A stretch of 64,000 bases of DNA from an uncultured delta proteobacterium (GTDB lineage Bacteria > Desulfobacterota > BSN033 > UBA1163): NCBI GenBank assembly GCA_963708295.1, contig CAVPSJ010000011.1, forward strand, positions 224,001 to 288,000. The letters run 5' to 3'. This document shows, piece after piece, positions 1-64,000 of the stretch. The number at the start of each line of letters is the position of its first letter. Position 1 is the stretch's first letter. The notes beneath the pieces were generated by a model that saw nothing but the letters and a program-made list of their open reading frames with translations, searched no databases and was not told the origin of the DNA. Position numbers and translations under genes: made by a program.

Positions 1-423
1 AAAACCCTTCAGGCCAATCGCCGTCTTGGTTGCACCTGGGTCTTTCATCGAGATGGGGAGGCTATCGGGAGCTTCAGAAAGGCATGGGCCAGCGCGTGTG
101 GCAAGGCGGGCATTTGCGAAGCCCTGAAAGGCGAAGAAGGCAAGCCGGTTGTGATCAGGAACAAGAAGGGTGAAGAGAAAGTAGTCATGGTCCCAACAAA
201 ACTCTTCCATGATTTCAGGAGAACGGGAGTAAGAAACATGGTAAGGGCCGGGGTCCCCGAGAGAGTGGCCATGATGGTCTCGGGACACAAGACCCGGAGC
301 GTCTTTGAGCGTTACAACATTGTCAGTGATCAGGGCCTTAAGGATGCTGCTAGAAAGATGCAGACCTACCATGAGAAGTTGAATTCACCGATGGAAACTG
401 AAGAAAACAAGCGCGCGAAGTGA
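1..423 (+). CDS. Tyrosine recombinase/integrase, C-terminal part (5' end outside the window)
   Basis: Frame is open from base 1; FRKAW...FHDFRRT (HxxR), SGHKT and ERYNI catalytic motifs; converges on the 3' end of a tRNA. Confidence 0.92.
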   Translation, partial: KTLQANRRLGCTWVFHRDGEAIGSFRKAWASACGKAGICEALKGEEGKPVVIRNKKGEEKVVMVPTKLFHDFRRTGVRNMVRAGVPERVAMMVSGHKTRSVFERYNIVSDQGLKDAARKMQTYHEKLNSPMETEENKRAK

Positions 424-550
424 TTCAATTCAAAGAGGCACAAAGCGGGTCAAAAAATTTTTTGACCTTTACGGGCACAGTTTAGGCACCAACAGGCGGA
501 ATGAGCAATGGATTCCAAGGGCACAAAATTGGAAGTTATTGAAATTAAAG

Positions 551-624
551 CGCCCCTGGCCTGACTCGAACAGGCGACCTGCGGATTAGGAATCCGTCGC
601 TCTATCCACCTGAGCTACAGGGGC
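551..624 (-). tRNA. tRNA-Arg(CCT), CCA end not encoded
   Basis: Reverse complement GCCCCTGTAGCTCAGGTGGATAGAGCGACGGATTCCTAATCCGCAGGTCGCCTGTTCGAGTCAGGCCAGGGGCG: 7-bp acceptor stem, D arm, TTCCTAA anticodon loop, GTTCGA T loop. Confidence 0.96.
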
Positions 625-634
625 AACTCAGACA

Positions 635-663
635 AATTTATGATTTTATTCCTTCTTCGTCAA
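635..663 (-). promoter_or_regulatory. Sigma70-type promoter of tRNA-Arg
   Basis: TTGACG-N17-TAAATT on the minus strand just upstream of the tRNA. Confidence 0.6.
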
Positions 664-735
664 GGGTATTTTTTACATTCCTTGACAAAGGATGCAAGGA
701 AAGGATATTTGAAATCTATTGGAGGAATAGATTTC

Positions 736-1424
736 ATGGATGAAAATAGAAACGAGATGATCAGGGATCTCAAATCTTATCTGGAATATCTCAAGGGAAT
801 GGGGATTGTTTCTCTCCCGGTTTCTGACGCAGTTTCCGAGATAAAGCCCGAGCGAACCCGGTCCATCTCGCATCATGACACTGGAGGAAGTGCGAAAGGA
901 ATTAGGGGACTGCAAGAGGTGCAAGCTCCATCGGACACGGCGGACGATCGTGTTCGGGGAGGGCAATGAAAAAGCAACCTTGATGTTTATCGGAGAGGGC
1001 CCCGGGTATGACGAAGACGTTCAGGGAAGACCTTTTGTGGGAAAGGCAGGTCAGCTCTTAACGAAGATTATCGAATCGATCAACCTTTCGAGAGAAGAAG
1101 TTTACATTGCCAACATCGTTAAGTGCCGACCTCCACAGAATCGAAATCCGGAGCCTGATGAGATCCAGAGCTGCAATCCCTTTCTGATGAACCAGATCCG
1201 TGTGATTCAACCCAAAATCATCTGTGCCCTGGGGACTTTTGCTGCTCAAACCCTGCTCAAGACCGATACTAAGATTTCAGCACCTCCGCGGGAAATTATT
1301 CGATCTCGAGGGAATCAAGGTGATCCCTACCTATCACCCTGCCTTTCTATTGAGGAATCCTGAACGAAAGAGAGAGGTCTGGGAGGACATGAAAAAAATC
1401 GCCGAATTACTACTCGCCCCATAA
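736..1424 (+). CDS. Uracil-DNA glycosylase family 4 (Fe-S), two apparent frameshifts (~870, ~1283)
   Basis: CKRCKL, GEGPG, GRPFVG, KCRPP, and TYHPA in the next frame; GGAGG RBS before ATG 736. Confidence 0.88.
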
Positions 1425-1443
1425 TAGAATAGACATCTGATTA

Positions 1444-1590
1444 ACCCCACCCCCACCCTACCCCTCCCCCTGAAGGGGAGGGCAAACGTTGTGTCCCTCC
1501 TCCCCCTGAGAGACAGGGAAATCGTAATGTTTCTCCCTCTGAAGGGGACGGAAATCCCTATGTTCCTCCCATTTCAAGGGGGAGGTTAGA
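1444..1590. repeat. REP-like palindromic repeat cluster (CCCTCCCC...GGGGAGGG type)
   Basis: Several short hairpins such as ccctccccc-tgaa-ggggaggg, tcccctct-gaa-gggga and cctccc...gggagg. Confidence 0.65.
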
Positions 1591-1826
1591 GCCTGACCCC
1601 GTACTCTACGGGGAGCGGGGATGCGATTATGTCTTCTTAATCATGGGCTCATTAGCAATACATCCGACCAGTAATTGATTTGACGGATAACGTGAAGCTC
1701 CCCGGCCAATGGGCGAGGAGCCTCACTCAATTACTACTTCAATTTATAAGAAACGAGTTCCGCATCATACATTCTCGATGTGGCCCAATAATTTGATTTT
1801 TCAAATTCTCGCTTTTATGTGTCAGG

Positions 1827-2232
1827 TTATTTCACTTTATTCAGATACATCGTTCCTTGATATTGTCCAGCTTTCCAATCCCCTTCAAATCTCATTTTAC
1901 CCTCGCCCTTCCGAAGCGTCAGAGTTACTTGATTATTCCCCCATGAAGTCATAAATCTGCCGTTTTCTATCCTGGCATAAAATGAACTGGTGTTGGGAAG
2001 TCCATTGGCACGATGCCACGTCCAACTCCCGCTCAAACCTTCGCCAAATATCTTCATTTCAATCGGCTGGGTGATACTTGGTGGCCTCCTCCTCATAATA
2101 CCCCTTCCATTCCCCTTTTAGGTCGGGCAGATCAGCTTGAGTAATAGGTTTTACTGGAGCAACAACGCAACTTGTTAAAGCCACCACAGCCAAGAAAGGA
2201 ATCAGCCAACCTAAAACCGTCCTCTTTTCCAT
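1827..2232 (-). CDS. Small lipoprotein of unknown function (frameshift ~2090)
   Basis: ATG 2232 with GAGGAGG RBS gives MEKRTVLGWLIPFLAVVALTSC (lipobox); continues in the 1827..2096 frame. Confidence 0.65.
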
Positions 2233-2452
2233 TTAATTTACCCTCCTCTTGTTTTATTTAGTCCTTCGTTAGACCTTTTGACATCATTTGACTAGGTCGG
2301 AACCTTTAGATTTCTGGGGACAAAAGGATATCACCTCCTTTCAGGGTCAGGTAATACCAATGAACTGTCATACTCCTCTTTGCCAAAGGGGGATAAAAAC
2401 CCCATAACTGAGGCATTACCTTTAGTTTCATTTTGCGATGTTCATTTTGAGA

Positions 2453-2504
2453 TTGACGCCATTTTAAGCATATGATATGGTTTGTGACGGTACGTACCGT
2501 CACA
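2453..2504 (+). promoter_or_regulatory. Sigma70 promoter with a perfect 22-bp palindrome (candidate operator)
   Basis: TTGACG-N17-TATGGT with TGn extension, immediately followed by TGTGACGGTACGTACCGTCACA (2483-2504). Confidence 0.65.
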
Positions 2505-2573
2505 TTTTTTTAATGACTTCCGGTCCTGACAAAAATCTCCCTGTCTTTTCAATGAGATTTGGGGCGGTGAAAA

Positions 2574-4795
2574 ATGGCGGGAAATGCCAGACCTCACTCC
2601 ATCACAATCGACCTCAATCAGTTCAAACTCCATATTGAACTCAAAAACAGGATTGAACTGACCCTTCATTTCAACTCGCCTTCTCGCAAATTTTATCTCT
2701 CCGTGATTGCCTTTGTCGTTAACGAGATGAAAAGATTAGGGGAAAATTACATCCATCCCTCTGGAAGGACATCATGACCTTCTTGCTTTGCTGAACGAAA
2801 CCGTTGGAGGCTCTGCCGGGTCATCAGAGACAGAGACCTTGCTGTCAAGGATCTACAGAAAATGGCAACATGCCCTGCCCAACCTGGAAGAGGCCCCACT
2901 TTTCGTGGTCCTCGGAAGGAAAAAGGGATATGAGGAAGGGATTGGCAAAACCTATCCCTTTACCGAGGCTGAAAAAGATAGCTGGGCAAATCTTTTTGAG
3001 TACAAAGGGAGCCATGAGAATGTCAGGCTTAAATTCGCCATAGATAAAATAGGAGCAACTTTAAATGACATTGCCATCATCTATGAGGACTCCTTGAACG
3101 GGGAGGCGTGGGAGAAGTTCATATCAAGTCTCAGAAGAGAAGAAGGCAGAACCTGATAAACCTGTTTCAGAAGAGCCTGAGGTTGCAGCTCCTCCGTTGG
3201 AAAGAAGGAGGACCTTATTGCCAGGCAGGTATCGCTGGGCGGCCCTGTTGGCCGCGGTCATTGTAGTTCTGGGAACGATCACCTTAGCGATCTGGAAAAC
3301 CTATTTAAAGCCTGATCCAGGGGATGTTGCTTCTATCGAGAAGATGGAATTCCCACTTCCGGATGAGCCCTCTATTGCTGTGTTGCCCATTGTAAACATG
3401 AGCGAGGACCCCAAGCAGGAATTCTTCTGCGACGGGATGACTGAAGGAATTATCACTGCCCTTTCCAAGGTACCAAGGCTGTTTGTGATCGCTCGAAGTT
3501 CGACCTTCACTTATAAGGGAAAACCGGTGAAAGTCAAGCAGGTCAGTGAGGAGCTTGGGGTTCGGTATGTGCTGGAGGGGAGTATTCAGAGGTCCCCTGA
3601 CCGTATCCGGATTAATTTGCAGTTGATTGACGCCCTCACAGGCCGTCACATCTGGGCGGAAAAGTACGATCGTGATCTGACAGACCTATTTGCAACACAG
3701 GATGAGATCACCATGAAGATCCTGACGGCTGTCCGAGTGAAGCTGACGGAGGGGGAAATAACCTCCGTGTACTCGAAATCCTTTAAGGGGAAGCACGATC
3801 TCGATTGCTATTTGAAGTTAACGGAAGCGAGTGGTTACCTCCCGCGTTGGAATATCGAGAATAGCAACTTGGCCCGCCGGATGGTAGAAGAGGCTATTGC
3901 TATGTGTCCAGAGAATCCGGGGGGTTATCTTCTCCTCGGTTGGGTCTGCTTTTACGATTATTGGCAGGGCTACACGAAGTCTCCCCGGGAGACTCTTGAA
4001 AAAGGTATAGAACTGGCCAAAAAAGCCCTTGCCACGGATGATTCGATAGCAAATGGCCACGCCTTATTGTGTGCGCTCTATAGGATGAAAGGGGATTTGG
4101 TCAAGGCGATTGCTGAGGGGGAACGGGCTGTGGCCCTCGGGCCCAGCCATGCGCCTGCCCTTAACAATTACGCCAATAGTCTAATCTCTTTATGGAGGTC
4201 GGAAGAAGCCATTCCCATATACCAAAAAGCAATCCGACTTACCCCCCTTGGTTTACACTATTTATATGACGGTTTCGGACGAGCCCTCCGGAATACGGGG
4301 AGGTTTGAAGAGGCGATTTCGGCATTTAAGAAAGCAATTCAGCTTGCGCCTGATAACCTTTTTTATCCTGTGGAACTGGCGGGTACGTACGTTATGATGG
4401 GCCGTGAGGAGGAAGCCATTCGACTTCTCCAAGAAGCAATCAGACTCAACCCGAATGCTCCGTTCCCCACCTTTGGATGGCTAGGCACTGCCCTGCGGAT
4501 TGCAGGTCGGTTTGAAGAAGCGGTTTCGGCATTTAAGAAAGCAATTCAGCTTGCGCCTGATCATATACCCACCCGTATAGGCCTGGCGACGACATACAGT
4601 TTGATGGGTCGAGAGAAGGAAGCCCGTGCTGAGGCTGAAGAAATCCTCAGAATAAATCCAAAGTTCTCACTAGATCACTATGCAAAAGAATGGCTTTTCT
4701 TTAAGGATCAATCTGAAAATGACAAAGTTCTCAAGGCCATGCGCAAGGCAGGCCTGAAGGTAAATATCCTATTTAATCTGGATGGGGAAGTTTAA
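2574..4795 (+). CDS. Probable single gene (two frameshifts): N-terminal wHTH-like domain + TM helix + TolB-N-like domain + TPR repeats
   Basis: ORFs 2574-2777, 2788-3156 and 3197-4795 join across frame changes; PSIAVLP...FFCDGMTE...YVLEGSI TolB-like motif; multiple TPRs; hydrophobic WAALLAAVIVVLGTITLAIW segment. Confidence 0.75.
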
Positions 4796-5662
4796 TTCGT
4801 ACCCCTTCTCGGTGAGTACGTCGACGACGGCAGAAGCCATATCCCGCATCAAAAGCTCCCAAATAGAAAATCTTTTCTTCGGGGGATAAAGGACGTTCGG
4901 TTTCCCTTCGATTCCCACCATCTTGGCAGTGATATCGATCGTATCCTGAAGGTTTCCCAGTTGATCGACCAGCCCCAGATTCTTAGCCTGTTCCCCTGTT
5001 AAGATTCGACCATCTGCGATCTGAGCGACTTTCGATCGATCCAGTTTCCTCCCATCCGCCACGGCCTGGATGAATTGCTGATGAACATTGTCGAGCACTT
5101 CCTGCATGATCCTCTTCTCCTCCGGAGTCATCTCCCGGAAAGGGGATCCGATATCTTTATGCTCTCCGCTTTTGAGCACCACTCCCTTGATTCCAATTTT
5201 CTTAAGAAGTTCTTCAAAATTTGAGAATTGCATGATCACGCCGATGGAACCGGTAATCGTCCCGGGATTGGCAACGATGAGATCAGAGGCACTCGCGATA
5301 TAATAGCCCCCCGAAGCCGCCACAGACCCCATGGAGGTAACCACTTTTCTCTTCGAGGTTGACTTGATCCTCATAATCTCACGGTAGATCTCCTGCGACG
5401 GGCCCACGCCTCCCCCCGGAGAATCAACCCTCAAAATGATAGCTTTGACCCCATCATCGGCGAGATATTGCTGGAGCTCTTCGATCACCCCGGAGGATTG
5501 GATGATCGCTCCCTTCACTTCCACAATGGCAATCTTATCGCCGAAGGCAAATCGGCTGCTTTTCCTCCCGGAATAGTGCCCTATAAAAAAAAGAATGACA
5601 AAAAAGAAAATGAGAAGTGCGGCAATGACACCCAACCCGATTAATATTCGTCTTCGCTTCAT
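4769..5662 (-). CDS. sppA: Signal peptide peptidase SppA (S49)
   Basis: RVDSPGG, AASGGYY and TGSIGV motifs; N-terminal TM. Confidence 0.93.
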   Translation of the reverse strand: MKRRRILIGLGVIAALLIFFFVILFFIGHYSGRKSSRFAFGDKIAIVEVKGAIIQSSGVIEELQQYLADDGVKAIILRVDSPGGGVGPSQEIYREIMRIKSTSKRKVVTSMGSVAASGGYYIASASDLIVANPGTITGSIGVIMQFSNFEELLKKIGIKGVVLKSGEHKDIGSPFREMTPEEKRIMQEVLDNVHQQFIQAVADGRKLDRSKVAQIADGRILTGEQAKNLGLVDQLGNLQDTIDITAKMVGIEGKPNVLYPPKKRFSIWELLMRDMASAVVDVLTEKGYELNFPIQIK

Positions 5663-5682
5663 GGGTCCCCTCCATGTATATC

Positions 5683-5872
5683 AAGTTACTGAGTTATTAG
5701 GTTATTAAGTTATTTGGTCATTGACTCACAAAACATCGCAAATCGCATAAAAAGATCCTAAAACCCGTTTATCATGTTTTAACCTTAAGATCAATAACCC
5801 AATGACTTAATGGCTTAATTATTTAATTACTCTATTACTCAATACCTTAAATTACTTTTATGACTCAATGAC
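5683..5872. repeat. Inverted pair of degenerate 8-bp tandem repeat tracts
   Basis: Left arm of GAGTTATT-like units, right arm of AATGACTC/AATTACTC-like (complementary) units. Confidence 0.65.
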
Positions 5873-5873
5873 T

Positions 5874-6614
5874 TCAAACGGGTGAAATGCGAATCGTCTC
5901 AAAGGCAGCCAGCTGGAAGATGCGGATGCGCTTCATCTTAACAAGTTCGAGAATGGCCAGCAACGTCACGACGACGAGCCTTCGAGAAGCCTCCTCCGGA
6001 AAGAGACGATGAAAAGCGATGCTTCGATTCTCCTTCTCAAGAACCGCTAATATTTCAAGAATCTTGGCCTCAACGCTGATGTGTTCCAAGACGACTTCAT
6101 GAACGGTTTCCGGTTTTACTTTCTTCAATACCTCCCGGAAGGCTTCGAGAAGCTCAAAAAGGTTCACCTCAATTCTCTCCTCCTCAGGCTCCTCTTCCGC
6201 CTCCGCAGGTGTCAGTCGGATGAAAACATCTCGCTCCAATAAAGGCATTTTCTCCATTTCGAGCGCTGCATTCTTGTATTTTTGGTACTCCAGAAGCCTT
6301 CGTACCAGCTCCGCTCTGGGATCCTCCTCTTCCTCCTCCTCCACCACTGAGGATTTGGGAAGTAACATTCTCGATTTGATGTGAAGAAGAGTGGACGCCA
6401 TCAAAAGGTACTCGCCGGCAACATCCAAATTGAGAACCTTCATCAGATGGAGATATTCCAAATACTGTTCTGTGACGAGGGAGATGGGAATATTGAAGAT
6501 ATCTAATTCGTTCTTCTGAATGAGGTGGAGCAGCAAGTCAAGGGGCCCCTCAAACCCCTCCAATCGGAAGGTATACTCTGATCTCTCCTCTGAACGCGAA
6601 TCCTCTGCAACCAT
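5874..6614 (-). CDS. scpA: Segregation and condensation protein A
   Basis: FEGPLDLLLHLI and EYLLMASTLLHIKSRMLLP motifs. Confidence 0.95.
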   Translation of the reverse strand: MVAEDSRSEERSEYTFRLEGFEGPLDLLLHLIQKNELDIFNIPISLVTEQYLEYLHLMKVLNLDVAGEYLLMASTLLHIKSRMLLPKSSVVEEEEEEDPRAELVRRLLEYQKYKNAALEMEKMPLLERDVFIRLTPAEAEEEPEEERIEVNLFELLEAFREVLKKVKPETVHEVVLEHISVEAKILEILAVLEKENRSIAFHRLFPEEASRRLVVVTLLAILELVKMKRIRIFQLAAFETIRISPV

Positions 6615-9256
6615 TATTCTATCCCCTGGGCCTTTGTGATATACTCCATTTCATCTTGTCGGGTGATCACGCGCTCATCCAATCTGGCATCGAGCAATCC
6701 CGACAAGACCTTTTTGATGGAGGGCCCTGATTTTATTCCCATCTGAATCAAATCTTTTCCTTTCAGGATGGATTTTGTATCTTTTAGTTGTGTGAAATAT
6801 AGGGAAATATACCGCCGGGTCGTCACCTGGCTGGTCTTGGCCATCATAAAGAGCTTTGATTCAACGGAAAGAGGGTCAAGAACACCGTAGATCTCCGACC
6901 GCTTTGGCCGTCGGTCCGTATTGATCCAAGAGTAGATCTGAAGGAGAACCTGGTCCGCATGAAGCTTCCCCTCTCTTACCCTCTTTCTGAGCCGATCATT
7001 CATAGCCAATCTTTGGCAGAGCCCCTCTCTTTCCTCCTCTTTGATGAAGTCCATGAGACCATAAAAATAGATCAGCCAACGCTCATATCGCTGCTCGAGG
7101 AAAAGAAGGTCAAACCAAGCGATGACATGATGGATCTGCTCACAAAGCGCCTCGGCCTGGTCATCAAATTGAAGGCTGGAATGGAGGAAATGGAAAAGAT
7201 TGAAATCCCTCATCCGTTTCAGGGCAGGAAGAGGATCTTCTTCCTGAAGGATCAATATGAGCTCCGAAAGAACGCGCCCCCCTGAGAGACGTTCCAAAAA
7301 ACCCACCTTGACCGCATTCTTCATCAGATTCTGGGTATGTTTTCCGATTTGAAATCCGAACCGTTGTTCAAACCGGATCGCCCGAAAGACCCGGGTAGGA
7401 TCTTCGACAAACGAGAGATTATGCAACACGCGGATCGTTTTTTCTTTGACATCTTTGACCCCTCCAAAAAAATCGATCAGTTCCCCAAACGCCTTTGGAT
7501 TGAGCTGGATCGCCAGGGCATTCACGGTAAAATCCCTCCGATAAAGGTCCATCTTGATCGAAGCGCTTTCCACCGTCGGGAGGGCTGCGGGAGACTCGTA
7601 AACCTCCCAGCGAGCCGTCGCAACATCCACTTTCAACCCATCGGGGAAGAGAATGATGGCCGTTCCAAATTTCCGATGTGTCCGAATCCGGCACGGGAAT
7701 TTCTTTTCGAATTCCTCGGCAAAACGGATCCCGTCTCCCTCCACCACGATATCCACATCGAAATTCTCTTCCCTCAACAAAAGATCCCTGACAAACCCAC
7801 CGACCGCATAGACAGCATATCCCAACCCATCCCCCACCCTTCCAAACTCCATCAGCAGGTTGTGGATTCGTTCGGGGAAACGCTCTTTCATCAATTTGGA
7901 AATCACCTTTTTCCGGCCATACAGAGGCAAGCTTTCAAAAAAAGAATCCCCTTTCTCCGATTTCATCATCTCCGTTTGAAGGACCCGCATCACATCCCTT
8001 GGAGAAATCGCCCCGACCAATCGATCCCTTTCGACGACCGGGAGGAGGCTCTGGTTTTGTCCGATGATGAGGGCCTGGACTCTCGAAAAAGGAGTTTCCG
8101 GGGAGACCACCGAAAATTCCGTTGTCATATATTCCTTCACCAAGGCGCTCTTGAGGCCATGATATTCCGCTCTCTCGACGACTTCTTTCGATATCAGCCC
8201 GATCACTTTCTCATGCTGAAGGACGGGGAGAATGTCCAGGTTATAACGGGTAAGTACCTCTCCGGCTTCCTCTAGAGTTCGCTCCGGCTCGATGGTCTTC
8301 ACCGGATAGACCATCGCATCCGATGCCACCTTCTTGGGCTTCACCATTTCGTTTAACATCTTGACCAATCGATCATGGGCCTCTACCAGTGCCACTCCTT
8401 TCACCGTTGCTGAGGCTGCGGTGGGATGTCCTCCCCCTCCAAATTCCGCGGCCACCTCTGAAACGTTCACCTCTTGCAATCGGCTCCTTCCAATCAAATA
8501 AACCCGGTCTTCCATCCTGACCAAGACGAACAGGACGTCCAGGTTCTCCATATCTTTCAGTTTATGGACCAGGACGGCAATATCTCCCACATACCGATCC
8601 ACGGAAGCCTGAGCGATCACCACATCGATCCCGTGAAAGCTGTATCGCGTGGCGGATTGGATTAGATCATTCAGCAGGAAGATTTGTTCTGCCGTGAGTT
8701 CCTTGGTGATTACATTCGAGAGGATGTTGAGATTTGCCCCCTTTCGAACCAAGTACCCAGCCGCTTTGAAATCTTCTTCCTTGGTTGAAGAAAAGGTCAG
8801 GTTCCCTGTATCTTCATAAATCCCCAGCATCATCAAGGTAGCTTCATCGGGTGTAATCTCAACCCCCCGCTTCTCAAGAATTCCTAAAAGGAGCGTCACC
8901 GTCGCCCCTACCTCGGAAATCACCTCCAGCGACCCATGGAGATCCTCAGGAGAAGGAGGATGGTGGTCATAGATGTGAACTTCTAAATCGGGTCTGGACA
9001 GAAGCTCTGCAAATTTTCCAATGCGACTGATCTGCCGAGTATCTACCAGGATGAGTCGTCTGACTTCCTGGAGATCGATATTCTTGATCCGCTCCGCCTC
9101 GAAAGAATAAAGGGTGGAGTGGATGAAGAAATCACGAAGACTTCTCTCTTGAGAACCCGGAAAGACCAAAACCGCACCGGGATAGAGTCTCTTCGCAGCC
9201 AGCATGGAGGCCATAGAATCAAAATCGGCGTTAATATGAGTGGTGATGACGTCCAT
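6614..9256 (-). CDS. DHH-CBS-PolyA_pol multidomain tRNA nucleotidyltransferase (A-adding type)
   Basis: THINADFD, DHH, GGGH, CBS pair, VGGFVRD, DLYRRDFT and EDPTR motifs. Confidence 0.9.
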   Translation of the reverse strand: MDVITTHINADFDSMASMLAAKRLYPGAVLVFPGSQERSLRDFFIHSTLYSFEAERIKNIDLQEVRRLILVDTRQISRIGKFAELLSRPDLEVHIYDHHPPSPEDLHGSLEVISEVGATVTLLLGILEKRGVEITPDEATLMMLGIYEDTGNLTFSSTKEEDFKAAGYLVRKGANLNILSNVITKELTAEQIFLLNDLIQSATRYSFHGIDVVIAQASVDRYVGDIAVLVHKLKDMENLDVLFVLVRMEDRVYLIGRSRLQEVNVSEVAAEFGGGGHPTAASATVKGVALVEAHDRLVKMLNEMVKPKKVASDAMVYPVKTIEPERTLEEAGEVLTRYNLDILPVLQHEKVIGLISKEVVERAEYHGLKSALVKEYMTTEFSVVSPETPFSRVQALIIGQNQSLLPVVERDRLVGAISPRDVMRVLQTEMMKSEKGDSFFESLPLYGRKKVISKLMKERFPERIHNLLMEFGRVGDGLGYAVYAVGGFVRDLLLREENFDVDIVVEGDGIRFAEEFEKKFPCRIRTHRKFGTAIILFPDGLKVDVATARWEVYESPAALPTVESASIKMDLYRRDFTVNALAIQLNPKAFGELIDFFGGVKDVKEKTIRVLHNLSFVEDPTRVFRAIRFEQRFGFQIGKHTQNLMKNAVKVGFLERLSGGRVLSELILILQEEDPLPALKRMRDFNLFHFLHSSLQFDDQAEALCEQIHHVIAWFDLLFLEQRYERWLIYFYGLMDFIKEEEREGLCQRLAMNDRLRKRVREGKLHADQVLLQIYSWINTDRRPKRSEIYGVLDPLSVESKLFMMAKTSQVTTRRYISLYFTQLKDTKSILKGKDLIQMGIKSGPSIKKVLSGLLDARLDERVITRQDEMEYITKAQGIE

Positions 9257-9273
9257 AACTTTTAGGAAAAAGG

Positions 9274-9406
9274 GAAGAATGGAATGATGGAGTATTGGAA
9301 GATTGGGTTCCTCATAAACAAACTGATGTTTTGTCTTTTATCACTCCATTATCCTGGGTATCTCTTCCCCATTGCTCCAGTATTCCAGTACTCCAATATT
9401 CCAGCA
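9274..9406. repeat. Inverted 8-bp tandem repeat tracts (GGAATGAT / TATTCCAG type)
   Basis: ggaatgatggagtattggaagattgg ... attgctccagtattccagtactccaatattccag. Confidence 0.65.
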
Positions 9407-9407
9407 A

Positions 9408-10295
9408 TTACCCTCTCGGGTGATAGCGCTTGTGGACTTGTTTTAGTCTCTCTCCGGTCACATGGGTATAGATCTGGGTCGTAGAGATATCCACATGGCC
9501 CAGCATCATCTGAACCGATCGAAGGTCCGCCCCCCCTTCCAGAAGATGACTGGCAAAGGAGTGGCGAAGAAGGTGCGGGGTAATCCTTTTATGAAGACCC
9601 GCTCTTTGGGCATAATTCTTAAGACTCTTCCAGAAACGCTGCCGGCTCATCCCTTTTCCCGAGCGGTTGATAAAAAGGATCGGACTGTCCTTCCCCTTTG
9701 AAAGGACTCCGCGACCAGCCTTTAGGTAGAGCGCAACCCATTTCATGGCTTCGCTTCCGAGTGGAACGATCCTTTCCTTTGAACCCTTTCCATAAAGAAG
9801 GACGTATCCTCCCTCCAGGCTGACCTGATGAGTCGGGAGGTGGGTCAGCTCGGAAACCCTCATCCCGGTGGCATAAAGCATTTCCAGCATCGCCCGGTCT
9901 CTCACTCCGAGAGGGGTCTGAACATCGGGTTGCTCCAATATCCGTTCAATCTCCTTCAGGCTCAAGATCTCCGGCAATGTTCTCGCGACCTTCGGAGATT
10001 CTAAATTCTCCAGAGGATTGGCTTCTAGTATTCCTTCTTGAATCAAGAAACGAAAAAAACTCCGGACGGCCGACAGATTTCTCACGATGCTTTTTGCCCC
10101 CAGTTTCTTCTTTTTGAGGGCCAGGAGAAAACCCTGAACGTCAAATTTGCCAACCTCCCGGATGTCCCGAATCCCTTTTCCCCTCAAGTGATCGAAGAAC
10201 CGAGTCAATCCGTGTCCGTAGGCCTCAATCGTATTTTGGGAAAGGCCCTTCTCAACGACGAGATAATGAAGAAACTGATCCAAGTATTGGTCCAT
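9408..10295 (-). CDS. xerD: Site-specific tyrosine recombinase XerD
   Basis: LYATGMRVSEL, GKGSKER and PHLLRHSFASHLLEGGADLRSVQMMLGH...TTQIY. Confidence 0.95.
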   Translation of the reverse strand: MDQYLDQFLHYLVVEKGLSQNTIEAYGHGLTRFFDHLRGKGIRDIREVGKFDVQGFLLALKKKKLGAKSIVRNLSAVRSFFRFLIQEGILEANPLENLESPKVARTLPEILSLKEIERILEQPDVQTPLGVRDRAMLEMLYATGMRVSELTHLPTHQVSLEGGYVLLYGKGSKERIVPLGSEAMKWVALYLKAGRGVLSKGKDSPILFINRSGKGMSRQRFWKSLKNYAQRAGLHKRITPHLLRHSFASHLLEGGADLRSVQMMLGHVDISTTQIYTHVTGERLKQVHKRYHPRG

Positions 10296-10351
10296 GATGA
10301 TTCTTTAATCATGAAAGGAAAACAAATGGAAAATCAATAAATGCTGTTATA

Positions 10352-10457
10352 CCGTCATCGCTTGTCATTGCAAGCGATCCCGCCTTAGCGGGAGAGCGCG
10401 GCAATCTTAATTTTGAAACGTTGAGATTCGCTTCGTGGCTTCGCGCCTCGCAATGAC
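10352..10457. repeat. GTCATTGC...GCAATGAC palindromic intergenic repeat
   Basis: tgtcattgcaag ... ctcgcaatgaca terminal inverted repeat with an internal tcccgc-ctta-gcggga hairpin. Confidence 0.7.
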
Positions 10458-10546
10458 ACTTCGATTACTGTGTTCTTACCAAATAAAAAGCAGAGGTGAC
10501 CGTTGCCTCTGCTTTGCCGAAGAAAGCCATGGGTTGGAGTCTCTCC

Positions 10547-10987
10547 TCAGATTCCGGTGTGACCAAATCCCCCTCCTTGCCTCTGGGTCGCCGGGAGATC
10601 GTCTACCTCTTCCAACGTTGTTCGGAAAATTTGGGAGATGACCATCTGTGCGATCCTTTCCCCGTTATGGATGGTGAGGGGCTCCCTTCCGAAATTGATC
10701 AAGAGGACACCAATCTCTCCGCGATAATCGGAATCGATCGTCCCCGGTCCGTTCACAATTCCAATCCCCTTCTGAACGGCCAACCCGCTGCGAGGTCTGA
10801 CTTGCCCCTCGAACCCTACCGGTATCGCTACCGCGATTCCGGTAGGAATGAGTCTTCTCTCTCCCGGTTCCAAGATCACCTCTTTCTCCAAAGAGGCGAA
10901 AAGGTCCATTCCGGAGGACCCTTCCGTCATATACTGAGGCAGGGGCACAGGACGATCTTTCCTCAACCGTTTGACGAATATTTTCAT
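10547..10987 (-). CDS. dut: dUTP diphosphatase
   Basis: GMDL, RPRSGLA, GTIDSDYRGEI and RQGGGFGHTG motifs. Confidence 0.95.
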   Translation of the reverse strand: MKIFVKRLRKDRPVPLPQYMTEGSSGMDLFASLEKEVILEPGERRLIPTGIAVAIPVGFEGQVRPRSGLAVQKGIGIVNGPGTIDSDYRGEIGVLLINFGREPLTIHNGERIAQMVISQIFRTTLEEVDDLPATQRQGGGFGHTGI

Positions 10988-11018
10988 CTTCGCCCTTCGC
11001 CCGCATCGCATTGACTTC

Positions 11019-12341
11019 TCACTTTCCCACCAGGCGAATCTTGTCCAAATAGTTTCCGTTCATCGGACCCAAAACGGTTAAACAAAATAATCGTTCATCA
11101 AAAATCTCATTGGCTAACTGGCGAACAGTTTCTTCCGTCACCTCGTCAATCCCCTTGAGGATCGTTTCCACCCGGAGGTAGGATTGGAAGTAGATCTCGT
11201 TCTTTGCCAGACGGGTCATCAAACTATCCGAACTCTCCATACTGAGGAGAAGATTTCCTTTCAGTTGCTCTTTTGCGGTTTGCAGCTCTCCGTTTTTCAA
11301 AGGTCCCTTCTTGATGTGGTTAAACTCGTTGATGACCAATTCGATGACCTCCTGAAAAGAGCCCTCGTTGGTTCCCGCATAAACGACCACCAGTCCCGAA
11401 TCGATGTAAGTCGGAAGATAGGAGTAGACGGAATAAGCCAACCCACGGTTTTCACGGATCTCCTGGAAGAGTCTTGAACTCATCCCCCCTCCCAGGATGG
11501 TGTTCAAAACATACGAAGCGAATCGAAGGGAATGGTTATACTGGAGCCCCCGGGTACCGAGACAAAAGTGAACTTGCTCTAAGTCCCGTTTCCGAACATT
11601 GGTCGTGGAGATCGGATCCGGTTTCCTCCTTCCCGTGGCTTTGTCCGATCTCGGAATCTTACCGAACGTCATCTCGATCATGTCGACCACCTGCTGGTGT
11701 TCCAAATTTCCAGCCGCGCAGACGACGATTCGGCCGGGTGGGTAGTTCTCCTTAAAGAATTGGTGAAGCTGATCTGGGCGGAACGATTGAACCAGCTCGG
11801 AAGTACCATAAATCGGAAAACCGAGCGGGTGGTCTCCCCAGCAAGCCCGGTTGAAAAGATCATGGATGTAATCGTCAGGAGTATCCTCTACCATTTTGAT
11901 TTCCTGAAGGATGACCATCCTCTCCTTCTCCACGTCTTTTAGATCCATAAGAGAATGAAGAAAAATATCGGAAAGCAGATCAACCGCCAGGGGCAAATTC
12001 TGATCGATCACTTTGGCATAAAAACAAGTGTACTCCCTTCCTGTAAAGGCGTTCAGGGTTCCACCCACAGAGTCAATTTCCTTCGCGATGTCAAAGGCTG
12101 TCCTTTTCTCCGTCCCTTTGAAAAGAAGGTGCTCGATAAAATGAGAAATGCCATTTTCATAGGGTTGCTCATCTCTGGATCCGGTGACCACCCACACTCC
12201 GATGGAAACCGAACGAAGGTACGGAATTTTCTCTGTAATCACACGGAGCCCATTATCGAGGACGGTCTTTTGATACCCGGATCCGCTTTCTGCCAAAAAT
12301 GGATTCATGGAATCGTGCATTTTCTTAGTTTTTGTTTCCAT
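11019..12341 (-). CDS. M16 (pitrilysin) family Zn peptidase
   Basis: HFIEH inverted zincin motif, NAFT, SSRLFQEIRE. Confidence 0.92.
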   Translation of the reverse strand: METKTKKMHDSMNPFLAESGSGYQKTVLDNGLRVITEKIPYLRSVSIGVWVVTGSRDEQPYENGISHFIEHLLFKGTEKRTAFDIAKEIDSVGGTLNAFTGREYTCFYAKVIDQNLPLAVDLLSDIFLHSLMDLKDVEKERMVILQEIKMVEDTPDDYIHDLFNRACWGDHPLGFPIYGTSELVQSFRPDQLHQFFKENYPPGRIVVCAAGNLEHQQVVDMIEMTFGKIPRSDKATGRRKPDPISTTNVRKRDLEQVHFCLGTRGLQYNHSLRFASYVLNTILGGGMSSRLFQEIRENRGLAYSVYSYLPTYIDSGLVVVYAGTNEGSFQEVIELVINEFNHIKKGPLKNGELQTAKEQLKGNLLLSMESSDSLMTRLAKNEIYFQSYLRVETILKGIDEVTEETVRQLANEIFDERLFCLTVLGPMNGNYLDKIRLVGK

Positions 12342-12374
12342 TCCGTTTTATTCCCTTAACCGCTTTTTGTCTCT

Positions 12375-14482
12375 CTACCCATTGCCCCCTGCACTCGGTT
12401 TCGCCTCCTTCAGGGCTGCCTTGCGGCTTAACCGAATGCGGCCCTGTGGATCGATATCAATCACCTTGACGAGCACTTCATCCCCTTCTTTCAGAACATC
12501 CGAGACCTCTTTCACGTGGCCCTCTGCCAGCTGGGAGATATGGACAAGACCATCGGTTCCCGGAAAAAGTTCGACAATGGCACCAAAACCCAAAATCCTA
12601 ACTACCTTCCCGTTATAAAGAGCGCCGACTTCAACTTCCTGGGTCAGCCTCTTGATCATATAAATCGCTTTTTCGATCGCTTCATAATTCGGAGAAGCGA
12701 GTTTCACCAGTCCCGAATCCTCCACGTCGACTTTCACGCCGGTCTGATCGACGATGGCTCGAATGTTCTTTCCCCCTGGGCCGATGACATCCCGAATTTT
12801 CTCCTGTTTGACCTGGAGGCTGACGATCCGGGGAGCGTGCCGCGAGAGGTCCTTTCGGGGTTCGGAAATCGTCTCGTTCATCTTCCCCAAGATGTGGCAT
12901 CTGCCCTCTCTGGCCTGGTCGAGAACTTTCTTCATAATCTCTTTTGAGATTCCCCGAACCTTGATATCCATCTGGATGGCGGTAACCCCTTCGGACGTGC
13001 CCGCCACTTTGAAATCCATATCCCCCAAATGGTCCTCATCCCCCAGGATGTCGGAGAGCACAGCGCTTTCGCCACCCTCCAAGATTAAGCCCATGGCAAT
13101 GCCCGCCACTGGGGCTTTGACGGGAACACCCGCATCCATGAGCGAGAGGCTTGATCCACAGACCGTGGCCATGGAGGAGGACCCGTTTGACTCCAGCACC
13201 TCGGAGACGATACGAATGGTATAGGGGAATTTTTCACTTGACGGAAGAACAGGCAGAATGGCCCTCTCGGCCAGTGCCCCGTGGCCAATCTCTCTCCGGC
13301 TGGGCGATCTCAACGGGGAGACTTCTCCCGTACTGAAAGGGGGAAAGTTATAGTGAAGCATGAAGGACTTATAGGTTTCTCCGCTCAAGGAGTTAATCTT
13401 TTGTTCGTCTTCGGAGGTCCCGAAAGTAACCACAGCCAGAACCTGGGTTTCTCCCCGCGTGAACAGGGCAGAACCGTGCGTTCTGGGGAGAATGCCCACC
13501 TCACAGGAGATCGGACGGATTTCGGAAAGCTTTCTCCCGTCGATTCTCTCTTTCTTTTCCAAAATCGATTTTCGGACCAGCTTGCGATAAACTTCTTCCA
13601 AGGCGGCCTTCGCCATCTTTTGAGAAACCTCATCCTCGGCCCCGAGTTCCTGAAAGGTGGACTGAAGGATCTCCTCCAATCGTTCTCTTCTTTTCCCCTT
13701 CTCTGTGATATGAAAAGTGTCCCAGAGTTTCTCTCCGGCGATGGCGTTCACTTTTTCATAAAGGCCCTCTTCCGGTTTCCGGAGCTCAAACGCTCGAGGC
13801 GGGAGGGCTAAGGCCGATTTCATCTGTTTTTGGACATCGATCACCGGTTTCAAAGATTGATGGCCGAATAAAATGGCCTCCAAAATCTCTTCTTCTTTAA
13901 CCTCCTTGGCGCTTCCTTCAACCATGATGATTGCGTCCTCACTCCCTGCCACAAAGAGGTCAATATCGCTCAGTTCCAATTCTTCATGCGTCGGGTTGAG
14001 AACGTACTCTCCGTCAATCCGACCTACTTTTGCCCCTGCAATGGGGCCTTCGAATGGGATATCGGAAACGGAAAGAGCGCTGGAAGCTCCAATCATGCCT
14101 AAGATGGACGGATCATTATCCTCGTCGGCAGAAAGAACGGTGGCGATAATTTGGATCTCGTTCTGAAACCCTTTCGGAAAAAGGGGTCGAAGGGGTCGAT
14201 CAATGAATCGAGAGATAAGGGTCTCTCGATCCGTGGGCCTCCCTTCCCTCTTAAAAAAACCGCCCGGGATCCTCCCGGCGGCATAAGTCATTTCCTGGTA
14301 ATTCACCGTCAGGGGAATGAAATCGAGCCCTTCGCGCTTCTTCTCGGAGGTCACAGCCGTCACCAGCACGACCGTCTCTCCGTACTGGACCATGACCCAG
14401 AACCATTCGCCTGTTTTGCCACCTTTCCTGTTTCTATGGAAAAGGGCCTTCCTCCCAAATCGACCTGTAGCTTTTGAACCAT
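12375..14482 (-). CDS. pnp: Polyribonucleotide nucleotidyltransferase (frameshift ~14397)
   Basis: [28 protein letters not shown] in the upstream frame; RREIGHG and SNGSSSMA motifs; KH and S1 domains. Confidence 0.95.
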
Positions 14483-14524
14483 ATGAATCTCTTCACTCCT
14501 TTTTTCATTGAGAACAGGTTGGCA

Positions 14525-14794
14525 CTACTTCCGCAGACCTAATCTGTCAATGACCGTTCGATAGCGATCCACCTTGTTCTCTTTAAGATAGTTGAGGAGC
14601 CTCCTTCGCTGTCCAACCAGTTTGAGAAGACCCCTTCGAGAATGATGATCACTCTTGTGTAATTTAAAATGTTCGGTCAGATATCGGATTCGTTCGCTGA
14701 GAAGAGCGATCTGAACCTCGGGAGACCCGGTGTCCTTTTCGTGGCTTTTGAATTGTTCGATGATCTCTTTTCTCTTTTCTTGAGCGAGCGCCAT
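14525..14794 (-). CDS. rpsO: 30S ribosomal protein S15
   Basis: [12 protein letters not shown] and [19 protein letters not shown]. Confidence 0.97.
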
Positions 14795-14816
14795 GAAATT
14801 CCTCCTTCTTTGGAAT

Positions 14817-15808
14817 CTAATACGATATCTTCGGTGAGTACAGACTGCTTCCTTGGGGCTGAAACACTCTCAGCGGTCGAAGGGCCACCACCCCTGGAAG
14901 GGTCCAAGGAAGATCAGCCCCCCTCAATTCTGATTTCAAAATGGCTACCAACCCTCCTCCGGGAGAGGACATCTTGAGCCATTCTCCTTTTTCGAAGAGC
15001 CGGAAGGTTCTTGGCGGCAGAGATCCTGGACCATCATCTCCCTCCCAAAACGGGCTTTCTTCACCATCGGCTCGTCTCCGATCACCTCGGGTAAACCGGG
15101 CAAAGCTGCATTCAACGAGATCAACCAGGGCGAAAGGGCATCGGGCGCAGTGAGATCTTTCATCTTCTCCCAGGCGATCGCCTGATCAAGCGTGAAAGGG
15201 CCGCTTCGAACCCTTCTCAGGCTGAGAAGGTGAGCGCCGCATCCTGCCATCCTCCCGATGTCTCTTCCCAGGGCCCGGATGTAGGTTCCTTTCGAGCAGG
15301 AAACCTTAAAACGGACAAGGGGGAGGTCCACTCCCTCCGTCTGAATCTTGTAGATCTCCACCTCTCTTGGTTTACGCTCGACCTCCATCCCTTTTCTGGC
15401 CAATCGGTAAAGAGGCATCCCTTGCATTTTGACGGCCGAAAACATGGGTGGAATCTGACGAATCTTCCCCACAAATCCACGGAGGTGGGACTCAACCCTC
15501 TCAGGCTGAACATCCCTCCAATCCCGTCTCAGGACGACCTGTCCGGTACAATCATCGGTCGTGGTCTCTTCCCCCAGTTTAAGGACCGCTTCATATTCTT
15601 TCGGACCTTCCAACAAAAATGGAACCAGCTTCGTCCCTTCGTTGATCACAATCGGCAAAACTCCCGTGGCAAAAGGATCCAGGGTCCCGATATGGCCTGC
15701 TTTTTTAAGCCCAAATCGACGTTTGATCTCCCTGACCACATCCAGGGAAGTGATCCCTTCTGGCTTATCTACGACGAGGAGACCGTCAATTCCCCTCTTC
15801 TTCCCCAT
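14817..15808 (-). CDS. truB: tRNA pseudouridine(55) synthase (C-terminal frameshift ~15020)
   Basis: [14 protein letters not shown] and CSKGTYIR motifs; C-terminus continues in another frame to TAG at 14817. Confidence 0.92.
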
Positions 15809-16169
15809 TGGGCTCCTTTCCCCGGTGGATGTCTCGAATGACCTCTTCCATGTGAATCGCATATTCGATGGAAGGGTCGAATTGAAAGACGATTTCGGGA
15901 GTATACCTCAGGCGGAGACGCCGGCCCAATTCCTTCCGGACATATCCCTTTGCGCTGTTCAAACCCTCCTCCGAACTCTCCCTCTCCGCAAGGGTCCCTG
16001 CCACACTAAAATAGACTCTTGCAAATCGGCAATCTTCAGAAACGGTCACCTTGGTGATGGTCACAAAGCCAATCCGCGGATCCTTGATGGACCTCAGCAG
16101 CATCTGAGAAACTTCTTTTTGAATCAAATCCGCTACTTTTTCGGACCGTTTTCCTTCCATCCGAACCAT
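15786..16169 (-). CDS. rbfA: Ribosome-binding factor A
   Basis: IKDPRIGFVTIT and LRLRYTPEI motifs; operon context. Confidence 0.95.
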   Translation of the reverse strand: MVRMEGKRSEKVADLIQKEVSQMLLRSIKDPRIGFVTITKVTVSEDCRFARVYFSVAGTLAERESSEEGLNSAKGYVRKELGRRLRLRYTPEIVFQFDPSIEYAIHMEEVIRDIHRGKEPNGEEEGN

Positions 16170-16177
16170 TCAGAAAC

Positions 16178-16474
16178 CTAGAGCGAGATGATTTCAATTT
16201 CCGAGTGCACCATCTCGACCAGGTTCATTTGCTCAATAAAGTAGATCACTTTGTCCAGGCTTGAATTGATATGCCTTCGATCATTTCCAACCGTGCAGAA
16301 ACCCATCTGCGCTCTTTGCCAAAGGTCATTGTCTCCCACTTCTGAAATCGCGACGTTAAAACGGGTTCTCACCCGATCGATCAGCTTTCGGAGGACGTGT
16401 CGCTTTTCCTTTAAAGAATGATTTTCAGGAATCCGAAGGTCAAGTTTACAGACCCCGACCACCATCTTCCTCAT
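16178..16474 (-). CDS. DUF503 (YlxP) family protein
   Basis: SLKEKR and FNVAISEV motifs; between infB and rbfA. Confidence 0.9.
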   Translation of the reverse strand: MRKMVVGVCKLDLRIPENHSLKEKRHVLRKLIDRVRTRFNVAISEVGDNDLWQRAQMGFCTVGNDRRHINSSLDKVIYFIEQMNLVEMVHSEIEIISL

Positions 16475-16526
16475 CCTTCCCTTCTAGGAGTGTTTGGCTC
16501 TCTCGAGGAGACAACCTGATGGGAGA

Positions 16527-19124
16527 TCACGCCAACCGAGTCTGAACTTCTTCCATCTCATAAGACTCGATGACATCTCCCAGTTTAATGTCATTAAAAT
16601 TCTCAATCCCGATACCACACTCGAGCCCTTGATTGCAATCCTTCATGTCATCCTTGAATCGCCTGAGGGAAGTAATCCGGCCGTCGTAGACGACCACATT
16701 GTCTCGCAGCAATCGCGCATGGGATCCTCTGACCACTTTTCCATCGGTCACGAGACTACCCGCCACGGTTCCTATTTTGCGGATGTTAAAAACCTGGATC
16801 ACCTGCGCTCTTCCCAAAAGGTGCTCTTTGTAAGTGGGCTCCAGCAGTCCTTCCATGGCGTTTTTAATGTCCGTCACCGCATCGTAGATGATGGAATACG
16901 TCCGGATATCCACCTGCTCCTCCTCCGCCAAGGACTGAGCTTTCGGACCCGGCCTCACATTAAAGCCGATGATGATCGCGTTGGAAGCCGAAGCCAAATT
17001 CACATCGGTCTCTGTAATCCCGCCGACCGCATCGTGGAGGATGTTGACTTTCACGGCATCCGTAGACAGTTTTTTCAATGCCTCTTTCACGGCCTCAATA
17101 GACCCTTGAACATCCGCTTTAACAATGACATTCAACTCCTTTACTTCCCCTTTTTTGATCTTATCATAAAGCTCTTCTAAGGAAACTTTGCTTAACTTAG
17201 AAAGTTCCTTTTGACGAATTTTTTCTTGTCGGTGGAGGCTGATCTGCTTGGCCATCCTTTCTTCGGAAACGACAATAAAGGCTTCTCCGGCTTCGGGAAT
17301 ATCCGTAAATCCCACCACCTCCACCGGGGTAGAAGGAGAAGCTTCTTCTATCTTCTTCCCTTTATCGTCCAGCATCGCCCTGACCCTGCCGTAGTGGGAG
17401 CCGGCAATAAAGGCATCTCCTGTCTTCAACGTCCCTTCCTGCACCAGCAGGGTCGCCACCGGACCTCTCCCCTTGTGCAGTTTGGATTCAATGATCACCC
17501 CTCGCGCCGGTTTATCCGCGTTTGCCCTTAATTCCAAAACCTCTGCCTGAAGAAGAATGGAATCCAGTAACTCCTTAATTCCCGTCTTCTGCTTGGCAGA
17601 AACCTCGGCAAAGAGGGTCGTTCCTCCCCATTGTTCCGGAACAAGATCATATTCTGAAAGGTCTTTCTTTACCTTCTCCGGGTTTGCCGTCGGCTTATCG
17701 ACTTTATTGATGGCAACCACGATCGGAACCTTTGCCGCTCGGGCATGATCGATCGCCTCTTTCGTCTGCGGCATCATCCCATCATCGGCAGCAACCACCA
17801 AAACGACCACATCCGTCACCTGAGCTCCTCTTGCCCTCATGGCGGTGAAGGCTTCGTGGCCCGGAGTGTCAATAAAGACCACGTGTCCGTTCTCTAATTC
17901 GACATCATAGGCTCCGATGTGCTGAGTGATGCCCCCCGCTTCCCCTTCCACCACGTTCGTTTTTCGAATCGCGTCCAAAAGCATCGTCTTCCCATGATCG
18001 ACATGGCCCATGATGGTGACCACGGGTGGTCTGGGTTTCAACTGTTCGGGAAGATCTTCTTTCCTTTCCAGCAGGTCCTGCCGCTCCAAGGAGACTTTTT
18101 CTATCTCATAGCCAAACTCACCGGCCACCAAAGAGGCGACATCCGCATCGATGAGTTGGTTAATATTCACGAGAACGCCCATTTCCATCAACTTCTTAAT
18201 CAATTCCCCGCCTTTCACCCCCATCCGCTTCGCAAGATCCCCGACGGCGATGACCTCGGCGATTCGAATGATTCTCTTAATGGCTTTGGGAACCGTCACT
18301 TCTGTTTTCCTCGAGGTCTTCAGTACGACCTTTCTCTTCATGGGACGGAAGGTCTTGGGGATGGGTTCGGCTTCCTTGCCTTCGCCCTTCTCTGGCTCAG
18401 TTTCATCCTCCCCTAACATCCGTTCCTCTATCCGCTTTCTCTTTTTTATAAATCCTTTCTTTTTTGCGAGAGGTCCTTGTTTTTCTTTTTCAAGTAATTC
18501 TTCTTTTTCCAGCAGCTTTGCCGGAGGCTTGATCAAAAGGGCGTCCTTCGGCTTCGGTGCTTCAACCTCCTTTTTGACTTCCGCTGGCCCTTTCGCCTCT
18601 TTTAGGCCGACCGGAGGTTGCAGAGCCTCCGCCGGTCCCGCAGGCAGAATTTCTTTTACTTCAGCTTTAGCCCCGACGGAAATCTCAGGCTTTTCAGGCG
18701 CTTCCTTCTTCTTTCCTCTCCCCGCAGGCTGCTCCTCCTTCTTGGGCTCTCCTCTTTCAACCGGCTTTGCAATCTTCAGTTCAGCCTCGGTTCTTTCTTC
18801 GGTTTCTTTCGCTTGTGGAATTTTCCCTTGGGCTATTTCAGGAACAATTTCAGGCTTGACAACGGTCGACTCGGGGGCGGCCTCCACTTTCACTTCCAAA
18901 GTCCTCGCCCTTCTTCGAATCACCGTAGGTTTGACCCGCTTCTCAATGATTTCCTTCTCAGAATTCCTTTCAATGATCTTCTCATCAGATGAGGAGGCCT
19001 TTTTTTCTGGCTCGGGGGCCTTCTTATCCCTCATCTTTACCCCCATCCGTTTCAATTTCTGAAGCAGTTTATCATCCTCCATCCCCACTTCGCGTGCAAG
19101 ATCGAGGACCTTACTTTTTGTCAT
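16527..19124 (-). CDS. infB: Translation initiation factor IF-2
   Basis: [25 protein letters not shown] and NKVD motifs. Confidence 0.97.
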
Positions 19125-19408
19125 CCCCTACCTCCCGTATCCCAAACCTTTACTCCCTCCTCAAAATCTCTTGCCGACGGAAATCGGAAATCCGCCACAT
19201 CCAAGCCCCTCGTTCCTTTTCTTCTTTTCTTTGCTAAGTCTAAACAGCGGTCTGAACAGAGGTAAAACCCGCGCCCCTGATGAGGCTCCTTCCCGTTCAC
19301 CACCACCACTCCGGACGCACCTCGGGTCAACCAGATCATTTCCTCTTTCTTCTTTTTCTCCCGACATCCAATACAAGTACGAATGGGAACATGGCCTTTA
19401 TTGCTCAT
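19121..19408 (-). CDS. YlxR/DUF448 family RNA-binding protein
   Basis: PIRTCIGC and GRGFYLC motifs; between nusA and infB. Confidence 0.85.
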
Positions 19409-20883
19409 GCCTTCTTCCCCTCGACATAGTGTTTTGCAGACTCGATCAATTTTTCGGCCTTCTTGGTTCCGATTCCTGGAAGGTTGGAAAGTTTCTCCAC
19501 ATTCGACTCCAGAATATCGTGAACAGTCTTAAACCCGCCCTCTTCCAGTAATTGGGCCGTCTTTTCTCCTACTCCCTCCATCTGCCCCACCGGATCAGAG
19601 GCAGGATCCACAGCCATGGGGGCAGTTTCTGGGCCCGCCTTCGCCTCCTCTTCTTTCTGAGACAACCGCACCGCCTCTGCGACGATCTCCCTGGCCTTTT
19701 CTTTTTCAAGCCCCAAAACCCTTGCCAACTCTTCGGGATCAACCTCGGCCACTTCCTTCATCGACCGAAAGCCTTCGTTGTAAAGGATGCGGCTCGCCAC
19801 GTCTCCGATGTCAGTAAGCCCCTTAAACTTTTCCAGAATTTCGCTTGAGATTTTCTCCATCCTGGATTCGCTCTTAATGTCGATCTTCCAACCTGTCAAT
19901 TTTGAAGCCAAGCGTACATTCTGGCCCTTCTTCCCGATCGCAAGAGAAAGTTGGTCATCTGCCACGACCACTTCCATATGACGATTTTCCTCATCGATAT
20001 AAACCCTGGAAATCTTGGCAGGGGCCAAAGCATTACATACGTACTTGGCCTGATCTTGAACCCAGGGAATGATGTCGATCCGTTCCCCTCGAAGTTCCTG
20101 GACCACGTTCTGAACCCGGGAGCCTTTCATGCCTACACAGGCTCCCACCGGGTCCACATCTCGGTTTGAGCTGTAAACGGAGATTTTAGCCCTTTCCCCC
20201 GGTTCCCGGGCGGCACTGATAATTTTGATCATCCCCTCGGAGATCTCGGGCACTTCCATCTCAAACAACTTGACCACGAATCCTGGATGAGTCCTCGAAA
20301 GAAACATTTGGGGTCCTTTTGAGTTTTTCTGAACGTCGAGGATGTAGGCCCGAAGTCGCTCCCCTTGCCGATAGCTCTCCCCCGGAATTTGCTCCTTTGA
20401 TAAAAGAACCGCTTCTGCGCGTCCGATGCTGATATAGAGGTTTCCTTTCTCCATCCTCTGAACGCTCCCGCTTACCAGATCCCCTTTCCGATCCTTGAAC
20501 TCATTGAAAACATTCTCCCGCTCAGCGTCTCGCACTTTCTGGATGATCACCTGTTTCGCTGTCTGGGCTCCGATCCGGCCGAAGTCCGTGTTGAGTTTCA
20601 CTCCCAGACTATCTCCGATCTGAGCTTCGCTGTCCAATTCCCTTGCTTCTTTCAGGGAGATTTCCTCCGATGGATTCGTTACTTCCTCCACCACTTGCTT
20701 GAACTGAAATAGCTCCACTTCACCTACTTCCTCGTTAAAGTGGACTTCTATTTCCCCTTGGTGTCCATATTTTTTTCTTGAAGCAGTCAGCACCGCTTGT
20801 TCCAGCGCTTCGATGATCACTTTCCGATCAATCCCTTTATCCTTTCCCACTTGATCAATCACGTAACTGAGATTGGATGGCAT
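19405..20883 (-). CDS. nusA: Transcription termination/antitermination factor NusA
   Basis: FGRIGAQTAKQVI, DPVGACVG and AIGKKGQNVRLA motifs; C-terminal HhH repeats. Confidence 0.96.
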   Translation of the reverse strand: MPSNLSYVIDQVGKDKGIDRKVIIEALEQAVLTASRKKYGHQGEIEVHFNEEVGEVELFQFKQVVEEVTNPSEEISLKEARELDSEAQIGDSLGVKLNTDFGRIGAQTAKQVIIQKVRDAERENVFNEFKDRKGDLVSGSVQRMEKGNLYISIGRAEAVLLSKEQIPGESYRQGERLRAYILDVQKNSKGPQMFLSRTHPGFVVKLFEMEVPEISEGMIKIISAAREPGERAKISVYSSNRDVDPVGACVGMKGSRVQNVVQELRGERIDIIPWVQDQAKYVCNALAPAKISRVYIDEENRHMEVVVADDQLSLAIGKKGQNVRLASKLTGWKIDIKSESRMEKISSEILEKFKGLTDIGDVASRILYNEGFRSMKEVAEVDPEELARVLGLEKEKAREIVAEAVRLSQKEEEAKAGPETAPMAVDPASDPVGQMEGVGEKTAQLLEEGGFKTVHDILESNVEKLSNLPGIGTKKAEKLIESAKHYVEGKKA

Positions 20884-20954
20884 AACACATCTCTCCCTTT
20901 CTAAAAGCTCCCCGTCTAGCGCCAAGGCGTCGCGAGGTCATAGAAAACGGTATC

Positions 20955-21446
20955 TCACCTCGTACGGTGTTCCTTGCGGAACACGTCTTGGTCAACCTCC
21001 AGATTTGCTTTTGCCACATTGGAGAGGGGGATCTGGAAGATCCTTCCTTCCGCCTGTATCTCCACGCCGTTCTCGGATACCCCCAGGAGTGTTCCTTTGA
21101 ACTGCCGGCGATTCTCGATAGGATCGACGGTTTTGACTTTGACCAAACGATGAAGATACTTCATAAAATCCTTTTCGGTTTTCAGCGGACGGGTAAGACC
21201 GGGGGAAGAAACTTCTAGCGCGTACGAGGTTGGTATGATATCCTCCACATCTAAGCTCCTTCCGGCTTCCTGGCTGACCCGGGTGCAATCGTCAAGAGTC
21301 ACCCCTCCCTCTTTATCCAGAATCACGCGAAGAACCCATCCTCCAGATTCTCTTCGATACTCAATATCTACGACTTCCATTCCTTCGTTTAAGACGATAG
21401 GAAGAATGATTGCGCGGACCCGGTCTACAATCTCTCTCTCCATCAT
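20955..21446 (-). CDS. rimP: Ribosome maturation factor RimP
   Basis: GVTLDDC and LEVSSPGLTRPL motifs. Confidence 0.95.
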   Translation of the reverse strand: MMEREIVDRVRAIILPIVLNEGMEVVDIEYRRESGGWVLRVILDKEGGVTLDDCTRVSQEAGRSLDVEDIIPTSYALEVSSPGLTRPLKTEKDFMKYLHRLVKVKTVDPIENRRQFKGTLLGVSENGVEIQAEGRIFQIPLSNVAKANLEVDQDVFRKEHRTR

Positions 21447-21469
21447 TTCTTTCGCCGAGCGGCTCTTCT

Positions 21470-21500
21470 AAAAAAAAAGCGGGCAAACAGCCCGCTTTTT
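21470..21500 (-). terminator. rimP-leader attenuator hairpin
   Basis: AAAAAGCGGGC-TGTTT-GCCCGCTTTTTTTTT between a TTGCAT-N17-TATATT promoter (21525-21553) and rimP. Confidence 0.75.
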
Positions 21501-21624
21501 CAGCAGACCAACTAATTACACAAAAATATACTACAATTCGCGCGGGGATGCAAGAAAAAAGTTTATCCGACCGGTGTAAACTGCCTTGATCATTGCCGAG
21601 AATTCCGCGGATTTCATCCGGAGG

Positions 21625-22008
21625 CTAGTTCTCCTTCTTGAGAGAATTGGATTCTCCATGATCGGAACCTCGCAAAGATTGGATTTCTTTCTCCAGGCGT
21701 TCAATCGTTCTTTGTTTTTGGCGAAGACTTTTCCCCAACTGGAAACGCCTATAAAGATCACCTACACCCCCCATCAAAACTCCCAAAACGACAGAGCAGA
21801 GGATGACTAAAAAGAGAGGGACTCTTGGAATCTCAAAAAACTGATACTCATTCAACGGGGAGAGACCAAACCGGATGGAAACCTGCTCCGTGTTTTGTAA
21901 GAAAAAAAAGATGCAAACGGCAAGGATCACTACCATGAAAATAATTTTGACCCATCCCACTCTCTCATCCTCCTTTCTGGACGCCTTTTTTTCGCAAGAG
22001 ATCCCCAA
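21625..22008 (-). CDS. LapA/DUF1049 family membrane protein
   Basis: Two TM segments with FFFLQN and PLFLVIL, followed by a coiled-coil tail. Confidence 0.8.
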   Translation of the reverse strand: MGISCEKKASRKEDERVGWVKIIFMVVILAVCIFFFLQNTEQVSIRFGLSPLNEYQFFEIPRVPLFLVILCSVVLGVLMGGVGDLYRRFQLGKSLRQKQRTIERLEKEIQSLRGSDHGESNSLKKEN

Positions 22009-22474
22009 AAGCGGAGCGAAGCTTCTCGTAAGTTTCTTCTAGATATTCAGAAATAACTCTTGTTTCTCCGAGGACGGGCATAAAATTGGTGTCTCCCGCC
22101 CATCTCGGGACAATATGAAGATGAAGGTGGTCTTCTCCGGCACCCCCCATTTTTCCAATATTCATCCCAATATTGAATCCATGGGGACGGAGGCTTGCTT
22201 TCAGTGCGCGCACGGAAACCTTCAGTAACTCAAAAAGCTCCTTTGATTCTTCAGGATTCAATTGCTCCAGGTTAAGGCAATGGCGATTGGGGACGACCAT
22301 GAGATGCCCGTTGGTATACGGAAATTTATTCATGATCACAAATACATGTTGCCCCTGATAGAGAATGAGGCGTTCTTGGTTCTTTTTCTCTTTAAGTTTT
22401 TTGCAAAGGAAACACCCTCGCTTTTTTTTCCCTAAAATGTACTCCATTCTCCATGGAGCCCAAAGATAGTCCAT
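21965..22474 (-). CDS. HIT family hydrolase (Ap4A phosphorylase-like)
   Basis: LWAPWR, PYTNGHLMV and HLHLHIVPRW motifs. Confidence 0.92.
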   Translation of the reverse strand: MDYLWAPWRMEYILGKKKRGCFLCKKLKEKKNQERLILYQGQHVFVIMNKFPYTNGHLMVVPNRHCLNLEQLNPEESKELFELLKVSVRALKASLRPHGFNIGMNIGKMGGAGEDHLHLHIVPRWAGDTNFMPVLGETRVISEYLEETYEKLRSAFGDLLRKKGVQKGG

Positions 22475-22638
22475 GTCTTTTCATCCCTTCGCGCAATGAG
22501 ATCCACATTCCATTTTCTGCAAAGCATCTTGATGAGATCATGGCCTGACCTCTTTTCAACTTCCGTCGCTCGTTTCTGATGCCTCTTTTCGACAAGGCTC
22601 AGGCGCATTTGAGGCGTATCGATGCTCTCGCTGAAAAA

Positions 22639-23163
22639 TTAAGAAGCCAGTTCCAGGTTGAGGTAAAGATAGTCTTTCCAGGGATCAGGGGTCTCTTTGA
22701 TTCCAAGACTCATCGGCAGGAGGGGTATCCAGATAGGTGCCCTGGGCTTTCGGATCAGCGACATCCCTGCTTCCTCGGGTGTTCTCCCGCCCTTTTTGAG
22801 ATTACAGGTCGTGCAACAGGTCACCACATTTGTCCATTCTGTCTGTCCGCCTTTAGACCGTGGGATGACATGGTCGTACGTCAATTCTTTGTGTTCAAAC
22901 GGCGTGCCGCAGTACTGGCATTTTCCCCGGTCCCGGACATAAAGATTCTGTCGTGAAAACTTAACGATGGGGGTTCTTCTCCTGATCAAACGATTTAATC
23001 GAATCACAGCAGGAAGCCTCAACGAGAAGCGGACGCCTCGAATCATACGGTCGTACTCTTCGATCACTTCCACTTTTTCCAGCGTCATCATGACGACGGC
23101 CTTTTTCCAGGTTACCACTTTGAGTGGTTCAAAAGTGGAGTTGAGCAGTAGTGTCCATTCCAT
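22639..23163 (-). CDS. HNH endonuclease (McrA-like, stand-alone)
   Basis: RDRGKCQYCG...DHVIPRSKGG...NVVTCCTTCNLKKG. Confidence 0.93.
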   Translation of the reverse strand: MEWTLLLNSTFEPLKVVTWKKAVVMMTLEKVEVIEEYDRMIRGVRFSLRLPAVIRLNRLIRRRTPIVKFSRQNLYVRDRGKCQYCGTPFEHKELTYDHVIPRSKGGQTEWTNVVTCCTTCNLKKGGRTPEEAGMSLIRKPRAPIWIPLLPMSLGIKETPDPWKDYLYLNLELAS

Positions 23164-23259
23164 GGTTTAATGATCACCCGGAATATTCCCTTGAAGTTTG
23201 AGTACATATATCGACTTTTGAATCAATTGTCAAGTTTTTTGAGGAGCGTTTGCCTAGTT

Positions 23260-23570
23260 CTTCGTCACCCGTGATCCCGGGAAGGAACCCCAGCCCCTTG
23301 CCAAACCTTAATCCTTAATCCTTGATACCGACGAGGTTCCCCTGCAACATTTGGCCATGGCCGCGTCCAAAGAATTCGGGACGGAACGTGCCCCACCCCG
23401 CCAAAGACGGAGAGGCGGGACCAGGGGGCACAATTGGATGAGAATACATTGCCCCTGCAGCAGGAGCGCCACCCCTAAAGGGGCAAGCTTCAAACTCGCT
23501 CCCTCTGGGTTGGCAACGACTCTGTCCCCGGAAGAAAAAACCGGACCAGGACAGGTTTGGAGGAGCGAGA
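23260..23570. ncRNA. Candidate structured non-coding element A (unassigned)
   Basis: Three consecutive GC-rich domains closed by perfect 7-8 bp stems; no credible ORF. Confidence 0.5.
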
Positions 23571-23633
23571 ATTAGAGTTACATTCAAATCATTTCGTGAT
23601 AACCTTACATTAAGATACTTCGATCGGAGCAGA

Positions 23634-23729
23634 CCCCGTTAGAAAGTCTTCTGCTTTCTAATGGGAAGGCTCTCACAGGGCACTAAACCTCGCTTGCTGA
23701 AAAAGGAATGCTTTTCCTTTCTAACGGGG
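23634..23729. repeat. CCCCGTTAGAAAG...CTTTCTAACGGGG inverted repeat element
   Basis: 13-bp terminal inverted repeats; a half copy CCCCGTTAGAA also occurs at ~53674. Confidence 0.7.
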
Positions 23730-23737
23730 CAGAGATA

Positions 23738-24493
23738 TTGGAGGAGCTCATCGTTATCGGTTCCGGAACAGGCGTCCCCACTTTAAGAAGAGGGGCTCCC
23801 GGCGTTATCGTTTTCTCGGACAGTACCCGTTTCTTGATCGACAGTGGTTCTGGAACATTGAGGAGGATGTTAGAGGTTGGAGTGACTTGTCGAGATCCCG
23901 ACCTTCTCCTCTATACCCACATTCACCCGGACCATGTTTCTGACCTGGTTCCCATTATTTTTGCCACGAAGTACGCAGATCAGCCTCGGGAAAAAGAGTT
24001 AGTGTGCGTGGGAGGACCCGGTTTTGAGTCTTATTTTGAAAAATTGAAGAATCTTTATGGCTCCTGGATTGAGCCCCGATCTTACCCATTGACCATCAAA
24101 GAGATTTCTCAAGAAACACTCGTCTACCGTGACCTGAAAATCTTGTCAAGCCCTATGGCTCATATTCCCGAGAGCATTGGGTATCGAATCGAGTTTAAGG
24201 GTGGCAAGACCATGGCCATCTCCGGGGACACGGATTATTGCCAAAATATAATCGATCTAGCCTTTGAAGTAGACCTGCTGGTTCTCGAGTGCTCCTTCCC
24301 GGAGGGCAAAAAAGTAGAAGGCCACCTTACCCCTTCGCTTGCCGGGAGAATTGGACTCGAATCGCGATGCAAAAAGCTGCTGCTCACCCATTTCTACCCG
24401 GTGTGTGATCAATTCGATCTCTTGAATCCATGTCGGCAGGTCTACCCGGGTCCGATCATTCTGGGGGAGGACTTGATGAGGATTAAAATTTGA
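23738..24493 (+). CDS. MBL-fold metallohydrolase, RNase Z/ElaC-like
   Basis: IGSGTG, THIHPDH, ISGDT, ECS, GHL and LTHFY motifs. Confidence 0.88.
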   Translation: MEELIVIGSGTGVPTLRRGAPGVIVFSDSTRFLIDSGSGTLRRMLEVGVTCRDPDLLLYTHIHPDHVSDLVPIIFATKYADQPREKELVCVGGPGFESYFEKLKNLYGSWIEPRSYPLTIKEISQETLVYRDLKILSSPMAHIPESIGYRIEFKGGKTMAISGDTDYCQNIIDLAFEVDLLVLECSFPEGKKVEGHLTPSLAGRIGLESRCKKLLLTHFYPVCDQFDLLNPCRQVYPGPIILGEDLMRIKI

Positions 24494-24516
24494 CAATCAC
24501 CCTCTTTTAGGATAAT

Positions 24517-25836
24517 TTGTCTCCAGGAGGTAAATCCTTGAAAAGATATAAAGGTTTAATATTGCTCTCGCTGTTTTCCCTGGTTGTTTTTGCCTCACCG
24601 ACGATAAGCCAGGAAAAGGCGCCCGTCTTTACGATTGAAATAGATGCCATCATCAACCCCGCCATCGCCAAATTCATCGTCGATTCCATTGATCAGGCGA
24701 CTCAGCAAGGCGCCCAATGTCTGATCATTCAGCTCGATACCCCCGGAGGGCTGATGGAGTCGATGAGGATCATCGTAAAAAAAGAGCTCTCCTCCACTAT
24801 CCCGATCATCGTCTATGTGGCCCCGGGTGGGGCAAGGGCGGCTTCTGCCGGTGTTTTCATCACCATGGCGGCGAATATCGCCGTCATGGCTCCCGGAACT
24901 CATATCGGAGCAGCTCATCCGGTCAACTTGGGCGGGGGTGAAGCGAAAGAAAGCAAAACGATGACAGAAAAGATCGTCAACGATACGGTTGCTTTTGTCA
25001 AGAACATCGCCAAGACTCGAGGGAGAAATGCGGATTGGGCTGAAAAAGCAGTAGTCAAAAGTGTTTCCATCACTGACGAAGAAGCGGTTAAACTCAATGT
25101 CGTTGATTTTATTAGCCCAGATATTACAAGCCTTCTCACCCAGATTGACGGGAAGGTTGTAAAATTCAACGGAGTCACCCGGACCCTTCAGACGAAAGGA
25201 GTTCATCCCCAGCCCATTGAGATGAGCTGGCGAGAAAAGCTCCTCGATATCATCTCTAATCCGACCATTGCTTATATTCTCCTCATGCTGGGAATTTATG
25301 GTATCTATTTTGAGCTCTCAAGTCCTGGTGCCATTCTCCCCGGGGTGGTCGGTGGAATCTTTCTTATACTCGCCTTTTATGCGTTACACATGCTTCCGGT
25401 CAATTATGCAGGCTTAGCATTGATCTTCTTCGGCATACTCCTGTTTATTGCGGAGATCAAGGTGGTCAGCCATGGGTTGTTAGCCGTCGGTGGCGTCATC
25501 TCCCTTTTCTTAGGTTCCATGATGTTATTTCGAAGTTCGGCTGAATACTTGAGGGTTTCGATGAGTGTCATTATCCCCGCAGTCCTGGTGAGTGCAGCAT
25601 TCTTTATTTTTGCAGTGACGAGAGCCATCAATGCACGCTTGAAAAAACCAACCACAGGCATGGAAGGCCTCATCGGAGAAGTAGGAATCGTTTCCACACC
25701 GATTACCCCTGAAGGAAAAGTATCTCTTCACGGAGAATTCTGGAACGCGACGAGCGACCAGGAGTTGAACGAAGGAGAGAAGGTTCAAGTCATCGGAATA
25801 GTCAATTTGAAGCTAAAGGTCAAAAAAATTCAGTAA
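24517..25836 (+). CDS. nfeD: NfeD family membrane serine protease
   Basis: LDTPGG, AASAG and GAAHPV motifs; TM region; C-terminal HGEFW OB-fold. Confidence 0.93.
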   Translation: MSPGGKSLKRYKGLILLSLFSLVVFASPTISQEKAPVFTIEIDAIINPAIAKFIVDSIDQATQQGAQCLIIQLDTPGGLMESMRIIVKKELSSTIPIIVYVAPGGARAASAGVFITMAANIAVMAPGTHIGAAHPVNLGGGEAKESKTMTEKIVNDTVAFVKNIAKTRGRNADWAEKAVVKSVSITDEEAVKLNVVDFISPDITSLLTQIDGKVVKFNGVTRTLQTKGVHPQPIEMSWREKLLDIISNPTIAYILLMLGIYGIYFELSSPGAILPGVVGGIFLILAFYALHMLPVNYAGLALIFFGILLFIAEIKVVSHGLLAVGGVISLFLGSMMLFRSSAEYLRVSMSVIIPAVLVSAAFFIFAVTRAINARLKKPTTGMEGLIGEVGIVSTPITPEGKVSLHGEFWNATSDQELNEGEKVQVIGIVNLKLKVKKIQ

Positions 25837-25848
25837 GGAGGGAATAAA

Positions 25849-26604
25849 ATGGGTATGACGGGTCTTCCATCAGGTTTCTTTTTTCTCATTGTCTTTATAG
25901 TGATCGTCGCTGCCTCCGCAATCAAAATCCTTAGGGAATACGAACGGGGGGTTATCTTCCGACTGGGAAGGCTGATCGGCGCCAAAGGGCCGGGTATCAT
26001 TTTTATCATCCCGGGAATTGACAAACTAATGAGGATCAGCCTGAGATTGGTCACGCTGGACATCCCGCCCCAGGATGTCATCACCCGTGACAATATTTCC
26101 ATCAAGGTCAACGCCGTTGTCTATTTTCGCGTCATGGATCCAAATAAGGCGGTCGTCGAAGTGGAGAATTATCTTTATGCCACCTCCCAATTGGCTCAAA
26201 CCACACTTCGAAGCGTCGTGGGGCAGGCGGATTTAGATGAATTGCTCTCCCAGAGAGACAAAATCAACTTGAAACTCCAAGATATCTTAGATAAGCACAC
26301 AGAACCATGGGGAATCAAGGTCTCTCTGGTGGAAACCAAACAGGTAGATCTGCCGGAGAATATGCAGCGGGCCATTGCCCGCCAGGCAGAGGCGGAAAGG
26401 GAGAAGAGAGCCAAAATCATCCATGCCGAGGGAGAATTCCAAGCTGCAGAAAAATTAACTCAGGCTGCCAATGTAATCAGTGTCAATCCCACAGCCCTCC
26501 AGCTAAGGTTCCTTCAGACCTTGGCGGAGATTGCCACGGAGAAGAACTCAACCACCATCTTCCCTGTGCCCATTGACATCATTAGTCCCTTTTTGAAAAA
26601 GTAG
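25849..26604 (+). CDS. Slipin/SPFH (stomatin-like) protein
   Basis: [21 protein letters not shown] and QAEAERE motifs; paired with nfeD. Confidence 0.93.
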
Positions 26605-26666
26605 TATGAACCATCTCGACCGTTTCCTTTCAAACCCCTCCTCCAGGACGACCTGGAGAAGGGGTT

Positions 26667-27425
26667 TCATTTCGTTTTTTTGCCTGCTCTCAGAGAGTGA
26701 TCCATTTGACTCCAGATGCCATGCAGAATTTGAGCTTCTCTCTCATCCATTTGGCTTCTTCCAAACAGCCTCCTCAAGACCCGCATGATTCGTTTGGAAT
26801 TATTCGAATCCAGGAACCCGATGCGAAGAAGCGTTTTTTCCATGTGTTCGAGCATCCTCTCCTGCTGCTCGGTCCGGGCCAAGCGAACCTCCCTTTTCGG
26901 AATCTCAGCCGAAGCTTTGAATAACTCATAAGAAACCACCATCACCGCTTGTGCAAGATTAAGAGAGGGAAAGGATTCCATGGACGGAATCCTGCTATAG
27001 AGATGACAGAGAGACAATTCCTCATTAGTCAATCCCTCTTTTTCCGATCCAAAGGCTAAGCCGATCAGATTCTTTTGAGAGATGGGAATGAGCTTTTTTG
27101 TCAAGGCTTCGAGTGCCAGATCCGGATTCCTCTCTTTTCCTCTGCGGGAAGTCATTCCGACCACACAGCCCATTTCCGAGATCGCCTCCCGGAGTGTCAT
27201 AAACTCCTCTGCTCTTTCCAGAACATCTTCCGCTCCCGAGGCTAGTTTATAAGCGTTGGCGAGGAGGGGGGAGCATCCGTTGACAACGGCCAACCGGCTT
27301 AACCCCATATTTTTCATCGCCCTGGCTACCGAACCAATGTTCTCAGGGAATCTGGGCCTGACCAAAATAATCCAGATGGAATCGAGACGCATTTTTCTTC
27401 TCATGGGCACTATTATAGCGACCAA
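26667..27425 (-). CDS. TrmJ/LasT family RNA methyltransferase (SPOUT)
   Basis: NIGSVARAMKNMG, FGSEKEGL and SLNLAQAV motifs. Confidence 0.9.
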   Translation of the reverse strand: MVAIIVPMRRKMRLDSIWIILVRPRFPENIGSVARAMKNMGLSRLAVVNGCSPLLANAYKLASGAEDVLERAEEFMTLREAISEMGCVVGMTSRRGKERNPDLALEALTKKLIPISQKNLIGLAFGSEKEGLTNEELSLCHLYSRIPSMESFPSLNLAQAVMVVSYELFKASAEIPKREVRLARTEQQERMLEHMEKTLLRIGFLDSNNSKRIMRVLRRLFGRSQMDEREAQILHGIWSQMDHSLRAGKKTK

Positions 27426-27497
27426 AAATAGCCTTGACTATCAATTTTTTTTATCTTAATTAGACTGCATCTATTTTCGGGAATAAAGAGGAAACAA

Positions 27498-28643
27498 TTG
27501 ATGAAGATGAAAGTCCCTTTTTTTGACCTGGCGGTTCAGGTGAAATCCATCGAAGATGAGATCCGGTCCGCCCTGGATGAAGTATTCCAGAACCAGCAGT
27601 TTATCATGGGACCCAAGGTAAAGGTTCTGGAGGAAACCATCGCTCAGTACTGTCAGACCCGCTATGCCGTCGGAGTGGCTTCCGGGTCAGATGCCCTGCT
27701 CCTCTCTTTGATGGCTTTAGGTGTTGGGACGGGCGACGAGGTCCTTCTCCCTCCTTTCACTTTCTTTGCGACCGCAGGATCGGTCTCTCGCCTCGGGGCC
27801 ACCCCTGTCTTTGTGGATATCGACCGGGAAACTTACAACATGGACCCTTCCAAGATCGAAGAGAAAGTGACGGCCAGAACGAAGGCGATCATCCCTGTCC
27901 ATCTTTTCGGACAATGCGCGGATATGGACCCTCTTCTACGAATCGCCCAGGAGAAGAAACTTTTTGTTATTGAGGACGCTGCCCAGGCTTTGGGTGCCGA
28001 GTATAAGCCCAAGGCTGGATCAAAGGGACGGCGCGCCGGGCAGATTGGCGATCTTGGATGTTTTTCCTTTTACCCAACCAAGAACCTGGGTGCCTTCGGA
28101 GACGCAGGCATGGTCATCACGGATCACCCCGATTTGGCAGAGAAAGTGAGACTGCTGAGAGTCCATGGAAGTCAGCCCAAGTATTTCCATAAGGCCATCG
28201 GGATCAACAGCCGTCTCGATACGATTCAAGCCGCCGTTCTTCTGGTGAAATTTAAATACCTCGAGAGATGGACCGCGGAAAGACAAAAGAAGGCTGAACG
28301 GTATCAGGCATTGTTCCAGGGCCTTCTCTCTTCGGTCGACGGGTTCAGGCTCCCGACCGTTCAAAATCAGAACCGTCATATCTTCCATCAGTATGTGATC
28401 CGTGTCCCAGAAAGAGACCGTTTGAGACAATTCCTGACAGAAGAAGGGGTTGGTACGGACATCTATTATCCCGTCCCCCTCCACCTCCAGGAATGTTACT
28501 CTTTTCTAAAATATCGTCGAGGAGACCTGCCAAATTCTGAGAAGGCCTCCGAAGAGGTGTTAGCTCTCCCCATTTATCCTGAGCTGACAGAGGATCAACA
28601 AACCCAAGTCGTCAGCCGGATCAAAGCCTTTTACAAGAAGTAG
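27498..28643 (+). CDS. DegT/DnrJ/EryC1/StrS PLP aminotransferase
   Basis: IEDAAQA and SFYPTKNLGAFGDAG motifs. Confidence 0.93.
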   Translation: MMKMKVPFFDLAVQVKSIEDEIRSALDEVFQNQQFIMGPKVKVLEETIAQYCQTRYAVGVASGSDALLLSLMALGVGTGDEVLLPPFTFFATAGSVSRLGATPVFVDIDRETYNMDPSKIEEKVTARTKAIIPVHLFGQCADMDPLLRIAQEKKLFVIEDAAQALGAEYKPKAGSKGRRAGQIGDLGCFSFYPTKNLGAFGDAGMVITDHPDLAEKVRLLRVHGSQPKYFHKAIGINSRLDTIQAAVLLVKFKYLERWTAERQKKAERYQALFQGLLSSVDGFRLPTVQNQNRHIFHQYVIRVPERDRLRQFLTEEGVGTDIYYPVPLHLQECYSFLKYRRGDLPNSEKASEEVLALPIYPELTEDQQTQVVSRIKAFYKK

Positions 28644-28660
28644 CCCGGGGAGACAGGGAT

Positions 28661-29989
28661 ATGAAGACGGCGCACATCGAAGAGCGACTGATCAGAAAGA
28701 TTCTTGGAAAAGACGCTTTGATCGGGATCATCGGCATGGGATATGTCGGCCTCCCTCTGGTGTTGAGGTTTTGTGAAGAGGACTTCAGGGTTTTGGGGTT
28801 TGATATCGATTCCAAAAAAGTCGCCTCCCTGAAGAGGGGGAAGAGCTATCTGAAATCAATCCTCTCCTCCCGGATTTCCCCATTTATCCGCAGCGGCCGT
28901 CTAACGGTGACCGATGACTTTTCCCGTCTCGAAGAACCTGATTGTATTTTGATTTGTGTGCCGACGCCGTTAACTGAAAAAATGGAGCCGGACCTCCAAT
29001 ATATAGAAAACACGACCGAGGCCATCCGCCAGAATCTCAGGAAAGGCCAACTGATTGTATTGGAAAGCACCACGTATCCGGGAACCACAGAGGAATTGCT
29101 CCTTCCCAAGTTGGAATCGACGGGCCTGAAAGTCGGAAAAGATTTCTTCTTGGCTTTCTCCCCGGAGAGAGAGGATCCAGGAAATAAACGATTCATGACA
29201 CATCAAATCCCCAAGGTCGTGGCCGGGGTCACTCCATCCTGCCAAAAGGGGGTTACCGCCCTGTACAGTCAAATCATCAAGAAGGTTGTTCCTGTTTCGT
29301 CCCCCCGAGTTGCAGAATTAACCAAGCTCCTCGAAAATATCTATCGTGCTGTAAACATTGCCTTGGTGAACGAATTGAAAATGTTGACGGATCGAATGGG
29401 AATTGATATCTGGGAAGTCATCGAGGCCGCCAGCACCAAACCCTTTGGGTTTTCACCCTTCTATCCGGGCCCCGGAATGGGGGGCCACTGCATTCCCATT
29501 GATCCCTATTATCTCTCCTGGAAGGCTCGAGAGTACGATTTCACGACAAGATTTATCTTCTTGGCAGGAGAAATTAATGTCCACGTTCCTTACTATGTGG
29601 TCGCAAAGGTACAGGATGCTCTCAACATGAGGGGGAAGAGTATCAAGGGAGCCAAAATTCTGATTCTGGGGGTCGCCTACAAGAAGGACGTCGACGACGC
29701 CAGGGAATCCCCCGCCCTGGCCATCATGGACCTGCTTCGGAAAAAAGGAGCCGTACTTCTCTATCACGATCCCTACATCCCAATCCTTCCCTCTTTTAGA
29801 AAATACTCTTTTGATCTAAAATCGTCCCCTCTGACAGAGAAGGTGCTTGGCAGGGTCGATGCCGCCGTGGTCGTCACGGACCACAGTGTTGATTATCAAC
29901 GGATTGTCAAGCTCGTCCCCCTCATCATCGATACCCGGAATGTCACGAAAGGATTGGACCGATACAAGAAGAAAATCGTCAAAGCTTGA
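28661..29989 (+). CDS. UDP-N-acetylglucosamine 6-dehydrogenase-type nucleotide-sugar dehydrogenase
   Basis: GMGYVG, ESTTYPGTT, SPER, GGHCIP and YKKDVDDARES motifs. Confidence 0.92.
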   Translation: MKTAHIEERLIRKILGKDALIGIIGMGYVGLPLVLRFCEEDFRVLGFDIDSKKVASLKRGKSYLKSILSSRISPFIRSGRLTVTDDFSRLEEPDCILICVPTPLTEKMEPDLQYIENTTEAIRQNLRKGQLIVLESTTYPGTTEELLLPKLESTGLKVGKDFFLAFSPEREDPGNKRFMTHQIPKVVAGVTPSCQKGVTALYSQIIKKVVPVSSPRVAELTKLLENIYRAVNIALVNELKMLTDRMGIDIWEVIEAASTKPFGFSPFYPGPGMGGHCIPIDPYYLSWKAREYDFTTRFIFLAGEINVHVPYYVVAKVQDALNMRGKSIKGAKILILGVAYKKDVDDARESPALAIMDLLRKKGAVLLYHDPYIPILPSFRKYSFDLKSSPLTEKVLGRVDAAVVVTDHSVDYQRIVKLVPLIIDTRNVTKGLDRYKKKIVKA

Positions 29990-30036
29990 TCCGAAAACCC
30001 TGGCCTGCTCCGCCTGCTATTGAAACCCATGGCCGC

Positions 30037-31470
30037 TTAAACGTTCGTCTCAAAGGTTTCCGAGGCCCCTTCCAAAGCCAGGGCATGCCGGGCCGCTCGG
30101 CCCAATTCTCGATCGAAACGATGAGTGGGTGCGTAGACCCGGCAGATAGCCACTTTGGCTGGAATATATTGAAATAGTCTTCTAAGGGGTTCCCTCGATA
30201 TTCTTTTGACCCCTGGGTCGAAAATGCGAAGCGTTCCCTCCGCCGACTCATGCCAGGGGTTGAAGGGCCTCGGGTCGTGGTGAGCCATGTCGACGTGGAA
30301 CTCCAACCCTTTCAGGTGTCTCGGCAAAAAGTCTGTGATCCTCTGCTTGACTTCCTCCGGTTTCAAAAAGATCGGTCGTCCCGTTTCCATTTCTCTCAGG
30401 GTCAGCTTCTCCTCAAAGATGCTACTCCACTTCAATTTTCTCGAGAGCACCTCTGCCCACTTTTCCCCCAACTGCCTTTCGAGAGGCGACAGAGATCCTT
30501 TCCATTCCAAAACTCTTTCCATCACAAACCAGTCGGTGAGCAGGAGGTATCGATCGATTTCCTCCATCGGATGGAAGGGACAAAGAATTTCCATCGTCGG
30601 TTTAAATATCTCCTGCAACTGAAGATCGATGGCGCGCGTCGTACGGTGATAATAAACGTTCGAATAGAGGTAGAGACGCGCATTGAGAAACATGGCCAAT
30701 GCATCTAATCCCCTCTTGTCCAAGATCAGGCCCTCTTTACTAAAGGAAGTGTAGTAGAGGAGCCGCCGCCAATCCACCGGACCGATGGACACACCCGTCA
30801 TGTAAGCATCCCGAAGAACATAATCGATATTATCAAACGTAAAGATCCCCCGAAAAAGTTGCTGAAGGAAGTTCAGCCACCTCGGATGTTTTCGGCCCTC
30901 CTTCTTTTCAGGCCTTTTGATCAGAAAGGTGATCTGCTCAGGATCCAGGATTTCTCCCTTTCTGAACAGACCTCTGGGACTACGCCGAATCCCTTTGATC
31001 AGAGAAGCCATTTTTTCCCGGATGATCAACTGCCCCATCCCCTCATGATTGGTATGAAATCGAGAAAGATATTGTTCATCAAAGAAATGGCAGAAAGGGC
31101 CGTGTCCGATATCATGGAGAAGCCCGGCTAGCCGAAGGAGTTCCTGCAAATAAGGGAAAGAGGGAAGTTCTGTTTTGAAGATCTTGAAGAGAGAGGGATA
31201 AATCTGCTCAGAGAAAGTCCCTGCGACATGCATGGTTCCGAGGGAGTGTTGAAAACGAGTATGTTCGGCCGCCGGAAACACCCAACGAGCGCTCTGCAGC
31301 TGGAAGATTCGGCGAAGGCGCTGGACCCAGGGCGTATCGATCACACCTCGTTCTGTTTCCTCCCCTTCGATCCGGTCCGTCATCACAATGTAATGATAAA
31401 CAGGATCTGCGATCAATCCGGTTCCCTGGGTGACCTCTGCCTCTTTCATGTCCGTGAAACCCCTTTTCAT
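30037..31470 (-). CDS. HD-domain phosphohydrolase (SAMHD1/YwfO-like dNTPase family)
   Basis: [34 protein letters not shown] and VYYH motifs. Confidence 0.9.
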
Positions 31471-31697
31471 GATTCATGGTCAGAAGGTTCGTCCCCTTTT
31501 TCCTTGTCCTCGGGATGTATGAATCTCACCTTTTCAGCAGCGACCTCCCGAAGGGCTGTGACAATAGGCCTGTTATCCGCCTCGACCAACGGCTTGGCAC
31601 CCTTCATGATCATTTTGGCCCTTCTTGCCGCCAGGATTACCAGTTCAAACCGGCTCTCCACTGTCTTCAGACAATCTTCTACGGTGATTCTAGCCAT
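31467..31697 (-). CDS. rpoZ: RNA polymerase omega subunit
   Basis: [10 protein letters not shown]...[12 protein letters not shown]. Confidence 0.95.
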
Positions 31698-32361
31698 CTT
31701 TTTCCTCCCATTGTTTTATATTTGCCTCCAGGATCGGATTCTTATCCCTTCGACATCGTTCTGCAATAATAATCGATTTCAGTTTCCCAAGGGCATCCTC
31801 AAGGCTATCATTGACGATCACGTAACGGTACCCGTAGGCCTCTTCCATATCTTTTCTGGCATGGGACAATCGAAACTTGACCCTTTCAAGGGAGTCCACC
31901 CCTCTGTTGATCAATCGTTCTTTGAGGACCCTTAAGGAAGGGGGGAGGAGATAAATCAAAACGGGCTGGGCAATCTCTTTCGTGACTTTCTTCGCTCCCT
32001 GGGTATCGATATCCAGGATGAGGTCGACCCCCTCCAGTTCCATTTTCTTCAAATCGGGCCGAGGCGTCCCATACCGGTTTCCCAATACCTCCGCCCACTC
32101 CAGGAAATCATTCCTTTCCACCATCTTCTGAAATGAGGCGTGGGAAACGAAATGGTAGTCCTCTCCCTCTCTCTCATCGGGCCGGGGCAAACGGGTCGTA
32201 AAGGATACAGAGAATCGGAGGCCCGGCAACTGATGGATCACCTCTCTGACCAAGGTGGTCTTCCCGGTCCCTGAGGGCGCTGAGATGATGAAAACCAGTC
32301 CAACCCCCCTTTCTTTCATCTCGTGCTCAAACCCGAAACCCTTTTCGTAGATGAAACTCAT
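31690..32361 (-). CDS. gmk: Guanylate kinase (true start possibly 32319)
   Basis: [23 protein letters not shown] and DIDTQG motifs. Confidence 0.95.
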
Positions 32362-33236
32362 TCGACGTTCTGCACCTGTTCCCGAATCTTTTCCAGTTCA
32401 GACTTGATCTCTACCACTCTCTGCGAGATCTCTGCATCATTCGCCTTGGCGCTGACGGTGTTCACCTCGCGATGAATCTCCTGAAGCAAGAAATCCATCT
32501 TCCGACCCACGGGGTCATTCCCTTCTAACAAACCCCTGAATTGGGCCAAGTGACTCTCGGCCCTGACAGTCTCTTCGGTGATGTCGGTCCGTTCTGCCAG
32601 GAAGGCGACCTCCTGTTGAAAACGCGAGGGGTCAGTGTCCAACCCCTCCAAAAGAGATCGAAGTCTATCCTGAAGCCGAGTCAGGAAGGCCCTGAGGCGT
32701 AAGGGAAATTGTTGTTTGATCATTTGCAGCTGCTCGGCAATGTTCTTCAGGCGTTGCTGTAAATCTTCGGTAAGTGATTCCCCTTCCAATCGTTTCATGT
32801 CATCCATGTTCTTAAGAGATTGCTTCAGGACGGGAAGAATCTCCTGCCAGTAAGGTTCTATATCCCCCAATTCTTCTCTCGCGACGATCACATCTTTCGC
32901 TCCAGCCAATAAGTTCAACGTAATCTCGTCCTTCAGCCGAAGCCTCTCTTTCAGGTCATGAAGGACCTGGTAATATTGCTCAGCTAAGTCGAGGTCGACT
33001 GTAAGTTGAACTTTATCCTCCCCGGCGTTGTCCAGCCTAAGGGAAACGTCAACCCTTCCTCTCGACACCTGGGACCGGATGATCTCCTTCATGCGATTTT
33101 CGAAAAGATTTAGCCGCTTGGGAAGTTTGATGTTGATGTCACTGTATCGATGATTTACGGAGCGAGACTCCACAACCACCTTCCCCAAGGTCGTATCCCC
33201 TTCTCCTCTTCCAAACCCTGTCATCGATTTCAGCAT
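32358..33236 (-). CDS. yicC: YicC/YloC family endoribonuclease
   Basis: MLKSMTGFG, RSVNHR and GRKMDFLLQE...REQVQNVE. Confidence 0.94.
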   Translation of the reverse strand: MLKSMTGFGRGEGDTTLGKVVVESRSVNHRYSDINIKLPKRLNLFENRMKEIIRSQVSRGRVDVSLRLDNAGEDKVQLTVDLDLAEQYYQVLHDLKERLRLKDEITLNLLAGAKDVIVAREELGDIEPYWQEILPVLKQSLKNMDDMKRLEGESLTEDLQQRLKNIAEQLQMIKQQFPLRLRAFLTRLQDRLRSLLEGLDTDPSRFQQEVAFLAERTDITEETVRAESHLAQFRGLLEGNDPVGRKMDFLLQEIHREVNTVSAKANDAEISQRVVEIKSELEKIREQVQNVE

Positions 33237-33784
33237 AATCGGTGTTTCCCCTCTCTTAAGTCTTCCAAATATTCTTTGCGGAATTGATTGAAGAGTCGGA
33301 TGACCGCTTCTTGTCGATAATCCGGATAGGTCCACTCTAAGGCTTGGAAGGATTGATGACGATAGATCAATTCCAGATCAGCATAGATGCCGTCTCTGAG
33401 ATAGGGGCGATGGGTATAACCTTTGGTTGTGGCGAGGATCACGTGTTCCAAACAGACGTATCCCGGATCGATATTGATTCTTCGTTTTCCGCCCAGGACC
33501 GCATATTTCTCTTCGAGACGATTGGTGGTCTGTTTAATATCGGGGAGGCGGGGAATGGGGATGAGATGTCCGAAGGTAACGAAATGGCGGAAGAGAGGTT
33601 TCCCCATCTCCGCGGTGTAATAATCGGTGAAGTCAAAAGGGAATCTCTCGCTGACCGTGTCGGTTTCGCCAAAGGCCGAGCAAAGGTCTTCCACTCCCTG
33701 ATCAAAGACTTCCTTTTCCATAGCAATCAGGCTCACAAAGAGTTTAGCGCGTTGGGGTTCCTTCGGTTTGCCCATGTCCTTCAT
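33230..33784 (-). CDS. DUF4416 family protein
   Basis: TDYYTAEMG, RRINIDPGY, LATTK and WTYPDY motifs. Confidence 0.85.
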   Translation of the reverse strand: MKDMGKPKEPQRAKLFVSLIAMEKEVFDQGVEDLCSAFGETDTVSERFPFDFTDYYTAEMGKPLFRHFVTFGHLIPIPRLPDIKQTTNRLEEKYAVLGGKRRINIDPGYVCLEHVILATTKGYTHRPYLRDGIYADLELIYRHQSFQALEWTYPDYRQEAVIRLFNQFRKEYLEDLREGKHRLC

Positions 33785-34520
33785 CCTCTTTTTTCAAGTA
33801 GATGAAAAACTCCCTATTTCCCCTGGGGCCGAGCAGTGCAGATTCCGTGACGCCCAGAACCGTCAGCCCCAGCCCTCGACCGAAGGCTGAAATCCTAGTG
33901 ATCACACTTTCATGTAGCGTCTTGTCCCTCACGACTCCGCCCTTCCCTACCTCCCCCTTCCCGACTTCAAACTGGGGTTTGATGAGGCTGAGAATCGCCC
34001 CCCCTCTTTTAAGAAACCCAAGAAGGTGAGGGAGAAATTTTTCAACGGAGATGAAGGAGGTATCGATGAGAATCAAATCTATCTCTTCTTTTACTTCCTC
34101 CCGCTGGAGGTACCGTATGTTTCTCCTCTCCAGGCTGACGACCCTGGGGTCCTTTTGGAGCTTCCAAGCCAGCTGCCCGTATCCCACATCTACGGCGTAA
34201 ACTTTCTTCGCCCCTTTCTGAAGAATACAATCCGTGAATCCCCCCGTCGAGGCCCCCACGTCCATGACGATCATTCCCTTTGGATCGACCGCAAAGGCCT
34301 TGAGGGCCCCCTCCATTTTTTCACCCCCCCGGCTCACATAACAGGAGTCCCCTTCTTGCACACGAAGGTTGGCGTCGCCGTCTATCTGAGCCCCCGGCTT
34401 GTCAACCCTCTTTTCGTCAACCGTGACTTTCCCTGCCATAACCAACGCCCTGGCTTTCTCACGGCTCGACACTAACCCTCGTTCCACTAAAACTTTGTCG
34501 ACACGGTCTTTTCTCGCCAT
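33744..34520 (-). CDS. tlyA: TlyA family rRNA methyltransferase
   Basis: S4 domain; YVSRGG, DVGASTGGFTD and KPQFE motifs. Confidence 0.94.
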   Translation of the reverse strand: MARKDRVDKVLVERGLVSSREKARALVMAGKVTVDEKRVDKPGAQIDGDANLRVQEGDSCYVSRGGEKMEGALKAFAVDPKGMIVMDVGASTGGFTDCILQKGAKKVYAVDVGYGQLAWKLQKDPRVVSLERRNIRYLQREEVKEEIDLILIDTSFISVEKFLPHLLGFLKRGGAILSLIKPQFEVGKGEVGKGGVVRDKTLHESVITRISAFGRGLGLTVLGVTESALLGPRGNREFFIYLKKEDEGHGQTEGTPTR

Positions 34521-34581
34521 CTCGCGGGGACAAACTCGATCCGTCGCCTTTTCCGGGGCCGAGGCGCAGGAGGTGGTCAAA

Positions 34582-36528
34582 TTATTTCGGGTTGGGAAAA
34601 GCTCTCTTTAAAGAGGTTTCAGCTTGACTTGAATAAACAGGGTCTGCCCATCCTTCTTCAAACATCTTCTGTACCTCTCTAAGAATTCCATTCTCGTCAA
34701 TTCCGTATTTTTCTCTGAGCAGAGCTTGTGGTCCGTGTTCGACGAAGATGTCAGGAATTCCCAGGCGACTGACTTGAGCCGGAAAAAAACCTCTCTCTTG
34801 GAAGAGTTCGAGCACCGCGCTTCCAAACCCTCCCTGAAGAACATTCTCTTCGACGGTGAGGACTTTCCCGGTCTTCTCGGCCCAATCGCACAGCAAGTTT
34901 GCGTCCAGAGGTTTTAAAAACCTACTGTTGATGACGGTGGCCTGAATCCCGACTTCCGCCAATCTTTGCGCTGCCCGGAGGGCGGGATGAACCGTGGTGC
35001 CGATGGCGATGATGAGAATATCCTTTCCTTCCCTCAGAACTTCGCCTTTTCCAATATCGATCGATTGGAGAGCCGCATCTCTTCTTTTGCCCTCCCCTTT
35101 CCCCCTCGGATACCGGAAAGCGACCGGGCCGGGACACTCCATGGCGGTTTTGATCATATGCTGAAATTCATTTTCATCCTTGGGAACCATCACGATCAGG
35201 TTCGGGATATGGCGAAGATATGAAAAATCAAAAACGCCATGATGCGTCGGGCCATCCTCCCCCACAATTCCGCCACGGTCCAATGCAAAGACCACCGGAA
35301 GCCTTTGTAAACAGACATCCTGCAATACTTGGTCATAGGCCCTCTGTAAAAAAGTGGAATAGATGGCCACGACAGGTCGCATCCCTTCGAGGGCGAGCCC
35401 AGCAGCAAACGTGACGGCATGCTGTTCCGCAATGCCAATATCATAGAATCGATCAGGGAATTGCCCCGCGAATTCCTCGAGGCCCGTTCCGCTCTGCATG
35501 GCGGCCGTGATCGCGATCAAGCGCTTATTCTCCTTCGCCAGCCGGCAGAGCGTTTCCCCAAAAATCTCCGTATAGCTGGGGGCGGTCTTCTGACTGCTCT
35601 TGAATTCACCCGTCTCGACGACAAACGGCGGGACACCATGAAAACGGGAAGGATCCATCTCTGCAGGGGCATACCCTTTTCCCTTCTTGGTGATCACATG
35701 GATGAGGATGGGCCCCTCCAATTTTTTAATGTTCTGAAAGGTTTCGATCAGGTAATCCAGGCGATGGCCGTCGATCGGCCCGATATACTTCAACCCTAAT
35801 TCTTCAAAAAGGGCACCCGGCATGACGAGACCTTTCAAAGACTCCTCAGCCTGCTTGGCAAACCGAAGGACCGACTTCCCGATTCGAGGAAGGGTTTCCA
35901 AGAACCCCCCCATGTCACGACGAACACGGTTTACGAACTGTCCGGTCATCAACCGGTTGAGGTAAGAAGAGAGGGCTCCCACATTCGGGGAGATGGACAT
36001 CTCATTGTCGTTTAGAATGACGATAAGATCCCGGTCAATGTGCCCTGTCTGATTGAGACCTTCAAAGGCCAGACCTGAGGTCATCGACCCATCCCCGATG
36101 ACCGCGATGACCCTTCCCTCTTCACCTTTGAGCCTCCGGGCCTCCGCCATCCCAAGGGCGGAAGAGATGGAGTTGCCACTATGGCCGGAGTCAAACGCAT
36201 CGTAAGGGCTTTCATCTCTCTTCGGAAAACCGCTGATTCCTTTGTACTGCCTCAGCGTCTGAAAGCGATCCCTTCTCCCTGTAAGGAGCTTATGAACATA
36301 ACTCTGATGTCCGACATCCCACACGACTTTATCCCATGGGAAGTCGAAAACATAGTGCAGAGCCGCAGTCAACTCGACCACGCCCAAATTAGAGGCTAAA
36401 TGCCCTCCTGTTTTTGAAACCGTGGAAATGATCTCCTCTCTTATCTCTCGGCAGAGCTCCACCAGTTCCTCCTGGTCTAGCTGCTTAATATCATGAGAGG
36501 TTTGTATCCGATCTAATACCTTCTCCAT
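34582..36528 (-). CDS. dxs: 1-deoxy-D-xylulose-5-phosphate synthase
   Basis: [26 protein letters not shown] and DGPTHHG motifs. Confidence 0.97.
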
Positions 36529-36616
36529 GGGTCAACCTTCCTTATCCCTTCTTGCCAAAAATATCTTAAAATACCGATGGGGCCTGACGACCATGCAGCA
36601 AAAGGAGTCTACCTTC

Positions 36617-36904
36617 TTACTCGTTACCGTCTTCAGAAATTATTTCGTCGGAGTTTATCGAAGAAGATTGCCCCGAGTTCATGGACGGATCGAAAGGGTG
36701 TGGTTTGAGCATTCCATTTTTGTCTTTCAACAGAATCTCCACTTTCTTCTCTGCCTCATCCAGTTTTTGGTTACAGAATCGCGACAATCGGATGCCTTCT
36801 TCAAAGAGTCTCAGGGATTCTTCCAAAGCAATATCCCCCTCTTCTAATTTTGACACGATCTTTTCAAGTTTATGGAGCGCGTCTTCAAACTTTTCTTTTG
36901 CCAT
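36617..36904 (-). CDS. xseB: Exodeoxyribonuclease VII small subunit
   Basis: FEDALHKLEKIV...LEESLRLFEEG. Confidence 0.95.
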   Translation of the reverse strand: MAKEKFEDALHKLEKIVSKLEEGDIALEESLRLFEEGIRLSRFCNQKLDEAEKKVEILLKDKNGMLKPHPFDPSMNSGQSSSINSDEIISEDGNE

Positions 36905-37003
36905 CGCCCTCCCCTTCCCGGATTGCCGAAAGTCCTCCCGACCTTAAACGAAGGCAAGGACCCACGATTGAGAATTAATTCTATATTTTATAAGCCATGA
37001 TCG

Positions 37004-38347
37004 TCAAGACCTGTCCGTTTTTTCAACCCCACAGAACAGTTTTCCTCGGAAAAGCTTCACCTCCACCCTGTCTCCTTCCCGGACATGGCTGGCGTCCCTT
37101 AAGATTTCTAACGAAGGAACTTGACGCGTAATACTGTACCCCCTTCGAAGGATTGAAAGGGGGCTTAACGAATCCAACTTTCCGAAAGCGCCTGCCATTC
37201 TATGGCGGTGAATTTCAATCCTGTGTTTGATGAGTTGCTCCATTCGCCTTTGACCCTCCGAAACGAATAACCTGAGATTCTTCAACCTTTCCGCGGGAAT
37301 TCGAAGAAGCAGTTTTTCACTGAGGTGGGATTGTTTCTCCCTCGTTCTTTTAAGCGTCCACGAGGTCAAAAGGCGAAGCCGGTTCACAAGGTCATCCATC
37401 CGCAAGAAATATTCTTCCATCTTCTTTTCTGGCTCACGGAAGACTCTTACGAGATGGGAGAGATGAGTTCGATATTCCTGAATCCTTTGAACCATTTCAT
37501 TTTCTAAACGTCCTCGTAAATAGTTGAGGATCTTTTTGATCTCCCTTTTGTCCCTGACGACCAACTCTGCGGCTGCAGACGGAGTCGGCGCCCTTAGGTC
37601 TGCGACAAAGTCTGAAATGGTGTAATCCGTTTCATGGCCTACGGCAGAGATGATGGGGATCTTCGAACGGAAGATGGCTCTTGCGACAGCCTCCTCGTTA
37701 AATGCCCATAGGTCTTCCAGCGAACCCCCTCCTCTGCCCACAATGATAACATCGACGTCCGTTCGTTGATTGAAAAACAGCAGCGCTTCAGCAATTTCTC
37801 TGGACGCCCTTTCCCCCTGAACACGAACAGGATAGAGGAGGATATGAAGATTTTCGAACCGACGGTTGAGGACATGAAGCATATCTCGAATGACCGCGCC
37901 CGTCGGTGAAGTGATCACTCCAATTTTTTGTGGAACCATGGGGATCGGCTTCTTGCGACCCGTGTCAAAGAGCCCCTCTTTTTCGAGTTTCTCCTTCAAT
38001 TGGAGAAAAGCAAGTTGAAGAGCTCCGACCCCCTTAGGCTCCATCGATTCTAAGATGAGCTGGTAATCCCCCCGCTTTTCGTAAACACCTACCCTCCCCC
38101 GACAAACAACATGGAGGCCATCTTCCGGGGCGAAGCGAAGGGTTCGCGCCTGCATCTTGAAGAGAACGGCTCGAATCTGGCTGGCATCATCCTTCAAGGT
38201 GAAGTAGATGTGCCCCGAAGGAGGGATCCGGAGGTTTGAGATCTCTCCCTCGACCCAGACTTCCGGAAATCTGTCTTCAAGAATCTCCTTGATTTCTTGG
38301 GTGAGTTCTGAAACGGTCAGGATGTATCGAAGGGGTAACTCCATCAT
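37004..38347 (-). CDS. xseA: Exodeoxyribonuclease VII large subunit
   Basis: SGHIYFTLKD, RGGGSLEDL, GHETD and TPSAAAE motifs. Confidence 0.96.
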   Translation of the reverse strand: MMELPLRYILTVSELTQEIKEILEDRFPEVWVEGEISNLRIPPSGHIYFTLKDDASQIRAVLFKMQARTLRFAPEDGLHVVCRGRVGVYEKRGDYQLILESMEPKGVGALQLAFLQLKEKLEKEGLFDTGRKKPIPMVPQKIGVITSPTGAVIRDMLHVLNRRFENLHILLYPVRVQGERASREIAEALLFFNQRTDVDVIIVGRGGGSLEDLWAFNEEAVARAIFRSKIPIISAVGHETDYTISDFVADLRAPTPSAAAELVVRDKREIKKILNYLRGRLENEMVQRIQEYRTHLSHLVRVFREPEKKMEEYFLRMDDLVNRLRLLTSWTLKRTREKQSHLSEKLLLRIPAERLKNLRLFVSEGQRRMEQLIKHRIEIHRHRMAGAFGKLDSLSPLSILRRGYSITRQVPSLEILRDASHVREGDRVEVKLFRGKLFCGVEKTDRS

Positions 38348-38624
38348 TACGTTCGGGGTCCGGAGTATTGAGTTCGGAGTCTTAGCATTTTCATCGATCA
38401 TCCCCTTTTTCTTAAGAAGCGTTCGAGGACGTCTGGCATAGTATAACACAAGATGTCGCAGTGTTCAGCTTTCATGTCAAGGGTCTACGTCAGGGGTGGC
38501 GCTTCGAGGTTAAGGTGACGATCTCGATATTTCCCTGCTCTCAGGCAGAGCGTTCCTGCAAAATCGAGAGGTTGACTAAGAACGGGGATAGAGTTATAAA
38601 TTTCAAGATGTTGAACTGGAGGGC

Positions 38625-39983
38625 TTGACATTGGACCATTTTACCTTAGATGAGATGAAGAGAATAGCAAAGGCCTTGTTTCTAAAGGCACTTTCCGCAG
38701 TCGATCCAGCCAAAATCCTGAAAGACAGAATTCGAATTGAGAGGGACCGATTATTCATCAAAACGGAAGGGAATTCAGAACGTTTTTTTGATTTGAAGAA
38801 GGTTGATAAAATTTTCCTTGTCGGCACCGGGAAAGCCGCCGGTGCGATGGCCAGGGCAATTGAAGAAATCTTCGAGGATCGAATCACAAAGGGAATCATC
38901 ACAACAAAATATGGACATCAGCTGCCTCTCAAGAAGACGGATATCATCGAAGCCGGTCATCCCCTTCCTGACCGGAAGGGCTTCGAAGGAGCAAAGAAAA
39001 TCCAGCGTCTGCTGCAAGAATCCGGGCCAAGAGATTTGGTGATTTTTCTCCTATCGGGAGGCGCCTCGGCTCTACTCCCGTTCCCAGCCGACCAGATCGA
39101 TCTCAAAGAGAAACAAGAGGTGACTCAACTTCTTCTCGACTGTGGAGCTGACATCCGGGAAATCAACACCATCCGGAAACATATCTCCAGGATCAAAGGA
39201 GGATGGCTGGCCAAGTGGGCCTATCCTTCTACGGTCATCGGGCTCATCCTGTCCGATGTCGTGGGAGATCATCTGGATGTCATCGGCTCGGGCCCTACCG
39301 TTCCCGATCCCTCCACCTTTGAAGAAGCTTGGGAGATTTTGAAAAAATATGACTTGATTAACGAAATTGCTCCTTCGATTCGGAAACATCTCCAGTCGGG
39401 AAAAGAAGGGAAAATCGAGGAGACCCCCAAGCCTCAAGAAGTGATCTTCGAGAGGGTCCACAACAGTCTCCTTGGGTCGAATATCCTCGCTCTTCAGGCA
39501 GCAAGAGAAGAGGCAGCTGCCCTTGGTTTCCACGTCTCCATCCTCTCCTCTTCGATCGAAGGTGAAACGCGGGAGGCCGCTCGATTTCACACCGCCATTG
39601 CCAAGGAAGTGATCTCCAGCGGGAATCCAATCCCGAGGCCTGCCTGCATCCTTTCCGGAGGGGAGACCACCGTGACCATCAAAGGGAAAGGTCTCGGAGG
39701 AAGAAATCAAGAATTTGTCCTGGCAGGAGCTTTAGAAATCAGCGGGGTCGAAAAGGTGGTCCTTCTGAGTGGCGGGACAGATGGAACGGATGGACCCACA
39801 GATGCAACGGGCGCGGTAGCAGATCATACCACGGTTCAGAGAGGAAAATCCCTGGGGCTGGACCCGAATTTCTATCTTGATAATAATGATGCCTATCCTT
39901 TCTTCAAGAAATTGGAAGACCTTCTGATGACAGGACCGACTCATACCAACGTCATGGATGTTAGGATCCTTCTGGTAGACTGA
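38625..39983 (+). CDS. Glycerate 2-kinase / MOFRL family protein
   Basis: GKAA, SGGASAL, GGETTV, GGRNQE, GTDGTDG and TGPTHTNV motifs. Confidence 0.93.
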   Translation: MTLDHFTLDEMKRIAKALFLKALSAVDPAKILKDRIRIERDRLFIKTEGNSERFFDLKKVDKIFLVGTGKAAGAMARAIEEIFEDRITKGIITTKYGHQLPLKKTDIIEAGHPLPDRKGFEGAKKIQRLLQESGPRDLVIFLLSGGASALLPFPADQIDLKEKQEVTQLLLDCGADIREINTIRKHISRIKGGWLAKWAYPSTVIGLILSDVVGDHLDVIGSGPTVPDPSTFEEAWEILKKYDLINEIAPSIRKHLQSGKEGKIEETPKPQEVIFERVHNSLLGSNILALQAAREEAAALGFHVSILSSSIEGETREAARFHTAIAKEVISSGNPIPRPACILSGGETTVTIKGKGLGGRNQEFVLAGALEISGVEKVVLLSGGTDGTDGPTDATGAVADHTTVQRGKSLGLDPNFYLDNNDAYPFFKKLEDLLMTGPTHTNVMDVRILLVD

Positions 39984-40155
39984 CCTCAGATGTGCGATGG
40001 AAAAGTCCCGTTCAAGGCGAAGCGCTCGTCAGATCATGACCGGACACGTCCAGCCTTCCTCCGGAACGTTTCTTTTTGAAGGGGCAGGTTAAAAGAGATT
40101 CAAACTCTGCTTGCTGCCCTTGGGTTCGAGGGTTAGCAACTTTTCAAAAAGGAAA

Positions 40156-40533
40156 ATGACCATGTATGAAATCACCGTCCATTCCCACTTCTCCGGAGCC
40201 CACCGATTGCGGTACCTCCACGGAAAATGCGAAACATTGCACGGCCACAACTGGAAAGTGGAGGCTTCCGTCGTGTCCAATCGACTGGGCAAAGAAGGAG
40301 TGGTCATCGACTTCGGAATCTTGAAACAGAAAGTGGAAAAGGTCTTGAAGCCTTTGGATCATACCTACCTGAACGATCTCCCCTATTTTTCGGAAACGGA
40401 GCCCTCTTCCGAAAATATTGCAAAATATATCTTTGACCGACTCAAACGTGATCTGAAGGGACATTCAGGAATCCTTAAAAAGGTGACGGCATGGGAGTCG
40501 GAGACTTCGAGCGCCGCCTATCTGCGGAGATGA
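40156..40533 (+). CDS. queD: 6-carboxytetrahydropterin synthase
   Basis: AHRL, CETLHGHNW, LDHTYLN and WES motifs. Confidence 0.93.
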   Translation: MTMYEITVHSHFSGAHRLRYLHGKCETLHGHNWKVEASVVSNRLGKEGVVIDFGILKQKVEKVLKPLDHTYLNDLPYFSETEPSSENIAKYIFDRLKRDLKGHSGILKKVTAWESETSSAAYLRR

Positions 40534-41324
40534 CCATGAACGATATTCAAAATCAAATGGATCATCGGAAGATTGAGATCAATAAAGTCGGGGTAAAAAA
40601 TATCCGTTATCCGATTACCGTCTTGGATAAGGCAAAAGGGTTTCAACACACGGTGGCCAGCGTCAACATGTATGTGGATCTCCCTCACCGCTTCAAGGGA
40701 ACCCACATGAGTCGCTTTGTAGAGATCCTCAATAAATACAAGGGAGATATTGCCATCAAAAACTTCTCGAAGATTCTGACAGAGGTCAAAAGGAGGCTGA
40801 AGGCCAAGACCGCCCACCTCGAGGTAGAATTTCCTTATTTCATCGAAAAGGAAGCTCCCATCACGAAATCGAGGAGTCTGATGGAATATATCTGTCGAAT
40901 CTGCGGTTCAAGCAATGAAAAAGAGGATTTCTATATGGGGATTGTCGTGCCGATCACGACCGTGTGCCCCTGCTCAAAAGAGATTAGCCAATTCGGGGCA
41001 CACAACCAAAGATCCCTTGTGACGGTCAACCTCCGATTCAGAAAATTCATCTGGATTGAAGATATCATCCAATTGATCGAGGAATGTGCTTCGTGTGATC
41101 TTTACTCTATTTTGAAAAGGCCGGACGAGAAATATGTGACAGAAAAAGGCTACGAAAATCCGATGTTTGTCGAGGATGTGGTAAGAGAGATTGCCAAACG
41201 CCTAAAAAAGGATAAGAACATCACCTGGTTTACCGTGGAATCTGAAAACTTCGAGTCGATTCATAACCACAGCGCTTATGCTTTTGTAGAAAGAGGCGAA
41301 AACTTATCATTATCAAGGCCTTAA
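40530..41324 (+). CDS. folE2: GTP cyclohydrolase IB
   Basis: KGTHMSRF, CPCS, GAHNQRS and ESIHNHSA motifs. Confidence 0.95.
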   Translation: MTMNDIQNQMDHRKIEINKVGVKNIRYPITVLDKAKGFQHTVASVNMYVDLPHRFKGTHMSRFVEILNKYKGDIAIKNFSKILTEVKRRLKAKTAHLEVEFPYFIEKEAPITKSRSLMEYICRICGSSNEKEDFYMGIVVPITTVCPCSKEISQFGAHNQRSLVTVNLRFRKFIWIEDIIQLIEECASCDLYSILKRPDEKYVTEKGYENPMFVEDVVREIAKRLKKDKNITWFTVESENFESIHNHSAYAFVERGENLSLSRP

Positions 41325-41528
41325 CTGTACCACCTTCTCTACCTGTGGTGAATTTTGTGACAAATCTTCCCCCCGAATATCGAGATACTTATTCTCCACA
41401 ATCTCTGTCTTCTTCTTAGCGATCACCTTTTCCGCACCCTTCCGAGATGGCCCAATGGACTCCCTAACCTTCTGACCCTTGAACCAGAAATCAATATACC
41501 AATTATCCCCTCTTTGATAGACTGCCAT
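41313..41528 (-). pseudogene. Phage integrase remnant (N-terminal arm-binding domain only)
   Basis: MAVYQRGDNWYIDFWFKGQKVRESIGPSRK with a GGAGG RBS; no catalytic domain follows. Confidence 0.75.
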
Positions 41529-41560
41529 TCAAACCCCTCCTTTCTTTGAATTGTTTAGGA

Positions 41561-41746
41561 TTAATTGGATTTACCTCCTTTCTTCTCATATTTCTCCAGC
41601 CATTCATCCATTGCTCTTCTGATGATTTCTGCTATTGGATAGCCAGCTTTTTTAGCAATCGCTTTGAACTTCTTTAACTGAGCCTCCGTCAAATAGATAT
41701 TAGTTCTTGTCATCATGGTTTTTTCTCCCCAAGAGATATACATCAT
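41561..41746 (-). CDS. Ribbon-helix-helix (CopG-like) DNA-binding protein
   Basis: RTNIYLT...AEIIRRAMDEWL. Confidence 0.8.
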   Translation of the reverse strand: MMYISWGEKTMMTRTNIYLTEAQLKKFKAIAKKAGYPIAEIIRRAMDEWLEKYEKKGGKSN

Positions 41747-41842
41747 ACATACACTAATTAGACTCTTTTGTCAAACACTATTTTTGAGACTCTTCCTCGG
41801 TCATTGGTCGGTTAGGTTGATCGGGCTTACCTTATTTCCCAT

Positions 41843-42268
41843 TCATTTGCATACTATTTTGTAACATATTGCTGTAATTGTTCCCGAAGCTATAAAATTC
41901 CATTCCCGTTCTAAATTAGGGAGAGAATATATAACACCTCCATGTTTGGAGCAATCGTGGGAGCAAACAATACAGCTCTTTTTGTCAACACAATTGATCT
42001 CCCGCAAAATCAATGTTTCACCTAAATTCTTATATTTCTCCCCAAATCTTGCTGCCATCTCATCTATACCTTTCTGTGAATAAATAATTCTCAACCAAAT
42101 TCCATAAATGTTCTCTGATGGATGAGTTATTCCTTGTGCGTCGTAAAAATATTCCCCCGTATCGTTTTTTAGCAAAAACTTCCAATCCGCCCCCCACACT
42201 TCCGCACTACCAAACATAGCAACTCCAATAATAAAAATAACTCCAAGCTTTACTAAGAATGATTTCAT
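41843..42268 (-). CDS. Secreted surface-adhesin-E-like protein, copy 1
   Basis: Signal peptide, EVWGADW, YFYD, EINC, C-terminal VCK; paralog of 42772-43200. Confidence 0.65.
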   Translation of the reverse strand: MKSFLVKLGVIFIIGVAMFGSAEVWGADWKFLLKNDTGEYFYDAQGITHPSENIYGIWLRIIYSQKGIDEMAARFGEKYKNLGETLILREINCVDKKSCIVCSHDCSKHGGVIYSLPNLEREWNFIASGTITAICYKIVCK

Positions 42269-42506
42269 TCAGGTCCCCCCTTCTCGCCTTGTTACACCAT
42301 TTTTTCCCCATTTCAAGATTTACCTCGTTCACCATTTCCAAAAACTCCTCTTTGGTGAATATTCCCTCTCCACAAGCAACCTAATAATAGCCTCCTGTGA
42401 GACTACCTGGGACATTAAGAGTTCATCATTCAAAACGAGGTGTTTAGGGTCGAGAGCGATTGCCATTCAACTTACCTCCTTCATTCTTATATTTCCCAAA
42501 AGCTCA

Positions 42507-42692
42507 TCAATCGTTCTTCTGATACCCTGCTAATCCACAATACCCCATTTCCTCATGAGTAGTTGGTACTGCGGGGGATTTTCTCCATGCCATACAGAAT
42601 AAGTTGGAACAGAATCTGTTAGGATCCGCCCTATCCAATACAAATTTAAACGGACAATATTTTGTAGCTGCGTCTGCTATTGTGACTAACAT
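42507..42692 (-). CDS. Small Cys-rich hypothetical protein
   Basis: CPF...C....CMAWR...GYCGLAG; GGAGG RBS. Confidence 0.6.
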   Translation of the reverse strand: MLVTIADAATKYCPFKFVLDRADPNRFCSNLFCMAWRKSPAVPTTHEEMGYCGLAGYQKND

Positions 42693-42771
42693 GATCCATC
42701 CTCCTTCTTTCGGCCATTGGCCGGTTAGGGTTAGTCGGGTTCACCTCCTTTGTGTTTTCCACCGTGGTTCT

Positions 42772-43200
42772 TTAAGGTTTCTTACATGGAATTTTGTATA
42801 ATGCCTCATCAATAGAGTCAGGAGACATAAAATTCCAATTGGAGATTTGTCTATAATCAGGTATTAATAACTTTCCATCTTCAGAATAAAATGCTATAGG
42901 TACTATTACCTTCTTTTTATCTCCACAATTGTATTCAAATAAAGCTATCGCATAGCTCAAAGTCTCATATTTTTTCCCTAACAACCTCACCATATCATGT
43001 ACACCCTTCTCCATATAAAGTACTTTTATCCACACCCTAACACTACCCTGAGATGGTCGGGTTATGCGATCTGCATCGTAGTAATACATTCCATCATCAG
43101 CTTGATCAATATATCTCCAACTCGCTCCCCACACTTCACCATAGGTAAAGATAGCAAGCCCGATAAGGATGACTCCCAATTTACCCAATAATGATTTCAT
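42772..43200 (-). CDS. Secreted surface-adhesin-E-like protein, copy 2
   Basis: Signal peptide, EVWGASW, YYYD, VRVWIK, EYNC, C-terminal PCK. Confidence 0.65.
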   Translation of the reverse strand: MKSLLGKLGVILIGLAIFTYGEVWGASWRYIDQADDGMYYYDADRITRPSQGSVRVWIKVLYMEKGVHDMVRLLGKKYETLSYAIALFEYNCGDKKKVIVPIAFYSEDGKLLIPDYRQISNWNFMSPDSIDEALYKIPCKKP

Positions 43201-43231
43201 TTGGTCACCCCTTCTTTGGAGAAGTGTAACT

Positions 43232-44047
43232 CTATTCTAAAACTTCACTGCTGATCCATCCTTCTTGGTTATTGTCTGACCGCACCCTAACCCATTCCCC
43301 AGATTGCTCCAAAATAGTTAGCTTATCACCTTTTCGGAAAGTAGCTATTACTGGATAATCATTTCCGGGGCCAGATTTAGCAACTGAGAAGTCCCAAGTA
43401 AGAATTTTCCTTGTCCCTGAAGAAAAAGTAGTTGGGGCTGACGTTATAGGTTTCTCAGGTGCATATTCTTGGCTCTTAACAGCTTCACTGTTAATCCATC
43501 CTTCTTTTCCATCTTCCAACCGAACATTAAACCACTCTCCACGTTCTCCAATTACGGTTAACTTATCTCCTTTATCCACTGTCATCACGATAGGAAATTC
43601 ATTCCCTGCGCCTGAGCGAATATCTGCGGAAGTCCAAATGACAGTAACAACAGTTGCTGTACCTGAAGGAGGAATAGTTGGGGTTGATGTTATTGGTTTT
43701 TCCGGTTTTGCTGTTTCAGGTGGTAGGGATTCTACAGCTTTTAATTGTGGTGCTTTTTGTTGGCTGTTGTAACCTCCTTTTGTATAAAATAAAGTGCTAT
43801 TGGTAATAAGGGATCCCCCTGCGTGAACCTCCCACTCATACCCCCTATCCTTCATGCAGTTGGCTAAATCTTTCTGAAGCTTCGGGAATACCGCAGATGA
43901 CCTCATTGCCTCACGCCTGCACTCAACATAATCCTTTGAAAACTGCTCATATGAAGCTTCCGGTTTAACCCAATACCCATTTTTAAGATAAGGAGCACAT
44001 CCATTAAACATCACCATCGCCACCAAAACCAACATGATCTTTTTCAT
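43232..44047 (-). CDS. Lipoprotein with two bacterial SH3 domains
   Basis: FNGC lipobox; two RSGxG...KGDKLT..GEW..V...EGWI repeats. Confidence 0.85.
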   Translation of the reverse strand: MKKIMLVLVAMVMFNGCAPYLKNGYWVKPEASYEQFSKDYVECRREAMRSSAVFPKLQKDLANCMKDRGYEWEVHAGGSLITNSTLFYTKGGYNSQQKAPQLKAVESLPPETAKPEKPITSTPTIPPSGTATVVTVIWTSADIRSGAGNEFPIVMTVDKGDKLTVIGERGEWFNVRLEDGKEGWINSEAVKSQEYAPEKPITSAPTTFSSGTRKILTWDFSVAKSGPGNDYPVIATFRKGDKLTILEQSGEWVRVRSDNNQEGWISSEVLE

Positions 44048-44389
44048 GCTTTCCCTCTGTCCTTCTTCTCAAACCTGTCCCAATACTCATCAGATGTCCT
44101 TTTAAGATAGACCTTTCATTTGGATTGTCAATAAAATCTTTGGACTTGATTGGACATGGATTCAGAAAAAATTTTATTGTATTTCGTTTGAGCTTGAGTG
44201 AGAAGAAGATTCGTTAATTTTTTTAATCTCAAACTCCATAGTGCTCTTTCATTGAGGAGATTAATTTTTCCATGGCTTGGTGTTCCATGGCCGTGCATGG
44301 TTCAAAAATCCATTTTTCCCTGAGAGTTTCTTGGGTAATATGAATGATGTTCATTTTATACCCCCTATCAATGAGAATCGAGTAAGTCT

Positions 44390-44545
44390 TTATTGTCTGA
44401 ACCATTTAATATCCTTCTTTGCAATCCTCCAATCCCTTCCCACCTTGTGGGCAGGGATTCCCTTAGCCCAAAGCCTCCGATAGATCGTCTTTGGATTAAC
44501 CCCGAAATGGTCTGCAAGCTGGTTGACAGTATAGTAGTCCTTCAT
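44390..44545 (-). CDS. Excisionase-like HTH_17 DNA-binding protein (51 aa, not in the ORF track)
   Basis: Hand translation MKDYYTVNQLADHFGVNPKTIYRRLWAKGIPAHKVGRDWRIAKKDIKWFRQ. Confidence 0.8.
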   Translation of the reverse strand: MKDYYTVNQLADHFGVNPKTIYRRLWAKGIPAHKVGRDWRIAKKDIKWFRQ

Positions 44546-44667
44546 TTCTTTTTTCCCTCAATCCGAAGAGGGCCATTTGAAGGAAGTAATTTAGAACTTT
44601 TGTGTCAATCTCTTTCTCTTGTGGCTCCCATTAAAAATAAAATCCCAGTAATTTCGGACTCTTAAAT

Positions 44668-44684
44668 TTGGCATACAAAATGCA
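44668..44684 (+). promoter_or_regulatory. Sigma54 (-24/-12) promoter
   Basis: TTGGCATACAAAATGCA: GG-N10-GC spacing with a TGGCA element. Confidence 0.6.
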
Positions 44685-44825
44685 TTTTCTAACTCAGGCG
44701 GTTGACTCCGCTTACCTCCTTTTAATGATATCTCCTTTCACAGCACCTTCGGGGGGTGGATCAGGGAAACCCCCCACCAGTTCTGTGTATGTTGGCTTAC
44801 AAGGTTTACAGAAAGGAGAAGTATA

Positions 44826-45050
44826 ATGCAAAAATGGGAGCATTCTTTTTTGATACGATACATAACAGAAAAAACGAGATACAAAGAAGCTGTTTTCATT
44901 GGGTCTGACGGCACAGAAGAAAAATGCCCCGCTAAAGAAGAAGACCTTTTGATAGAGCTTAACAAGTTGGGAGCAGAAGGGTGGGAGGTTGCGGGTTATG
45001 GAGTCTCTCCAAGCCATAAAGCAATATGGACCCTCAAAAGACCTATATAG
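44826..45050 (+). CDS. DUF4177-like small protein
   Basis: MQKWE...LNKLGAEGWEV; AGGAG RBS. Confidence 0.7.
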   Translation: MQKWEHSFLIRYITEKTRYKEAVFIGSDGTEEKCPAKEEDLLIELNKLGAEGWEVAGYGVSPSHKAIWTLKRPI

Positions 45051-45118
45051 AGAAGCAAAGTAGCCTATTATCCCCATAGTTCACATTTTCTTCAATCTCC
45101 CTCTGTTCTCTCGCTTGA

Positions 45119-45307
45119 TCAATACAATCCATCAAGTTCCCTTTTTAGGCAATCCACACAGGCGATGCCCTGCGTGGTGAAGTCAAGCTTTTCATCTCGC
45201 ATAATTTCTCGCTGACAAACATGGCATTGAACTATTAAGTCCACAGGAGGCAACTCACCCGACTTCCTACGTTTCCAAGTGGAGAGGAATTCTTCTGCTG
45301 GATTCAT
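45119..45307 (-). CDS. Hypothetical Zn-finger-like protein
   Basis: Two CxxC motifs; start overlaps the stop of the upstream ORF. Confidence 0.5.
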   Translation of the reverse strand: MNPAEEFLSTWKRRKSGELPPVDLIVQCHVCQREIMRDEKLDFTTQGIACVDCLKRELDGLY

Positions 45308-45549
45308 TGTCCCAAGTCTTGTTTAACCTGACTGATAATCCTCTTAGCTTTTAGAAGCTGCTCCACTGCCAAGTCTCTTTCACTCGTCAAGCTGGCAATG
45401 ATCCTGTGGCATCTTAGAACCTCACCATCTGCCCAGGTTTTATGATCTTCCACAGACTGTTTGACGGCCTGTCCTAAATTCTCCAGAGTTTTCTCAATCG
45501 AATCCTGTCTCTCGATACTCGACTTCAATTTTTCTTGGACTTTCTCCAT
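45304..45549 (-). CDS. Hypothetical coiled-coil protein
   Basis: AGGAG RBS; heptad-like pattern. Confidence 0.5.
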   Translation of the reverse strand: MEKVQEKLKSSIERQDSIEKTLENLGQAVKQSVEDHKTWADGEVLRCHRIIASLTSERDLAVEQLLKAKRIISQVKQDLGQ

Positions 45550-45848
45550 ACTATTCTCCTTCCTGAATCTTCTTTAGACACTTCTCACAGCATGGCTTCT
45601 CTATCCATCATTGCTGATCTGGAACAAGTACCCGTTCAACTCCTGGGGAATGTTATCAATAAGAATTTCTAGTCGTGGTGGTCTTGGGTTCATAATACAG
45701 AGTTCCTTCAGTTCTTAATGGTTACAGCGGTACTGCCTGGAAATATCTTCTTCACTTCCTCAACAATACGAGCTTCTTCCTTGGTCAGCTTCCAGGTTTT
45801 GCTTTTCACTTTCTCGGGTTTTGGTTTTGTGTCTGTCATCTTATTGAT

Positions 45849-45884
45849 AAAAAAGCCGAGACACCATTTAGGTAATCTCGGCTT
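45849..45884 (-). terminator. Intrinsic terminator
   Basis: AAGCCGAG-N16-CTCGGCTTTTTT on the minus strand. Confidence 0.65.
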
Positions 45885-45931
45885 ACTGGCTTTAAGCTTG
45901 CTTGCTTATGACTGGCTTGCCGTTTTATTCG

Positions 45932-46108
45932 TTAATTAAGTATGTAGCCACCATTCCTGGTTCTTATAATTCGGTATTCACGGACCTTTCCGGGCTCAAG
46001 GAGAATAATCAATCTTTTAGGGAATTGGCCCTTACTATCAAGAATAAGTTTATCTCCTTCAATCCTATCTGCATGTAAGTGAGTCTCTGATTTCTTGGTT
46101 TGCTCCAT
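45932..46108 (-). CDS. 58-aa protein with a HemP-like C-terminus (not in the ORF track)
   Basis: Hand translation ends VREYRIIRTRNGGYILN; followed by a terminator. Confidence 0.5.
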   Translation of the reverse strand: MEQTKKSETHLHADRIEGDKLILDSKGQFPKRLIILLEPGKVREYRIIRTRNGGYILN

Positions 46109-46329
46109 GGTTATTTTCCGATTCCTCTTGAAGTCTTACCAGCAAGAATGTTGAATACGGAAGAGACACCCTGCTTCACCGTTTCGCCATGTTTCCGCCT
46201 GATTTCTGGTTAACGATGTCATTCATTACCCTGTCAATCTCCCTTCATCACTCTCAAAGTATGAAGCGGAGGCCCAGGCAGTAGGGAATACCGCTTTTCG
46301 GTAGCGAACCTAGAGCCTCCCTTCAATGT

Positions 46330-46589
46330 TTACTTCTCCTCGGTAGTATCTTCAACCTTTTCCTGCTTTTCCTGTTCACTGGTCGCGGCCTTTTGCACGC
46401 ACTCTCCTAACGCCCCGATTGAGTCAGCTTCCCGGCATTCAGGGTGCTGACGGTAAAGTATAAGACCCCCAATGATCGTCCCCGGCATGAAAAAAAGCCG
46501 CTATCAAAAGCCTCTGTCTTTTTGGTCGTGGTGAGGGTGAAAGTTATAGCAAGCAGGATCGCCAACAGAATAACTATTAAATTCTTCAT
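46330..46589 (-). CDS. Small secreted/membrane protein (frameshifted)
   Basis: MKNLIVILLAILLAITF signal peptide; continues in a second frame to ...VEDTTEEK. Confidence 0.45.
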
Positions 46590-46981
46590 TTTCCGTTCTC
46601 CTTTTTGAATGGGCTCAAAGTCTATCCTGCGCCTCAGTTGATTATATCTCCCCCTTTTGGGATTCTGTAACTGTTTTCTCTTTATCGTGTTCAAACCCTT
46701 TCTTGTCGAATGCCCTAGTCTATCCCTCTGTTTTAAAATATGGGGGGATTTCGTGACTACCTTCGCTCCTTTTCAATAGAATCAAGGCTATTTCGTCACT
46801 CATCTTCATTTTAGAAAATTCCAAAGGTTTCATTAAGTTGTCGGCCTTGCCTATCTTGCGAGAAGCTCAGCGCTTATGCCTATGTCGAGCGAGGGGATAA
46901 CGTTTGAGAAACCGAGTTGCTGCCGAACCATGAATCGATTTAAAGGGAGAACTGATCGAGGAGGGTTTGAAAGCTTTGGCC

Positions 46982-47632
46982 TTATCTTCCGGTCCTTGTT
47001 TTCGCCACATCCCAGCAGTAGTCATAAATATGGAGTCCCTTGCTGGAGGCAATGATCTCACCGTCCTCTACCCCAATCTCCTTCGCCATATATTCCTTAA
47101 GGAGTTGAAGGCCGGCCAGATTGGATGGAAATCCCGCCCATAAATCCCACGAACGGAAGTAGAGCATGAAATGGAGTTTTCCATTACGAATGCGCGTATC
47201 CACGCCGCGGAGGCATTGGGGGTCCTGGAGTAAAATTGAACCGGCGTTGCCGACCGCCATGTACGCCTGATTGGTATTGAGTCCTTCTTCCCGATACATC
47301 CGGATGACTTCGTCGATCTGTTTTTCAAGATCCTCCCCATAGGTGTAGGTTTCGTGGACATCTTTTCTCGATGTGATCAACTTCTCAAGATATTGTTCCA
47401 CGTATTCCATCGAGGTGGGAGGGGGAACATTGCAACCCGGAGGGATGTCCGGGATGAGCGGTCTTGTACCGGGGTGGGTGATGTGGACGACGATATAGTC
47501 ATATTCCAACCTCTTCTGGCCTTTGAAACTTCCCCGGTCGATGGTATATTCATAGCCCTTGTCAAAAAGGTTGTAAACACATTGAAACCATGCGTCTGGC
47601 AAATCCCTTGCCCGAATGAACTCGATCTTCAT
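46982..47632 (-). CDS. thyA: Thymidylate synthase, short archaeal-type ThyA
   Basis: YTYG, PQCL catalytic Cys, FRSWDL, N.AGL and HIY motifs; only 216 aa. Confidence 0.85.
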   Translation of the reverse strand: MKIEFIRARDLPDAWFQCVYNLFDKGYEYTIDRGSFKGQKRLEYDYIVVHITHPGTRPLIPDIPPGCNVPPPTSMEYVEQYLEKLITSRKDVHETYTYGEDLEKQIDEVIRMYREEGLNTNQAYMAVGNAGSILLQDPQCLRGVDTRIRNGKLHFMLYFRSWDLWAGFPSNLAGLQLLKEYMAKEIGVEDGEIIASSKGLHIYDYCWDVAKTRTGR

Positions 47633-47710
47633 CGTTCCCTCTGCGGTCAGTAGATTTTATTTAACGGCTTCTATTAACCCACCTCCCCTGAAGTTGTCAA
47701 CCCGTATGCT

Positions 47711-48028
47711 TTCCCCTTTGAGACGGTGTCGCAATCATAATGAAAAGTAGATATAGGCCGGACAGGCACACAGGCTCCTTAGCTTTAGAATGCGGTCTTG
47801 TAGAATGGGTAATCGAGCTTCTTGCAAGTGCAATCTCTTCATGGGATTGCGGCCCGGTAGCTGACCGATAAAGGGTTTCCGCCCTAAAGCTTCGGAACCT
47901 GGCTGCCTGTCCGGCTTTACGACGGAAGTGGTTTTCCGTGAGTTGTGACACAATCTCTTTGGGGGAGGAAAAGGGTAGTGGTGGCTATCTACTTTTGATT
48001 TTGAACAACAGGTGGCACAAAAGGGGAA
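47711..48028. ncRNA. Candidate large structured non-coding RNA B (unassigned)
   Basis: Nested long-range helices including perfect 9, 11, 12 and 8 bp stems. Confidence 0.6.
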
Positions 48029-48052
48029 TGACGCTTCACTTAATCGGGTATA

Positions 48053-48862
48053 CTACTGATGACGCCAGAAATGATAAAGATAGAGCTGTGCATAGCCTGC
48101 ATAAGGGCCAAAATGATTGGATACAAATTCCTCCATCGCCCTCTCTCCAGTTTTCTTCCGATTAAAATAAGTCTTTTGTAATCCCTTTTTAATCCACGTA
48201 TCCATCGGAAAGGCTTCAAGGAAATCCAACGAATAAAGAAGCGTACAATCCGCAACCTTTTTCCCTACTCCGGAAAGGCTCATTAACCGTTCTCTCGCCT
48301 CCTTGTAGGATAAATCTCTAAGCGAAAGGAGAGCGCTCCTGTCTATGCATTGGCTCGCCTTGACTAAATATTTTGTCCTAAACCCGGCCTTGACCGGTTC
48401 CAATTGGAGAGGGGTTTCCATACAACGGGGCTCTGGAAATCCGTAACCCACATGGTTTCCCCAAGAGATCTTTTTCCCAGAAGATTTGCAAAGGACCTCG
48501 ATCATGGAGCGTATCTGGGAAATGGCTTTGGCCGACGAGCACAGGAAAGAGATCAGACACTCCCATGGATCCTGCCGGATCATTCTTAACCCTCGATATT
48601 TCTCGATGGCCTCGTGAACGACCGGGTCCCGATCGATCTCTTTGTAGACGAAATCCAAGTCTTCATCCAACCTAAAAAAGCGGATCACAAAAGACTCTTC
48701 GACTCCATCATAGAAGAGGAATTCCCCGGCTTGACGGATGGAAAACATTCTATCCGAGGATTGAATCATGTAGGTATCGAGGGCCTTGGTAAATCGAAAG
48801 AATTGTCCGCATTCCAGGGTATGCTGAAGAGAAAAGAAGGGGATTCGAAGTCGGGAGGTCAT
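48053..48862 (-). CDS. ogg: 8-oxoguanine DNA glycosylase (OGG_N + HhH-GPD)
   Basis: LECGQFFR, QDPWECLISF, GVGKKVADC and AGYAQLYL motifs. Confidence 0.9.
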   Translation of the reverse strand: MTSRLRIPFFSLQHTLECGQFFRFTKALDTYMIQSSDRMFSIRQAGEFLFYDGVEESFVIRFFRLDEDLDFVYKEIDRDPVVHEAIEKYRGLRMIRQDPWECLISFLCSSAKAISQIRSMIEVLCKSSGKKISWGNHVGYGFPEPRCMETPLQLEPVKAGFRTKYLVKASQCIDRSALLSLRDLSYKEARERLMSLSGVGKKVADCTLLYSLDFLEAFPMDTWIKKGLQKTYFNRKKTGERAMEEFVSNHFGPYAGYAQLYLYHFWRHQ

Positions 48863-49043
48863 TCTTTTTTCCCACCCCAGGTCGAATGATAGCGGCGGTA
48901 TAAGCTTCTAAGTTGAAATATTTCTCAGCCACCCGGTGTCCACGCCGTCTCTCTCATGTTCCGGCCCGGCCTCAGGCCAGGAGGTATCCCACCGCTTCTG
49001 GCGGCGGAGTCCGAGGGGTTGATTTTTTCCCGTGGTGACTCCC

Positions 49044-49754
49044 CTATTTTTCAAGGCTGGATATTTTTCTTAATACGATATTTGCCATCTGGGATTTTTC
49101 GGAGATTTTCATAAAACTCTTATAATTCTCGAGCGCCTCTTTGGTCTTCCCCATTTTTTCACTGCACCGCCCCAGGCCTAAATAGGCACTGGCCAATTGG
49201 AAGCCCTGTCCCAAATCAATGATCTTCTGAAAGGCTTGCATCGCCTTTTCATAATCCTTCTTGCCCTCGTAAGAGTAACCCAGACCTTCCATGGCAAACG
49301 CGCGGTAGAGTTTTTCTTTCCCCGCTTTTTCGAGGTAATTCTCATAGGTCTTGATGGCTTCATCAAATTCGCCCAGCCTCAGATGGATATTCCCCTTGTA
49401 TAACACGGCCAGTTTACCCGACTGAGTTTTCGGGAATTTTGCGATCACCTCATTAAATCTTTCTATGGCATTCTTATATTCTTGGGGGGACCCTTCCCGA
49501 TACGGGGAGCTGACCATCTGGTAGGTCTCCATCGCTATATTAAACATCTGGTCAGCATCTTCCGTTTTTTTCTTATCCCAAGTTTGAAATAGAAAGGTAA
49601 ATAATAGAAGGATCAAAACAATACCCGCCCCCAAGCCAATGGGCTTGGCATGATGGGTGATAAAAAGATACATTCTCTCCGTAAAGGTAATAAATTCATC
49701 GGGTTCTTTCAGCTTCCTTTTTATAATTTTCTTTGTACTGGTCATTTTAGCCAC
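49044..49754 (-). CDS. YfgM-like TPR membrane protein
   Basis: LKEPDEF motif, one TM helix, TPR repeats. Confidence 0.8.
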   Translation of the reverse strand: MAKMTSTKKIIKRKLKEPDEFITFTERMYLFITHHAKPIGLGAGIVLILLLFTFLFQTWDKKKTEDADQMFNIAMETYQMVSSPYREGSPQEYKNAIERFNEVIAKFPKTQSGKLAVLYKGNIHLRLGEFDEAIKTYENYLEKAGKEKLYRAFAMEGLGYSYEGKKDYEKAMQAFQKIIDLGQGFQLASAYLGLGRCSEKMGKTKEALENYKSFMKISEKSQMANIVLRKISSLEK

Positions 49755-49772
49755 CTTTCAGAATAGAATTCC

Positions 49773-51704
49773 CTATTTTTTTTCAGCTTTTTGAGAAGTA
49801 CCTCGCAGGACCCTTTTCTCCCCTAAGCGAAGGGTCAGTTTAATCTGGTCAAAATACTCAATCAATGGAATGACGTATTTTCTCGAGGCCCTGGTCATCT
49901 CTTTAAATTGCGGGGTTGTGATTTCCTGATGACTCTTTAAATAGGAGATTAGTTGCTCTCTCAAGTTTTCGAAGGAGACGTGATGGAAATAGATTTCATT
50001 CTTGATCCTGACCAAAACCCCTTCATGAGCGAGATGCTCAAAAACGGCTCGAACCTCCCCTTCGCTTTCAGACCATTTTTCCGACAATTCTTTCGGGGAC
50101 GGCGGCTGGAGCGCCCCCTTCAAAACAGCCGCCTCTATTCGCTTCGCCAACCCCTTCTCGTCTACCGACGAAATATGGTGACCGGAAAGTCTCAATTTGT
50201 CCCTTTCCAGTACGACTTCCTTCGACTGGATGAGCTCATTGATGAGGATTTGGAAAAGCTTGACATCCACCTCCGGAGGAAGTTTTGTTCTCAGCTCCTC
50301 TTTGGACGACCCGAATTTCATCGGAAATCGCTGATGGAATTCTTTCAATTGCACCAGCGCCACTCCTCTTAATGCCTGGTAGGGTCCTTTTGCAATAACC
50401 TTTAGTTTCTCAGTATCGATGAATAAGAGATCCCCTCTCCTCACCATCTGTCTGATGACTGTCTGGACGTCGCCCGGTGACATCTCGACGCGGTTCGATA
50501 ACTCTTCCAGGGCGATGCCTCCCATGCCTGAATGATCGATGTGCTGTCGTAGGGCCTGTTCACTCGTCCCGTCTTTGAGGAGACTCAGGTCAGCGATCAC
50601 TGACGGAGAAAACCTCTTATGTTTGTCAGGATGGGCGTCCAGTATCACGCCTCCTCCCATGGTTTGGATGGCGGAAGAACCCCGGATGACAAAGCGGTCC
50701 TGGGGAAGAGCCACCACCGGTTGCTCCAATCTCAACTGAACAAAACCAGCTTGTCCCGGAACAAGCTCTTCCCGATCAAGGAGAAAGACGGATGCGCCCG
50801 TCAGGGTGGTCCCTACATGAAACCTCTGCTTGGTGCGGTGCTTTAAGGAACGTGGGGCATGGGACAAATACTCAAGATAGGCATCGATCAGCTGAGTGGC
50901 ACGAAGGGTGTTCGGTCGTATGAGAACGTCCCCTCGCTCGACCGCTGAAGTTTCTATTCCTTGAAGGTTGACTGCCGTCCTCTCCCCGGCGACTGCCTCT
51001 TCGACACTTCGACCGTAAACCTGGAGGTTTCTGACTTTCCCTTCTAAGCCGGAAGGCAACACTTGAACCGTCTCCCCAAGAGAAAGGCTTCCGGAAATCA
51101 AGGTCCCCGTCACCACCGTTCCAAAACCCTTCATGGTAAAGACACGGTCGATCGGCAAGCGGAATAAACCCTCGGAGGACCTTTCCCTGACTTCCTGGGA
51201 CAGGAGATCGAGAGCGGAAAGGAGTTGAGGAATTCCCTCCCTTGTCACAGAAGAGACGGGAAGGATTGGAGCATCTTCTAAGAATGTCCCCCGGACGATT
51301 TCAGTGACTTCCTCTTTAACCAACTCTAATAACTCATGATCAAGCAGATCGATTTTGGTTAGGACAACTAACCCCTTGTTTACTTTCAAAAGTCTGCAGA
51401 TATCCAAATGCTCCCTCGTCTGTGGCATGACCCCTTCATCTGCAGCAATGACGAGGGCGACCAAGTCGATTCCCCAGACGCCCGCCACCATATGCTTAAC
51501 GAACTTCTCGTGACCCGGCACATCAATGATCCCGAGCCGGATCCCGCTCGGAAGGTCCAGGAAAGCAAACCCCAGTTCAATCGTGATCCCTCTCTCCTTT
51601 TCCTCTTTCAATCGATCTGTATCCACCCCGGTGAGAGCTTTAACAAGAGAAGTTTTTCCGTGGTCGATGTGCCCGGCTGTCCCGAGAATCACATGCTTCA
51701 TCAA
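49773..51704 (-). CDS. selB: Selenocysteine-specific elongation factor
   Basis: [21 protein letters not shown] and DVPGHEKF motifs; C-terminal winged-helix [13 protein letters not shown]. Confidence 0.96.
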
Positions 51705-51834
51705 TCACCCCTCAGACGAATCCTTTGATGAACTGTTTAAAGATAACAAAAAGCGTTCCATCTTTCAATTCCATTCCTTTCTCAGCCTCTCCGTTCATCT
51801 TTATTTCACTTTATTTCACTCCAAAACAGAAGAT

Positions 51835-52048
51835 CGGGTCTCCCCAACCCAGGAAAGACAAGCGCCTAAGAAGGGTGGGGCTAAAGCAGGCCCGGGTATA
51901 TTGCTCAGGAACAATATATCTCTCTCCAGTGATCAATTTCCCTGTGATTGCCGGGTGGTATTCTCTCTTTTGCCCGTTCCGTCGAGGTCTCCACAGGATG
52001 GGTGGTGCAATCGGCATGGGATCAGGGAAACAGGGTGGTACCGCCCTT
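51835..52048. ncRNA. Candidate structured non-coding element C (unassigned)
   Basis: Several stems, many needing G-U pairs on the plus strand; four GGGTGG motifs; ends in a T-box-like GGGTGGTACCGC. Confidence 0.45.
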
Positions 52049-52179
52049 AAATGCATATAAATCAATAGCTGGGAGAATGGCTCCTCACAATGTTTAAATC
52101 CTGTGGAAAAAAAGGTTCCTGTTCCGTATACCCCCTCAATTCTCTTATATAATTGAATATGTGGAAGAAAATCTCTGAA

Positions 52180-52247
52180 TAAAATGTTGATATTTCAATA
52201 GGTTACATTATTGTGGCTGCAAAGCAAAGAAACACAACATCTTGTGG
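52180..52247. promoter_or_regulatory. IHF site plus tandem NrdR-box-like sites
   Basis: Reverse-complement TATCAACATTTTA at 52180-52192 fits WATCAANNNNTTR; ACACAACATCTTGTGG at 52232-52247 with a weaker copy 31 bp upstream. Confidence 0.5.
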
Positions 52248-52335
52248 TTTGTGACGTAACTTTCAAAACCTCGATGTTTACAACCTGTTCATATGCCATC
52301 TGCCGCTTACCTGTTTCCTGACCTTTTCTGATAAT

Positions 52336-52368
52336 AAAAAAGGGGAGAATCTCACCCTTCTCCCCCTT
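52336..52368 (-). terminator. Intrinsic terminator of hup
   Basis: GGGGAGAA-loop-TTCTCCCC followed by a T-run on the minus strand. Confidence 0.75.
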
Positions 52369-52407
52369 CTATCAATGCTCCTAAAGCAGGATTTATCTTA
52401 TAAAGGA

Positions 52408-52680
52408 TTACCTTACCGCACTTTTTAACACATTCCCTGCTTTGAATTTTGCCACCCGCGTGGCAGGGATCTTGATCTCCCTCCCGGTTTGGGGATTTCT
52501 CCCTGTTCTAGCCCTCCTCTTCGCCACAGAGAACGTCCCAAATCCCGTCAACGCCAGTTTGTCCCCCTTTTTTAACGCCTTCATCACCGTATTGGTAAAT
52601 GCATTAATGGCTTTTTCAGCTGACGCTTTCGAGATCTTGGCTTCCTTCCCTATACTGGCGATCAACTCCGCCTTTGTCAT
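52408..52680 (-). CDS. hup: Histone-like DNA-binding protein HU
   Basis: GFGTF and RTGRNPQTG motifs. Confidence 0.95.
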   Translation of the reverse strand: MTKAELIASIGKEAKISKASAEKAINAFTNTVMKALKKGDKLALTGFGTFSVAKRRARTGRNPQTGREIKIPATRVAKFKAGNVLKSAVR

Positions 52681-53050
52681 CTAAATCACCTCCTTTGTAA
52701 GGGATAAATTGTTTTGAGTCGAATCGAAATCAGCTTCCCTAAAACGATGCCCATCATAAACCATCGATATTTTAAAAGTCAAGCCTTTTATTTCAAAAAT
52801 TATTTCAAAATTTAATATGCTAAACCCTTCATCCTCTGACAAAAAAAAGACTCCATCCGTTCGAAGAGAACCTTCTCCGTGCCTTCCGGTCTCTCTGATT
52901 CAATCTGCTGAAGCGCCTCTCCCTCGGAATCCCCCGTTCTGGCTTTGGAAAACTCCTCCGGGGACGGATCGATTTCCCCTCTTTCTAATTTCGAAGCTGT
53001 TTTGGCCCTCGCACAAAGCACGACCTGAGAGAGAAGAAGGATGAATGCAG

Positions 53051-53629
53051 TTAAAGGTGCCGAAGATCATTGGGGTCGAACTGTAAAATAAAAAAGATCT
53101 TATTCTCGATCCCGTAGATCTCCATCTGCAGCCGCTCCAGGTAGTCCATGGCCTTCGGATTCAAACCGTATCTGGCCTTCAGATCGTCAAACCTTTCCCT
53201 TAGCGAAACGATTCGATCGTGCATCACTCGTTTATCCGCATAATTGACGATTTCTTCTTCAGTAACGCAGGAAGGGTTTCCCTGTTTCCCTAACCAAATA
53301 TGCTGTGTCACGACGTCTCCAACTCTTTCGTACCCCATTCCTTTCAAGACTTGACCGCCTGTCCGTGCATGGTCGTCCTTTGTCTTGAGACACTCTGTCT
53401 TGGTAAGGTCATGTAATAAAGAGCCCGCTTCCACCAAATCGAGATCAATCTTTTGGCCTCTCTTATTTAGCTCGACTGAGAGGAAAAGGGCTACCTTAGC
53501 CACCTCTAGGCTATGGGAAACGATGTTTTCCAGCATTCCATATTTAATCATCAAGCTCAGACATTCTTCCCTGCTGGGGATCATCTTCAATCCGGTTCCA
53601 GATTTCCTAGAAATAAGTGTGCGTCTCAA
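53051..53629 (-). CDS. HD/HDIG-domain protein
   Basis: HS, LLHDL, DH and YADKR motifs. Confidence 0.85.
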   Translation of the reverse strand: MRRTLISRKSGTGLKMIPSREECLSLMIKYGMLENIVSHSLEVAKVALFLSVELNKRGQKIDLDLVEAGSLLHDLTKTECLKTKDDHARTGGQVLKGMGYERVGDVVTQHIWLGKQGNPSCVTEEEIVNYADKRVMHDRIVSLRERFDDLKARYGLNPKAMDYLERLQMEIYGIENKIFFILQFDPNDLRHL

Positions 53630-53827
53630 ATAAGTTGTCGCCGTAGAGTGTTGTTTCGAACGAAGTAAAGCAACCCCGTTAGAATGTCACGCTTGCGCGC
53701 CGCAGCGCCTCAGCGCGCGGGCGGATCGACCAAAAAGAAAAAAGCGATACCTGCAATCCTAAAATAAAAGTCGTCGACTGCATGTTTACTTCCCTAGCTA
53801 TTCGACCCCCGACCAATGATGCTGACC

Positions 53828-55279
53828 CTAGGGATGCTGAATGATGAGGTATCCTTCCACTTTCTTCTTTATGAGATTCGTGACAAAGACATTCCAAACA
53901 TTTTCTTTCTGGGCTTCTTCAAAAGGGATAGAAAATTCCACTTTGAGGGGGCTTTTCCCTGTCAGGGTGGGGGTCCCTTCTAAACTCCCCAATTTCTTGA
54001 AAGAAAGTTTCAGTGAGTTCCCGCCCCACTCCCACCTCACCTCGATCGTCACCTTTTCTGTTTGAGCTTTGCTTCGGAGCCGTGGTGCAAGAAAAGAAAA
54101 AGAGAACTCTTCCTTCCCCTGGGGCCTGATTTGAAACGGAAAGATGATGAATGTTCTTTCAAATACATTATTTTCCGGATGGATGTCATCGGAGGATAGC
54201 TCGGGAGAGATTGACACTTTCACTCTGGAAACCCCGGCAAGTCCTACCTGATACGGAGGGGCGACCGTGTAACGATTCTTAAGATTTGCCTTTAATGCCT
54301 CCGAAATGAAATGGTCAAACTCCGACATCTTCTGGTCATTCACAAATACCTGAACCTGAAAGATGGCCCCCTTCCGGAGTTCAACCTCCCCGGCATTGGA
54401 CAGGATGATCACGAGCTCAAAGTCCTCCGTCAACTCCAATTGTTTGACAACGATGTCCGGTCCCGCAGGAGATCCTTCCAGTATTTTCCTCAGGTGGTTA
54501 TTCTCCTCATTGGACTCCTTCACCTCTTTAGAAAAGGTCACATGGGCGTCAATTTCATGTCGTCCAACAACGATCAGGGGAGTCGTCAGAGTCATCGTTC
54601 CTTTCACTGGAAGAGAGGACTGATCAGATAGGCTCCGGAACACATAACTTCCTTTCGGGGACCCATCAACCAGGATCTTCAAATTGCCCTCCCCTAAAGG
54701 AAGTGGGCTATCCCCGAAATTGGCGATGGTCACTGCCAATTCCTTGCGGGAGGTGAGGAAAAGATCGGTGATGGCAAGGTCTGGGAAAGGGGGTTTGGTC
54801 TCTTTTTTTTCCCTCTCCAAGACTTTAGGAAAAACTTTACTCGACTTATTTTCTTCAACTGTCTTCTCTTCCTTATCCAGGACAGCCCGGACCTCATGCT
54901 TGCCGACCAACTCAACCGGAGTCGTATAGAGGGTCGTACCTCCTGGTCCCAGAAACCCCTGATCCGGAAGGGTTCCAAGAGAGTCTTTCCATTTCAAAAG
55001 GCCATCTACGTAAATCGTTAAACTCCCGATACCGTACGGAGCGGGTCCCTCCCCAACATTTGTAAGCATCACCTCTATCTTTCCGGTCTCACTTAATGAA
55101 ATATCGGAAATGATAAGGTTAGGAAGGAGGACAGGTTGGGGCGCAGGAGATGGAACAGGCTGGGATGCAGGTGGGGAAACGGGTGGAGCAGAAGGAGGTT
55201 GAGGGGTATGGGCGACTTGTGCGGCACAACTGAAAAGAAAGACGGACAAGGCGAAAATCGCAATCGCCCATTTAACCAT
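53828..55279 (-). CDS. Lipoprotein with three CARDB-like Ig domains
   Basis: FSC lipobox, Pro-rich linker, repeats PNLIISDI / PDLAITDL / PDIVVKQL ending in ESNEENN-like motifs. Confidence 0.8.
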   Translation of the reverse strand: MVKWAIAIFALSVFLFSCAAQVAHTPQPPSAPPVSPPASQPVPSPAPQPVLLPNLIISDISLSETGKIEVMLTNVGEGPAPYGIGSLTIYVDGLLKWKDSLGTLPDQGFLGPGGTTLYTTPVELVGKHEVRAVLDKEEKTVEENKSSKVFPKVLEREKKETKPPFPDLAITDLFLTSRKELAVTIANFGDSPLPLGEGNLKILVDGSPKGSYVFRSLSDQSSLPVKGTMTLTTPLIVVGRHEIDAHVTFSKEVKESNEENNHLRKILEGSPAGPDIVVKQLELTEDFELVIILSNAGEVELRKGAIFQVQVFVNDQKMSEFDHFISEALKANLKNRYTVAPPYQVGLAGVSRVKVSISPELSSDDIHPENNVFERTFIIFPFQIRPQGKEEFSFSFLAPRLRSKAQTEKVTIEVRWEWGGNSLKLSFKKLGSLEGTPTLTGKSPLKVEFSIPFEEAQKENVWNVFVTNLIKKKVEGYLIIQHP

Positions 55280-55516
55280 AGAAAAGATTCCCCCTCCTAG
55301 GAGAGGAAAATAACGCATCAAGCAATGAAATGCAAGAGATTTCTCCCTTTTAAGATTGATTTCATGAGGAATTACGATATACTCCTGTTGTTTCGAGGAG
55401 CTGAATACTTTAAAGCCCGTTGATCCCGATATATTGTTCCAGACCCTAGACTTCTTAGGGCAACCAAAAGACTCAACAAAAAGTCATCCATGTAAGTGAG
55501 ACTTGGAGACAAATTC

Positions 55517-55780
55517 ATGCCCACTAACGCAGAACGTGTCCCAAGCAAGGCGAGTAAGATCATTCTATTCTGGAGTAACTGGTTGCTGGTTTTGTTTCTC
55601 GGTAGGAGATTTATGGGTTCCCCTGGAGATGGTGTGGATTTCTTGCTTAAGAATTTGGGTACTTTCGCCATTGCTATAATCGCCACAATCGTAATGCTTC
55701 GCTATCTTCACGGGGTTATTTTTAAAATGACGATAGCCGTAATTTGGATTGTAACAATTTTGATTGCTGCGGTATTATGA
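55517..55780 (+). CDS. Small hydrophobic hypothetical protein
   Basis: Three TM-like segments; AT-rich; GGAG RBS. Confidence 0.45.
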   Translation: MPTNAERVPSKASKIILFWSNWLLVLFLGRRFMGSPGDGVDFLLKNLGTFAIAIIATIVMLRYLHGVIFKMTIAVIWIVTILIAAVL

Positions 55781-55908
55781 GTTTATTAGTTTTTCCCTTT
55801 CCAAGACTGATGAAGATCTTTCATTACCGACCCCAACAAAATGCTGTATCAGACTTAGACCATTATTCCATTTTTGCCTTCGAGTCCTTGTTGATTCTTC
55901 GATTCGAT

Positions 55909-56680
55909 TTAGCGGGCGGTCCAGCCTCCGTCGATGAGAAGGACATGGCCTGTGACCATATTGGAAGCTTCTGAAGCCAGATAGATGATCGCTCCGGTAA
56001 TATCCTTCGTCTGCGCTATCCGGCCTAAAGGAATGTTTCCCAGAACGGAGTCTCGAAAACCCTTTTCTTCAAACATCGGCTTTGTCAGGGGAGTTTCAAC
56101 AAAGGTTGGAGCAATCGCATTCACGTTGATCTGATACGGAGCCCACTCGATAGCCAGAACCTTTGTCAGAAGATTGACCCCTGCCTTGCTTGATGAATAG
56201 GATGCCCTCCGCTCGAGACCCACGCTGCCCATCGTCGACGAAACATTGATGATCTTTCCTTTTCTCTGCTGGATCATCACCTTTCCAACCGCCTGGCAGC
56301 AAAAAAAGAGACCCTTAAGATTCAGGTTAATGACTCGATCCCACGCCTCTTCCGTAACCTCAGTTGCCCATTGAGGGATGTTGATCCCGGCGTTATTGAC
56401 CAAAATATCGATATGGCCGAAAACCTTTGTTGCCTCGTTTACCAACGCCTGGATTTCCGGAATCTTAGTGAGGTCTGCCTGCTGAATTAAGACTTTTCGA
56501 CCGAGCCTCTCGATCTCGGGTTTGATCTTTTGGAGATCGGGAAGGATGTCACACACAATCAGATCGGCTCCATATTTAGCCAGGGCCAGGGCAAATTCGC
56601 GGCCCATGCCTCTTCCTGCTCCGGTGACAAGGGCCAACTTTACCTGTGAGGTCGAATTCAGAAAAAGGATTGCCTCCCAT
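55909..56680 (-). CDS. SDR family oxidoreductase (KduD/FabG-like), N-terminal frameshift ~56636
   Basis: FDLTGKV in the upstream frame; TGAGRGMG, NNAG and YSSSK motifs. Confidence 0.88.
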
Positions 56681-56735
56681 GCTTCTCACCTCCTGGGAAC
56701 TGTTTCGTAATCGAGAAAACAACTCTTCCCAAAAT

Positions 56736-56943
56736 CTCCCCCTACCCCTCACTGCTAAAGAGGGGAGTGACTCCCTTGCGTAAACAGGGGCGATATTTAC
56801 ACCCTCATGGTCTGCGCAATAATTGGATTCAACATAACATGCCACCCGATACCAATCAAGAAACGTTCCCTCACCGCGCCGTCGCCAAAGCGGCTATGGC
56901 TCGTCGGCGGGCTCCACAGCCCTCTCCTTGGTGGGGAGAGGGC
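56736..56943. repeat. REP-like hairpins
   Basis: ctccccc...ggggag and gccctctcc-ttggtg-gggagagggc hairpins related to 1444-1590. Confidence 0.5.
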
Positions 56944-57067
56944 TGGATGATGAGACCTTGACACTCATCAGCTAAAATTGTATCTCTTGGAAATAGGTAG
57001 CAATGGTCCGTTTGGGGGCAGATGAGTTCTGTCCCAAACTTTCAATGGGTCATTTCCCGGAGGATGC

Positions 57068-58102
57068 ATGAAGGAATTTATCGATCTCAGAAGCGATACC
57101 GTGACCAAACCCACGCCTGCCATGAGAAAAGTCATGGCAGAGGCAGAGGTGGGCGATGATGTCTTTGGCGAAGACCCTACCGTGAATGCCCTGCAGGAAA
57201 CCGTGGCCCATCTTCTCGGAAAAGAGGCCGCCCTCTTCGTTCCGTCGGGGACAATGGCTAATCAGTTGTCCATCAAATCCCATACCCAGCCCGGCGATGA
57301 GGTAATCATCGAAACCTCTTCACATCCTTACAATTTTGAGGGGGGAGCGGGAGCAGCCCTTTCGGGTATCCAATTTCAGTGCCTGAAAGGGACACGTGGC
57401 ATTCTCGATGCCTCCCAGATTGAAGAAAGCATCCGGCCCGCCGATCATCACTTTGCAGTCACGCGGCTCATCTGTCTTGAAAACACGCACAACCGCGGTG
57501 GCGGCTCCGTCTACCCGCTTGAGAAAATGACCGAAATCTATCGATTGGCGAAATCGAGAGACCTCGCAGTCCATCTCGACGGGGCCAGGCTTTGGAATGC
57601 CTCCGTGGCCACGGGAATCAAACCCCAGGAATATGCTCAATGGGCAGACTCTGTATCGGTCTGTCTCTCCAAGGGATTAGGGGCTCCCATCGGCTCCCTG
57701 GTCGCCGGTTCCAAAGGATTCATCGAACGCGTTCATCGTTTTCGAAAGATGTTCGGGGGCGGAATGCGTCAGGTAGGAATCATTGCTGCTGCCGGGATCT
57801 ATGCTCTGGACCATCACCTCGGACGTATCAAAGAAGACCATCAGAATGCGAAGCGCCTGGCAGTAGGTTTGAAAGAGTTTAAGGGAGTCTCCATCGACCC
57901 GAAACATGTGGAAACGAATATTGTCATCTTCGATGTCGCCAACACCAGGATGACAGCCGCCCAGCTGGCGGAAGCGATGAAGAAGGAAGGAATCCTCATC
58001 CATGCTTTTGGCAAGATGCAAATCCGCCTGGTCACCCATTTGGATGTCACCGCCGAAGATATTGAGAAGGCTTTGGAAACCTTTAAAAAGGTCTTTCGGT
58101 AA
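57068..58102 (+). CDS. ltaE: Low-specificity L-threonine aldolase
   Basis: [26 protein letters not shown] and CLSKGLGAP motifs. Confidence 0.95.
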
Positions 58103-58129
58103 TTTCGATATTCGGATCTTAGGAAGGCT

Positions 58130-58447
58130 ATGTCTGACCCGATCGTTGTCTTCGTAACTTGCGGCTCTGAAGAAGAGGCGCTCAAGATTGCCAATGCCCT
58201 GGTCGAGGACCATCTGGCCGCCTGCGTGAACCTTGTCGCTCCCATCCGCTCCATCTATCGATGGGAGGGGAAGATCTGGGACGAAAAGGAATGGCTGTTG
58301 ATTGTCAAAACACAAAAGCACAGGTTTGAAACATTGGAAAAAAAAGTGAAGTCCCTTCACTCCTATTCTGTTCCTGAGATTATCAGCGTACCCATCACGG
58401 AGGGTTCTTCGGCTTACCTCAACTGGATCGGAGAAAATATAAGGTAA
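58130..58447 (+). CDS. cutA: Divalent-cation tolerance protein CutA
   Basis: LAACVN, SIYRWEG and HSYSVPEI motifs. Confidence 0.94.
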   Translation: MSDPIVVFVTCGSEEEALKIANALVEDHLAACVNLVAPIRSIYRWEGKIWDEKEWLLIVKTQKHRFETLEKKVKSLHSYSVPEIISVPITEGSSAYLNWIGENIR

Positions 58448-58500
58448 TTGTCCAAGGTTAGGGCGACGAAGTCAGTTTCGTATATCGTCAAAGGGGGAGA

Positions 58501-58592
58501 TGTCATTCCGGCCCCGATTTTCATCGGGATAAACTTCAGCCGGAATCCAGTGTTTTGCAGGGCCTCTGGATGCCGGATCAAGTCCGGCATGA
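58501..58592. repeat. GTCATTCC...GGCATGAC palindromic intergenic repeat
   Basis: tgtcattccggc...gccggaatccag...ctggatgccggatcaagtccggcatgac. Confidence 0.75.
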
Positions 58593-58666
58593 CGGACTCT
58601 GAGAGTTTATTGAAGAGTTTGAGGATTCAATGGGTGAAGGGTTCGAGCAAAAATCTCCTCGACCCC

Positions 58667-60136
58667 TCAGGTCAGATTTGGCTTCTTGAGATGAAAGTCA
58701 GTGTTCTGCTCGAAAGTGTAGGCTACCCTGAGAAGCATCTCCTCATCGAAATGCTTTCCCATGATTTGAAGTCCGACGGGAAGCCCTTCATGATTGAACC
58801 CGCAAGGAATGGATATCGCGGGGATTCCTGCCATATTCACCGGGATGGTAAGGATATCGGATAAATACATCTGGAGAGGGTCTCCTGTCTTCTCACCGAT
58901 TCGGAAAGCCGGCGTAGGTGCGGTCGGTGCCACAATGACGTCCACCTTTTGGAAAGCCTCTTCAAAGTCCTTCCTGATCAAGGTTCTCACCTGCGAAGCC
59001 TTTCGGTAGTAGGCGTCATAGTATCCGGCAGAAAGGACGTAGGTTCCCAGAATGATCCGTCGTTTCACTTCTTTTCCGAACCCTTTGGCCCGGGTCTGAG
59101 TATACATTTCCATCAGATCCCGATATCCTTTCGAACGGAGCCCGTACTTCACCCCATCGTATCGAGCCAGGTTGGAGCTGGCCTCCGCCGTTGCGATGAT
59201 GTAATAGACGGCCACCGCATATTCCGTATGCGGCAAAGAGATACTCTGGATTTCCGCTCCCCACCTCTTAAAAGAATCGACGGCATCCCTGACGGACCTC
59301 TCGACCTCCGGATCCATTCCTTCTACAAAATATTCTTCAGGGATCCCGACTCGGATCCCCTTGACATCCTTTTTGAGCGATTTTTTATAGTCCGGGACCT
59401 CTGCATTGACCGAGGTCGAGTCACAAGGGTCGTAGCCGCTGATCGCATTCATCAGAATCGCACAGTCCACCACATCCTTTGTGATCGGACCGATTTGATC
59501 CAAGGAGGAGGCAAACGCCACGAGTCCATATCTGGACACTCTACCATAAGTGGGTTTCAACCCGACCACGCCGCAACAGGCGGCGGGCTGTCTAATTGAG
59601 CCGCCCGTATCGGTCCCCAGAGCGCCGATGCACTCATCAGCAGCCACCGCGGCAGCCGAACCCCCACTGGAACCTCCCGGAATCCGATGAAGGTCCCAAG
59701 GGTTATGAGTGACTTGAAATCCTGAGTTTTCTGTGGAAGACCCCATGGCAAATTCGTCCATGTTGAGCTTTCCCAAGAAAACCGTATTTCTCTCCCTGAG
59801 CTTCTTAATGACCGTTCCGTCGTAAAAGGGGATATACCCTTCTAAAATCTTGGATCCACAAGTCGTCTGAGTCCCCTTTGTACACAGGATATCCTTCAAT
59901 CCTATCGGGACTCCTGCCAGATCTCCAATCTCTTCTCCCCTCGCAATCTTGCCGTCGACTTGATCGGCTTGGCGGAAAGCCCCTTCCTCCGTGAAAAGCA
60001 GATAGGCCTTCACCTTTCCTTCGACTTCTCGGATTCGTCGGTAGAGAGCCTCCGTGGCCTCTCTGGAGGTAACCTCTTTTCTGACTAAAAGATCGTGTAA
60101 TTGGTGAATAGTCAATTGATGGAGTTTCATTGTCAT
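58667..60136 (-). CDS. gatA: Asp/Glu-tRNA amidotransferase subunit A
   Basis: [17 protein letters not shown] and [10 protein letters not shown] motifs. Confidence 0.97.
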
Positions 60137-60140
60137 TCCA

Positions 60141-60262
60141 CAAGTGCCTAAAATGCCAAAAGTGAGCTAACGTGTCTAAAGTCAAAGGCCAAACAGATTC
60201 TTTCCGGTTTTTGTTTTTTAACTTAAGACAATTTAGTCATTTGAGTCACTTTAGGCACTCCA
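60141..60262. repeat. Inverted 9-bp tandem repeat tracts (AAGTGCCTA / TTAGGCACT type)
   Basis: aagtgcctaaaatgccaaaagtgagctaa ... ttagtcatttgagtcactttaggcact. Confidence 0.65.
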
Positions 60263-60263
60263 G

Positions 60264-60542
60264 TTACTCAATGATCCTCGGTACTTTAAAATGCCCATCC
60301 TCTTCATCGGGTGCAATAGCCAATACCTCTCCCTGGGGGAGAGAAGGTTTCACTTCGTCGTCTCTGAAGACATTATAGATAGGGATGGCGTGGGAAGTGG
60401 GTTCCACCCCGGTGGTATCGATCCGGTTTAATTGCTCCATATAGGTAAGGATTTGCTCCATCTGGTTCCCAAAAATCTCCTTTTCTTCATCGGACAACTC
60501 CAGACGAGCCAGTCTGGCTACCTTCTCGATATCCATCCCCAT
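60264..60542 (-). CDS. gatC: Asp/Glu-tRNA amidotransferase subunit C
   Basis: VARLARLEL...VEPTSH...FKVPRII. Confidence 0.95.
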   Translation of the reverse strand: MGMDIEKVARLARLELSDEEKEIFGNQMEQILTYMEQLNRIDTTGVEPTSHAIPIYNVFRDDEVKPSLPQGEVLAIAPDEEDGHFKVPRIIE

Positions 60543-60574
60543 GCGTTCAACTCCTCGCTTTCTTCCCTCACTGG

Positions 60575-63244
60575 CTATCCCAGCATCCCCTTTATCTTAT
60601 TCAGGCTTTCTTCCAATTTCTCGCGCTGGATGCGGAACTCCAGCGCTTTGTCCTTCACCTCCTGGACCACATCCGGAGGAGCTTTGGAAAGAAATTGCTC
60701 GTTGGAGAGTTTCTTCATAACGAAAACGCTTTCCTTCTCGGCTTTCAGTATCTCCTTCTGAAGTCTTTTGGCTTCCTCTTCCATTCGAGACCGCTCCATG
60801 GGGACAAAAATCTCAACATTTCGAACGACCACAAAGGCACTGAAGAGTGGTTTTTCAATCTCTCGCCCAAACTTAAATTCCTTGACCAGAGCGAGAAACT
60901 GAATGAAAGATTGATTCTCTCGAAGCTTCCTTTCCACTTCATCTGTCCCCGGTCGAAAGAGCACGGTCATCTGCTCTCCCGGTGGAAGGTTCATCTCCCC
61001 CCGAATGTTCCGAAGGGCACTGGTCACTTCGATGACCAGCCCCATCTTGTTGCTCACTCCTTCGTCATCATACCTTCCGTCCGGTTTTGGGAATTCGGCG
61101 ACCATAATCGATTCATTTTCTTTTCGTCCTGGAAGCTGCTGCCAAATTTCCTCCGTAATAAATGGCATGAAAGGATGAAGCAGTCTGAGAATGGCATCGA
61201 GGACCTCTACAAGCGTCTGCTGGGTAAGACTCTGTCTCTTCCGATCTCCTTCCTTATAGAGGTAGAGTTTGGTCATCTCCAGATACCAGTCGCAGAACTC
61301 GTGCCAGATGAAATGGTAAAGGGTATGGGTGACCTCGTTGAATTTATACCCCTCCAATGACTCGCGGACCTCCCGGATAACCTGGTTCAGCCTTCCCCGG
61401 ATCCAGCGATCCGGAAGGCTGAAATCTTCAGGCGGGATCCCCTGAGCGATTTCGTTCGCTTTAAAACTCTCAAGATTCATCAGGGCAAAGCGTGAGGCAT
61501 TCCAGATCTTATTGGCGAAGTGACGGTAGCCCTCTGTCCTGGACTCTGATAGTTTCAAATCGCTTCCAGGCATCGTTAATGCCGCAAGGGTGAACCGCAG
61601 GGCATCGGCACCGAAGCGGTCGATGAGGTCAAGGGGATCGACCACGTTTCCGCGGGTCTTCGAATATTTTTCTCCTCGCTCGTCTCTCACCAAGCCGTGG
61701 ATGTATACATCTCTGAAGGGAACATCGCCCATAAACTTCAAACCCATCATCATCATTCTGGCCACCCAGAAGAAAAGGATGTCGAAGCCCGTCACCAGGA
61801 CGGATGTGGGATAGAACTTCTTCAACAACTTCGTCTCCTTTGGCCACCCCATGGTGGAAAAAGGCCAGAGGGCAGAACTGAACCAGGTATCCAGAACGTC
61901 GGTCTCAGGGGTCAAGTGATCGGAACCACACTTCGGACAGGAGGTGGGCACCTCCTTGGAGACAATGACTTCTCCGCACCCGCTACAATACCAGGCCGGA
62001 ATTCGATGACCCCACCAGATCTGCCGTGAGATGCACCAATCCCTAATATTCTCCATCCATTCGAAATAGGTTTTCTCCCAGACGTCGGGAATGATTCGAG
62101 TCCTGCCTCCCCGAACAGCCTCAATGGCTTCCTTGGCCAATGGCTTGGTTTTCACAAACCACTGAAGGGAGAGGTTTGGCTCCACGATGGTCCGGCAACG
62201 ATAACAATGGCCGACCACATGGGGATAGTCCTCAATTTTGACCAATACGCCATCCCGCTCAAAATCTTCGACGATCTTCTCCCGGCACTCAAAACGGTCC
62301 ATCCCCCGATAAGGACCCGCATTTTCGTTCATATGGCCCTTTTCATCAATCACCTTGACCTGTTCGAGGCCGTGTTTCAACCCGATCTCAAAATCGTTGA
62401 AATCATGAGCCGGAGTGATCTTCAAACAGCCTGTGCCAAATTCAACATCCACATAGGGGTCCGCAATAACGGGAATCTCCCGATCGACCACGGGAAGGAG
62501 AACCTTCTCTCCGACCGCTGCACGATAGCGTTCATCCCCCGGGTTGACCGCCACCGCCGTATCCCCGAGCATGGTTTCCGGTCGCGTCGTCGCCACGACC
62601 ACAGAACGATTGCTTCCCTTGAAGGGATACTTCAGATGATAGAGTTTCCCTAAGACTTCCTCATGTTCCACTTCGAGATCGGACAGGGCGGTTTGGCATC
62701 GGGGGCACCAATTGATGATGTAGTTGCTCCGGTAGATCAGGCCTTCCCCATACAGACGGACAAAAACTTCTTTGACCGCATCGGAAAGGCCTTCATCCAT
62801 CGTAAACCGTTCACGATCCCAGTCGCACGAAGCGCCCAGTTTCTTCAACTGGTTGATGATCGTCCCCCCGGATTGCTCTTTCCACTTCCATACCCTCTCA
62901 ATCAGTTTTTCCCTTCCCAGGGTGTGCCGGTCGATCCCTTCCTCCAAAAGCTGTTTCTCCACGACGTTCTGGGTGGCAATGCCTGCGTGATCCGTCCCCG
63001 GCATCCAGAGGACCACGTAGCCCTCCATCCTCTTAAGGCGGATCAGAATGTCCTGCAGGGTATTGTTCAGTGCGTGTCCGATGTGGAGAACGCCCGTTAC
63101 GTTCGGGGGCGGGATGACAATAGAATAGGCTTTTCGTTTGGAATCTTCATCGGCCTTGAAATAGCCGCGCTTCTCCCACTGCTGATACCATTTCTCTTCC
63201 ACCTGATGCGGATTATAAGATTTTTCCAAGAGCTTTGGGGCCAT
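60575..63244 (-). CDS. valS: Valine--tRNA ligase
   Basis: PPPNVTGVLHIGH, DWCISRQIWWGH, DTWFSS and KYSKT (KMSKS-equivalent) motifs. Confidence 0.97.
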   Translation of the reverse strand: MAPKLLEKSYNPHQVEEKWYQQWEKRGYFKADEDSKRKAYSIVIPPPNVTGVLHIGHALNNTLQDILIRLKRMEGYVVLWMPGTDHAGIATQNVVEKQLLEEGIDRHTLGREKLIERVWKWKEQSGGTIINQLKKLGASCDWDRERFTMDEGLSDAVKEVFVRLYGEGLIYRSNYIINWCPRCQTALSDLEVEHEEVLGKLYHLKYPFKGSNRSVVVATTRPETMLGDTAVAVNPGDERYRAAVGEKVLLPVVDREIPVIADPYVDVEFGTGCLKITPAHDFNDFEIGLKHGLEQVKVIDEKGHMNENAGPYRGMDRFECREKIVEDFERDGVLVKIEDYPHVVGHCYRCRTIVEPNLSLQWFVKTKPLAKEAIEAVRGGRTRIIPDVWEKTYFEWMENIRDWCISRQIWWGHRIPAWYCSGCGEVIVSKEVPTSCPKCGSDHLTPETDVLDTWFSSALWPFSTMGWPKETKLLKKFYPTSVLVTGFDILFFWVARMMMMGLKFMGDVPFRDVYIHGLVRDERGEKYSKTRGNVVDPLDLIDRFGADALRFTLAALTMPGSDLKLSESRTEGYRHFANKIWNASRFALMNLESFKANEIAQGIPPEDFSLPDRWIRGRLNQVIREVRESLEGYKFNEVTHTLYHFIWHEFCDWYLEMTKLYLYKEGDRKRQSLTQQTLVEVLDAILRLLHPFMPFITEEIWQQLPGRKENESIMVAEFPKPDGRYDDEGVSNKMGLVIEVTSALRNIRGEMNLPPGEQMTVLFRPGTDEVERKLRENQSFIQFLALVKEFKFGREIEKPLFSAFVVVRNVEIFVPMERSRMEEEAKRLQKEILKAEKESVFVMKKLSNEQFLSKAPPDVVQEVKDKALEFRIQREKLEESLNKIKGMLG

Positions 63245-63270
63245 TGATACACCCTTTATCCTCCCTAATA

Positions 63271-63401
63271 GGTTGCCGAAAAACGCCCATCTGCTGCGGT
63301 GTCTGGTCCCTCTCGGGGACGTGGCAAGAAGTCACTCCTCATTCATCGTGATGCCACTCTCAGGATTTCGAAACCCTTGCATGTGGGCATTTTTGAGCAC
63401 C
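63271..63401. repeat. MITE-like repeat with imperfect terminal inverted repeats
   Basis: ggttgccgaaaaacgcccatctgc ... gcatgtgggcatttttgagcacc. Confidence 0.6.
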
Positions 63402-63427
63402 CTAACAAACCACCTTAACTATCCCTT

Positions 63428-64000
63428 CTATCCCTTCTCTCCCTTCTCAAGCCTTTTGATCTCCTCTTGAATCGCCTTTTCTGCCAAATCCGGAACTACT
63501 TCTTTAACAATCTTTTCGATCCGTTCAATGGTAAAGCCCACGACATTCTGGGTCATCTCCGGGACAAGTTTTGTCATCATCTCTCGCATGATCTCCTGAA
63601 CCTTTTGCGAAATGACCTCCTGCATCTGTCTATCCACTGCCCTCACCAGGGAAGGAACTTCTTCCTGAGGTATCTTCGTGGCTTCCAACGGAGTCATCTT
63701 CGGAGCCTCGACTCGAATCATGCTCGGAGCTGCCCCCTCTTCCAACTGATCTATGGTTATTTCTTCTATTTCCTCCAACCGCTCCATCTCTCCAATCTGA
63801 CCAGTCGGTTCCGTCCCCCCCATCTCTTCTATCTCTTCCACTTCTTCCAGCTTCTCTATCTCTTCCATTCCCTCTATCGGCTCAACCTCGAGATCCTCCA
63901 GACTCAATTCTTCGGCCTTGACCTCGCTTGGCTCCCCGACGGCACTAATCTCCCCCTCTCCCAATAGATCTTCCAAGAGTTCTTCCGGAAACTCCTCTTC
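63428..64000 (-). CDS. RomR-like response regulator, C-terminal part (5' end outside the window)
   Basis: Acidic low-complexity linker then IEKIVKEVVPDLAEKAIQEEIKRL; directly upstream of valS, as for Myxococcus romR. Confidence 0.65.
   Translation of the reverse strand, partial: EEEFPEELLEDLLGEGEISAVGEPSEVKAEELSLEDLEVEPIEGMEEIEKLEEVEEIEEMGGTEPTGQIGEMERLEEIEEITIDQLEEGAAPSMIRVEAPKMTPLEATKIPQEEVPSLVRAVDRQMQEVISQKVQEIMREMMTKLVPEMTQNVVGFTIERIEKIVKEVVPDLAEKAIQEEIKRLEKGEKG

Follow-up and report, generated by a model that had tools for sequence, protein, structure and literature searches.

A probable MITE between thyA and ogg of an uncultured Thermodesulfobacteriota bacterium and the covarying core module of its family

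The segment at positions 47720-47957 (+ strand) of the window, that is, of the whole 64,000-nt stretch of DNA analysed here, is very probably a MITE, a copy of a non-autonomous DNA transposon family residing in intergenic regions of one uncultured Thermodesulfobacteriota lineage. The assignment was based on its inverted ends, a 3-bp duplication, the comparison of filled and empty sites, the occurrence of derivatives, the lack of coding capacity and the large number of copies. The original prediction had delimited an element of about 320 nt with nested long-range helices in this spacer and had considered it either a stand-alone large ncRNA or a structured element of the mobile or ssDNA kind. 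The first of these readings failed, since the element was detected at 78 places in the same genome, and the second was right in kind, as indicated by the inverted ends, the 3-bp duplication and the empty sites.

Copy number, distribution and ends of the family

The window contained the window copy as its single member of the family. When this element was used as a BLAST query against its own genome, 39 matches were obtained, and the best other copy was 82% identical. The copies within the genome were old, as even the best pair reached 82% identity. Iterated nhmmer search with an E-value limit of 1e-3 recovered the 78 places. Of these, 32 were close to full length, with 220 or more profile positions covered, and the two strands always differed widely in score, for example 220 versus 140 bits. 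A profile of the core only matched 55 places in the own genome, 44 of which were near full. Deletion derivatives lacking the centre occurred with differing junctions, and copies retaining only the ends around unrelated DNA were also present.

BLAST detected the repeat in 16 of the 24 further genomes assigned to the GTDB family of the source genome and in 0 of 16 genomes from outside that family. The covariance model R1, whose automatic consensus retained only 9 pairs, matched 53 of the 55 genomes and all 21 genera of the order, which contains only the one GTDB family; the number of matches per genome ranged from 5 to at least 50, and no match was found in two sister families (0/8 and 0/5 genomes). 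A pattern scan of species-representative genomes revealed at least 110 stretches with the family motif, nearly all of them on MAG contigs labelled Thermodesulfobacteriota, Deltaproteobacteria, Syntrophaceae or Syntrophorhabdus. The exceptions were two short contigs, one binned as Acidobacteria and the other as Anaerolineales. No family match was detected by blastn in the public plasmids of PLSDB, and the pattern search of IMG/VR viral contigs gave 0 matches. Among 348 ORFs at about 150 places no recurrent protein-gene neighbour was found, the largest similarity cluster having six members. A literature search, which covered main texts rather than supplements, revealed no earlier description of the MITE or its core motif.

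When 32 copies were aligned together with the flanking sequence, it was seen that the similarity starts at a 16-nt motif (consensus GAGACTGTGTCGCAAT) and stops at its reverse complement, giving terminal inverted repeats that begin with GAGAC. In the window copy, the left repeat is located at 47720-47735 (+ strand; C11:271720 in contig numbering) with one mismatch to the consensus and the right repeat at 47942-47957 (+ strand; C11:271942) with three, so that the MITE proper measures 238 bp from inverted repeat to inverted repeat. The two repeats pair with each other in the minimum-energy fold of the + strand of the window copy, and the terminal helix (helix 1) was 81.6% paired over 26 copies.

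Both ends could be located, with no more than four mismatches each, in 69 copies, of which 25 were from the own genome and 44 from fetched loci; four of these loci were duplicates of others. An exact 3-bp direct repeat lay immediately outside both ends in 39 of the 69 copies, or 36 of 65 after removal of the duplicates, compared with 0-6 copies in registers shifted by 1-5 bases and a mean of 2.9 (maximum 10) in 1000 trials with shuffled partners. At the window copy, the repeat is TTT on both sides (47717-47719 and 47958-47960, + strand), directly abutting the left and right inverted repeats. Because it is direct rather than inverted, it was regarded as a target-site duplication and not as part of a palindrome.

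Most copies were surrounded by a C/T-rich flank on the left and a G/A-rich flank on the right. In the window these are 47708-47716 (flank GCTTTCCCC, followed by TTT) and 47961-47969 (TTT, followed by GGGGGAGGA), both on the + strand. The origin of the two runs was revealed by the site of another copy (C17:171717), for which five relatives were queried: the fifth gave no flank match, and all four relatives with adjacent flanking genes had a spacer of 33-107 nt without an element. In one of them, genome G008, the empty site is a bare hairpin composed of a C/T-rich arm, about 3 nt and a G/A-rich arm, which indicated that both runs are parts of the target. There were 265 distinct perfect C/T...G/A hairpins with stems of at least 8 bp in the own genome, and the insertion point of the MITE is the 3-nt centre, or loop, of such small hairpins. 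At a second site checked for emptiness (C4:611054), only the left flank was conserved, in five of five relatives.

The explanation we favour for these features is that a DDE transposase supplied in trans would bind both ends of the MITE, cut the target with a 3-bp stagger and paste the element in.

Locus, fold and tail of the window copy

On one side of the insertion lies a thymidylate-synthase-like gene of 216 aa (thyA; 46982-47632, - strand; Pfam PF00303, 4.9e-10; NCBIfam TIGR03283, 1.5e-26, below the cut-off), and on the other an 8-oxoguanine DNA glycosylase gene of 269 aa (ogg; 48053-48862, - strand; Pfam PF07934, 9e-19; TIGR00588, 7e-47, below the cut-off). The upstream region of thyA adjoins the insertion, with homology to genus relatives reaching window position ~47701, and the stop codon of ogg abuts it on the other side. 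Homology with the relatives thus ends at ~47701 on one side and at ~48057 on the other. The relatives had, about 165 nt upstream of thyA, an 80-nt stretch that recurred with 100% identity in the present genome at a distance of 200 kb and that we take to be probably a tRNA gene.

The position of the element next to thyA and ogg was not conserved among genus relatives. The two genes never occurred together in 14 other genomes of the genus, and none of eight thyA loci and none of five ogg loci, examined with 1.5-kb flanks, held the other gene or the element. Contigs of two DNA sequencing runs skipped the stretch 47703-48052, a possible whole insertion unit (strand not assigned), with joints at 85% likeness: 47702 was joined to 48053 in run X2 (one contig, side 64) and to 48057 in run X4 (one contig, side 30). 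These contigs are from related organisms and not necessarily from the source organism, further letters may stand at the joints, and none of the sequencing runs contained half or more of the words of the stretch. These joints suggest that related organisms have an allele lacking the 350-nt stretch, with thyA and ogg side by side.

The skipped 350 nt exceed the MITE, as they also include the halves of the target hairpin and a copy-specific tail at 47970-48052 (+ strand). Within the tail, 47986-48004 repeats part of the left arm in inverted form and 48020-48028 is a further G/A-rich run; the tail is absent from the family consensus, and a similar tail was found at another copy (C20:91368). By hand arithmetic, chance would give about 0.005 exact inverted matches of 11 nt when an element of 238 nt is compared with a flank of 80 nt, and the tail is therefore related to the element. 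A simple insertion does not account for it.

The window element was highly structured. Its + strand folded in RNAfold at -138.5 kcal/mol (z -5.09) and its - strand at -118.0 kcal/mol (z -5.11), and none of 100 shuffled sequences was as stable in either case, so the structure is far beyond chance on either strand and the folding energy, which the original prediction had proposed to compare with shuffles, stood out clearly. All of the pairings named in that prediction were present at their positions, and the repeat finder listed complementary arms at 47711-47719/48020-48028 (9 nt, 100%), 47735-47753/47986-48004 (19 nt, 89%) and 47757-47788/47884-47915 (32 nt, 84%). The outermost helices, reaching to 47986-48028, are real and peculiar to the window copy rather than a feature of the family. 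Accordingly, the boundaries first drawn at 47711-48028 are a mixture of the transposable unit (47720-47957), the target hairpin and the copy-specific tail. The pairing of the 5' arm with 47943-47970, proposed as an alternative conformation and possible switch, does exist, and it is used by the minimum-energy fold of the + strand; it is common to the whole family because the two arms are the terminal inverted repeats. As for the inner hairpins, GCAATC/GATTGC and ACGGAA/TTCCGT were present in the fold, and CGGT/ACCG gave way to another stem, ATCG-AGCT with AGCT...CGAT, which was preferred in a subfamily comparison by eye.

The covariance models of Rfam 15 gave no match at the window element, either at the gathering score or at E up to 10. 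Sixteen further copies searched at E up to 1 and eight loci of the other end classes searched at E up to 0.1 likewise gave none; no family fitted, in agreement with the original prediction, which had noted the absence of RNase P, tmRNA, SRP and group II intron signatures. The ORFs overlapping the window MITE were only 43-84 aa long, and a Pfam scan of two ORFs overlapping the element gave no match.

The strong fold (z -5.1) and the lack of a coding signal, the overlapping ORFs being blank in Pfam, are what a large ncRNA gene standing alone and unique to the spacer between ogg and thyA would lead one to expect. Such a gene is nevertheless exceedingly improbable: it would not be found at 78 places in one genome while being absent beside thyA and ogg in the relatives, nor would it be bordered by a target duplication or be skipped by contigs. 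The candidate was rejected on its many dispersed copies, the observation that the original prediction had itself named as refuting it.

A central module shared by elements with different ends

In the MITE of the window, the profile of the central module (helices P4 to P7 and a variable branched tip) matched 47752-47918 on the + strand (2.7e-31), with the best conservation at 47781-47891. The module is about 130 nt long, and the centre was the best-conserved part of the element in the alignment of 26 own-genome copies, from which six of the 32 copies, with large inserts, were omitted. The centre was also best conserved across 99 distinct core stretches (21 from the own genome and 78 from other genomes), the anchor motifs of which are invariant by construction, since the stretches were picked by a motif expression. 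From the outside inwards, the module comprises helix P5, which is variable in sequence and always paired; an internal loop of about UUCCAA versus YUCUCCA between P5 and P6; helix P6, formed by AGCUUUAG with CUAAAGCU; a 3-by-1 internal loop (AAU versus Y) between P6 and P7; helix P7, GCGG with CCGC or, in one subfamily, GCGCA with UGCGC; and the variable branched tip.

Compensatory changes, which the original prediction had proposed to look for, were present in the helices of the module. RNAalifold predicted 25 pairs from the own-genome copies, and 17 of them showed compensatory changes. With a hand-written structure applied to the 99 sequences, 82.2% of the cells were paired compared with 69.0% after shuffling, a level reached by 0 of 500 shuffles, the covariation score was 0.331 compared with 0.132, and controls with slid partners reached at most 58.8% paired cells and a score of at most 0.235. 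In the 26 own-genome copies, including the terminal helix, 88.2% were paired versus 81.8% (0/500 shuffles), and 25 pairs had changed on both sides versus 13.1 expected (0/500), with slides giving at most 51%. Related sequences can exceed shuffles even without a structure; the slid controls, which keep the relatedness, scored much lower. When RNAalifold was run for each cluster separately, no common fold of the interior and tip was consistent across the clusters.

The module was not restricted to elements with GAGAC-type ends. At about 30 of 76 places in external loci, the profile match was limited to the centre, and the arms and ends differed. One class has GTAAC-type ends (GTAACACTTTAGCGC...) and is flanked by direct repeats of about 8 bp: three of ten copies had an exact 8-mer and one more an exact 7-mer, and the rest agreed at 5-7 of 8 positions. 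Another core-bearing class has the ends (CTSAG)AAGGTGTGAAAAAAT, and further arm types were present as well. The core-bearing classes were all about 225-245 bp long. Thus, at least three kinds of MITE, differing in their ends and duplication lengths, carry one module.

A partner IS was found for the AAGGTGTG class. In G008, ends of the AAGGTGTGAAAAAAT type bound a 2.0-kb IS (locus L215, about 488-2480) encoding a 446-aa transposase whose score with the IS1182 family model was 379 bits (cut-off 270). The ends of this IS1182-family IS, 15-17 nt in length, resembled those of the one core-bearing MITE class (100% over 17 nt at one end and 93% over 16 nt at the other), but they were unrelated to the ends of the window copy, and the IS contained no core module by nhmmer at E up to 10. 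The own genome contained 62 ends of the AAGGTGTGAAAAAAT type and four short pairs without a core. An autonomous IS with GAGAC-type ends was not found in the own genome, at 30 PF01609 loci of five relatives or at eight NF033580 loci; MAGs often lose IS copies. The window class, with its 'GAG' ends and 3-bp duplication, presumably matches the IS1031 group (IS5 family; ISfinder tables), both beginning with GAG and duplicating 3 bp. IS66-family elements have 'GTAA' ends and an 8-bp duplication (ISfinder tables), similar to the GTAAC class with its duplication of about 8 bp. These likenesses to IS5/IS1031 and IS66 concern ends and duplications; in the loci searched, neither family was represented by a transposase gene with matching ends.

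The core was itself a target. Two 1.6-kb IS110 copies, 99.75% identical over 1605 bp, were present in the own genome, and both sit between ...CTTTAGA and AATGCGG... of the core motif, these being the only two insertions seen. The encoded transposase of 356 aa belongs to the RNA-guided IS110 family (PF01548, PF02371; 195.8 bits versus NF033542), and its hosts are one typical MITE copy and one very diverged core. The MITE core therefore serves as an IS110 insertion target. IS110-family elements are reported to insert into REPs (PMC1525189, PMC11208160, PMC11187229), and IS621, ISPpu9 and ISPpu10 in REP/BIME are likewise reported to use a conserved multi-copy intergenic palindrome as a safe landing site (PMC1525189, PMC11208160, PMC11187229, bioRxiv 10.1101/2025.01.17.633520). 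The difference is that the target here is the core of a 238-bp MITE, whereas in the IS621, ISPpu9 and ISPpu10 systems it is reported to be a REP of 20-40 nt.

Orientation, RNA signals and meaning of the module

When 80 full copies were folded on both strands, the + strand was the more stable in 48 and the - strand in 32, with a mean difference of 2.2 kcal/mol (Wilcoxon p 0.044). G-U pairs accounted for 877 of 7139 pairs on the + strand and 570 of 6648 on the - strand; since the + strand is 53% G+T and such richness by itself favours G-U pairs, this excess is weak as an RNA signal. A hand count in the RNAalifold pair table gave about equal numbers of G-U and A-C cells, about 30 each. The plus-strand preference of the original prediction was thus borne out as a mild advantage in folding, while the strand signal based on pairs was weak.

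The element pointed with both of its co-directional neighbours in 17 of 25 cases in the own genome and 36 of 42 in external loci. The combined co-orientation, 53 of 67 by crude ORF calls, gave a binomial value of 1.8e-6, which is an overstatement because some of the loci are orthologous between genomes and not independent. The window copy, being antisense to both neighbour genes, is in the minority orientation. A similar bias was observed with respect to replication, as the element followed the local GC skew in 26 of 40 own-genome copies, so the orientation bias could reflect replication rather than transcription.

Following the GC skew is also expected of users of the lagging-strand template, as would be a REP/REPIN-like element moved as single-stranded DNA by a HUH (Y1, RAYT-like) transposase instead of a DDE enzyme. 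The hairpin nature of the whole element and eight own-genome Y1_Tnp genes above the Pfam cut-off fit such a mode, and so does the insertion of IS110, the typical target of which is reported to be a REP (PMC1525189, PMC11208160). However, neither the element nor the small hairpins flanked any of the eight Y1 genes, which have their own 18-nt inverted repeats. The length of 238 bp and the branched centre are unlike REPs of 20-40 nt, and a 3-bp target duplication combined with terminal inverted repeats of 16 nt is characteristic of DDE transposition; elements of the IS200/IS605 type are not known to make a target duplication. Transposition by a HUH enzyme was therefore considered very unlikely, and a MITE mobilised by a DDE transposase remained the preferred reading.

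Such a MITE folds as one long irregular hairpin with the conserved module of about 130 nt at its centre. The compensatory changes, together with the presence of the module in MITEs with other ends, suggest that it may be selected in single-stranded form, most likely as read-through RNA from neighbouring genes, in which it would serve as a hairpin for stabilisation or processing, like REP and ERIC-type repeats. A contig from an RNA library covered 47973-48138, from the 3' end of ogg into the right end of the element as inserted, with 11 differences in 166 bases, and is compatible with read-through from ogg, as a weak hint. It came from the sole RNA run (X20, share 0.05), whose contigs of 85-95% likeness are uninformative on strand, start and level and whose library possibly contained DNA. 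A scan for promoter-like and terminator-like sites at the window copy gave 0 and 0.

A stronger claim would make the module a functional structured RNA (protein-binding, processing or even self-cleaving) for which the MITE is merely a vehicle, a reading that is compatible with the MITE assignment and that we consider rather unlikely. Its recurrence in elements whose ends are of at least three kinds, the conserved unpaired nucleotides beside covarying helices, the co-orientation, the mildly better folding and more numerous G-U pairs of the + strand and, as a weak hint, the RNA-library contig are in its favour. They are offset by the blank results of the Rfam search at every threshold used and of the promoter and terminator scan, by the near equality of G-U and A-C cells, by a poorly conserved interior for which RNAalifold gave no common fold across clusters, and by the strandless nature of contigs from a library that may contain DNA. 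Correspondingly doubtful is the proposal that the module (P5, UUCCAA/YUCUCCA loop, P6, AAU/Y loop, P7 and tip) represents a new structured RNA class, which three or more unrelated MITE types within a single bacterial order would have captured or kept for a function of the sense transcript, be it protein binding, processing and stabilisation, or self-cleavage.

Correia/NEMIS of Neisseria, ERIC/IRU of enterobacteria and RUP of Streptococcus pneumoniae are hairpin-forming MITEs or MITE-like repeats, and the MITE family of the window resembles them in many respects. They are likewise small, non-coding, intergenic and multi-copy, with terminal inverted repeats and a long-hairpin fold; they also have deletion variants of fixed kinds and are often co-transcribed with their neighbours. 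In contrast to all of them, the window family has other end sequences, its 3-bp duplication falls in the loop of separate C/T...G/A hairpins, it possesses a covarying branched module common to unrelated ends, and it is confined to one uncultured family/order of Thermodesulfobacteriota.

The window element is a member of a new MITE family, in which the shared covarying core and the orientation bias go beyond the routine. For annotation, this means that a striking candidate for a 'large structured RNA' is a transposon copy, which applies to several thousand loci of the lineage. The insertions also revealed a nesting of selfish elements at three levels, in which a REP-like hairpin receives the MITE and the core of the MITE receives an RNA-guided IS110. 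The strong orientation bias relative to genes exceeds what is found in an ordinary MITE, and the occurrence of one module in MITEs with unrelated ends and differing duplication lengths is difficult to account for if the module benefits neither the elements nor the host. If the module does work as RNA, it would constitute a lineage-wide regulatory or processing element spread by transposons in a group without a cultured model.

Small hairpins as targets of the MITE and possibly of other inserts

Small perfect hairpins were abundant in G000, the genome of the window, and were found at 265 places (for example C1:111554 and C4:348775), frequently in clusters. The layout of this G000 family was a C/T-rich arm, about 3 nt and a G/A-rich arm, and these hairpins serve as the target of the dispersed MITE. 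In three related genomes (G003, G004 and G010; loci L201, L202 and L204), the small hairpin orthologous to that at G000:C17:171717, where the MITE sits in G000, carried another insert, about 75-80 nt long. This suggested that the small-hairpin target is also used by elements other than the MITE. A link of RAYT transposases to the small C/T-rich and G/A-rich hairpins was looked for in G000 and none was found.

Y1_Tnp units and IS110-family insertions

The Y1_Tnp domain was located at the N-terminus of seven paralogous G000 genes of 316-338 aa (C4:1008279, C5:149866, C6:70974, C16:103315, C20:73782, C14:290302 and C12:89690; loci L025-L031). Each gene was part of a unit about 1.1 kb long, and several of the units had 18-nt inverted repeats of their own at the ends, with the sequence GGGGACGTTGGTTCTAAA and its complement. 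These genes and units are not related to the MITE.

Outside the window, one motif of the MITE core, the conserved central module, was the insertion site for two near-identical IS110-family elements on contig C4 of G000 (169661-171265 and 318882-320486; loci L021, L032 and L033 for the pair). About 250 nt of non-coding DNA was present upstream of the IS110 transposase gene, and the bridge RNA should be located in this stretch.

GTAAC-class elements, which bear the core with other ends, were seen at loci L124 and L129 of two different MAGs, in a spacer that seems to be the same in both and runs, by eye, from the end of a pgk-like gene to the start of a tpiA-like gene. There, the target duplication consisted of a stop codon and ribosome-binding-like bases.

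Contig context and gene-order breaks

At the Rfam gathering score, the window gave matches to int-alpA RNA, with 42.9 bits (46252-46320, minus strand; the distance to the MITE copy is about 1.4 kb), and to a tRNA (551-624, minus strand). The small G000 contigs C9 (about 8426-12009) and C10 (about 5642-9203) shared the same pattern and spacing of element ends, and may be one region assembled twice.

An 80-nt stretch, G000:C11:71236-71316, which is probably a tRNA gene, was 100% identical to DNA that four relatives carry upstream of thyA, at a distance of about 165 nt. In G000 this stretch was 200 kb away from thyA, and therefore the thyA neighbourhood was rearranged. At the MITE copy G000:C4:611054 (locus L199), the left flank alone was conserved in all five relatives, and this copy is the second case, after the window copy, at a gene-order break.
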